From Patescibacteria group bacterium (GTDB lineage Bacteria > Patescibacteriota > Microgenomatia > UBA1400 > CG1-02-47-37), in the NCBI GenBank assembly GCA_034718535.1, contig JAYEMX010000044.1:1-36971 (forward strand): a DNA stretch of 36,971 bases, in the 5' to 3' direction. The position numbers and the translations under genes are program-made. The notes beneath the pieces were generated by a model that did not search any database, was not told the origin of the DNA, and saw only the letters and a program-made list of their open reading frames with translations. The stretch's first letter is position 1; each line of letters opens with the position of its first letter. Of this stretch, positions 1-36,971 are shown one piece after another.

Positions 1-976
1 GTCTCCGGACTTAACTGTTTGCCACCAATCTTTATTTTCTTGATACCAATTAATGGTTTTAATTAAGTAGGTATCTAAATCATATTCAGGTTTATAGCCT
101 AAGTCTTTAGAAGCCTTTGAATAATCGACGGCATATCTTCTGTCATGACCCAATCTATCTTTAACAAACTCTATGGCTGATTCACTTTTGTTCATTAATT
201 TAATGATTTTTTTGATTAGTTGTAAATTAGAAATATCTTCGGTCATGCCACCGATACAATAAGTTTCTCCAAATTTTCCTTTTTGAATACTTAAATCAAT
301 GGCTCGACAATGATCTTTTACATAAAGCCAGTCGCGGATATTTTTACCATCTCCGTAAACCGGAATTTTTTTATTTTCCAATAAGTTGGTAATAACCAAG
401 GGAATAAGTTTTTCCGGAAATTGAAAAGGGCCATAGTTATTTGAGCAATTGGTAATAATTGTGGGTAAATCATAAGTTTGATGATAGGCTCTAACCAGAT
501 GATCTGAGGCGGCTTTGGAAGCCGAGTAAGGACTATTGGGTTTAAATTGAGTATTTTCGTTAAATTTTTCCGATGAATCTAAGGCTAATGACCCAAAAAC
601 TTCATCGGTGGAAATATGATGAAACCTTTTTATTTTGTTGTTTAAGGCGGATTCTAAAAGAACTTGAGTGCCAATAACATTGGTGGTAACAAAAATCGAT
701 GGGCCGGTAATAGAACGGTCAACATGGCTTTCGGCGGCAAAATGAACAACCATGTCTACTTTTTTCATAACTTGGTTAACAGCTTTAAGATCAATAATGT
801 CACCTTTGACAAATGAATAGTTTGGATTTTTTTGAATTGATTTTAAATTGTGTAAATTGCCGGCATAAGTAAGTGAATCAAAATTAATAATCTGGTCTTG
901 GGGATGATTTTTAAGCCAATAGTGAATGAAGTTAGAACCAATAAAGCCGGCGCCACCGGTAACAAGCAATTTCATA
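1..976 (-). CDS. rfbB: dTDP-glucose 4,6-dehydratase (3' end runs off the window)
   Basis: Own minus-strand translation from the ATG at 976-974 gives MKLLVTGGAGFIGSNFIHYW (GxxGxxG), later YSASKAASDHLVRAY (SDR YxxxK) and DRLGHDRRYAVD. The frame stays open to position 1. It is missing from the ORF track because it is edge-truncated. Confidence 0.85.
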
Positions 977-998
977 AGTTATATTTTACACTATATGT

Positions 999-2225
999 TT
1001 AATTATTTAATTTAGAGAGGTTATTTTTACTATTTTCTTTATATTTACTATATTCTTTTACTAAGCTTATTCCGCTTGGGAAAACTAAAAATATAGTTAA
1101 AATACCAAGAAAACTGTAAATTATTTTTGTATTATAGATATCTTGAATTTTGCCACTAATACCAACAACAATGATAAAAAATAAACTAACTAACATATTT
1201 AAAGAGGACACTGCTGTGGCTCGATATTTGGATTTAAATTCTTGATTAGTATATTTATCAAGAATAGTAAATCTAGAAGTGGCTGCTATTCTAATTCCAA
1301 AAAGAAGAATTGGTGCCATAATTTTATTTGCAAAAACGGCAGGCAATAAAGATAAAGACATAATAATAGGAAAACCAATATAGATTCGATTACGAGTTAA
1401 AATATTTTTTGATTCAGTTAAAAATAAGACCACTAAAGAACTTAATAGAAAAATACTACCAAAAAGCCAACTTAACTCAATTGTGTTGAACCCAATGTCG
1501 GTAGCAAATGGTTGGTCAAAATAATAAATACATGACCAAGTAATACCGCCAACAAAAGTGTAAAAAATTGTTAATTTTTTCATGTAACTGGTTTTAAAAA
1601 GCTCTTTAAAGCCATCCTTGGTTTGTTGAATATAAGAAGTTAGGCTAAATTTTTCCGAGTCAATTGATGGCTCTATTAAAAAGAAGTCAAAAATTAAACT
1701 AATTATTCCGGTGATTCCCATTAAAACATATGGTAAATATTTAGCACTATTATAAAAATAACCTCCTAAAAAAGTAGCTATTGTTAAGCCCATTCGAAAA
1801 ATCAAACTAGCTCTGGCTTTAAATTTAATAAAATCATCTTCTCTATTTAGTTCTTTAAAGGTATCAAAGATTAAAGCTATATCTGCTCCAGAAACTAAAG
1901 CATCGGCAATACCAAAGCCAATATCGGCAATTAAAAACATAAAAAAATTTGAAGAAAAAGCCATATAAAAACAACTTATACTTCTAAGAAGCCAACCAAT
2001 AATCATAGTTTTTTTTCGACCAATCAAATCAGCTAAAGCACCGGTTGGAAGTTCTAAAATAATAGTTATGGCTGTTAAAATTGATTGTAATATTGCCATT
2101 TGAGAAAAAGATAAAAATCTTCTTTCAAAAGCTACCCATATCGGAACAACAAATATTAAGGATTTAAAAAAACTAGAAAAATAAAGCAACTTAATATTGG
2201 TTTTTAATCTTTGTTTATAGTTCAT
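999..2225 (-). CDS. MFS-type membrane transporter
   Basis: 408 aa that is hydrophobic throughout, with about 12 predicted TM stretches. It has an MFS-like loop, GALADLIGRKK, after TM2. Confidence 0.6.
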   Translation of the reverse strand: MNYKQRLKTNIKLLYFSSFFKSLIFVVPIWVAFERRFLSFSQMAILQSILTAITIILELPTGALADLIGRKKTMIIGWLLRSISCFYMAFSSNFFMFLIADIGFGIADALVSGADIALIFDTFKELNREDDFIKFKARASLIFRMGLTIATFLGGYFYNSAKYLPYVLMGITGIISLIFDFFLIEPSIDSEKFSLTSYIQQTKDGFKELFKTSYMKKLTIFYTFVGGITWSCIYYFDQPFATDIGFNTIELSWLFGSIFLLSSLVVLFLTESKNILTRNRIYIGFPIIMSLSLLPAVFANKIMAPILLFGIRIAATSRFTILDKYTNQEFKSKYRATAVSSLNMLVSLFFIIVVGISGKIQDIYNTKIIYSFLGILTIFLVFPSGISLVKEYSKYKENSKNNLSKLNN

Positions 2226-2231
2226 CTAATA

Positions 2232-3092
2232 TTACCAACTTCCGGAGGCACCGCCACCGCCGGATGAACCGCCGGAAAAACCGCCAAAACCACCTGATGA
2301 TCTTCCTGAGGAAAATCCACCCATAGATGAAAACCAAGATGTGGGTAAACCATGTTTTTTTCTTTTTTTATAATTTTTAGAAAGTAAAAAATCTAAAATT
2401 AAGCCTAAAATTCCCAGAGTAATAGCACCGGTAATAGAAACAAAAATAAAGCCAAGAATAGCTCCAATAACTCCACCCGGCCACCAACGTTTAGATCTAG
2501 CTAAAAAAGCACTTAAGTAAATTAAAATTATACCGAGAAAAATTAAGGCATCAAGTTGGCTGGAATTAAAATTTGTAGTTGAATTAATATTATCAAAAAT
2601 AGTCGGATCTTTTGAAATAACTTGAATAATGGCATCAACACCCTTAGAAATACCGGCATCATAATTATTATTTTTAAATTCTGGAGTAATAACCGAGCGA
2701 ATGATTGTACCGGCTCGGCTATCGGTTAAAACCGGTTCTAAACCATAACCGACTTCTATTTTTAGTTTTCTTTCATTGGAGGCAATTAAAAGTAAGATAC
2801 CATTGTCATTTCCTTTAGTGCCAATACCCCATTGTTCAAAAACCTCTACGGCTGTGTTTTCAATTACATTTCCTTCCAATGAAGAAAGGGTAACTATAGA
2901 GATTTCATTTGAGGTTGAGTCTTTAAATGATTTAAGTTTTAAGTTTAATTCTTTTTCCGTGTTTTCTGAAATTATGTTGGCAAAATCACTGACATAATTA
3001 ATAGGCTTGGGAAATTGACGAGCATAAACCATTCGCATACCCATGGTTAAACTAACCACAGTTAAAATAACGGCAGTAAATATTTTTTTCAT
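2232..3092 (-). CDS. TPM-domain (YgcG-like) membrane protein with Gly-rich C-terminal tail
   Basis: Signal peptide, then YVSDFANIIS...ISIVTL...GILLLIA..RKLKIEVGYGLE, which is typical of the TPM/YgcG fold. This is followed by TM segments and a GGFSGGSSGGGG tail. It is paired with LemA, as is usual. Confidence 0.65.
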   Translation of the reverse strand: MKKIFTAVILTVVSLTMGMRMVYARQFPKPINYVSDFANIISENTEKELNLKLKSFKDSTSNEISIVTLSSLEGNVIENTAVEVFEQWGIGTKGNDNGILLLIASNERKLKIEVGYGLEPVLTDSRAGTIIRSVITPEFKNNNYDAGISKGVDAIIQVISKDPTIFDNINSTTNFNSSQLDALIFLGIILIYLSAFLARSKRWWPGGVIGAILGFIFVSITGAITLGILGLILDFLLSKNYKKRKKHGLPTSWFSSMGGFSSGRSSGGFGGFSGGSSGGGGASGSW

Positions 3093-3101
3093 GACCCTCC
3101 T

Positions 3102-3680
3102 TTAAGGGGTTGATAAATCAACTGTCGGTGCTTGTTCGGCAGCTTCAATGGCTTCAAAAAATGCTTTAGCATCAAAGCTAAACAGATTGGCAATTAAGTT
3201 GGTGGGAAAGCGTTTAATGGTAGTGTTATAGTCACGGACTAAATCATTAAAACGTTTTCTTTCAACACTAACTCTGTTTTCTGTGCCGGCTAATTCATCC
3301 ATGAGAGCTAAAACAGTTGTATTTGATTGAAGTTGAGGATAGTTTTCTATAATAACCAGCAATCTTGAAAGAGCTGATTCAACTTGACCAGCTGCTTGAG
3401 CTTTATCATTAATGCTGGTAGCACCCGAATATTTGGTTCTGGCATCGGCAATTGCTCCAAAAACATCTTGTTCTTGTTCAAAAATTCCTTTAACAGAATT
3501 AACTAAGTTGGGAATAAGATCAAATCTGCGTTGATATTGAGTTTCGACTTGAGCCCATTGACCATCAACATTTTGAGTTTTGGTAATTAGTTTGTTGTAA
3601 GTAGAAATAAGGGAAAGTCCAAATATAGCTACAATAGCTAATATTATTAATAAAGATTTTTTCATTTTTGTTTTCACCAC
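3102..3680 (-). CDS. lemA: LemA family protein
   Basis: N-terminal TM, then YNKLI...VDGQWAQVETQYQRRFDLIPNLV...ENYPQL...L..EL.GTENRV...R..FN, the LemA signature arrangement. Confidence 0.75.
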   Translation of the reverse strand: MVKTKMKKSLLIILAIVAIFGLSLISTYNKLITKTQNVDGQWAQVETQYQRRFDLIPNLVNSVKGIFEQEQDVFGAIADARTKYSGATSINDKAQAAGQVESALSRLLVIIENYPQLQSNTTVLALMDELAGTENRVSVERKRFNDLVRDYNTTIKRFPTNLIANLFSFDAKAFFEAIEAAEQAPTVDLSTP

Positions 3681-3684
3681 CTTT

Positions 3685-4584
3685 TCACGAGAGTCTAATT
3701 TGTACTACTTTTATTGTTTTAAGTATATCTATACCAAGATAAAAAAGCCATTTGATGGGGAAAAAGTATTTTTTCGAGTAGTGTTTTTTATATAGAATTT
3801 TGTTGTTTTTAAAAAAGGCTTTGGTTGTTTTGACGCGCTGAAGTTTGGCTTTTGAGGTGAGTTTGTTTTTTACTTTTTTATTTAATCCAGAAGCTCCTTT
3901 TAAATGAGTAATTTTTGTGATCGGAGTATAAACAACTTTCCAGCCGGCTTTTTTAAGTCTAATAGCTAAATCAATATCTTCACCATACATAAAAAAGGTT
4001 TCATCAAGTAAACCGACCTGATTTAGAGCTTTTTTTCTTAACATAAAAAAAGCTCCAACAGGCGTATCTATTTCATGAGTGGTTTTTAAATTTTTCCAAC
4101 CTTGGTGATATTGTCCAAAAAGCTTAGATTTGGGAAATAGTTTTTCTAGCCCAAGATAATAGGTCAGACTAGCCCAAGGAGTGGGAAAACCTCGATGAGA
4201 GGCAGGGTCTATTTTTCCATTAACAAGATTAACCCTACAGGTAGATAAGCCAATCTTGGAATTTTTATCCATAAAATCAATCATTTTGATTAAAGTGTCT
4301 TTGGATATAATCGTATCGGAGTTTAGAAGAAGTTGATAACGACCCTTGGCTTTTCTTAAGCCGGGATTGTTGCCACCGGCAAAACCAAGATTTTTAGCAA
4401 GTTCAATTACTTTTACTTTGGGGAAATTTTTTCTAACGGTTTCGGGAGTGTCATCATTAGAGGCATTATCAATTAAAAAAACCTCAAATTTTCCAGTTGG
4501 TTTAGTGGCTTTAAAAACCGAGTTAATAGTTTGAAGAGTTAAATCTTTAGTTTTGTAGTTAACAATGATGATAGATAGATCCAT
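3685..4584 (-). CDS. family 2 glycosyltransferase
   Basis: MDLSIIIVNYKTK...IDNASNDDT...GFAGGNN...LLNSDT...MYGEDIDL, a GT-A/GT2 rhamnosyltransferase-like pattern. Confidence 0.8.
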   Translation of the reverse strand: MDLSIIIVNYKTKDLTLQTINSVFKATKPTGKFEVFLIDNASNDDTPETVRKNFPKVKVIELAKNLGFAGGNNPGLRKAKGRYQLLLNSDTIISKDTLIKMIDFMDKNSKIGLSTCRVNLVNGKIDPASHRGFPTPWASLTYYLGLEKLFPKSKLFGQYHQGWKNLKTTHEIDTPVGAFFMLRKKALNQVGLLDETFFMYGEDIDLAIRLKKAGWKVVYTPITKITHLKGASGLNKKVKNKLTSKAKLQRVKTTKAFFKNNKILYKKHYSKKYFFPIKWLFYLGIDILKTIKVVQIRLS

Positions 4585-4604
4585 TTAATAGCTCCTATTT
4601 TAAA

Positions 4605-5492
4605 TCAAGCCAAGTTTAAGGCTTTTTGATAGATTTCTTTTTTAGTTTTATTTTTAAAGATAAAACCAAAGATAATTATTCTTAAAAAAGCCCCGATTTT
4701 TAAAAGTCCCCTTAAAATAAAATATTTACAGGAAGAATAGTGTTTTTTATAAAGATATTTTAAACCTTTGAATTCACCTAAAATAGCTCCTTTACTTGAA
4801 CCGGATGCTTGACCTAAATGAATTAATTTAGGTTTAGAAAAATAATCCAGTTTGATATTATTTTGGCTAGCTCGAAGACAAAAGTCAACATCTTCGCCAT
4901 ACATGAAAATTTTATGATCTAAACCATCTAGTTTTTTATAAACCTCTTGCTTAATTATTAAAGCAGTGCCTCCCAACCAACCGGGATGCTGGTCTTTTTT
5001 GAAAAAAGTAATATTTCTTTGTTGATAAGGTTTAAAAAACCAATTAATAATTGGTAAATCATCAATAAATAACATCCAGGCGGTTAATCGATAAAGATTG
5101 GGAAGAAAACCTCCTTGAGGCTGAATAGAGCCATCTGAATTTAAAAGCTGGCAAGAAGCAATATCAGAATTGTTGGCCAAAACTAAATCATAAAGCTGTC
5201 GAATGGTGTTTTTTTTAAGTAAAGTGTCTGAATTTAAAAGCCAGATATACTTACCTTTGCTTTTTTTGAAACCAAAGTTATTGCCTTTGGCAAAACCCAA
5301 GTTTCCTCCAGAAGAATAAACTTTTACCCATGGATGTTTTTTCTTTAAATAATTGATTGAACCATCTTCAGAGCCATTATCAACCAAAATAACTTCTTTT
5401 TTTAATTTATCGGTTGAGTTTTTAATTGTTTTTAAACAATCAGAAGTAATTTTTTTAGTTTTATAGTTAATAATAATAATTGATAAATCCAT
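4605..5492 (-). CDS. family 2 glycosyltransferase (tandem paralog of 3685-4584)
   Basis: MDLSIIIINYKTK...VDNGSEDGS...GFAKGNN...LLNSDT...MYGEDVDF. The N-terminus is nearly identical to that of its neighbour. Confidence 0.8.
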   Translation of the reverse strand: MDLSIIIINYKTKKITSDCLKTIKNSTDKLKKEVILVDNGSEDGSINYLKKKHPWVKVYSSGGNLGFAKGNNFGFKKSKGKYIWLLNSDTLLKKNTIRQLYDLVLANNSDIASCQLLNSDGSIQPQGGFLPNLYRLTAWMLFIDDLPIINWFFKPYQQRNITFFKKDQHPGWLGGTALIIKQEVYKKLDGLDHKIFMYGEDVDFCLRASQNNIKLDYFSKPKLIHLGQASGSSKGAILGEFKGLKYLYKKHYSSCKYFILRGLLKIGAFLRIIIFGFIFKNKTKKEIYQKALNLA

Positions 5493-5494
5493 AA

Positions 5495-6346
5495 TTATTT
5501 TTTTATTTGTATTTTTATTGCTTGTAAAAGAGATATTAAAAAGACTCCCTGACTACGAATATTAGTAAAAATTAGATGATATGGCAACCAAATAAAGTGT
5601 TGTAATAATTTAAATCCGCGAATATTTTTCCAAATAAATAAAAGTTGATTTCTGGCTGACATGATTTTAATTTTTCTTTTGCCAAATATCGTAATGTTAG
5701 TGGTTTCATGATTGTGAAATACTTGAGAACGGGGCTCAAACATAATTTTATAGCCATATTTTTCTCTGGCTATCCAAGAAAGGTCAATATCTTCCCAATA
5801 AGCGGGTTTATAAAGTAAATCAAATCCCCCTACTTGTAAAAACTTCTTTTTATCAAGCATCATTGAACCACCGGAAGCCCAACAGTTTTTAGTTGGTTGG
5901 TTTAGATTAGTTATTTTGACGGCTTGATGAATAAATAAACCACGTTTAAATTGGCATTTATTTTTGCCCGAGATTTCTCTTTTACCATTTACAGTTTGGA
6001 TTTCTAAACAATTGACGGCAAACATTTTCGGATCATTAAAGTGTTTAATTAAGGGTTTTAAAAAATTAAGCTTGGGAACTACATCAGAATTAAGTAAAAA
6101 AACCAAGTTATTTTTGGCGGCTTTAATACCAATATTACAAGTTTGGGCAAATCTCTGGTTAACTTTGTTACTAATAACTTTAACTTGGGAAAAGTGTTTT
6201 TTTAAATAAGCAGTAGTATCATCCGGAGAGCAATCGTCAACTACAATAATTTCACTATTTTTTGGACAAGCTTTTATAATTTTAGGCAAGTGTTTAATTA
6301 AAGGGTTTTTTTTGTAGTTGGGAATAACAAAAGAGACTGGTTTCAT
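5495..6346 (-). CDS. family 2 glycosyltransferase
   Basis: VSFVIPNYK...VVDDCSPDDT...LLNSDV...YWEDIDLS. It overlaps the upstream gene by 4 nt (ATGA). Confidence 0.75.
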   Translation of the reverse strand: MKPVSFVIPNYKKNPLIKHLPKIIKACPKNSEIIVVDDCSPDDTTAYLKKHFSQVKVISNKVNQRFAQTCNIGIKAAKNNLVFLLNSDVVPKLNFLKPLIKHFNDPKMFAVNCLEIQTVNGKREISGKNKCQFKRGLFIHQAVKITNLNQPTKNCWASGGSMMLDKKKFLQVGGFDLLYKPAYWEDIDLSWIAREKYGYKIMFEPRSQVFHNHETTNITIFGKRKIKIMSARNQLLFIWKNIRGFKLLQHFIWLPYHLIFTNIRSQGVFLISLLQAIKIQIKK

Positions 6347-7266
6347 ATTAATCTGCCTTTACCCAAGCGATTAAGGAAAAAGTCTTTGACTGCTTGTTTT
6401 TCTCCTTCTCTACCATTTATTATTTGTTTTAAAGCTTGACGAAGAAGAGCAAACTTTGTTCTTAGTGAAGCATAATTCATGCCAAATATTAACCGGTTTC
6501 TAGTGATGTAATAGTCATGGAGTTTAGATCCCGAACCGCTACTGGCCGAACTTTTGTGGTAAATAAAACTTTTAGGTTGGTAAAGAATTTTAAAACCATT
6601 TTTAAAAGCTCGATAAGAAAAGTCGGCATCTTCAAAATAAAGAAAATATTTTGGGTCAAGCAAACCAATTGTCTCAAAAACTTGTTTTTTGACTAAAAGA
6701 CAGCAGGCATTAGCAAAATCAATTGATCTAGATTGGTCGTGCTGACCTTTATCCACTTGATTAACACCAGTGTGAACAGCAAGAACATTGTCCCAATCAA
6801 AATAACCACCGGCATACCAAATAACTTTACCCAGCTCTGATTTTTTATATCTATCTTTATGGTATTCATAACCTTTAGCAAAATAAATTTTAGGAACCAC
6901 CAAATCAGCTCCATCTTTGGCTGATTTTAAAAGGTGTTTTAAAAAATATCTATCTACTTCAACATCATTATTAATAAGTAAAAACAAGTCGAATTTTTTC
7001 TTTAAACCTCTTTTTATGCCCAAGTTATTGCCTGCGGCAAAGCCGGTATTTTGATTAACGGTAATTAGTTGAATTGATCTTCTTTTTTTAAGGGCGGTTT
7101 TTAGGGTTCCGTCTGGTACCGGACTGTTATCAATTACCGTAATATGGTTAGTATAGCCAGAGGGAACCAAAGACTGCTTTAGAGAGTCAAGGGTTTCCAG
7201 TGTCATCTTGGGGTTTTGATACTCCAAGATAATAGTACAGACTTTTTTGATTTTCTTTTTAACCAT
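6343..7266 (-). CDS. family 2 glycosyltransferase
   Basis: VIDNSP...GFAAGNNLG...LINNDV...YFEDADFSYR, a GT2 pattern. Confidence 0.8.
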   Translation of the reverse strand: MVKKKIKKVCTIILEYQNPKMTLETLDSLKQSLVPSGYTNHITVIDNSPVPDGTLKTALKKRRSIQLITVNQNTGFAAGNNLGIKRGLKKKFDLFLLINNDVEVDRYFLKHLLKSAKDGADLVVPKIYFAKGYEYHKDRYKKSELGKVIWYAGGYFDWDNVLAVHTGVNQVDKGQHDQSRSIDFANACCLLVKKQVFETIGLLDPKYFLYFEDADFSYRAFKNGFKILYQPKSFIYHKSSASSGSGSKLHDYYITRNRLIFGMNYASLRTKFALLRQALKQIINGREGEKQAVKDFFLNRLGKGRLI

Positions 7267-7310
7267 AAAAGGATGTGAGTATTATATCAAAAACTGAGTA
7301 GTAGTTAGGA

Positions 7311-8492
7311 TTAATGGTTAATTTTCTTTTCTTGATAGTATTTCTTGTTTTTTAATTTCTCTGGTAATAAGTTTTTGTTTTTATCCGGATATATTTCATA
7401 ACCTTTGCCATAGTTTAGGTTTTTCATGAGTTTTGTCGGAGCATTACGGAGATGTAGAGGGATTGGCAGGTTACCATGTTTTTTAATATCTGCTTGGGCA
7501 GCACGAAGAGCATTATAACTAGAGCGGTCTTTTTTAGCTTTGGAAAGATAGACCACACCATGGGCCAAATTAATGGCACATTCAGGTAAGCCAATAACTT
7601 GACAGGCTTTGAAAACCTCGTTGGCAACCACTAAAGCCGTAGGTTGAGCCATGCCAATATCTTCTGAAGAAAAAATAACCATTCTGCGGGCAATAAATAG
7701 AGGATCTTCGCCTGATTCAAGCATGCGTGACATGTAGTATAAGGCGGCATCCGGGTTGCTCGCCCTCATAGATTTAATAAATGCACTGATAGTGTTGTAA
7801 TGTTGATCTCCGGTTTTATCATAACGAAGAAACTTGCTTTGAAGAGCTAGCTTTAAATTTTTAAGAGTGATGGTTTTGTATAAATTGGCGGTGATTTCTA
7901 AAAGATTTAAGGCTTGACGAGCGTCACCATCACTAAACTTAATTAAAAAGTTTTTAGCAGATAAAGAAATTGAATTAATCTTCAAAAAAGACTGGCCTTT
8001 TTCGATTATTTTAATGAGTTCTTTGTTATTGTAAGGTTCGAGAATAAAAACCTGACAACGGGAAAGCAAGGGGCTAATAACCGAAAAGCTGGGGTTTTCA
8101 GTAGTGGCGCCGATTAAAATAATGGTGCCATTTTCAACATAAGGGAGCAAAAAATCTTGTTGAGCTTTATTAAAACGGTGAATTTCGTCTAGGAAAAGAA
8201 TGGTTTTTTGTTTTAAAAGAGGAGCTTGGGCTTTTTTAATAATAGCTTTAACATCGGCTTTGCCAGAAGATACGGCCGAAAGATGGAAAAATTGAGATTT
8301 GGTTTCAGAGGCTATAATTTTGCTTAAAGTGGTTTTGCCGGAACCCGGAGGACCCCAAAATATCATGGAGTGAATTTGGTCTTTTTTTATTGCCAATTTA
8401 ATTGGCTTGTTTGAGCCAGTTAAATGAGATTGACCAATAAATTCTTTTAGAGATTTTGGTCGAATTAAATCCGGTAACGGAGGTTTAGCCAT
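7311..8492 (-). CDS. rarA: replication-associated recombination protein A (AAA+ ATPase)
   Basis: LIRPKSLKEFIGQ.HL...FWGPPGSGKTT (Walker A), LFLDEIHRFNK (Walker B / sensor), and the MgsA C-terminal block DQHYN.ISAFIKS.R.S.PDAALYY..RML..GEDP.FIARR. Confidence 0.9.
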   Translation of the reverse strand: MAKPPLPDLIRPKSLKEFIGQSHLTGSNKPIKLAIKKDQIHSMIFWGPPGSGKTTLSKIIASETKSQFFHLSAVSSGKADVKAIIKKAQAPLLKQKTILFLDEIHRFNKAQQDFLLPYVENGTIILIGATTENPSFSVISPLLSRCQVFILEPYNNKELIKIIEKGQSFLKINSISLSAKNFLIKFSDGDARQALNLLEITANLYKTITLKNLKLALQSKFLRYDKTGDQHYNTISAFIKSMRASNPDAALYYMSRMLESGEDPLFIARRMVIFSSEDIGMAQPTALVVANEVFKACQVIGLPECAINLAHGVVYLSKAKKDRSSYNALRAAQADIKKHGNLPIPLHLRNAPTKLMKNLNYGKGYEIYPDKNKNLLPEKLKNKKYYQEKKINH

Positions 8493-8498
8493 ACTACC

Positions 8499-8527
8499 AA
8501 ATTAAACCCAAAAATGAAGGTTGTCAA
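8499..8527 (-). promoter_or_regulatory. candidate sigma70-type promoter giving a leaderless rarA mRNA
   Basis: The minus strand reads TTGACA, a 17-nt spacer, TAATTT, then ggtagt and the ATG at 8492. There is no Shine-Dalgarno sequence. Confidence 0.4.
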
Positions 8528-8535
8528 GGTTATCC

Positions 8536-8689
8536 AATAAGGTCCGGCCTAACTTTTTCGGGTTTGAGTACAAACTCGAGTCCTTTAAGTTTCAATAAGG
8601 AGACTCCTTCCAGCTTTGCTGTCCCGACTCGGCATTCTGCCGGGTCTCCTGTTAAGGAGTCACCTTTAACTTCAAGAACGGACCTTATT
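8536..8689. ncRNA. candidate structured RNA of unknown family
   Basis: GC-enriched intergenic block. AATAAGGTCCG (8536-8546) pairs perfectly over 11 bp with CGGACCTTATT (8679-8689). A nested 12-of-13-bp helix pairs AAGGAGACTCCTT with AAGGAGTCACCTT, and there are further hairpins inside. No ORF is present. Confidence 0.4.
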
Positions 8690-8715
8690 ATCTAGAGGGT
8701 TCAACCTTACGGAGC

Positions 8716-9722
8716 TTATCCAGTTATTTTTTCCCAAGGGAATTCGGGGCGGCCAAAATGACCATAGGTGGCTGTTTTTTGATAAATGGGTTGCCTGAGA
8801 TTTAAAGTTTTTAAAATATTAGGAACAGACATATTTAAAAGTTTTTTGGCAAAATCTTTAATAATTGAGGGTTTTTTCTTTTGAGTATTAAAAGTATTAA
8901 TGGCATAGGCTACTGGTTTTGGCTTACCAATAACATAGGCAACTTGAACCTCGCAGCGATCAGCTAAATTATTAGCTACAATATTTTTAGCTACATATCT
9001 GGCACCATAAGCCCCGCTACGATCAACCTTGGTAGGACATTTGCCCGAAAAACAACCACCACCGACCCTGGCCATACCGCCATAAGAGTCAACTACAATT
9101 TTTCTAAAACAGGTAAAACCGCATGTTGATATAGATCTTGCTTGACTTGAAAAGGTTTAATTTTAGAGTTATGGGGTTTGGCCAAAATAATTTTTTTAAT
9201 TTTATCGGGTTGATAATTTTTGTAGTCAACAACAACTTGGCTTTTACCGTCAGGTCTAAGATAAGGTAAAACCTTTTCTTGAAGTTGGTCCATTTTTTTA
9301 GTTAAGCTATGGGCCAGCATAATCGGTAATGGCATTAATTGTTTAGTTTCATTACAAGCATAGCCAAACATCATGCCTTGATCTCCGGCACCACCAGAAT
9401 TAACCCCTTGGGCAATATCCGAAGACTGTTGGTGAACTAGAACTTGAATATCAAGAGTATGATAGTCAAATTGATAGATTGAAGAATTATACTGAAGTTT
9501 TTTTAGTAATTTTTTAGTAATTTTTTGATAATCAATTTGAGCCTTTGTTTTGATTTCTCCGGCTATAATAACTTTATTGCTGGTAACCAAACACTCTATT
9601 CCGGCATGAGAATAAGGATCTTGTTTTAAGGCTGAATCTAAAACAGCATCGGATATTTGATCACAGATTTTATCTGGGTGACCGGCACAAACTGATTCAG
9701 ATGAAAAGGTGGAATAAAACAT
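8716..9722 (-). pseudogene. metK: S-adenosylmethionine synthetase, disrupted (about 30-codon internal deletion plus frameshift)
   Basis: The N-terminal piece (likely ATG at 9722) reads MFYSTFSSESVCAGHPDKICDQISDAVLD...GAGDQGMMFGYA...RPDGKSQV. It stops at ..[10 protein letters not shown]. The C-terminal piece, in another frame, reads [44 protein letters not shown]...YGHFGR. The canonical block ..INPTGRFVIGGPxGDxGLTG.. is missing at the junction (9076-9116). Confidence 0.8.
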
Positions 9723-9765
9723 AATGTCTCCTAAAAAATATCCCTCCATAAAAAGAGGGGTTAAT

Positions 9766-9924
9766 AAAAAAAAGCACTCCAATGAGTGCAGTTATTTTGC
9801 TCGATAAATATCGAACCTAATCTATCCCTTTTGGGGTTGGATTGAGCACCGTGCCCCGATTAAATCGGGATCGGATTGCTGAACGGATCAAAGAGCCAAA
9901 TCTCTAGCCGTTTCTCTTGATTTA
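9766..9924 (-). promoter_or_regulatory. SAM-I (S-box) riboswitch with intrinsic-terminator expression platform
   Basis: The minus strand reads AUCAAGAGAAACGGCUAGAGAUUUGGCUCUUUGAUCCGUUCAGCAAUCCGAUCCCGAUUUAAUCGGGGCACGGUGCUCAAUCCAACCCCAAAAGGGAUAGAUU. It matches the S-box core elements (AUCAAGAG P1, a GA-rich P2 with UGA, GCAAyC, GGUGCUnAAUyCC, AGAU closing). A GCACUCAUUGGAGUGC hairpin plus U8 follows (9766-9789), directly upstream of metK. Confidence 0.8.
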
Positions 9925-9937
9925 TTAAATTGTCAAG

Positions 9938-10705
9938 TTATTTTTGGTTTAGAGTGCCACTAACAACTAATTGATATTTATTTTTAAGTCTTTTTTTAGC
10001 CCAGTAACGATTAGAGCGATATAAACTGTGAAAAGTGCCGGCATCTGACCAATAACCTTTTAGTTCTTCCCATTCAAGCTGACCTTTTTTTAGATAAGTA
10101 TTATTAATATCGGTAACCTCAAATTCACCCCTAGTCGATGGTTTTAATTTTTTAATTATATTAAAAACCTGATTGTCAAAAATATAAAGTCCTGTTACCG
10201 CATATGGAGAGACAGGGGTTTTTGGTTTTTCGATAATTTCTTTGATTTTTTTGGGATTATTTTGAAAAAATTTTGGATTACCAAACCTTTCCGGATCAGG
10301 AACTTTTTTTAAGAAAAGGCAGGCTCCTTTTTTAAAGTTTTTAATCGGCTTTTTTATATCAGCATCAGTGGTATTATCGCCTAAGATTACAGTAATTGGG
10401 CCTCCATCGGCAAAATCTTCGGCATAGCTAATAGCATTAGCAATTCCTTTCGAGCCCTCTTCTTGATAAGCATATTCTAGGTGCTCTATTCCAAGATCTT
10501 TCCCGTTTTTTAAAACGTTGATAAATTGACCAGAATGAACATCGCCAGTAACAATAAGAATATTTTTTATGCCGGCATTTACCATGGTTTTAATTGGATA
10601 GTAAATCATTGGCTGGTCATAAATTGGTAAAAGGTGTTTATTGGTGGGAAGAGTAAGCGGGTAAAGTCGTGAACCTTTGCCTCCAGCTAAAATAATACCT
10701 TTCAT
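9938..10705 (-). CDS. rfbA: glucose-1-phosphate thymidylyl/nucleotidyltransferase (short form)
   Basis: MKGIILAGGKGSRLYPLT...NKHLLPIYDQPMIYYPI...ILGDN, the sugar-1-phosphate nucleotidyltransferase signature. Confidence 0.75.
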   Translation of the reverse strand: MKGIILAGGKGSRLYPLTLPTNKHLLPIYDQPMIYYPIKTMVNAGIKNILIVTGDVHSGQFINVLKNGKDLGIEHLEYAYQEEGSKGIANAISYAEDFADGGPITVILGDNTTDADIKKPIKNFKKGACLFLKKVPDPERFGNPKFFQNNPKKIKEIIEKPKTPVSPYAVTGLYIFDNQVFNIIKKLKPSTRGEFEVTDINNTYLKKGQLEWEELKGYWSDAGTFHSLYRSNRYWAKKRLKNKYQLVVSGTLNQK

Positions 10706-10713
10706 AGTCTCCT

Positions 10714-10962
10714 TTAAGCTCTGAGGCTTAAGAAAATTAATATAACGATTGAGAGTAAGCTAATAGTTAAATATTCAAGAATAACCGGTAAATAAAGGGT
10801 TTTATCTTTGACGTGAATTAAGATTCCCCAAAGAAAATAACTTAAGCCTATGATTATTGAAGTAATAATACGAAAGTTTGGAAATTGAAAAAAGATTAAA
10901 CCTAAAAACCCCAAGATTATAGCTAAGGTTAAATAACTGTATGCTGGTTTGATTTTTTTCAT
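10714..10962 (-). CDS. small integral membrane protein
   Basis: 82 aa with three hydrophobic helices and no recognisable motif. It is tightly packed within the operon. Confidence 0.4.
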   Translation of the reverse strand: MKKIKPAYSYLTLAIILGFLGLIFFQFPNFRIITSIIIGLSYFLWGILIHVKDKTLYLPVILEYLTISLLSIVILIFLSLRA

Positions 10963-10963
10963 T

Positions 10964-11797
10964 TTATAAAACTAAACCCGGTTGAACAATTATCAACAGG
11001 AGTAATAGTATACCTAAAAATATTAAATGAGCCAAGCCTCGACCAGATAGTCTGATAATTTTCTTTTTGGCAATGATGAGGCTATCGATAGCGATAATCA
11101 ATAATAAAATTAAGGTTAAACTAATTGACATGGATTTGGTTAAATCAAATGTACTTAATAAAGGCGGAGTGGTAATTTCGGCCAGAACCGCTTCCGCCGG
11201 TTGATCAATTTTACTTGTTTGAGATAAGCTGGTATCAGTTGTAGTTCCAAACATTTGAACCACTAAAGTGGTTTCTTGGCCTTGAAAAGTATCGTGAATA
11301 ACCACAATCCCAATATCTCTATAACGACTAGATAAAATATTATCTCTGTGAGTAGGTGAGTTCATCCAAGCTTTGACAACCGAATTTGAATCTTGAAAAT
11401 CTCTGGCTAAATTTTCACCGGCATATAAATATTTATAGTCGGCTTCTTTGAAAAAACTCCAAGGAGTTTTACCTTCCGGTGAAGTGTGAGCCCAATAGTT
11501 TTTGTTAATCATGTCAGCGGCTTTTTTAGTAGCGGCTTCGACTAAAATTGGATTAAGTTTAAGCTCTCCTAAGCCATTTTCCTTACGTTTTTGATTGGTT
11601 AGTTCAATTAATTCCTGAGTGGTAACTGAAGAAGCTAGACCTAAAACTCCGGGAATAGATTTACCAATAAGGCTAAAAATGATTTGACTGGCCATGATAA
11701 TTATTATGAAAATACTTAAAGAAGAGGCGTGAAGAGATTTAGCTTTATAATTATTCGAAGATCTGGGGGTAAATAAATGGGATAGGGTTTTAATCAT
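10964..11797 (-). CDS. CAP/SCP (YkwD-like) domain protein, membrane anchored
   Basis: N-terminal TM, then NQKRKENGLGELKLN..L..AA..KA.DM....YWAHTSP.G..PW......Y.YAGENLA......VV.AWMNSP.HR.NIL, and C-terminal TM segments. Confidence 0.7.
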   Translation of the reverse strand: MIKTLSHLFTPRSSNNYKAKSLHASSLSIFIIIIMASQIIFSLIGKSIPGVLGLASSVTTQELIELTNQKRKENGLGELKLNPILVEAATKKAADMINKNYWAHTSPEGKTPWSFFKEADYKYLYAGENLARDFQDSNSVVKAWMNSPTHRDNILSSRYRDIGIVVIHDTFQGQETTLVVQMFGTTTDTSLSQTSKIDQPAEAVLAEITTPPLLSTFDLTKSMSISLTLILLLIIAIDSLIIAKKKIIRLSGRGLAHLIFLGILLLLLIIVQPGLVL

Positions 11798-11806
11798 GAA
11801 GTTATT

Positions 11807-12808
11807 TTACCTGACGCGACGGCGATAAAACAAGAAGAGAAGTAAAATAAGTAGAATCAGCAATAAAAGCCAAAGCCATGAAAAAGCGGTTTTTTGGGTG
11901 CCTAAAATTTCCGGGTTACTAGCGGTAATATTTTTTTGATTGATTTCAGCCGAAGAAGTAGCTTTTCCCAAAACTTCAAATCCCGTTGCCGGACCGGGAG
12001 CAATAAAAGCACCTAAAACTCCTCCGGTAGTAGCACTAACTTCATTTGAAGCACTACTGGAACCACAATCAGTTACCGCATAAACAATAAAATAGTAGGT
12101 GGTTCCCGAGGATAATCCGGAAACAGTGTAGTTAGTTACATTTCCTATATTATTAGCTCCGTAAATATACGATCCGGGGTTTAAACCATAAGAAATAGAA
12201 TAGTGAGTAACTGTTTCCGTAGGTGCTGTCCAGCTTAAACTAATCACACTGGAACTGACGGTGGTGGCAGTTAAGTTTGTTGGCGCTGAAGGAACTACAC
12301 ATGTTGCGGGACTGAGGCTAGGGGGCGGTACTAACTCAAAACCTAAATCTAAATTAAAAGCTGTGATGATCTCTCTATAATTATTATCTGCTGATTCCTG
12401 CATGGTAACAGTAAAGTTATAATCTTGACTTTCTCCGGTAGCTATATTTGATAATTTTAAAAATCCATAATTATTGAAATTAGTTAAATTATCTTCATAA
12501 ATATTTATTGTCTCCCCGCTTTTTTTGATACTTATGGTTAAAACATCACTTAGGCCGTTTGTAGGAACTAAATCAACTGTCTCGATAGCAAAATCAGCAT
12601 CCTGATCATAATTGTTAACCCCTTGGATGGTTTTAGTAATATTCCAACCGGGATAAATATTAAGTTCTGAAAATAAAGGACCGGTGGGAGAAGGATTACA
12701 ACCATCACCATCACAGACTATACTTAAATCTTGAGCTAATACCGGTTTTCTGCCAAAGGCTAAAATATTAAGTAAAAGTATGAAGAAAATAAATATCTTT
12801 TTTTTCAT
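11807..12808 (-). CDS. secreted Fn3-domain protein with C-terminal hydrophobic anchor and basic tail
   Basis: Signal peptide, then PSAPTNLTATTVSSSVISLSWTAP...YSISYG...YTVSGLSSGTTYYFIVYAV (Fn3). The protein ends WLWLLLLILLILLLFLFYRRRVR. Confidence 0.6.
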   Translation of the reverse strand: MKKKIFIFFILLLNILAFGRKPVLAQDLSIVCDGDGCNPSPTGPLFSELNIYPGWNITKTIQGVNNYDQDADFAIETVDLVPTNGLSDVLTISIKKSGETINIYEDNLTNFNNYGFLKLSNIATGESQDYNFTVTMQESADNNYREIITAFNLDLGFELVPPPSLSPATCVVPSAPTNLTATTVSSSVISLSWTAPTETVTHYSISYGLNPGSYIYGANNIGNVTNYTVSGLSSGTTYYFIVYAVTDCGSSSASNEVSATTGGVLGAFIAPGPATGFEVLGKATSSAEINQKNITASNPEILGTQKTAFSWLWLLLLILLILLLFLFYRRRVR

Positions 12809-12812
12809 AAAA

Positions 12813-15536
12813 TTAGTAATTTAAGGTTTTTTCTAAAATTGTATCGGGCATATTTGTGCCAGTTAAAGTAATTTTTAAATTGATAGTTTCTATACTTTGA
12901 TGATATACGCATACTTTTCCCAATGAAGAACAAATAGCAAGTTTTAGATCATCCCGAGTAATAATATTTTGTCCTTTAATTTCAATCTTACCTATAATAC
13001 CTTGTGGTCCTTGATCAGAATCATAGGTAATTTCATAGTTTAAATCATCCCAATCATTAATATTAAAAGTGATAAAACCAACTGATTTTTTATCCTGAGA
13101 TAAAGAAAAATTAACTTTTAGTTCATTATCAGAGCGATTTTTTCCTCCCGGTGTACCTTGCTCTATTGCTTCTTTATCCCAATATTCAACGGTAGTTAAA
13201 GCATCTTCGCAATCATGCCAATTACTTGCAATAGTTCCGTCGTCAGGGTCTTCGTTTCTTTCCATTGACCACTTATTGTCATCATTTATACCGGCTGGCC
13301 AAGCCTGGTTTTTCCAAGCAGTATCGATAATTTCATCAAAAGTATTTTTTAATATTAATTCTTCTCCGTCATTGTCAAGATTAAGACTGGCTGTTACCCA
13401 ATCCGGAATAACATTAATATTTGAGTCGTCTTTGTTGGAATTAGAAATCAAAAAGTATCCATTGGCGGGAATTATACTGAGGTTTGGAATAGTTAAATCA
13501 ACTCCCAAATTTCCACCATTAGTTATTTGCCAGTTGGAGAGATCAATATCTTGATTAGTAGTATTTCTTAATTCTATCCATTCGTCAGTGGTTGATTTTG
13601 TCGACCCCATCCACATTAGTTCGTTAATGACCACATCTCCCGAGAATATTTCTTCCGATGGTTCTTTTTCTAAAGTTGTTGCGAAAACAATATCAGATAG
13701 GTCTGAACAATTTACGGACGCATCGCAAGTTTTAATTGCAAAACAATAACCTGTTTCGGGGGTCAGTCCGGTAATTTCAAAATATTCAGATTCATCGGGA
13801 AATTTTGGAACCGGAGGCTTGTTAACTTTATTAGCTAAATCCCAATCGTTAATATCGCAAACTCCGGAAAATTCTTCCCAGTAACGAATGTCATAAGAAG
13901 TAAGCCTGGTTGAATTTGTATCTATAATATCCGCCGGAGCTGTCCAAGATAAAATAACAGAAGTATCATCAATGTCATCATCAGAATATATTTCTAAATC
14001 AATAATATTTTCAGGCGATTCATTGTCTAAATGGACTTTGATTAAATTAGGTGTTTCTATATTGCCAGCTTCATCAATTGAACGATAATAAATATTATAT
14101 TTGCCAGAAATGCTAGTATAGTTAATTGTAAAAAACTCTTCTGTTTCTTCTAAATAAATCCAATCGTCTGGATTTATTTCAATGCCATCATTTTGTATTT
14201 GATATTGTCTAGTAGCTCCTGGTTCATTACTTGAGAGATAAAATTCGGTAAATTCGTTGGCTACAACTTCCGTAGTGGTTACTTTATCTAAATAAACCCA
14301 GGATTGACTATAATAATCCAAATCCATACCATTTGTGTTGCCCGCGTAAAAAGATATCCCCAAAGAATCATCTTCAAACTGAGTTAAATCAATATATGCT
14401 TGTTGCCAGCCAGTAGAATAAGTTTCAGCTTCATTGTCATAGTAACCGGTATCGTATAAATCGTCTTGATAATAATCCACATCAAAAGCATTGAGATTAA
14501 AAACTTGTTGACCGTTAATAACTGCACTAAATCCAGGTTCATCCCAAGGATAAGAATCATATGTGTAAAAGTTGTACCAAAAGCTTAAATTTTTAGCTCT
14601 CGAAGAAATGCTTTGACCTAAACCGTTTAACCAAATTTCATTTCCCGGATCAGTTGTTCTGCCAATTTTCGCATTTTGAGTGCCTTGTTTTGCGGTTGAC
14701 TCAAATTCGCTACTTAATCTTTCCGTATCCCCTCGTTCCGTCCAGTCGGCAATTGAACCACCTGTTTCAAAACCACTATTTTCTATTTTTTCGTCAACAA
14801 CTAAGCCATTGTCAACTGTTAAAGTTGTTTCCGGCACCATCCAGTCATCAGCCATAGAAATAGTGATTCCGGAAATAGTTATAGTGTCGGAAAAATAAGC
14901 GTTAGTCGGTGTAATTTGAAAAAAGCTAATTCCAAATAACCAAAAAATTAATATTTTAAGTTTATTTTTCGAGCTCTTTTTTTTATTTTTTTTAACTTGT
15001 AAATACTTTTTTTCCACTTCTTTTTCAATTGTTTTTTTGATATTTAAAATCTCACTGAGAATAATTAAGACTGCCGGTAAAACAACCAAAAGCCCAAAAC
15101 CCAAGGGTTTTTTTGTCCAAACAGATAAATAACCTAAAAGGGGTAAGGAAAAAATAACTTTTCCCTTTATTTGCGAGGGTTTAATTTCAGCTATATCTTG
15201 AGAACTATTAGCATCACCTTTGGTTGTATAAATAGTTTTATTGTCTTGGCTATTAATTTCGATTAACCGGTGAGTAATAGAAATATTGGGATTATCTTTA
15301 GAGGTGTATGTGATAATGTCATCTTTTTTTAAAATACTTGGATTAATTTTTTGAGAAATAATAACTGATCCTGTTTTGATCGCAGGTTCCATTGAGCCGG
15401 ACATTACTCTTAAAACTTGAAATTTTTTAACCGGATTAAAAGCGGTAAAAATTAAAAGTAAAACAACTAAAGTTAAAGCCACGGTTAAAATCGACTGAAA
15501 AATATTAGCTATTTTTTTAAGTTTTTTATTAATCAT
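12813..15536 (-). CDS. SipW-type (S26B) signal peptidase fused to a TasA-type leader and a large CBM-like/Fn3/lamin-tail-domain surface protein
   Basis: Residues about 45-130 read VMSGSMEP...ITHRL...KGDANS (S26B Ser/His motifs). A TM follows, then KKSSKNKLKILIFWLFGISFFQITPTNAYFSDTITISG (AYFSD is encoded at 14886-14900). Next come NSGFETGG (CBM-like), ILSWTAP...YDIRY (Fn3) and VVINELMWMG...DEWIELRN...LSNWQI...GYFLI (LTD, roughly 13140-13650). Confidence 0.7.
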   Translation of the reverse strand: MINKKLKKIANIFQSILTVALTLVVLLLIFTAFNPVKKFQVLRVMSGSMEPAIKTGSVIISQKINPSILKKDDIITYTSKDNPNISITHRLIEINSQDNKTIYTTKGDANSSQDIAEIKPSQIKGKVIFSLPLLGYLSVWTKKPLGFGLLVVLPAVLIILSEILNIKKTIEKEVEKKYLQVKKNKKKSSKNKLKILIFWLFGISFFQITPTNAYFSDTITISGITISMADDWMVPETTLTVDNGLVVDEKIENSGFETGGSIADWTERGDTERLSSEFESTAKQGTQNAKIGRTTDPGNEIWLNGLGQSISSRAKNLSFWYNFYTYDSYPWDEPGFSAVINGQQVFNLNAFDVDYYQDDLYDTGYYDNEAETYSTGWQQAYIDLTQFEDDSLGISFYAGNTNGMDLDYYSQSWVYLDKVTTTEVVANEFTEFYLSSNEPGATRQYQIQNDGIEINPDDWIYLEETEEFFTINYTSISGKYNIYYRSIDEAGNIETPNLIKVHLDNESPENIIDLEIYSDDDIDDTSVILSWTAPADIIDTNSTRLTSYDIRYWEEFSGVCDINDWDLANKVNKPPVPKFPDESEYFEITGLTPETGYCFAIKTCDASVNCSDLSDIVFATTLEKEPSEEIFSGDVVINELMWMGSTKSTTDEWIELRNTTNQDIDLSNWQITNGGNLGVDLTIPNLSIIPANGYFLISNSNKDDSNINVIPDWVTASLNLDNDGEELILKNTFDEIIDTAWKNQAWPAGINDDNKWSMERNEDPDDGTIASNWHDCEDALTTVEYWDKEAIEQGTPGGKNRSDNELKVNFSLSQDKKSVGFITFNINDWDDLNYEITYDSDQGPQGIIGKIEIKGQNIITRDDLKLAICSSLGKVCVYHQSIETINLKITLTGTNMPDTILEKTLNY

Positions 15537-15618
15537 AATTTAAAACCTTTATCGATTGCTTAAATCGGATTTATAAAAACCCTTTTTAAGCAATCTAAAA
15601 AGCATTAACTTGTTTAAG

Positions 15619-16230
15619 TTATTGAACTTGTTCTCCAATAATTTCCCAAGTTACACCAGTTAAACTCTTGCCTTGAATATCATTTCCGGCATCACTTTTC
15701 ACTCGTGCTTCTATAGTGTAGTTATGAGAATTAGCTACACCATCTGAACTAGCTTCGACTGTAATTCCAGTTGTGTTAGAAATGGGTCTTAATTCACTGT
15801 TCCACCATTCTAATGTTTGCCAACCCAAAGAGTAATTACCATCATTCAAATCGGTAATTTTAATTTCAATTTGATCTTTTAAAAGAGACCAATCATCTCC
15901 ATTTAGACTGGTTGCAGCAGTTAAACGAGTATAGGGTCTGAGGTCAATAGGACTACCGCTTATATTTCTGAGCCAAATATTACCACTGGCTTCAAAGTCT
16001 GGATAAAGACCCGGAATAGTTAAATTCAAGTCAATCAAATCAGTGCTATTTGTATCATAGCCAGAATCAGTATTATCGGTTGTATGATTTGATTCCAAAT
16101 CCGCAGTTCCCATAGCTATGGTAACTCCGGTAACAGTAACCGTATCGTTAAAATAAGCGATTGTGGCACTGGTTACACCGGCAATTGTTAAAGCAATCAT
16201 GCTTAAACTTATAATTATTTTTTTTGTCAT
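15619..16230 (-). CDS. TasA/camelysin-like secreted protein with SipW-dependent-type signal peptide
   Basis: MTKKIIISLSMIALTIAGVTSATIAYFNDTVTVTGVTIAMGTADLE, that is, the A-x-F-(S/N)-D motif followed by GT.DL, as in TasA-family leaders. Confidence 0.65.
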   Translation of the reverse strand: MTKKIIISLSMIALTIAGVTSATIAYFNDTVTVTGVTIAMGTADLESNHTTDNTDSGYDTNSTDLIDLNLTIPGLYPDFEASGNIWLRNISGSPIDLRPYTRLTAATSLNGDDWSLLKDQIEIKITDLNDGNYSLGWQTLEWWNSELRPISNTTGITVEASSDGVANSHNYTIEARVKSDAGNDIQGKSLTGVTWEIIGEQVQ

Positions 16231-16290
16231 TTATTTTCACCTTCTTTCAAATAAAACTAAATTTTTAATAAAAGTGGGCAGGTTTTTGGT

Positions 16291-16860
16291 TTAAATTATC
16301 TGAATGCCGTCAAAAATTAAATCAAAGATAATACTACCGTCTTTAATTTCATTGCCCGCATTTTCAGATATACTAAAATTAACCACCCATGGACCGGCTT
16401 CGGCATCTTTAGCTAAAGTTGGTTCTAGGTAAGTGCTGGAATTTTCTCTCCATACTCTCAGGCTATATTTGCCTGTTGAATGACTTCCGTCACTCCAAGT
16501 AATTTCCATAAAAACATCGTCCCATAAGTCTGCAATGTCATAACTGGTAATATCAACAGTTGGGAGAATTTTTAAAGTAATGGGTGAACTGCTTTCGTTT
16601 TTTAGATAAATCCAATAAGAGTCTTCCCAGCCCGGATAAAGATTAGTCCATCTTTCCGGAAATGCCGGAGTGGTTGAGTCGTCCCAAGCACTTTTTTGAC
16701 CATCTTTGTCAGTGTCAATGGCAATTTTTAAATCAGCATTACCTGTAGCAAAAGTGTTAGGTCCACTGGTTGCTTTGTCGGAAAAAGCAGCGTAAACAGC
16801 ACCAGCGACTAAACTTATAATGGTAGTAATAGCAAAAATACTTAAAAGTATTTTTTTCAT
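16291..16860 (-). CDS. TasA/camelysin-like secreted protein with SipW-dependent-type signal peptide
   Basis: MKKILLSIFAITTIISLVAGAVYAAFSDKATSGPNTFATGNADLKI, plus LYPGW...YL.N.S..PI, which it shares with its neighbour paralog. Confidence 0.65.
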   Translation of the reverse strand: MKKILLSIFAITTIISLVAGAVYAAFSDKATSGPNTFATGNADLKIAIDTDKDGQKSAWDDSTTPAFPERWTNLYPGWEDSYWIYLKNESSSPITLKILPTVDITSYDIADLWDDVFMEITWSDGSHSTGKYSLRVWRENSSTYLEPTLAKDAEAGPWVVNFSISENAGNEIKDGSIIFDLIFDGIQII

Positions 16861-16881
16861 TTTGTTTTCACCCCCTTTAAC

Positions 16882-16905
16882 AAAAAACCGACCAAATGGT
16901 CGGTT
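16882..16905 (-). terminator. hairpin plus U-run between the RAYT-like gene and the tasA-like operon
   Basis: The minus strand reads AACCGACCAUUUGGUCGGUU followed by UUUUUUG. A second, weaker hairpin with U7 lies at 16947-16971. Confidence 0.45.
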
Positions 16906-17031
16906 AAGATTTATTTATAGTATTTGTTTATTAACTGTATTCATTTAAAAAAACCCAGTTTTTTTCCTGGGCAGGTAAAATTATTTAATACTATAACTTA
17001 TGCTATGTCAATAACCTAGAGTATTTGATTA

Positions 17032-17058
17032 TATATTTAAGGTTCGGAACCTTAAATA
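17032..17058. repeat. 27-nt palindromic element, copy 1 (REP-like hairpin)
   Basis: TATATTTAAGGTTCGGAACCTTAAATA is identical to 17492-17518. It self-pairs (TTTAAGGTT / AACCTTAAA, loop CGG) and overlaps the stop codon of the RAYT-like ORF. Confidence 0.9.
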
Positions 17059-17534
17059 TTTTCTAAAATTAAAGTTTTGATTTGATTAGTTTCTTTTTCT
17101 TTCATATTAGCTTCTACATACTTTTGATAATTTTGTTGAAATTTAAATATATATTCTGGGTGTAACCATTCTGGTAATTTAACTTTGTTAATAAAGGCTG
17201 GGTAAGAAGAATGAGTGTAGTTTGAAAGTTTCTTGGTTAATTTTTGGGGATTTTGGTGAATATATTTAGAAAGATAGAGAAGTTGCTTGTCTGAATCTAT
17301 GGTAACATTTTTAAATTTGCTTTCAAAAAGTGTACCAGTATGTTTATATTTATATTGAAAATACATGGCGTAAGTAATAGTTAATCGTCTCATTAAATTA
17401 GAAATATTAGTTTTTTTATCAGCTTCAGGGAGTTGTTTTAAAATTAAATGGAAGTGATTAGGCATTAAACAATAAGCAACTAAATGAACAGTATATTTAA
17501 GGTTCGGAACCTTAAATAGATTTGGAAACAACAA
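17052..17534 (-). mobile_element. IS200/IS605-like Y1 (RAYT / COG1943-type) transposase homolog, N-terminally truncated
   Basis: VHLVAYCLMPNHFHLILK (HuH motif), ...MRRLT..Y...F..KY...G.LFE..FK...ID.D..LLYLSKYIHQNP (the Tyr-helix region). About 45 N-terminal residues of the family are absent. The track start is a TTG, and codons 7-15 are encoded by the palindrome itself. Confidence 0.65.
17492..17518. repeat. 27-nt palindromic element, copy 2
   Basis: Identical to 17032-17058. It lies inside the 5' end of the RAYT-like ORF. Confidence 0.9.
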
Positions 17535-17587
17535 AACATTTTGGCGAGGTTAAGCGCCAAAGTGTTAAGTTTTTGTTTATTGACTAA

Positions 17588-17911
17588 CTAAGCTGCAGTA
17601 GTTGCCTTGGTTGGAGGAGTGGCTGCAGATGCAGGAGTGTCAGTAGCTGGGTGACTAACAGGAGTTACGGGAGTATCTGTTGTTGGGGTTGGGGTTGGAG
17701 TAACTGGTGTGTCTGTTGCAGGAACATCAGGGGTTGGAGTTGGAGTAACTGGTGTGTCTCCTGGTAAGGTGGGTTCTGCTGGTACATCAGCTGGAGTTAC
17801 GGGAGTATCTGTTGTTGGGGTTGGGGTTGGAGTAACTGGTGTGTCTGTTGCAGGAACATCAGGGGTTGGAGTTGGAGTAACTGGTGTTACTGGGTTTTGT
17901 TGATCGTCCAT
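17588..17911 (-). CDS. Pro/Thr-rich repeat protein (low complexity, no signal peptide)
   Basis: 107 aa made of (TPVTPTPTP / DVPATD) units, with a 132-nt tandem duplication at the nucleotide level (about 17661-17890). The antisense ORF 17709-17903 is a shadow. Confidence 0.45.
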   Translation of the reverse strand: MDDQQNPVTPVTPTPTPDVPATDTPVTPTPTPTTDTPVTPADVPAEPTLPGDTPVTPTPTPDVPATDTPVTPTPTPTTDTPVTPVSHPATDTPASAATPPTKATTAA

Positions 17912-17963
17912 TTAAAAACTCACCTCCTTTGTAATATAACTACTATACTTTGAAAACTCAGGA

Positions 17964-18197
17964 TTATGCAAGTTTAAAATCGATCGGTATATATAAGGCT
18001 CCGCGAGTAACGCCTAGTTTTTTAATAAAACCTTTTTTGATTAGATGTTTAAGGTCGTAATGAATGCTTCTTTTGGAAGTGCTTATAAAACGACGTTTTA
18101 TAAAATCAAAAGAAACTATTTTATGAGTAGTAATAACTCTAAGAATTTCTCTTCTTCTAAGCAGTAAAGTATCCGGGTCAGGCAGAATAATAGACAT
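17964..18197 (-). CDS. small winged-helix (DeoR/Fic-C-terminal-like) DNA-binding protein
   Basis: ...FDFIKRRFISTSKRSIHYDLKHLIKKGFIKKLGVTRGALY, an HTH followed by a wing. Confidence 0.5.
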   Translation of the reverse strand: MSIILPDPDTLLLRRREILRVITTHKIVSFDFIKRRFISTSKRSIHYDLKHLIKKGFIKKLGVTRGALYIPIDFKLA

Positions 18198-18218
18198 AAT
18201 TAATTTGTATCACTTCTT

Positions 18219-18258
18219 GCAAGATATTGCAAGATATTGCGAAATAATTCAAGATATT
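18219..18258. promoter_or_regulatory. three direct copies of CAAGATATT upstream of the wHTH gene (candidate operator)
   Basis: GCAAGATATT occurs at 18219-18228 and 18229-18238, and TCAAGATATT at 18249-18258. All lie within 60 nt of the wHTH start codon (18197). Confidence 0.4.
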
Positions 18259-18271
18259 ATAAGGATAATAA

Positions 18272-19075
18272 CTAAAAATGAAGTTGAGAAAGAGCGGTTT
18301 TGATTTGATTGATTTTAGCTGAATTTAAGCCGATATTTTGAAGTTGTTTTTCTTTAAGTTGGCTTAAATCTTGACATAAAACCAGATTGTTTTGAAATAA
18401 AAGCTTAAGATCGTGGGGAGATAAAAAGTTAAAGCAAGTTAAGGGGTGAAGATTGTGTTTTTCGATTAACTGCTCCAAACTCCCCTGCTTTGGATAATTC
18501 CAAGCAAGTAAATCCATTTTTTTACAACTACCATATTTAATGGCACTGGTAGTTAATCTGGTATTGGTAACTAGCCAAACTTTATTAAAGTCTTTTTTTA
18601 AGTCTTCAAATCTGGCTTGGGTATAAAGAGCTTCCTTGACTCTGGTTTTTATCCCTTGACGATTATGAAATTTACACTCAACTAAATGAACTTGATTATC
18701 TTTTTTGGCAATAATATCAATTTCGTGTTCTATGCACTTGCCCTTCATCATAGTTTGGGTTTGAGTGGTGTAACCAAGCTTATCTAGTAGCCTAGCTATG
18801 AAGTTTTCAAAAGGATAGCCGGAAGGGCCTAAATTAAAAAGGGCGTTTTTTAAAGAATAACGATATTCTTGTCCGGATTGATACTGATTTAAAAGATTAA
18901 AAACTAGTTTATATATTTCTTTGGTGGTAATAGTGCCGTGAAGTTGATTGGTTAAAGAAATTAAAATTTTATTGATTACATCTGGTTTGGCTCCAACTCT
19001 TTTAAGTGAATTTCTAATTTTGGTTTCATCAAATTTCTCTTTTTTGCCCGAAGCTTTTAGAACAACAATAGCCAT
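18272..19075 (-). CDS. ATP-cone domain fused to a Mrr-like PD-(D/E)xK restriction-endonuclease domain
   Basis: The N-terminus VLKASGKKEKFDE.KI..SL.R.GA......I has an ATP-cone pattern. It is followed by FE.F.A.LL..LGY......M.KGKC.EHEIDIIAKKD.QVHLVECKFH (D...E-x-K nuclease core). Confidence 0.7.
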   Translation of the reverse strand: MAIVVLKASGKKEKFDETKIRNSLKRVGAKPDVINKILISLTNQLHGTITTKEIYKLVFNLLNQYQSGQEYRYSLKNALFNLGPSGYPFENFIARLLDKLGYTTQTQTMMKGKCIEHEIDIIAKKDNQVHLVECKFHNRQGIKTRVKEALYTQARFEDLKKDFNKVWLVTNTRLTTSAIKYGSCKKMDLLAWNYPKQGSLEQLIEKHNLHPLTCFNFLSPHDLKLLFQNNLVLCQDLSQLKEKQLQNIGLNSAKINQIKTALSQLHF

Positions 19076-19076
19076 A

Positions 19077-19835
19077 CTATATATGATAAGGGACTTTGGT
19101 TTTAAAATCGACTGTTAATAATCTTTTGGTTATTTTATCAAGCAAAGTTTTATCATAACCTTGCTTAATAATTTCTTTGGGTTTAATTTTTTTATCAATT
19201 AGAAGTTTTAAAATAGGATCGGCTTTGAGATATGAAAAACCAAGTTCTTTTTCATCGGTTTGATCTTTCCAAAGACCGGCCGAAGGGGCTTGAGAAATAA
19301 TTTTGGGGGGAATTTTTAAATATTTTGCCAGTTTAATTATTTGAAGTTTATAGAGGTGAGAAATAGGATTAATATCCGAAGCCTCATCACCAAAACGAGT
19401 GTAATAGCCAAGAAGTTTTTCTGATTTGTTTTCGGTGCCAATGACAAGAGTTTTAAGTTTTTTAGATTGATCAAAAAGACAGGTCATTCGGGTTCTAGCT
19501 AAAATATTACCAAAACGAAGTCGGTTTTTTTTAGCATTTAGTTTAATAGCCAGTTTGTCTACCGAGCGAGAAAGTTTGATAATTATTTTTTGATTGGTGG
19601 GAATTTTTAATTGGTTGATAATAAGAGTTGAATAATAGATTGATTGTCGTTTATATGGTAGTTCAAGAGTATAGATATTATCTTTTCCTAAAGCATTAAC
19701 AGCTAAAGCTAAAGCAACAGAAGAATCAATGCCTCCAGAGACAGCCACTATTCCTTTTTTAAAACCTTGGGATTTAAATGTGGTTTTTAAAAAATCAGTA
19801 ATTTTTTTTACTTCTTTGGCTGGGTTAATTTCCAT
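19077..19835 (-). CDS. nadE: NH3-dependent NAD+ synthetase
   Basis: GIVAVSGGIDSSVALALAV (PP-loop SGGxDS), ...GTENKSE.LLGY.T.FGD. The minus strand has a TATAAT box 7 nt upstream of the ATG. Confidence 0.85.
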   Translation of the reverse strand: MEINPAKEVKKITDFLKTTFKSQGFKKGIVAVSGGIDSSVALALAVNALGKDNIYTLELPYKRQSIYYSTLIINQLKIPTNQKIIIKLSRSVDKLAIKLNAKKNRLRFGNILARTRMTCLFDQSKKLKTLVIGTENKSEKLLGYYTRFGDEASDINPISHLYKLQIIKLAKYLKIPPKIISQAPSAGLWKDQTDEKELGFSYLKADPILKLLIDKKIKPKEIIKQGYDKTLLDKITKRLLTVDFKTKVPYHI

Positions 19836-19864
19836 AAGTTAAATTATACCTTATGATAAAAAAA

Positions 19865-20228
19865 TTAACCGATAACATTTTTACCTTCTATGACTATTCT
19901 TTCCACCTTACCATACAGTTTCCAACCCTTAAACGGTGTCCAGCCACTTGTGCTTTGATGCTTTTTTAAATTCTTTTAAGTTCTTGCCATTGGTGCCAAA
20001 ATGAAATCCAATCATACACTTTGACTTTTTTTCAGCCAGTTTGATTTTATCTAATAATCGTTTATAACTGACTGTAGGAATTGGGTTATTAGGCATATCT
20101 AATATCATGCCAAATCCACCAGCCACAGCTGCCTCAGAACCAGTGGTAAAATCTTCTTTTTCAATCGCCCCTGGTTCTCTTAAATGCACATGAACATCTA
20201 TTAAAGGCGGCCATCTTAATTTTGTCAT
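19865..20228 (-). pseudogene. pyrC: dihydroorotase remnant (N-terminal ~95 codons plus C-terminal ~20 codons, middle deleted, frames differ)
   Basis: The N-terminal fragment reads [14 protein letters not shown]......[20 protein letters not shown]. From 19927-19865, in another frame, my own translation gives GWKLYGKVERIVIEGKNVIG*, a typical amidohydrolase C-terminus. About 300 codons of a normal DHOase are absent. Confidence 0.7.
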
Positions 20229-20231
20229 ACT

Positions 20232-21188
20232 TTAGCCTTTTAAAATCGCTTCTAAAAGCGCCATCCTTACATAAAGACCTGATCTCATTTGCGGAAAATA
20301 TTTGGCTCGTTTATCGTCATCGACTTCATACATAATTTCCCCGACCCTAGGCAATGGATGCATTATCATAGCTTTTTTCTTCATCGTGTTTACCATATGC
20401 CTGGTTAAGATAAACTTACCTTTTAACCTTTCATACTCATCCAGCTTACCAGCTTTTTCAAACCATTCCTTTTGCACTCTTGTCATATACACCACATCTG
20501 CTTTAGGTAATACTTTAGATAAGTTGTCGGTTTCTGAAATTTTTACTTTTTTACTCAAATCCTTGACATATTTTCTTGGAGCCATTAACTCTTTAGGTGA
20601 TACAAAAATAAATTTATTTTTCCTTCCGGTCACTGTTAATACTTTTGCCAATGACTTAATCGTTCTACCATACAACAAATCACCTACCATTGCCACGTTT
20701 AAACCATCCATTTTCTTATGATGATTATAAATAGTATACAAATCCAATAATGCCTGAGTAGGATGTTCTTTGGTCCCAGAACCTCCATTTATTATTGGCA
20801 CATTAGATATTGAAGCTGCCACCTCAGACGAATTATTCTCTGGGTGTCTAATCACCACTGCATCTGCTCCGGTAGTTTGATGAATACTTTTAATCGTATC
20901 CTCTAAAGACTCTCCTTTAGCTACGCTAGAATATTGAGTCATTCCATGAATCGCTATTGTATAGGCTCCTAATCTTCGTGCTGCTGCTTCAAATGAGGAA
21001 AAAGTTCTGGTTGAGGGTTGATAAAATAAAATCGCTACTGTCATGCCTTTTAATGGTTCATAAACATTATGTGTCTCTACATTTTTTTTCATTACATCAA
21101 CTTTTTTAAACAACTCTTTAATCTGTGATTTTCTTTTAATTTGATCCACAGTAATATATGATTGTTTATAAATCCATGATTTTTTCAT
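20232..21188 (-). CDS. pyrB: aspartate carbamoyltransferase catalytic subunit
   Basis: FYQPSTRTFSSFE, GTKEHPTQALLD, and IMHPLPR...E, the ATCase signatures. Confidence 0.9.
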   Translation of the reverse strand: MKKSWIYKQSYITVDQIKRKSQIKELFKKVDVMKKNVETHNVYEPLKGMTVAILFYQPSTRTFSSFEAAARRLGAYTIAIHGMTQYSSVAKGESLEDTIKSIHQTTGADAVVIRHPENNSSEVAASISNVPIINGGSGTKEHPTQALLDLYTIYNHHKKMDGLNVAMVGDLLYGRTIKSLAKVLTVTGRKNKFIFVSPKELMAPRKYVKDLSKKVKISETDNLSKVLPKADVVYMTRVQKEWFEKAGKLDEYERLKGKFILTRHMVNTMKKKAMIMHPLPRVGEIMYEVDDDKRAKYFPQMRSGLYVRMALLEAILKG

Positions 21189-21202
21189 AATTATTTTCCT
21201 TT

Positions 21203-22129
21203 TTATCTACTATTTTTTAATAACCATAACATTAAACCCTTTTGGGCGTGCAGCCTATTTTCTGCCTCTTTAAACACCACTGACTGGGGTCCATCAATCA
21301 CCGCTGAAGCTACCTCCTTTTCCCTATAAGCCGGTAGACAATGCATAAATATGGCTTGTTTTTTAGCCAAACTCATTAACTTTTCAGTTACCTGATACTT
21401 TGGAAAAATCTTTAGTCTTTTTTTCTTTTCAGCTTCCAAGCCCATACTAATCCAAGTGTCAGTTACTACTACATCTGCCTTTTTAATCGCTTTTTTAGGA
21501 TCATCAGTTTCCACCACCTTGCCTTTGTATTGTTTGGTTTCTCGTACTACCTTTCGGTTCATTTCATAACCTTTAGGTGAACCGCATCTAAATTCATTAC
21601 CAAGCATGGCTGACATTAATGCCAAAGAATGAGTCACATTATTATCTCCATCACCTAAATAAGCTACCACTAATTTTTTATATCTGCCTAATTCTTCCCA
21701 AATAGTTAAATAATCAGCCAAGATTTGACATGGATGTTCCAAGTCTGATAAACCATTAATTACTGGCACGGTTGATCCTTTGGCTAGTTCTTCCACAGTT
21801 TCATGTTTAAAAGTTCTGGCAAAAATTAAATCTGCCATTGAACTACTAACAATTCCTACATCACTGGCTGATTCTCTTTTCCCCATTTGAATATCATCAG
21901 GGCTTAAATAAATCGAATGACCCCCAAGTTGAGTCATGCCAATGTCAAAAGAAATTCTGGTTCTCAAAGACGGCTTTTCATAGATTGATACTAATGTCTT
22001 TTGCTTTAACACTGGTTTATTTTTACCTTTAATTTTAAGCTCTTTCTTTAATTTCTTAGACAGTTTTAATATTTCTTCTAATTCTTTAGTAGAAAAATCA
22101 TTTATTCTCAAACAATGCCTAACTTTCAT
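21203..22129 (-). CDS. argF: ornithine carbamoyltransferase
   Basis: YEKPSLRTRISFD, DLEHPCQILAD, GDGDNNVTHS, and FMHCLPA, the OTCase signatures. Confidence 0.9.
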   Translation of the reverse strand: MKVRHCLRINDFSTKELEEILKLSKKLKKELKIKGKNKPVLKQKTLVSIYEKPSLRTRISFDIGMTQLGGHSIYLSPDDIQMGKRESASDVGIVSSSMADLIFARTFKHETVEELAKGSTVPVINGLSDLEHPCQILADYLTIWEELGRYKKLVVAYLGDGDNNVTHSLALMSAMLGNEFRCGSPKGYEMNRKVVRETKQYKGKVVETDDPKKAIKKADVVVTDTWISMGLEAEKKKRLKIFPKYQVTEKLMSLAKKQAIFMHCLPAYREKEVASAVIDGPQSVVFKEAENRLHAQKGLMLWLLKNSR

Positions 22130-22140
22130 AATTTACTCCT

Positions 22141-22163
22141 AAAAAAAACACCCTTCCGGGTGT
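22141..22163 (-). terminator. intrinsic-terminator-like hairpin immediately upstream of the argF RBS
   Basis: The minus strand reads ACACCC-GGAA-GGGUGU followed by U8, then AGGAGU and the ATG (22129) within 12 nt. Confidence 0.6.
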
Positions 22164-22243
22164 TTAATTATTATTTTTTACTTGGTGCTGCAGTTTTTTT
22201 ATTTTTCATTTTTAAAAAAAGAGCTGTTGGGCTCTAGGATTTA

Positions 22244-22272
22244 ACTATATTTAGCTTTAAAAAATTTGTCAA
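22244..22272 (-). promoter_or_regulatory. candidate sigma70-type promoter for the argF-pyrB transcript
   Basis: The minus strand reads TTGACA (22272-22267), a 17-nt spacer, then TATAGT (22249-22244). Confidence 0.5.
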
Positions 22273-22282
22273 TCCCCAATTA

Positions 22283-22325
22283 TTTTTTAAAACCTTGGGA
22301 TTTAAATTAAGTTAAATTATACCTT
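22283..22325. repeat. second copy of the nadE 5' end and promoter, with the start codon region deleted
   Basis: 22283-22307 is identical to 19755-19779 (25 nt). 22308-22325 is identical to 19835-19852 (18 nt). The 55 nt between them in nadE (19780-19834) are absent here. Confidence 0.85.
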
Positions 22326-22545
22326 GTTATCCGTCGTATTTCTCCTGCTTTGCAGGAGCGTTGCCTTCGGCAATCCTCCGTCACTAGCTTCATGTCCTTT
22401 GATCGGTAGGCTACTATTGCCAGCAAAATTTTATACTCCCTCCATCTACTCTTAGGGCTTCCTTGGACAAACGCAATCTGTTTATGTGGGTTTGAAAAAA
22501 GTTGCCAGGGGTCTTGCACATACCAGCATTTAAGCCTAATATACT
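22326..22545 (-). pseudogene. short 23S-rRNA-like (domain V) relic; not a functional rRNA
   Basis: GC-enriched block. The minus strand carries, in order, GCAAGACCCC, GUAGAUGGAGGGAG, GCUGGCA..GUAGCCUACCGAUCAAA, AGUGACGGAGGA..CGAAGG, the CUCCUGCAAAGCAGGAG hairpin, and CGACGGAUAACAAGGUAU. This follows the order of conserved E. coli 23S strings as I recall them, but the block is much shorter. The 70-aa track ORF here looks spurious. Confidence 0.45.
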
Positions 22546-22552
22546 CTTATGA

Positions 22553-22732
22553 GTGAAATTAGGTAGCAACCCAACATTAAAGCTATTCAGAACAAGGTTT
22601 TATAGTCTAGGGCTTCAAATTAGATTAGCTGCTAAAAATGTTATAGATGAGTTAGAATATAAAGCTTTGGTTCCTAAAAAAAAGATACTGAAGTCTTTAA
22701 AAATGCAAAAGCCTTTGGTGGCGAAACTTTAA
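22553..22732 (+). CDS. possible short upstream ORF (orfA) ending beyond an A_AAA_AAG slippery site
   Basis: The frame is open from a GTG at 22553 to a TAA at 22730-22732 (VKLGSNPTLKLFRTRFYSLGLQIRLAAKNVIDELEYKALVPKKKILKS...). There is no clear RBS, so the start is uncertain. Confidence 0.3.
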   Translation: MKLGSNPTLKLFRTRFYSLGLQIRLAAKNVIDELEYKALVPKKKILKSLKMQKPLVAKL

Positions 22733-22812
22733 GTTTTTTAGCAGATAATCTAACAACAAAACTTAAACCCGTTAAACCCACTAAAGATCAAATTGAAGTA
22801 TTTCGATCTTTA

Positions 22813-23373
22813 ATGGATAGCGTTGCAAATGGAACACTGTTTCTAGTCTCCTCAGAAGGAGTGGTTGACAAGAAAAAAGGACCGTTTTTAACACAACACT
22901 ACAAAGCTTGCGCCGATGCAGAGGGAAAGTCAGTTCACCAGAAAGCAAATTTGTTGAACAGTAAGCATGTCAACATGATGGTTAGGTGGGGTGTAAATGA
23001 ACCATTCCCGTGTGGATTATCAATATGGGGACGAGTCGGTATAAAACCAACACAGTCAATTAATTTTATAACATTTCCCAAACAACCACTTACTGCTAAA
23101 GATGCTCAAAAAACACTTCAAATACCTGAAGTTGATGGTAAATCGACTCAAACAGTTGGTGTTTTTAATCAAGGAAAGAGGATTATCATTAGTCGTAAAG
23201 GTGTGTATAAAGGCAAAAAAATATCCATGGTTAATCAATTTCACTTAATTGGATCTTTTGATGGAAAAGAAACAGGTAGAACTTATTGGATGTATGGAAG
23301 CAATGGGGCTAATAATAAAACGACAGTTACACCAGTTGTAAAAGCTTATGGACTAGTTCCTAATAAAGTTTAA
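22813..23373 (+). CDS. hypothetical protein (frame is open upstream to 22678; may be expressed as a frameshift fusion)
   Basis: A 186-aa ORF with no motif I recognise. The same frame continues upstream as ..DTEVFKNAKAFGGETLSFLADNLTTKLKPVKPTKDQIEVFRSL before the first Met. Confidence 0.5.
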   Translation: MDSVANGTLFLVSSEGVVDKKKGPFLTQHYKACADAEGKSVHQKANLLNSKHVNMMVRWGVNEPFPCGLSIWGRVGIKPTQSINFITFPKQPLTAKDAQKTLQIPEVDGKSTQTVGVFNQGKRIIISRKGVYKGKKISMVNQFHLIGSFDGKETGRTYWMYGSNGANNKTTVTPVVKAYGLVPNKV

Positions 23374-23427
23374 GCAAAAAATAAACTCTTTACCCTCCCC
23401 AATTTTTCAGTCTAATATATTACCTAG

Positions 23428-23588
23428 ATGAAACTCACTCGTAAATTCTCAACTTCCGGTAAATACTCCAAAGCCTTAAATCTTCCCCGCGAATTCTTGA
23501 AAATCTTAAAATGGCGACAAAATCAGAACTTAACCATTGAGTTATAGACAAAAAGAACAAGAGATTAATCATCAAAGATGCTAAGTGA
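23428..23588 (+). pseudogene. AbrB/SpoVT(MazE)-like antitoxin-type gene, interrupted by a stop and a 1-nt frameshift
   Basis: Own translation gives MKLTRKFSTSGKYSKALNLPREFLKILKWRQNQNLTIEL*. The next frame, from 23547, reads DKKNKRLIIKDAK*. Together these form a typical swapped-hairpin AbrB-fold sequence. Confidence 0.45.
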
Positions 23589-23765
23589 TATTAAGCAACA
23601 AACCGTGGGCGCACCTGGCCAGGCACGTGCCAATTTGCAGTTATGTGACCCTAACGACATTCAGCTTGAACCAATTTTAGAAAGACTCGAGAAGTTGCGT
23701 CTTATTCATGATCAGAAATAAGAGCGAAAGTAACTAGTAGCGATTTAGACGTTGACTTAAGATAC

Positions 23766-24698
23766 TTATTTGGCAAGAAGTTTGTAACCTTCAAAAATAG
23801 CATCGAGGATAAAGGATGTTAGTGGAATATGATTTGTTTTTACTTGTGACTCTCCTAAATAAGTATAATAAGCCTGCTTTTTCTCTTTTTTGATCAATAT
23901 TGGAGCTATAGTATATTTGAAAGCGAGAATGAGCATTAACAATCGACCAACTCTTCCATTTCCATCAGAAAAGGGGTGAATTTGCTCGAACCGAGCATGA
24001 GTTTGAGCTATCTGCTCTACTTGAGTAAGTAAATCCTTCTGCAGCTGATTAAATTCATCAATATATTCGCTCATGTGTTTATCAATACTCATATGGTTTG
24101 AGGTTGGAATATTTGCCCCAGCAATTCGAACATTGTGATTTCGGTATTCGCCAGCATTATGCATAATTCCATTCATGAGTATTTGATGAATGTGTTTTAT
24201 AAACTCTTCGTCAATAAAATTATTATCATCTCTAATCCATCTCATCACAAAACCTAATGCGCCTTGATGATTCTTTGCTTCTTGATGTTCACGAACGCTT
24301 TTATTGGGTATGGTTACGTCGTCAAACAGTACTGCTTTTACATCTGGTCCGTTGAATGTGCTACCCTCAATACTATTAGAGTGGTAGGTAAGAGAAAGAA
24401 GAAAGTCATCATATATATCTTTCTTTGTCAAAAGTACAGAAAACGGATCTGAAAACTGTTTTTTTAGTTGCTGAAGTTTTTCAATTTTTTTATCTAATTC
24501 ATCTATTCCAATGGAAATATCACCAAAAGTTTCAAGATACAGAGAATTTATTTTTTCTACAGCTTTTTTTCTAGGCTGACTTTTCCCATTTATCCAACTG
24601 TTTAGTGTGGGAAAAGATACATCAAGATCACGTGCGAGATCCTCTTGAGTTTTACCGCTATATTTTTGAATTTTTTGTAACTTTTGTGTGATAGTCAT
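23766..24698 (-). CDS. XRE-type HTH fused to a Fic/DOC domain (AMPylase family)
   Basis: KTQEDLARDLDVSFPTLNSWINGKSQP (HTH_XRE), and the canonical Fic motif HPFSDGNGRVGRL. The track start at 24734 is a TTG inside the promoter, so the ATG at 24698 is preferred. Confidence 0.85.
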   Translation of the reverse strand: MTITQKLQKIQKYSGKTQEDLARDLDVSFPTLNSWINGKSQPRKKAVEKINSLYLETFGDISIGIDELDKKIEKLQQLKKQFSDPFSVLLTKKDIYDDFLLSLTYHSNSIEGSTFNGPDVKAVLFDDVTIPNKSVREHQEAKNHQGALGFVMRWIRDDNNFIDEEFIKHIHQILMNGIMHNAGEYRNHNVRIAGANIPTSNHMSIDKHMSEYIDEFNQLQKDLLTQVEQIAQTHARFEQIHPFSDGNGRVGRLLMLILAFKYTIAPILIKKEKKQAYYTYLGESQVKTNHIPLTSFILDAIFEGYKLLAK

Positions 24699-24705
24699 GA
24701 GATTG

Positions 24706-24745
24706 ATTATAGATAACTTTATAAAGAAAGTCAATCTTTATAAAG
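24706..24745 (-). promoter_or_regulatory. near-consensus promoter with two CTTTATAAAG palindromes (candidate autoregulatory operators); leaderless fic mRNA
   Basis: The minus strand reads TTGACT (24734-24729), a 17-nt spacer, TATAAT (24711-24706), then 7 nt and the ATG. The CTTTATAAAG palindromes lie at 24717-24726 (in the spacer) and 24736-24745 (just upstream of the -35). Confidence 0.5.
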
Positions 24746-24803
24746 TTTTGAAGAATATATCGTTTTAAACAATGCCGAACATTGCTACGTTGCCTGCCTA
24801 TTG

Positions 24804-24876
24804 TGACCCTACGCGGAATCGAACCGCGCTTTCTAGGATGAGAACCTAGTGTCCTAAGCCGATAGACGATAGGGCC
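24804..24876 (-). tRNA. tRNA-Glu (anticodon CUC), no encoded CCA
   Basis: The minus strand reads GGCCCUA-UC-GUCU-AUCGGCUUA-GGAC-A-CUAGG-UUCUCAU-CCUAG-AAAG-CGCGG-UUCGAUU-CCGCG-UAGGGUC-A. It folds as a full cloverleaf, 73 nt. Confidence 0.85.
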
Positions 24877-24927
24877 AACCGGCTTAAATATAATAAATAA
24901 GCCGGTTTTTAATTTTTGAATTAAAAA

Positions 24928-25215
24928 TTAGTATTGAGCAGGACCTCTGTTGAAGTCTTGTCTGGGTTGTGGGGGTCTGGCAACACTAACTCTCATGTTT
25001 CTGCCTTCGTAATCTTTTTCGTTAAACATTTCGATTATTTTATCTAGTTCTTCTTGAGAAGACATTTCTACAAAACCAAAACCTTTAGATCTACCGGATT
25101 GTTTATCTGAAATAACGATGGCATCGACAACTGTGCCGGCTGTAGCGAAAAGTTCTTTTAACTGATCAGCTGTAACAGTATAAGGCAAGTTGCCTACGTA
25201 TGCTTTAAAACTCAT
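24928..25215 (-). CDS. RRM-type RNA-binding protein
   Basis: AYVGNLPY (RNP-2) and KGFGFVEM (RNP-1); 95 aa. Confidence 0.85.
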   Translation of the reverse strand: MSFKAYVGNLPYTVTADQLKELFATAGTVVDAIVISDKQSGRSKGFGFVEMSSQEELDKIIEMFNEKDYEGRNMRVSVARPPQPRQDFNRGPAQY

Positions 25216-25354
25216 GTAATATATTCACCCCCTAACATCGCCTTTTGGGGGCGAAAACGGAAATACTCTTTGATTGTACACAAAAATTAGCAAAAAAGAA
25301 ATGGTTGTTTTTTTATTGATAAGTTTTTTGTTATTTTGATACATTAAGTGAGTA

Positions 25355-25382
25355 TTGATTTTAGCTTAAGCTAATGTATAAT
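25355..25382 (+). promoter_or_regulatory. candidate greA promoter
   Basis: TTGATT (25355-25360), a 16-nt spacer, then TATAAT (25377-25382), with TG directly 5' of the -10. Confidence 0.4.
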
Positions 25383-25394
25383 TTTTAGTTGTTA

Positions 25395-25467
25395 ACTTCA
25401 ATATGCCCGGTGAGGCTGAGTCAATTTAAATTTATTTATCTCCTGTGGCAATTTGAAGTGTTTTTTT
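25395..25467 (+). terminator. long imperfect hairpin plus U7 inside the greA 5' leader (attenuator-like)
   Basis: ACTTCAA (25395-25401) pairs with TTGAAGT (25453-25459). This extends to TGCC (25404-25407) pairing with GGCA (25447-25450). TTTTTTT follows at 25461-25467, 14 nt before the greA ATG. Confidence 0.45.
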
Positions 25468-25480
25468 AGTTTTAATTATT

Positions 25481-25945
25481 ATGAATAGAAATAAAAATTC
25501 TTATTTAACCAAAGACGGATTGAAAGAGCTTAAAAAAGAGCTTGAGTTTTTGGTTGAAGAAAAAAAGCCGAAGCTGATTAAAAGGGTAACTATTGCTCGA
25601 AATCACGGTGATTTATCTGAGAATAGTGAGTACACAGCGGCTAGAGAAGAATTGTCATTTGCCGAAGTTAGAGTTCGTGAGCTTGAAGAACTAATCAGTA
25701 AAGCTAAAATTATTGAGAATTCTAAATCCGATAAAGTAGCTTTGGGTTCTAAAGTAACTGTAAAGATTAATGGTGAGGTTCAAACTTATGAAGTTGTTGG
25801 TGAATTAGAAGCTGATCCAATGAAAAAAAAGATTTCCGATACTTCCCCGCTAGGTAAAGCTTTGCTTGGTAAAAAGAAGGGCAGTAAAATAGAGGTTGAA
25901 GTTCCGGCCGGAAAAGTAAAGTATTACATTGACAAAATAAATTAG
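25481..25945 (+). CDS. greA: transcription elongation factor GreA
   Basis: LT..G...L..EL..L......I......A...GDLSENSEY.AA.E, followed by the C-terminal FKBP-like domain S..SPLG.AL.GKK.G. Confidence 0.9.
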   Translation: MNRNKNSYLTKDGLKELKKELEFLVEEKKPKLIKRVTIARNHGDLSENSEYTAAREELSFAEVRVRELEELISKAKIIENSKSDKVALGSKVTVKINGEVQTYEVVGELEADPMKKKISDTSPLGKALLGKKKGSKIEVEVPAGKVKYYIDKIN

Positions 25946-25968
25946 AAATAAAAGAAATTTATAATTTA

Positions 25969-25993
25969 CCCCGGTCAAGTCCGGGGATTTTTT
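25969..25993 (+). terminator. rho-independent terminator after greA
   Basis: CCCCGG-TCAAGT-CCGGGG followed by ATTTTTT. Confidence 0.8.
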
Positions 25994-26003
25994 ATGATAA
26001 TAT

Positions 26004-27572
26004 ATGCATATGTTCTGGGTAGATAAGTTTGCAAATGAAATAATAAAATCAGGGAAGTATAAACCATATCATGTTGATGATATGAAAACTCCTTCGGGGA
26101 AAGTTCATGTTGGTGCTTTGCGGGGAGTCATTATTCACGGCTTGATCCATAGAGCTTTATTAGATAGAAAGGTTAAATCCAACTATACATATGTGATTAA
26201 TGACATGGATCCTATGGATGGTTTTCCCCATTATTTGCCGAAAAGTTTTAAAAAACATATGGGAGAGCCATTGTTCAAAATACCAAGTCCGGAAAAAGGC
26301 TATGTTTCAATGGCGAGGTGTTATGGGGATCAATTTATTAAAGTGTTTAACAATTTAGGATTTAGGCCAAAAATTATTTGGTCTAGTGAATGGTATAAAA
26401 AAGGTAAGTTTGACGGGGTAATAAAAGAAGTGCTTGATAGTGTAAAAAAGGTTAGAGAATTATATCATAGTGTTTCAGGGTACAATAAGCCAAAAAATTG
26501 GTATCCATATCAAGTAATTTGCCCTAAATGTGGAAAAGTCGGGACTACGATTGTGACTGATTGGGACGGTGAAAAAGTTAGTTTTGAGTGTAAAAAAAAT
26601 CTAGTTAAGTGGGCTGATGGTTGTGGGTATAAAGGTAAAATTGAGCCGACTGGAAATAACGGTAAGTTGATGTGGAAAGTTGATTGGGCGGCACACTGGA
26701 AAATAATCGGAGTAACAATTGAGGGAGCCGGCAAAGATCATATGACCGAGGGTGGTTCACATGATTTGTCTAGTGCTATTTGTGAAAAAGTGTTTAACTA
26801 TGAAACCCCTTTTAACTTTTTATATGAATGGTTTTTAGCTAAAGGTGGAGCAAAAATGTCGTCATCTAAAGGTGTGGGTACTTCGGCTAAAGAAATCAGT
26901 AAAACTTTACCTTTGGAAATTCTAAATTTCTTGTTAATTAAAACTTCTTATAAAAAAGCAATTATTTTTGATCCTAATAATAATGATTCTATTTTAGATT
27001 TGTTTGATAACTATGATAAAGCAACTAAACTTTATTATAGCGAGGGTATAAAAAATCCAATGGCAAGAGCTTGGCAATTATCTCAAGTTGAAGAAATTTC
27101 TAAAAAAGCTGTATTTTTGCCTCGTTTTAGAGATGTAGTTAACTATACTCAATCTTCTTCGTTAAGTATTTATGATAGATTTGAAAAGATTAAGGGCGGT
27201 AAGTTGGGTAAGTTAGATAAAAAAGAGCTTGATAAAAGAATAAAATTTGCCAAAATTTGGATTAAAAATTATGCCCCCGAAGAAAAGAAAGTTGGAGTAG
27301 TGAATGATAATGTAAAAGTTGTTTTATCCAGTAAGCAGAAAAAATATTTAAAGTTGGTGGTGGAGCTGATTGATAAAGAGTGGAAGGCTGAAGATCTTCA
27401 AGAAGTTCTGTATTATACTGCTAAAGAAAATAAGATTGATGTTAAAAAAGCTTTTGAAGCTATTTATTTGCCTTTGACCGGTAAAAAATATGGGCCTAAG
27501 GCGGCTTGGTTTTTATTAGATCTTGATAAAAAAGTCATAATTGAAAAATACAATAAAATTATTAAGGAGTAA
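26004..27572 (+). CDS. lysK: class I lysyl-tRNA synthetase
   Basis: PSGKVHVGALRG (HIGH-like), the Cys cluster CPKCGK...C, and KMSSSKG (KMSKS). The length and layout match archaeal-type class I LysRS. Confidence 0.85.
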   Translation: MHMFWVDKFANEIIKSGKYKPYHVDDMKTPSGKVHVGALRGVIIHGLIHRALLDRKVKSNYTYVINDMDPMDGFPHYLPKSFKKHMGEPLFKIPSPEKGYVSMARCYGDQFIKVFNNLGFRPKIIWSSEWYKKGKFDGVIKEVLDSVKKVRELYHSVSGYNKPKNWYPYQVICPKCGKVGTTIVTDWDGEKVSFECKKNLVKWADGCGYKGKIEPTGNNGKLMWKVDWAAHWKIIGVTIEGAGKDHMTEGGSHDLSSAICEKVFNYETPFNFLYEWFLAKGGAKMSSSKGVGTSAKEISKTLPLEILNFLLIKTSYKKAIIFDPNNNDSILDLFDNYDKATKLYYSEGIKNPMARAWQLSQVEEISKKAVFLPRFRDVVNYTQSSSLSIYDRFEKIKGGKLGKLDKKELDKRIKFAKIWIKNYAPEEKKVGVVNDNVKVVLSSKQKKYLKLVVELIDKEWKAEDLQEVLYYTAKENKIDVKKAFEAIYLPLTGKKYGPKAAWFLLDLDKKVIIEKYNKIIKE

Positions 27573-27574
27573 AT

Positions 27575-28351
27575 ATGGTAAAAAGAGATGAGTTAGTTAA
27601 ATTTATTCACCAAACAATCGGTGAAGAACTTATTGAGAAGGGTTTGCAAAAAGATGAAGTTGCTAATGGAGTACAGTTTTCCGGAAGTAAAGATGTTGAA
27701 AAAGTGGTGCTTGGGGTTAGTTCAAATGAAGACTTTTTAAAAGAAGCTGTTAAGTCTGGTGGGCAATTTTGTATTTTTCATCACGGATATGATCCTAGAG
27801 TGTGGAAATCTAGAATTCCAACCTATTCACAAAAAAGATTAAAAGTAATTATTAAAAATAATCTAACAATTATGGGCTTTCATTATTGTTTAGATGCTCA
27901 TCCTGAATTTGGGAATAATGCCACTATTATCAAAAAACTTGGGGCAAAAATAGATAAACCATTTTGGGAAGAGTGGGGTTATACGGCCAAATTCTCTACC
28001 CCACAAGAAGTTAATAAGTTGTCAAAAAAATGCGCTGAAATTTTTGAACATGATATTTTTGCAGTTTTATCCGGACCTAAAAAAATTAAGACAATCGGAG
28101 TTGTGTCTGGCGGAGCTAAACCATATGCCCAGAATATAGCTGAAATGGAGCAAAAGGATGTTGAGCTTTTTATTACCGGTGAGACTAGTGAGTCAATCCC
28201 CCATAAAATGAAAGAGTCTGGAATTAATTATTTTGCAGGCGGGCACTATGCAACCGAAGTGTTTGGAGTTCAAGAACTTGGTAAAAAGATTAAAGAATAT
28301 TATAAAGATAAGTTAGAAGTAGAGTTTATTGATATTCCAAATGAGATATAA
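27575..28351 (+). CDS. Nif3-family dinuclear metal-centre protein (GTP cyclohydrolase 1 type 2 homolog)
   Basis: NG.Q......V.KV.LGV....F...A......F.I.HHG..., ...D.H.E.GNN, and GGHYATE near the C-terminus. Confidence 0.7.
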   Translation: MVKRDELVKFIHQTIGEELIEKGLQKDEVANGVQFSGSKDVEKVVLGVSSNEDFLKEAVKSGGQFCIFHHGYDPRVWKSRIPTYSQKRLKVIIKNNLTIMGFHYCLDAHPEFGNNATIIKKLGAKIDKPFWEEWGYTAKFSTPQEVNKLSKKCAEIFEHDIFAVLSGPKKIKTIGVVSGGAKPYAQNIAEMEQKDVELFITGETSESIPHKMKESGINYFAGGHYATEVFGVQELGKKIKEYYKDKLEVEFIDIPNEI

Positions 28352-28366
28352 GTATAATAGTCGAAT

Positions 28367-29638
28367 ATGTTAGATATTAAATTTATCAGGGAAAATCAAA
28401 AATTAGTTGAGAAGGCTGCCAAAGATAAAGGAATTGATTATAAACCAGTAGCTCAGGTTATTGAACTTGATAAAAAAAGGCGCGAATTACTTGCCAAGGT
28501 TGAAGGTTTAAGGGCTTTGAGAAATAAAATAACCAGAAATGATATTGAAAAAGGTAAAGAGATAAAAGTTAAACTTAAAAAAATTGAGCCTGGTTTAAGA
28601 AAAATTGAGGCTGAGTTTAAAAAAGTAATGTTGATGATTCCTGGAATACCGGATAAAAGTGTTCCGGTGGGAAAAAATGAGGAAGATAATAAAGTAGTTA
28701 AAACTTGGGGTAAAAAACCTGAGTTTTCTACCAAAGGTGGACAGGGGTTTAAGCCAAAAGACCATGTTGAATTGGGAAAATCCCTGGATTTATTGGATCT
28801 AAAGAGAGGGGTTAAAGTTGGAGGGTTTCGGGGATATTTCTTAAAAAACGAGGCGGTTTTAATGCAAATGGGAATAATGCAATATGCAATGAATAAGTTG
28901 ATTGAAAAGGGTTTTAAGCCAATGATTCCGCCAATGATTGTAAAAAAAGAGACTTTAATAAATACAGGCCATTTTCCGTGGGGAAAAGCAGATGTATATA
29001 AAACTTCCGATGATGAAGCCGGGCAAAATGAGCGCTTTTTGGCCGGAACAGCTGAAGTGCCTTTGGTCAGCTATCATGCTAATGAAACTTTAAATGAAAA
29101 AGATTTGCCGATTTTGTATGCGGGATTTTCTTCTTGTTATAGACGAGAGGTGGGTAACTATGGTCGAGATACAAAAGGGGTTTATCGAGTTCATGAATTT
29201 ATGAAAATAGAACAAGTGGTAATTTGTAAAAATGACATGAAAGAGTCTTCGGAGTGGTTGGAAAAATTATCCTCTTATTCTGAAGAAATGTTACAAGAAT
29301 TAAAATTGCCTTACAGAAAAATGATGATGTGTACCGGTGATATGGGTGAACCTCAAATCAAGAAGTATGATATTGAAACTTGGATGCCAGGAAGAAATAG
29401 TTACGGAGAGACCATGTCTGATTCGATCATGGGTGAATTTCAATCACGAAGAGCAAACATTAAGTATAGAACTAAAAACAATGAAGTTAAATTTGTTCAT
29501 ATATTAAATAATACGGCTTTGGCAAGTCCGAGAATATTAGTGGCTATTTTTGAAAATTATCAACAAAAAGACGGATCAATTAAAGTACCTGAGGTTTTAC
29601 AAAAATATGTTAATAAAAAAATATTGGTTAAAAAATGA
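28367..29638 (+). CDS. serS: seryl-tRNA synthetase
   Basis: MLDIKFIREN, an N-terminal coiled-coil arm, FLAGTAEVPL, CYRREVG (motif 2) and LNNTALASPRILVAI.EN.Q (motif 3). Confidence 0.9.
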   Translation: MLDIKFIRENQKLVEKAAKDKGIDYKPVAQVIELDKKRRELLAKVEGLRALRNKITRNDIEKGKEIKVKLKKIEPGLRKIEAEFKKVMLMIPGIPDKSVPVGKNEEDNKVVKTWGKKPEFSTKGGQGFKPKDHVELGKSLDLLDLKRGVKVGGFRGYFLKNEAVLMQMGIMQYAMNKLIEKGFKPMIPPMIVKKETLINTGHFPWGKADVYKTSDDEAGQNERFLAGTAEVPLVSYHANETLNEKDLPILYAGFSSCYRREVGNYGRDTKGVYRVHEFMKIEQVVICKNDMKESSEWLEKLSSYSEEMLQELKLPYRKMMMCTGDMGEPQIKKYDIETWMPGRNSYGETMSDSIMGEFQSRRANIKYRTKNNEVKFVHILNNTALASPRILVAIFENYQQKDGSIKVPEVLQKYVNKKILVKK

Positions 29639-30300
29639 AGTTTAAGTATTGGTGGAGAAATTTTACTCAAAAAGAAGTTTTAAAAGAAATTAATTCTCCA
29701 ATTAACGGCTTAATTCAAATAATTAAAGTGTTTGATAAACCAAGACTAATGATTGGAGGAATGATTCAATCTGGTGGATTGGTTAAAAAAATTTGGGAAA
29801 AGGCTATTAATAAAATTGTTAAGGATGACCTTAAAGTAAAAAATGCTTTAATAATCGGCTTGGGTTGCGGTGATTGCGCTTTTCAAATTCAAAAAAACTT
29901 TCCGAAAGCTAAAATGACTGGAGTAGAGATAGATAAGTATGTAGTAGAGTCAGCAAAATGTTTTTTTGATTTAGCAAAAGTTAAAAAATTAAAGATTTCT
30001 ATTGCTGATGGAGTTAAGTTTGTGGATAAAAAAGTTAAATTAAAATCAAAAGAAAAGTTTGATTTGATTATTGTTGATGTTTATTTGGGTCAAGAGATGC
30101 CAAAAAGTTTTAAGACCAAAAAGTTTTTTAAGAATTTGAAAAAATTGATGTTAAAAGACGGAGTAGTAATTATTAATCATTTGTTTTTTAAAGATTATAA
30201 AAAGAAAGCTAAAAAGACTATTGAAACTCTTGATAAAGTTTTTAAAACAATTAAACTGCAAAGAATTGCCAGTAATTTGTTGATTTTCGGATATGTTTAA
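29635..30300 (+). CDS. class I SAM-dependent methyltransferase / spermidine-synthase-like protein
   Basis: ALIIGLGCGD (motif I), VEID (motif II) and DLIIVDVY. It overlaps serS by 4 nt. Confidence 0.5.
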   Translation: MKFKYWWRNFTQKEVLKEINSPINGLIQIIKVFDKPRLMIGGMIQSGGLVKKIWEKAINKIVKDDLKVKNALIIGLGCGDCAFQIQKNFPKAKMTGVEIDKYVVESAKCFFDLAKVKKLKISIADGVKFVDKKVKLKSKEKFDLIIVDVYLGQEMPKSFKTKKFFKNLKKLMLKDGVVIINHLFFKDYKKKAKKTIETLDKVFKTIKLQRIASNLLIFGYV

Positions 30301-32992
30301 GTTTTTAGGGAAGATTCTTGATACTAATCAACGCGAGATAAAAAAATTAAAGTTATTAGTGGAAAGAATAAATGAATTGGAGAGTAAATATAAAAAAATA
30401 AAAAAATCTGATTTTAAAAAAATTACTTTGGATTTTAAAAAAAGATTAAAAAATGGGGAAAAGTTAGACGATTTGATGATTGAGGCTTTTGCTTTGGCTC
30501 GTGAGGCTGCTTTAAGAACAATTGGTTTAAGGCTATATGATGAGCAATTAATGGCGGCTATTTGCTTTCATCAAGGAAAAGTTGCCGAGCAAAAAACAGG
30601 AGAAGGAAAAACTTTATCCGCTGTTCCGGCTCTTTATCTTAATGCTCTGTCGGAAAAAGGCTGTCATTTGGTAACGGTGAATGATTATTTGTCTAAAAGA
30701 GATGCCGGTTGGAATGGGGTAATTTTTGATTTATTGGGGGTAAGCGTAGGAGTAATTGTTCATGAAAAAGGTTTTGTATTTGATCCAAAATATAAAAATA
30801 ATAAAGTTGATGATCCCAGGTTGATTCATTTAAAGGAAGGTAATCATTATGAAGCTTATAGGGCAGATATTACTTATGGAACCAATAATGAATTTGGTTT
30901 TGATTATTTAAGAGATAATATGGTTCAAAAACTTTCACAAATGACTCAAAGAGGTCATAATTTTTGTATTGTTGACGAGGTTGATTCAATTTTAATTGAC
31001 GAAGCTAGAACTCCTTTGATAATTTCCGCTCCCGATACCGAACCAACCGATAAATATATGCAGTTTTCTTTATTGGTCAATAGTTTATCTCGCGATACTG
31101 ATTTTGAAAGTGACGAAAAGCATAAAACAGTTAATTTAACCGAGCATGGGATTAAAAAAATTGAAAAAAAATTAGGAATTGATAATTTGTATGAGAAAGA
31201 TTTTGATACTATCCATCATTTAGAACAAGCCTTGAAAGCCCGTGAACATTTTCACAAAGATAGAGATTATGTTATTAAAGAAAATGAGATAATTATTGTT
31301 GATGAATTTACCGGTCGGTTAATGTTTGGTAGAAGATATTCCGAGGGATTGCATCAGGCAATTGAGGCTAAAGAGAGTGTAACTATTAAACAAGAATCAA
31401 AAACATTGGCAACGATTTCGTTTCAAAATTATTTTAGAATGTATAAAACTTTGGCCGGTATGACCGGAACAGCGGCAACCGAAGCTGAAGAGTTTAAAAA
31501 GATTTATAATTTAGAAACTGTAGTAATTCCAACTCATAAGCCTTTGATTAGAAAAGATGCCTCTGACATGGTTTTTAAAACTACCAGAGCCAAGTATGGA
31601 GCCATTGTTAAAGAGGTTGAAGAAAGACATAAAAAAGGTCAACCGATTTTGATCGGCACTACTTCTATTTCGAAAAATCAGATTATTGACAAGTTTTTAA
31701 AACGTAAGAAAATTCCACATCAGGTTTTAAATGCTAAAAATCACTTAAAAGAAGCCAGTATTATTTCTCAAGCCGGAGCAATTGGAGCTGTAACGGTGGC
31801 CACCAATATGGCCGGACGAGGAGTAGATATTGTTTTAGGTGGTGACCCAAATGAGTTGTCTAAAAAGAAGTGGCAAAAACAGCATGATAAAGTTCTTGAG
31901 GTGGGGGGTCTTCATGTAATTGGAATTGAAAGACATGAATCTCGAAGAATTGACAATCAGTTAAGGGGTAGGGCGGGTAGGCAGGGTGATAGTGGTTCAA
32001 GTAGATTTTATGTTTCTTTGGAAGATGACATTATGCGAATTTTTGGCGGGGAACAAATTAGTAAATTAATGACTACTTTAAAGATGCCTGAAGATGTCCC
32101 CTTGGAACATGCAATGGTGACCAAGGCTATAGAACAAGCTCAAATAAAAGTTGAGGGTTTTCACTTTGATTCAAGAAAACATTTGGTTGAGTATGACGAT
32201 GTGATGAATAAACAAAGGGAAATTATTTATAGAAAACGAAGGCAGGTTCTTGATGTGGCCGAGCAAGATAAATCTAAAGAAAAATTAAAAGATAAATTAT
32301 TGCAAATTTTGACTAAAGAGCTTGACTTAATAGCTGGCAATGGAGTTAATCCCGAAACAGGTGAAGTTGATAGTAAAAAAATAGTAACTGATTTTAATTT
32401 AATTGTACCGTTTGATCCAAGATCTCAAAAAAGATTAAAAGAACAGGTTAAAAAATTATCTACCGATAAAGAAATTAGTAATTTATTGTTTAAAACAATT
32501 GAAGGGGTTTATAAACAGCGAGAAAGTCAAACCGGTGAAGGGTTGATGAGGGAAATGGAAAAGTTTGTTATGTTATCGACTATTGATAATTTATGGATTA
32601 ATCATTTGGATGCCATAGATGATTTAAGAGAAGGTATTGGTTTGAGGGGTTATGCTCAAAGAGATCCTTTGGTTGAGTATAAGGCTGAGGCATTTAGCAG
32701 TTTTGAGCAATTGATGGGGACAATTGATTATGAAATTGCAAGAAGAATTTTTAGGGTACAAATTACCCAAAGGACTCAACCACAAGCACGAGAAATAAAA
32801 GAAGAAGCTCCAGCTATGCAGGCAGATAAAAAAAGTGCTTTTGCTAAAGCGTTTGCCGGAGCTGGTCAATCTCCAGGACCTGCGAAGACTGTCTTTGCAG
32901 GTAAAAAGAGAAAGAAAATTGGGAGAAATGATCCGTGTTGGTGCGGGAGTGGGAAAAAATGGAAAAAATGTTGCTATCCGAATAAGGGGTAG
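30293..32992 (+). CDS. secA: preprotein translocase ATPase SecA
   Basis: MRLYDEQL...GKVAEQKTGEGKTL (Walker A), CIVDEVDSILIDEARTPLIIS (DEAD-like), TNMAGRGVDI and RIDNQLRGRAGRQGD. The C-terminal zinc motif is CWCGSGKKWKKCC. Confidence 0.95.
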   Translation: MFKFLGKILDTNQREIKKLKLLVERINELESKYKKIKKSDFKKITLDFKKRLKNGEKLDDLMIEAFALAREAALRTIGLRLYDEQLMAAICFHQGKVAEQKTGEGKTLSAVPALYLNALSEKGCHLVTVNDYLSKRDAGWNGVIFDLLGVSVGVIVHEKGFVFDPKYKNNKVDDPRLIHLKEGNHYEAYRADITYGTNNEFGFDYLRDNMVQKLSQMTQRGHNFCIVDEVDSILIDEARTPLIISAPDTEPTDKYMQFSLLVNSLSRDTDFESDEKHKTVNLTEHGIKKIEKKLGIDNLYEKDFDTIHHLEQALKAREHFHKDRDYVIKENEIIIVDEFTGRLMFGRRYSEGLHQAIEAKESVTIKQESKTLATISFQNYFRMYKTLAGMTGTAATEAEEFKKIYNLETVVIPTHKPLIRKDASDMVFKTTRAKYGAIVKEVEERHKKGQPILIGTTSISKNQIIDKFLKRKKIPHQVLNAKNHLKEASIISQAGAIGAVTVATNMAGRGVDIVLGGDPNELSKKKWQKQHDKVLEVGGLHVIGIERHESRRIDNQLRGRAGRQGDSGSSRFYVSLEDDIMRIFGGEQISKLMTTLKMPEDVPLEHAMVTKAIEQAQIKVEGFHFDSRKHLVEYDDVMNKQREIIYRKRRQVLDVAEQDKSKEKLKDKLLQILTKELDLIAGNGVNPETGEVDSKKIVTDFNLIVPFDPRSQKRLKEQVKKLSTDKEISNLLFKTIEGVYKQRESQTGEGLMREMEKFVMLSTIDNLWINHLDAIDDLREGIGLRGYAQRDPLVEYKAEAFSSFEQLMGTIDYEIARRIFRVQITQRTQPQAREIKEEAPAMQADKKSAFAKAFAGAGQSPGPAKTVFAGKKRKKIGRNDPCWCGSGKKWKKCCYPNKG

Positions 32993-33008
32993 CCTACAAG
33001 GAGAGTCC
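32993..33008. repeat. 16-nt motif CCTACAAGGAGAGTCC, copy 1 (after secA)
   Basis: Identical to 33489-33504. Here it is followed by a CCCCGA-TCAAA-TCGGGG hairpin. Confidence 0.85.
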
Positions 33009-33078
33009 CCCGATCAAATCGGGGTGGGTTTGAAGGTTCTTGAGGGTTTGAGGGGAAAATTTTTGGTATACTAAAATT

Positions 33079-33486
33079 ATGAGTTATCCAGAGCCAACTG
33101 TGGGGGCGTTTATAAGAAATAAGAAGGGTGATGTTTTGTTGGTTAAATCCCCTAAGTGGGGTAATGGTAAATTATGGACGGTGGCTGGCGGACATGTGGA
33201 AATTAATGAAACTATTGAAAAGGCTGTTGAAAGAGAAATTAAAGAAGAGCTTGGTATTGATGTGTTTTTTCAAAAAGTATTTGCGGTTTTTGAATCAATT
33301 TTTGATAAAAACTTTTTTAAAAAGAAACATTTTATTTTTTTGGAATGTGAATGTTTTATGGCAAAAGATCAACAAATTAAAGTTGATGGTAAAGAAATTA
33401 CCGAGGCAAAATGGTTTACTTTAAATAAAGCGTTAAAATTAAATTTGGAAAAGTACACTAAAAGGTCTTTAAAACTATTACTATAA
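33079..33486 (+). CDS. NUDIX hydrolase
   Basis: Nudix box GGHVEINETIEKAVEREIKEELGI (Gx5Ex7REUxEExGU). Confidence 0.8.
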   Translation: MSYPEPTVGAFIRNKKGDVLLVKSPKWGNGKLWTVAGGHVEINETIEKAVEREIKEELGIDVFFQKVFAVFESIFDKNFFKKKHFIFLECECFMAKDQQIKVDGKEITEAKWFTLNKALKLNLEKYTKRSLKLLL

Positions 33487-33488
33487 GA

Positions 33489-33504
33489 CCTACAAGGAGA
33501 GTCC
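33489..33504. repeat. 16-nt motif CCTACAAGGAGAGTCC, copy 2 (after the NUDIX gene)
   Basis: Here it forms the 5' arm and loop of a 10-bp hairpin, ACCTACAAGG-AGAGT-CCTTGTAGGT (33488-33512). Confidence 0.85.
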
Positions 33505-33538
33505 TTGTAGGTTGTTACTATATAATAGTGAGGTGTTT

Positions 33539-34240
33539 ATGTCTAAATTAATTAATCAAGTAAGAAATGAGTTAAAGAAATATATTGACGTGGAGTATCG
33601 GGATGGGGAGAGAAGATTTTTTAAGGAAAAGGTAAAAAATTATGGAGTGAGAACTCCTAACCGACGAAAAGTAGCTAAAGATCTACTTTATTTAATTAAA
33701 GACTTAAAAAAAGACAAGGTTTTTAAAATTTGTGAAGAAATGTTAAAAAGTAAGTATAGCGAGGAAGCTACAATTGCTTTTGATTGGGTTTATAGAAGAA
33801 AAAATGAGTTTGAGAAAAAAGATTTTACTGTTTTTAAAAGGTGGGTTGAGAAATATGTTGATAATTGGGCCAAGTGCGATGATTTTTGTACTCATAGCTT
33901 GGGTTTTTTAATAAATAAATATCCGGAATTATCAAAAAAGTTATTTTTATGGACAAAAAGTAAAAATAGATGGGTAAAAAGGGCATCGGCGGTAACCTAC
34001 ATTTATCCGGTAAATAAACCAAAGGCAATTAATTGGGTGATGAAAACCGCTAAAGCCTTGTTAATGGATTCTGATGATATGGTTCAAAAAGGTTATGGCT
34101 GGATGTTAAAAGAGGCCAGTAAAAATCACTTAGAAAAAGTTTTTAATTATGTAATGAGTGAAAAACACCGAATGCCAAGAACGGCTTTAAGATATGCTAT
34201 TGAAAAAATGGATAAAAAGAAAAAACAAGCAGTTATGTAA
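33539..34240 (+). CDS. DNA alkylation repair (AlkD-like HEAT-repeat) protein
   Basis: The pattern ..FFKEKVKNYGVRTP..RK.AK......E..I.F.W........W....DNW...D.....L........L..W..S.N.W..R...V matches the family as I recall it. The ATG at 33539 with a GAGGTG RBS is preferred over the TTG track start. Confidence 0.55.
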   Translation: MSKLINQVRNELKKYIDVEYRDGERRFFKEKVKNYGVRTPNRRKVAKDLLYLIKDLKKDKVFKICEEMLKSKYSEEATIAFDWVYRRKNEFEKKDFTVFKRWVEKYVDNWAKCDDFCTHSLGFLINKYPELSKKLFLWTKSKNRWVKRASAVTYIYPVNKPKAINWVMKTAKALLMDSDDMVQKGYGWMLKEASKNHLEKVFNYVMSEKHRMPRTALRYAIEKMDKKKKQAVM

Positions 34241-34253
34241 AAACAATGTTATT

Positions 34254-36206
34254 ATGGAAATAATGAAATATTTAAAAAAACATTTTTTGGTTTTATTGGG
34301 TTTTACATTCTTAACAGTTTCATTAATTTTAATTTTAAAAAATAGATCTTGGATTTTTCCAAAAAATATTTATAAAGAAAATTCTAACTCGTTTATAAGC
34401 AAAACAAAAGTTTCTTCTGAGAATATTGTATCTATTGAGAGCTTAGCAAAAGAAACTAATTTACAAAGAAAAATTATTAAATTAGAAGATGGGGTTAATT
34501 TTAATGATGTTAAACAAGAGATTCAAGATAACGGGGGGATAGTTTTCTCTGCTGAGAATAATATTGTTATAGCGGAATTGCCAAAAGAAAATGAGTCGAA
34601 AATCTTGGGTAAGTTAAATAAATCAGAAAAAATCGAATCTTTAGAGGTTGACTATCCTGTTTTTTTAACTTCTGAGGGTTACGATTGGGGTATTGACAGA
34701 ATACAAGCGCCAGAAACCTGGGAAATTACTCAAGCTTCTGGTATAAAAATTGGAATTATAGATACTGGAATTGACTATAATCACCCCGATTTAGATCAAA
34801 GATATGCCGGTGGCCATGATTTTGTTAATAATGATTCCGATCCATACGATGATAATGGACATGGGACTCATGTTGCTGGCATTGTTTCTGCTGAAATTGA
34901 TAATTATGGAATTATAGGTGTTGCCCCAAAAGCATTGATTTATAGTCTTAAAATTTTATCATCAGATGGAACCGGTTTTACTTCAGATATGATTAAAGCT
35001 ATTAGGTGGGCGATTGATAATAATCTTCAAGTTTTAAATTTTTCATTAGGTTCTAATAGAGATAGTAAAATTTTAAAGGAAATTCTTTTAGAGGCTGAGT
35101 CTAAAAATATATTATTAGTAGCAGCTTCAGGTAATGAATATGGCCATGATTTACTTTATCCAGCTGCTTATAATTCTGTTATTGCTGTTGGGGCAATTGA
35201 TAAAAATAATAAATTTGCAAGTTTTTCATCTACTGGGTCAGAATTAGTAGCTCCAGGCGTATCTGTTATATCTACAATTCCAAATGGAAAATATGATTCT
35301 CTTTCTGGTACCTCAATGGCCTCCCCTCATGTAACAGGGACTATAGCCTTGATGCTTTCTAATAATAAAACCGCTATTCGAGAAATACTTCATAATACGT
35401 CTATTGATTTAGGTGATAAAGGGGTTGATCAATATTATGGATATGGTTTAATTAATGCAATGTCAGCTACTTTAGGGGAAGATGTTTTGTCTCCAATTGT
35501 CTCTTTTCTAAATCCAAAGAATGAATCTACTGTAAGTAATTTTGTAGATATTGAATTTAAGGTACAAGATGAAAACCAAATTAAATCAGTAAAACTTTTG
35601 ATTGATTCAAAAATAGTAAAAGAGTGGCAAAATCCTCCATATAAATATATTTGGAACACTGAATCTTTTCCTATTAAAAAATATACTATATTAGCTGAAG
35701 CTATTGATGAAAATAATAATATTGGAAATGCACAAATTAAAGTTAATTTAAAAGCTAAGACTTTGCCAAGTCCATCTGCAAACCCTTCCCCATCGGTAAA
35801 TCCTTCTCCTTCTATATTTCCATCTCCAAATCCAAGCCCAATATTGTCTCCATCTCCAAGTCCAAACCCTTCCCCTTCGGTAAACCCTTCCCCTTCTATG
35901 TCTCCATCTCCAAGTCCAAACCCTTCCCCTTCGGTAAACCCTTCCCCTTCTATGTCTCCATCTCCAAGTCCAAATGATGTTTTTGGTCTAAGACAAAATC
36001 CAATATTAAATTCAAAAGAAAATATTCCAACTACAAGTAATTTTAATCAAAGAAATCCAAGGTTTTCTAATAAAGTTTTACAAAATCCATCAATTAATAA
36101 AGTATCATCTTTAAATATAAGCCAGTTGTTCTTTAAAATTAAAAATTCTACATTATTTCTAACAAAAAATTTAAAAATATATTTACTCAATTTAAGGCTT
36201 GAGTAA
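34254..36206 (+). CDS. secreted subtilisin-like (S8) serine protease with Ig-like domain and Pro/Ser-rich repeat tail
   Basis: Catalytic triad motifs GIIDTGID (Asp), HGTHVAG (His) and SGTSMASPHVTG (Ser). An N-terminal TM/signal segment is present. The start is set at MEIMKYLKK to avoid overlapping the preceding gene. Confidence 0.85.
   Translation: MEIMKYLKKHFLVLLGFTFLTVSLILILKNRSWIFPKNIYKENSNSFISKTKVSSENIVSIESLAKETNLQRKIIKLEDGVNFNDVKQEIQDNGGIVFSAENNIVIAELPKENESKILGKLNKSEKIESLEVDYPVFLTSEGYDWGIDRIQAPETWEITQASGIKIGIIDTGIDYNHPDLDQRYAGGHDFVNNDSDPYDDNGHGTHVAGIVSAEIDNYGIIGVAPKALIYSLKILSSDGTGFTSDMIKAIRWAIDNNLQVLNFSLGSNRDSKILKEILLEAESKNILLVAASGNEYGHDLLYPAAYNSVIAVGAIDKNNKFASFSSTGSELVAPGVSVISTIPNGKYDSLSGTSMASPHVTGTIALMLSNNKTAIREILHNTSIDLGDKGVDQYYGYGLINAMSATLGEDVLSPIVSFLNPKNESTVSNFVDIEFKVQDENQIKSVKLLIDSKIVKEWQNPPYKYIWNTESFPIKKYTILAEAIDENNNIGNAQIKVNLKAKTLPSPSANPSPSVNPSPSIFPSPNPSPILSPSPSPNPSPSVNPSPSMSPSPSPNPSPSVNPSPSMSPSPSPNDVFGLRQNPILNSKENIPTTSNFNQRNPRFSNKVLQNPSINKVSSLNISQLFFKIKNSTLFLTKNLKIYLLNLRLE
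35768..35975 (+). repeat. coding tandem repeat (PSPSPNPSPSVNPSPSMS units)
   Basis: The 54-nt unit at 35847-35900 is repeated exactly at 35901-35954 and partially at 35955-35974. Degenerate copies lie upstream. Confidence 0.9.
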
Positions 36207-36216
36207 ATATCATAAC

Positions 36217-36645
36217 TTAAGGGTTAATTTGGTAGCGACGAATGAGAGTTTTGCCTGATTTTAACTGGGTAATGATTTCAAAAATCATGTCTTTTATATC
36301 CTGGTGGTAAGTGCAGTTGGTGCCGGAGCAAGTGCCAAAGAGAAGTTCTTTTTGTTGAGATGTTTTTTCTAAATTCAAGGAGCCGGAAATTCCCTGTTTA
36401 ATATCTTGCGAAGAATAAGTTAAGGTATAATCAATTTGGTCGGCAAATTTTAGATTACCCATAGCTAAGATTAAGGAGTTTTTATCAGTTCTAAGTTTTA
36501 GTTTAGTCCAAGGAGTGTTGGGATATTTAGTTTGAGTGGCAATTTTTGATTTATGAGTTCTGGTGATTTTTTTCTTAGCGTAAATAAAGGGGGGTAAAAC
36601 TAATAAGCCAATTAAGAGAAAAATGGAAATTCCGACTTTTTTCAT
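36217..36645 (-). CDS. secreted hypothetical protein carrying a two-Cys domain also found at the C-terminus of the 907-aa SipW-fusion protein
   Basis: Signal peptide MKKVGISIFLLIGLLVLPPFIYA, then DYTLTYSSQDIKQGISGS...FGTCSGTNCTYHQDI, which aligns with NYEITYDSDQGPQGIIGK...ICSSLGKVCVYHQSI. Confidence 0.5.
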   Translation of the reverse strand: MKKVGISIFLLIGLLVLPPFIYAKKKITRTHKSKIATQTKYPNTPWTKLKLRTDKNSLILAMGNLKFADQIDYTLTYSSQDIKQGISGSLNLEKTSQQKELLFGTCSGTNCTYHQDIKDMIFEIITQLKSGKTLIRRYQINP

Positions 36646-36676
36646 GGTAATGACATGATATACTTGAGGCAGATTT

Positions 36677-36971
36677 ATGTCAAAAAAAATAAAGATTTTT
36701 ATTGTAGCGATAGTAGTTTTATTGCTTGGAGGGGGCTCTTATATTTTGCTTAGGCCAAAAAATAAAAGTGGGTTTGTAGAGAGAGAAATTAGTATTAAAC
36801 AAACTGAAGTGCCGACAATTGAAACTATGGTTTATAAAGATTCTGCAGGGTTTTCTTTTGAATACCCTAGTTTACTTAAAGTAAATGAGGTGGAAATTGA
36901 CGATGATTCAATTTTTTCTTCTTTGGAGTTGGTTGATAATAATAAGAAAAAATTAATAGTAAAAGTAGTTG
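36677..36971 (+). CDS. membrane-anchored hypothetical protein (5' part only; runs off the window)
   Basis: Own translation from the ATG at 36677 gives MSKKIKIFIVAIVVLLLGGGSYILLRPKNKSG..., open to the window end. Confidence 0.4.
   Translation, partial: MSKKIKIFIVAIVVLLLGGGSYILLRPKNKSGFVEREISIKQTEVPTIETMVYKDSAGFSFEYPSLLKVNEVEIDDDSIFSSLELVDNNKKKLIVKVV

Follow-up and report, generated by a model that had tools for sequence, protein, structure and literature searches.

The minus strand of the window (the whole stretch of DNA that was analysed, 36,971 nucleotides) encodes two small TasA/camelysin-like subunits, a large fusion protein, an Fn3 protein, a CAP-family protein and a small membrane protein (Table 1). 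The positions, strand and lengths given in the original prediction for the two subunit genes and the fusion gene are correct, and so are the places of the motifs SGSMEP (residue 46), THR (88), GDAN (107) and AYFSD (213–217) in the fusion protein, the last of which therefore maps to 14886–14900. The two subunit genes have strong Shine–Dalgarno sequences (GGGGGTGA for subunit 1), as opposed to the weak one of the fusion gene.

Table 1 Features of the putative fibre operon and of the fusion protein encoded in it
Feature	Position	Strand	Residues	Description
Two terminator-like hairpins	16886–16972	−		Upstream of subunit 1 gene
Subunit 1	16291–16860	−	189 aa	SipW-type leader, predicted cut VYA24↓A25FSD; beta-sandwich body
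Subunit 2	15619–16230	−	203 aa	Predicted cut TIA25↓Y26FND; paralog of subunit 1
Fusion gene	12813–15536	−	907 aa	Peptidase, linker, internal signal peptide, cargo; weak Shine–Dalgarno sequence
SipW/archaeal-type signal peptidase I domain	15048–15518	−	7–163	TIGR02228
TM1		−	About 13–33	Inside peptidase domain
Catalytic Ser48	15393–15395	−	48	Conserved column in aligned fusions
Catalytic His89	15270–15272	−	89	Conserved column in aligned fusions
Catalytic Asp108/Asp114		−	108/114	In peptidase domain; conserved in aligned fusions
TM2	15045–15104	−	145–164	LGFGLLVVLPAVLIILSEIL; from hydropathy
Lys-rich linker	14955–15044	−	165–194	13 Lys and 3 Glu
Internal signal peptide	14898–14954	−	195–213	h-region 195–206 (12 aa); c-region QITPTNA (207–213)
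Predicted mature cargo N-terminus	14841–14897	−	214–232	YFSDTITISGITISMADDW; resembles subunit N-termini
Cargo beta-sandwich modules	13977–14840	−	233–520	Jelly-roll/MAM-like and Ig-like domain; confident in AF2
Cargo Fn3 domain	13725–13976	−	521–604	Pfam fn3, 31 bits (cut-off 25)
Cargo lamin tail domain (LTD)	13320–13643	−	632–739	Pfam LTD, 55.7 bits (cut-off 34.3)
Cargo C-terminal beta-rich domain	12816–13319	−	740–907	Confident in AF2
Putative fibre anchor	11807–12808	−	333 aa	Ordinary signal peptide, TasA-like body, Fn3, C-terminal TM helix
TasA-like body of anchor	12326–12733	−	26–161	Lacks SipW leader and N-terminal strand
CAP/YkwD-family secreted protein	10964–11797	−		C-terminal membrane region; Pfam CAP, 66.5 bits
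Small polytopic membrane protein	10714–10962	−	82 aa	Also follows CAP gene in L003 and L011

The fusion gene is a single unbroken reading frame and encodes, in order, a SipW/archaeal-type peptidase, a second TM helix, a Lys-rich linker, a third hydrophobic segment (TM3) and a cargo, for which 694 residues lie beyond the predicted cleavage site, close to the roughly 690 first estimated. A SipW-type signal peptidase and what its sequence suggests is one of its own substrates, a large surface protein with a lamin tail domain, are thus one polypeptide with a predicted cleavage site between them. In the HMM search, the peptidase domain matches TIGR02228 (sigpep_I_arch) at 111.7 bits, against a cut-off of 51.85, over residues 7–163; this match and the conserved catalytic residues bear out its assignment as S26B/SipW-like, and the domain is confidently modelled by AF2. 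TM2 is covered by a modelled helix at residues 144–179 and is predicted to be the C-terminal anchor helix that SipW proteins typically have.

TM3 has the features of a signal peptide placed inside a protein. Its h-region has a median length of 15 residues in the fusions (12 in the window protein) and is followed by a 7-residue c-region; TM1 and TM2 measure 19 and 18 residues. The cut is predicted at Ala213↓Tyr214, between bases 14898 and 14897 (TNA↓YFSD), and in aligned fusions position −3 is Thr, position −1 is Ala, Ser or Gly, and YFSD is conserved at +1 to +4, with Phe at +2 and Asp at +4. When an HMM was made from residues 1–34 of ten unfused cargo homologues, it matched residues 196–218 at 20.0 bits, whereas the best whole-sequence score among 2,000 shuffles was 7.3 bits: the internal leader is more than chance. 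A BLASTP alignment with the unfused homologue P0011 starts inside the h-region and extends to the C-terminus, pairing residue 195 of the window protein with residue 8 of P0011. The proposal that the AYFSD segment is a leader is upheld by this homology to the N-terminal signal peptides of unfused orthologues, although the isolated leader scores 13.1 bits on TIGR04088, under the cut-off of 19. A leader HMM made from the subunit 1 family alone gave no significant match on the window fusion protein. AlphaFold models residues 180–229 with low confidence, and the cleavage site is not docked in the active site.

At its predicted mature N-terminus, the cargo carries a YFSD segment that may act as a TasA-type donor strand. 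The Fn3 and LTD assignments stand, with both Pfam models above cut-off. By contrast, the ‘CBM-like’ domain once proposed, which corresponds to about residues 233–420, has no Pfam match and gains support from no HMM: residues 233–520 belong to no significant Pfam family, with weak Big_13 and OmpL47-barrel matches only, and Foldseek returns generic MAM, Ig and Fn3 ectodomain folds only. The Pfam search also gave no match for residues 740–907, and the TapA model TIGR04087 reaches 12.8 bits on the cargo, far under its cut-off of 80. The LTD is the single module common to most fusions and is present even in minimal fusions of about 460–550 residues, and the cargos in loci L002 and L003 consist of an LTD only.

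Both small proteins have TasA-type leaders, as first proposed, scoring 24.2 (subunit 1) and 21.9 bits (subunit 2) on TIGR04088 against a cut-off of 19. Both match the Pfam model Peptidase_M73 just below its cut-off (21.7 bits against 22.5 for subunit 1) and over the N-terminal quarter of the model only, and 38 of the 44 members of the subunit 1 family match PF12389 (best E value 8e-9). The AF2 model of subunit 1 (pLDDT 83.9) finds FimA, AbpA and the Sulfolobus thread as its best Foldseek matches, with E values of 6.5e-4 to 1.4e-2 and TM scores of 0.3–0.4; self-complemented FimA structures rank first, AbpA (PDB 7ueg) ranks fourth and TasA itself is absent from the top 50. Subunit 2 aligns with the subunit 1 family in hhalign at a probability of 99.6% (E value 3e-24), and its mature N-terminus, YFNDTVTVTGVTIAMGTADL, is similar to that of the cargo. 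Judged by these profiles, the two proteins are paralogous, divergent members of the TasA/camelysin family and are predicted to be pilin-like.

The Fn3 protein encoded downstream of the fusion is a putative anchor, with an Fn3 domain at residues 174–259 (Pfam fn3, 56.3 bits) followed by a C-terminal TM helix with an RRRVR tail. It (A4) aligns with the subunit (A2) over subunit residues 42–187, at an hhalign probability of 97.0% (E value 1e-10). The anchor gene is kept downstream of the fusion or cargo gene in L001, L003 and L011; it is not universal, because L002 lacks an Fn3 anchor gene at the equivalent place. The CAP gene, 9 bp from its upstream neighbour, is a conserved partner in the operon and keeps its synteny in L002, L003 and L011. 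Both downstream genes had been named in the original prediction, and its idea of a complete fibre or adhesin apparatus gains support from the strandless TasA-like body and TM anchor of the Fn3 protein. The gene for the small polytopic protein is flanked by gaps of 1 bp and 8 bp, and it is uncertain whether its product is part of the system. The hairpins upstream of subunit 1 probably terminate the IS200-like gene that precedes it and set the upstream limit of the operon; hairpin-like sites in the region do not exceed the number in shuffled sequence, so this boundary is to be taken as plausible.

At least 122 related proteins share this fused layout with its three hydrophobic segments; their linkers differ in sequence, and they come from independent assemblies. 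One of them lies in the closed Woesebacteria genome CP011214 (L002), and the fusion is found in three CPR loci (L001, L002 and L003) that are syntenic with the window, as is L012 more distantly. The absence of a stop between peptidase and cargo is therefore no peculiarity of the window, and the peptidase–substrate fusion is genuine and, among related protein clusters, is conserved in well over a hundred. We found no published description of such a fusion in the literature.

Split versions also exist: in close relatives the two parts are encoded by separate neighbouring genes, and the sipW stop codon falls within or right behind the Lys-rich tail. In L011, a 218-residue SipW ends in KKELKSKKT and the cargo gene begins 15 bp later, encoding 938 residues (MRRKIF...GAWFTSS at the start), with downstream synteny as in the window; the SipW of L010 ends in IRKKKK, and its stop overlaps the cargo start as ATGA. 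The split cargo begins with an ordinary signal peptide, with which the internal segment of the window fusion aligns, and the fused protein P0040 and the unfused P0049 are 82% identical over 776 residues, in an alignment that begins at the cleavage site. A stop separating the two parts in relatives had been put forward as a sign of error in the window. Such genomes do exist, but they give no sign of an error: the parts in L010 and L011 are proper genes, each cargo with its own start codon and signal-peptide n-region, and therefore reflect an evolutionary fusion or fission event.

These features probably describe a TasA-superfamily donor-strand fibre system of a Microgenomates-type CPR bacterium, in which SipW cuts its fused substrate and frees a donor-strand cargo. 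Loss of the sipW stop codon would have fused the peptidase translationally to the downstream substrate gene. TM1 would insert N-in, and the catalytic domain would therefore lie outside the membrane; TM2 would bring the chain back into the cytoplasm, where the Lys-rich linker would remain, acting both as SipW tail and as n-region of the internal signal peptide, and the short TM3 would export everything downstream of it. A SipW active site, whether its own (in cis) or that of a neighbouring molecule (in trans), would then cut after Thr-Asn-Ala213, leaving a three-helix peptidase in the membrane and freeing a 694-residue protein with its YFSD donor strand followed by the beta-sandwich, Fn3 and LTD modules. 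The two small, abundant subunits would polymerize through donor-strand exchange. As a TapA-like, donor-only protein, the cargo would put its strand into a subunit and nucleate or cap the distal fibre end, its LTD perhaps having an adhesive role, and the Fn3 protein, whose TasA-like body is missing its own strand, would accept the last strand and tether the fibre to the membrane through its TM helix. Which proteins donate strands and which accept them, and the polarity of the fibre, are deduced purely from domain content.

TM3 might instead be a stable, uncleaved helix, giving a three-TM SipW that permanently bears an extracellular Fn3/LTD ectodomain, which might place the peptidase at the wall, the host surface or the fibre base, or recruit substrates. 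Cleavage is argued from sequence, TIGR04088 stays below threshold on the internal segment, the AF2 model is neutral on docking, and signal peptidases with extra domains are known, such as SPase I–DUF5305 (bioRxiv 10.64898/2026.01.04.697558). We nevertheless regard this arrangement as unlikely: the segment is homologous to signal peptides of unfused orthologues that are necessarily cleaved or at least exported, and its short h-region leads into a c-region that contains Pro and keeps small residues at −3 and −1. The donor-strand signature YFSD directly after the site is conserved as in the free subunits, which is hard to explain because an uncleaved TM3 would never liberate that N-terminus. It is quite improbable, in our estimate, that another enzyme, for example a housekeeping LepB-type SPase, cuts the internal signal peptide, with the fusion serving just co-expression and co-localization and SipW acting on the subunits only. 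The sequence is compatible with cleavage in trans by some peptidase, and the window, among whose genes there is no second signal peptidase, spans just 37 kb of the genome. Yet the site keeps SipW-specific features, including Phe at P2′, which makes TasA-type sites poor LepB substrates (PMC10269814), and in split orthologues the same site adjoins a dedicated sipW gene.

There is very little chance that the fusion is an assembly or sequencing artefact, such as an indel in the A-rich linker, or that the cargo is translated from an internal start. The junction does hold A7–A8 homopolymer runs, relatives with split versions exist, other frameshift-like defects occur in the window (metK is split and pyrC truncated) and an in-frame GTG encodes Val174. 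Against an artefact stand the many fused proteins with varied linkers, one of them in the closed genome, and a simple frameshift in the split junctions would not yield the fused linkers. As for an internal start, none is conserved: the corresponding Val is encoded by GTA in L001 and L002, in-frame start codons are absent from L001 between TM2 and the cleavage site, and no Shine–Dalgarno sequence precedes the GTG.

Similar to tapA–sipW–tasA of Bacillus subtilis, the locus encodes a dedicated ER/archaeal-type signal peptidase together with its predicted substrates, which share the site A↓(A/Y)F(S/N)D. The residues right after the site would form the donor strand here; in TasA it comprises residues 28–38, the first 11 residues after SipW cleavage (PMC9674648). 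Both systems appear to have a low-abundance accessory protein with a donor-strand-mimicking N-terminus: that of TapA resembles the TasA donor strand and is predicted to complement TasA (PMC9674648), and TapA, of low abundance like SipW, donates its own N-terminus (PMC10151520). The coupling of peptidase and accessory protein is tight in both, but in B. subtilis the stop and start codons of tapA and sipW overlap (PMC10151520), whereas here the coupling is a covalent fusion in reversed order, with sipW first. The accessory cargo also differs in bearing Fn3 and LTD modules and in not being homologous to TapA, and the locus has a pair of small, divergent subunits (about 190 residues) and a strandless TasA-like membrane anchor, in a CPR host. 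The fusion peptidase scores 113 bits on the Bacillus SipW equivalog model, below the cut-off of 190 (HMM search).

Archaeal and bacterial TasA-superfamily loci (AbpX, AbpA and Tafi) are alike in having major and minor subunits, an anchor, a dedicated SPase I and a tip protein whose predicted attachment is through donor-strand complementation. Such loci often unite SPase I, tip proteins and membrane anchors, and the signature seen at the cargo N-terminus has been described for donor strands of the superfamily, in a survey whose listed phyla do not include CPR/Patescibacteria (bioRxiv 10.64898/2026.01.04.697558). SPase I fusion proteins occur there too, but the DUF5305 part of SPase I–DUF5305 is an accessory subunit rather than a substrate, whereas the partner here is joined through its own predicted signal peptide, and enzyme and scissile bond are therefore on one chain.

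Flavivirus and hepacivirus structural polyproteins contain internal signal peptides that are cut by signal peptidase. As in the model proposed here, a polytopic precursor has an internal hydrophobic segment that restarts translocation, and a trans-side type I cut releases the ectodomain; the likeness is one of mechanism only, with no homology. The viral cutter is a separate host complex, whereas here the precursor itself carries the peptidase as its N-terminal part. Chaperone–usher pili (Fim/Pap) similarly consist of Ig-like subunits that undergo donor-strand exchange, and one fibre end bears a specialized adhesin, the opposite end a terminator or anchor, but the system described here has no chaperone or usher. 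Its polarity is predicted to be opposite, in that the adhesin-like protein would be donor-only and the anchor acceptor-only, whereas FimH is acceptor-only. The structural likeness between the subunit 1 model and these pili is weak (TM score of about 0.35–0.4) and probably convergent.

The operon lies in a run of seven consecutive minus-strand genes with intergenic gaps of 1–82 bp, in a window of about 33% G+C. The third gene of the run encodes, on one chain, a SipW-type signal peptidase, a lysine-rich linker, a substrate-like internal leader and a cargo of 694 residues, counted from the predicted cleavage between Ala213 and Tyr214. The original prediction of such an in-frame fusion is borne out, with no internal stop in the reading frame and the same layout in relatives, including a closed genome; the motifs also lie where they had been placed (SGSMEP at residue 46, THR at 88, GDAN at 107 and AYFSD at 213–217, nucleotides 14886–14900).

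Coordinates of the seven-gene run and of neighbouring features in the window
Feature	Coordinates	Strand	Size or detail
Subunit 1 gene	16291-16860	-	189 aa
Subunit 2 gene	15619-16230	-	203 aa
Fusion gene	12813-15536	-	907 aa, no internal stop
Linker DNA within the fusion gene	14955-15044	-	
Fn3 protein (putative anchor) gene	11807-12808	-	333 aa
CAP protein gene	10964-11797	-	277 aa
Small membrane protein gene	10714-10962	-	82 aa
Seventh gene of the run	9938-10705	-	255 aa
metK, both reading frames	8716-9782	-	
metK, first ORF	9093-9782	-	229 aa
metK, second ORF	8716-9075	-	119 aa
Terminator-like hairpins (two)	16886-16972		
Transposase-like gene	17052-17534	-	
Pro/Thr-repeat ORF	17588-17911	-	107 aa
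Dihydroorotase-like ORF	19929-20228	-	99 aa
Aspartate carbamoyltransferase gene	20232-21188		

The TIGR02228 model (S26B, the archaeal/ER/SipW type) matches residues 7–163 of the fusion at 111.7 bits against a cut-off of 51.85, covering profile positions 1–155 of 158. The Pfam Peptidase_S26 model, which fits this subtype poorly, gives 19.2 bits (cut-off 22.9). The catalytic set consists of Ser48 in SGSMEP, His89 in THR, and Asp108 and Asp114 in GDAN..D, each conserved in 45–48 of about 48 aligned peptidase-bearing sequences, and the general base is the histidine of the THR box, not a lysine. This conservation argues for an active-type enzyme as opposed to a decayed domain; together with the TIGR02228 match it confirms the S26B/SipW assignment made earlier, and the N-terminal 163 residues are, judged by their residues, an active-type archaeal/ER/SipW signal peptidase I. 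The equivalog model for Bacillus SipW (NF046067) reaches 113.3 bits on the fusion, below its cut-off of 190, and by this NCBI criterion the predicted peptidase is SipW-like in type and context, not a SipW ortholog. Two homologues outside the window, P0083 and P0085, represent another type of SipW fusion (519 aa), in which an S24/S26 peptidase domain leads directly into a large C-terminal domain, without TM2, linker or leader. They are probably non-CPR, one of the clusters holds 1616 member sequences, and they suggest that further kinds of SipW fusion exist.

Beyond the catalytic residues, the chain runs through a second hydrophobic segment (TM2, residues 145–164), a 30-residue linker that includes 13 Lys and 3 Glu (165–194), a hydrophobic stretch of only 12 residues (195–206), the c-region QITPTNA and the motif YFSD. 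Oriented by the positive-inside rule, the protein would have its N terminus inside, the catalytic domain outside, the linker inside and everything beyond residue 206 outside, which would put the TNA|Y bond on the membrane face where the active site lies. In the 122 proteins that share this layout, the median length of hydrophobic segment three (TM3) is 15 residues, with a c-region of 7 residues after it, compared with 19 residues for TM1 and 18 for TM2; such a short h-region with a c-region is typical of cleavable signal peptides as opposed to stable anchors.

Profile models place the three leaders differently. TIGR04088, the model for SipW-dependent leaders, scores subunit 1 at 24.2 and subunit 2 at 21.9 bits (cut-off 19), so that the leaders predicted on the two small proteins stand, but the isolated internal segment stays below the cut-off at 13.1 bits. 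The leader HMM of the subunit 1 family likewise gives a non-significant 3.6 bits on the window fusion. An HMM of the N-terminal 34 residues from ten unfused cargo proteins, however, matches fusion residues 196–218 at 20.0 bits, against a best whole-sequence score of 7.3 bits among 2000 shuffles. The genomic setting described by TIGR04088, a leader encoded beside a SipW-type peptidase, is also present, with the subunit genes immediately upstream and the third leader on the same polypeptide, and it recurs in four related loci (L001, L002, L003 and L012).

Natural split versions of the gene show how the internal segment may have arisen. In L011, where the operon is otherwise as in the window, a 218-residue sipW product ends ...KKELKSKKT* just past TM2 and a Lys-rich tail, and a 938-residue cargo gene begins 15 bp later with MRRKIFKS...SGAWFTSS. 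In L010, sipW ends ...AAIRKKKK*, its stop overlaps the cargo start (ATGA), and the cargo begins MKKLFF...TFAYFSD. The stops between peptidase and cargo in these two loci thus belong to proper split genes, within a survey of orthologues in which the fusion is conserved. Fused P0040 and unfused P0049 share 82% identity over 776 residues, with an alignment that starts exactly at the predicted cleavage site, and the window fusion aligns with unfused P0011 (BLASTP, 40% identity) from residue 195 in the h-region, equivalent to P0011 residue 8, to the C terminus. The split orthologues, these two alignments and the leader HMM together indicate that the internal segment is an N-terminal signal peptide made internal by loss of the sipW stop. 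On this homology to unfused N-terminal leaders, a strong comparative argument, the internal cleavage site proposed originally appears genuine. Fused and split states alternate among close relatives, an argument for functional equivalence of the two arrangements. The linker DNA is A-rich, with homopolymer runs of A7–A8, and in L010 the split junction falls within an A-run as well (GAAGAAGAAAAAATGAAAAAA). Slippage in these runs may toggle the fused and split states, a possible route to fusion or even a form of phase variation.

The fused layout is found in at least 122 proteins. A word-indexed search returned 85 relatives, mostly peptidase–leader–cargo fusions, and querying exhaustively with residues 1–260 gave 92 cluster representatives (at 50% identity) at E <1e-30; most among the best 150 matches far exceed a stand-alone SipW in length, with alignments that run through the leader. 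The nearest relatives are labelled Beckwithbacteria, Microgenomates, Woesebacteria, Gottesmanbacteria, Shapirobacteria or simply 'Patescibacteria group', which assigns the window to a Microgenomates-type CPR bacterium. The cargo takes three forms: LTD alone in the shortest fusions (about 460–550 aa), a beta-sandwich with Fn3 and LTD in the long ones (800–1170 aa), and a TasA-like N-terminal region with LTD (P0038, Peptidase_M73 26.8 bits). Throughout this variation, the peptidase, linker, leader and first ~17 mature residues (YFSD..G.T.S.A..W) are conserved. A Microgenomates MAG (L001), the closed Woesebacteria genome GW2011_GWF1_31_35 (L002, CP011214) and L003 also share the gene order of small subunit(s), fusion and usually Fn3 protein, CAP protein, small membrane protein and sugar nucleotidyltransferase, and in the distant CPR locus L012 the fusion lies downstream of three TasA/SpaA-like genes. 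None of the six non-CPR loci recovered (Firmicutes, Bacteroidota and Acholeplasmatales MAGs) carries a cargo; their peptidase ORFs span 172–254 aa, plus one of 393 aa with an N-terminal multi-TM extension.

Several features of these relatives stand apart. In L012 (1571–7554), the three proteins encoded upstream of the fusion are larger, at 445–548 aa. L012 and P0061–P0077 form a second, Parcubacteria-like group (for example, Kaiserbacteria) with 60–100 residues between TM2 and the leader and a fused cargo whose first motif is a TasA-like GN.F.A..LDF. The typical CPR operon also occurs under non-CPR taxon names, Clostridia for L003 (DATKVU010000026) and Bathyarchaeia for P0010, and these look like mis-binned CPR contigs; as far as the RmlA-like gene, L003 has the gene order of the window. 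Proteins of the CAP/YkwD family, each with a membrane region at the C terminus, consistently accompany the operon, as in the window, and in the closed Woesebacteria genome two copies lie around the fusion (6545–7069 and 9430–10389).

This conservation, which extends to a closed genome, excludes an assembly artefact or homopolymer error as the source of the fusion. Independent translation of the cargo from an internal start is unlikely: the sole in-frame start-like codon in the window linker is a GTG at Val174, with no Shine–Dalgarno sequence before it, L001 and L002 have GTA at this position, and L001 lacks any in-frame start codon in that stretch. TM3 could possibly stay uncleaved, a reading that fits poorly with the conserved −3/−1 residues and the conserved strand after the cleavage site. 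A LepB-type enzyme is a less likely agent of internal leader cleavage, given the conserved P2′ Phe, which renders the site in TasA a poor substrate for LepB (PMC10269814). For cleavage by the SipW domain, the sequence fits a cut in its own chain or in a neighbouring chain equally well. The AlphaFold2 (AF2) model of the whole fusion has an overall pLDDT of 84.9 and is poor only at residues 180–229 (pLDDT <50), which leaves it uninformative on docking of the cleavage site into the active site and on cis versus trans cleavage.

The two small subunits are paralogues (hhalign probability 99.6%). For the Peptidase_M73 relationship expected of them, the window proteins score 21.7 and 15.8 bits against PF12389 (cut-off 22.5), with only profile positions 3–50 of 196 aligned, and 38 of the 44 members of the subunit 1 family match at E ≤ 0.01 (best 8e-9). 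By these profile matches, the family appears to be a divergent branch of TasA/camelysin. AF2 models subunit 1 as an all-beta sandwich (pLDDT 83.9), and its best, though weak, fold matches in Foldseek (TM 0.3–0.4) are donor-strand pilins: FimA (E 6.5e-4), the archaeal TasA-like AbpA (7ueg, E 3e-3) and the Sulfolobus thread (7pnb, E 1.4e-2). TasA is absent from its top 50 Foldseek matches, and the subunit family profile found nothing meaningful among PDB sequences (top match coronavirus spike, E >0.6). The predicted mature N termini are A-F-S-D in subunit 1, Y-F-N-D in subunit 2 and Y-F-S-D in the cargo, at conserved positions. This signature matches that described for the TasA superfamily (bioRxiv 10.64898/2026.01.04.697558) and TasA residues 28–38 (PMC9674648). 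The donor strand of TasA comprises the 11 residues that follow the SipW cut (PMC9674648), and the N terminus of TapA resembles that strand and nucleates fibres (PMC9674648; PMC10151520).

The Fn3 protein contains a related body. A single sequence gives a probability of only 7% against the subunit profile in hhalign, but a four-sequence profile of its N-terminal domain matches the subunit family at 97% (E 1e-10). The match spans subunit residues 42–187 only, which indicates a TasA-like body without the SipW leader and without the ~17-residue N-terminal strand. The protein instead has an ordinary signal peptide (..VLA|QDLSI) and, beyond the body, an Fn3 domain and then a TM helix at the C terminus with RRRVR after it. 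The cargo of the fusion has the YFSD strand but no TasA-like body. Both domains originally proposed for it, LTD and fn3, exceed the Pfam gathering cut-offs (PF00932, 55.7 bits against 34.3, residues 632–739; PF00041, 31 bits against 25, residues 521–604). The remaining segments, scanned in isolation with Pfam, match no family, leaving a predicted CBM-like domain without support, and AF2 models them confidently as beta-sandwiches. Foldseek of the full fusion model returns only generic multi-Ig/Fn3/MAM ectodomains, with no functional lead for the cargo, and the TapA family model TIGR04087 (YqxM_for_SipW) gives 12.8 bits on it, against a cut-off of 80. We propose the cargo as a possible functional analogue of TapA, not a homologue.

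The simplest reading of these parts is a fibre with three roles: the donor-only cargo would be the distal nucleator or tip, displaying the LTD; the small subunits, donor and acceptor at once, would form the shaft; and the acceptor-only Fn3 protein would anchor the fibre in the membrane. Ribosome-binding sites are strong for the subunit genes and weak for the fusion, which fits the stoichiometry of shaft subunits and tip in such a model. A further-reaching version, which we hold only tentatively and think improbable, is an obligate self-processing enzyme–substrate polyprotein. Each SipW would be born joined to one copy of the nucleator or tip and would sever it in cis, so that every active membrane peptidase would mark the site of one freshly seeded, LTD-tipped donor-strand fibre; the same peptidase would then extend the fibre by processing shaft subunits until the strand-less membrane anchor captures it. 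If true, fibre assembly would be coupled to secretion, and its stoichiometry and location controlled, in a new, machinery-free way, and CPR bacteria would have a second class of surface filament beside type IV pili that could serve attachment to hosts or substrates. Autoprocessing, fibre formation and the role of the LTD are all proposals at the level of sequence.

Signal peptidases are normally free-standing enzymes, and a widespread natural fusion in which the signal peptide of the substrate joins it to the peptidase is unusual as a protein architecture. The system belongs to a recently charted family, in which TasA-superfamily fibres with a dedicated SipW-type peptidase, tip proteins and membrane anchors are already known (bioRxiv 10.64898/2026.01.04.697558; PMC9674648; PMC10151520), as is a signal peptidase I fused to the accessory subunit DUF5305 in TasA-superfamily loci (bioRxiv 10.64898/2026.01.04.697558). 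In the searchable literature, which includes few subscription journals, we found no signal peptidase fused to its own substrate via the substrate's signal peptide, no TasA-type fibre system in CPR or SipW with CPR taxa, and no LTD as the displayed module. In databases the fusions carry no more than the label 'signal peptidase I' or 'lamin tail domain-containing protein', which misleads function prediction. The fusion provides 'Rosetta-stone' evidence for the long-suspected link of SipW with a TapA-like nucleator of TasA-type fibres, and would extend TasA-superfamily donor-strand systems to CPR/Patescibacteria, whose surface appendages are thought central to an attached or episymbiotic life and for which only type IV pili have been discussed so far (PMC6744442). 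The four-gene locus of two subunits, peptidase–tip fusion and anchor offers a compact model in which to test the seeding, extension and tethering of donor-strand fibres without chaperone or usher, and its natural fused and split variants allow direct comparison. The architecture is widespread and testable, and bears on both the seeding of TasA-type fibres and CPR surface biology.

In a promoter and terminator scan of the operon, sites were no commoner than in shuffles, and its boundary is drawn from the scan only loosely. Downstream, metK (S-adenosylmethionine synthetase) is divided between two ORFs in different frames, with the shift just past ...VLPVLEKL*, as in a frameshifted pseudogene or a sequencing indel. 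Farther upstream, pyrC appears truncated: an ORF with a dihydroorotase-like N terminus, adjoining the aspartate carbamoyltransferase gene, stops early with no continuation in any frame. Directly upstream of the operon, separated from it by the two terminator-like hairpins, lies an IS200/REP-associated tyrosine-transposase-like gene, short at its N terminus (Y1_Tnp 37 bits; NF047646 46 bits against a cut-off of 80). Beyond it, an ORF made up nearly entirely of Pro/Thr-rich repeats (PVTPTPTPDVPATDT...), with the opposite strand also open, coincides with a sharp local spike in GC skew, 0.379 in 17001–18000.
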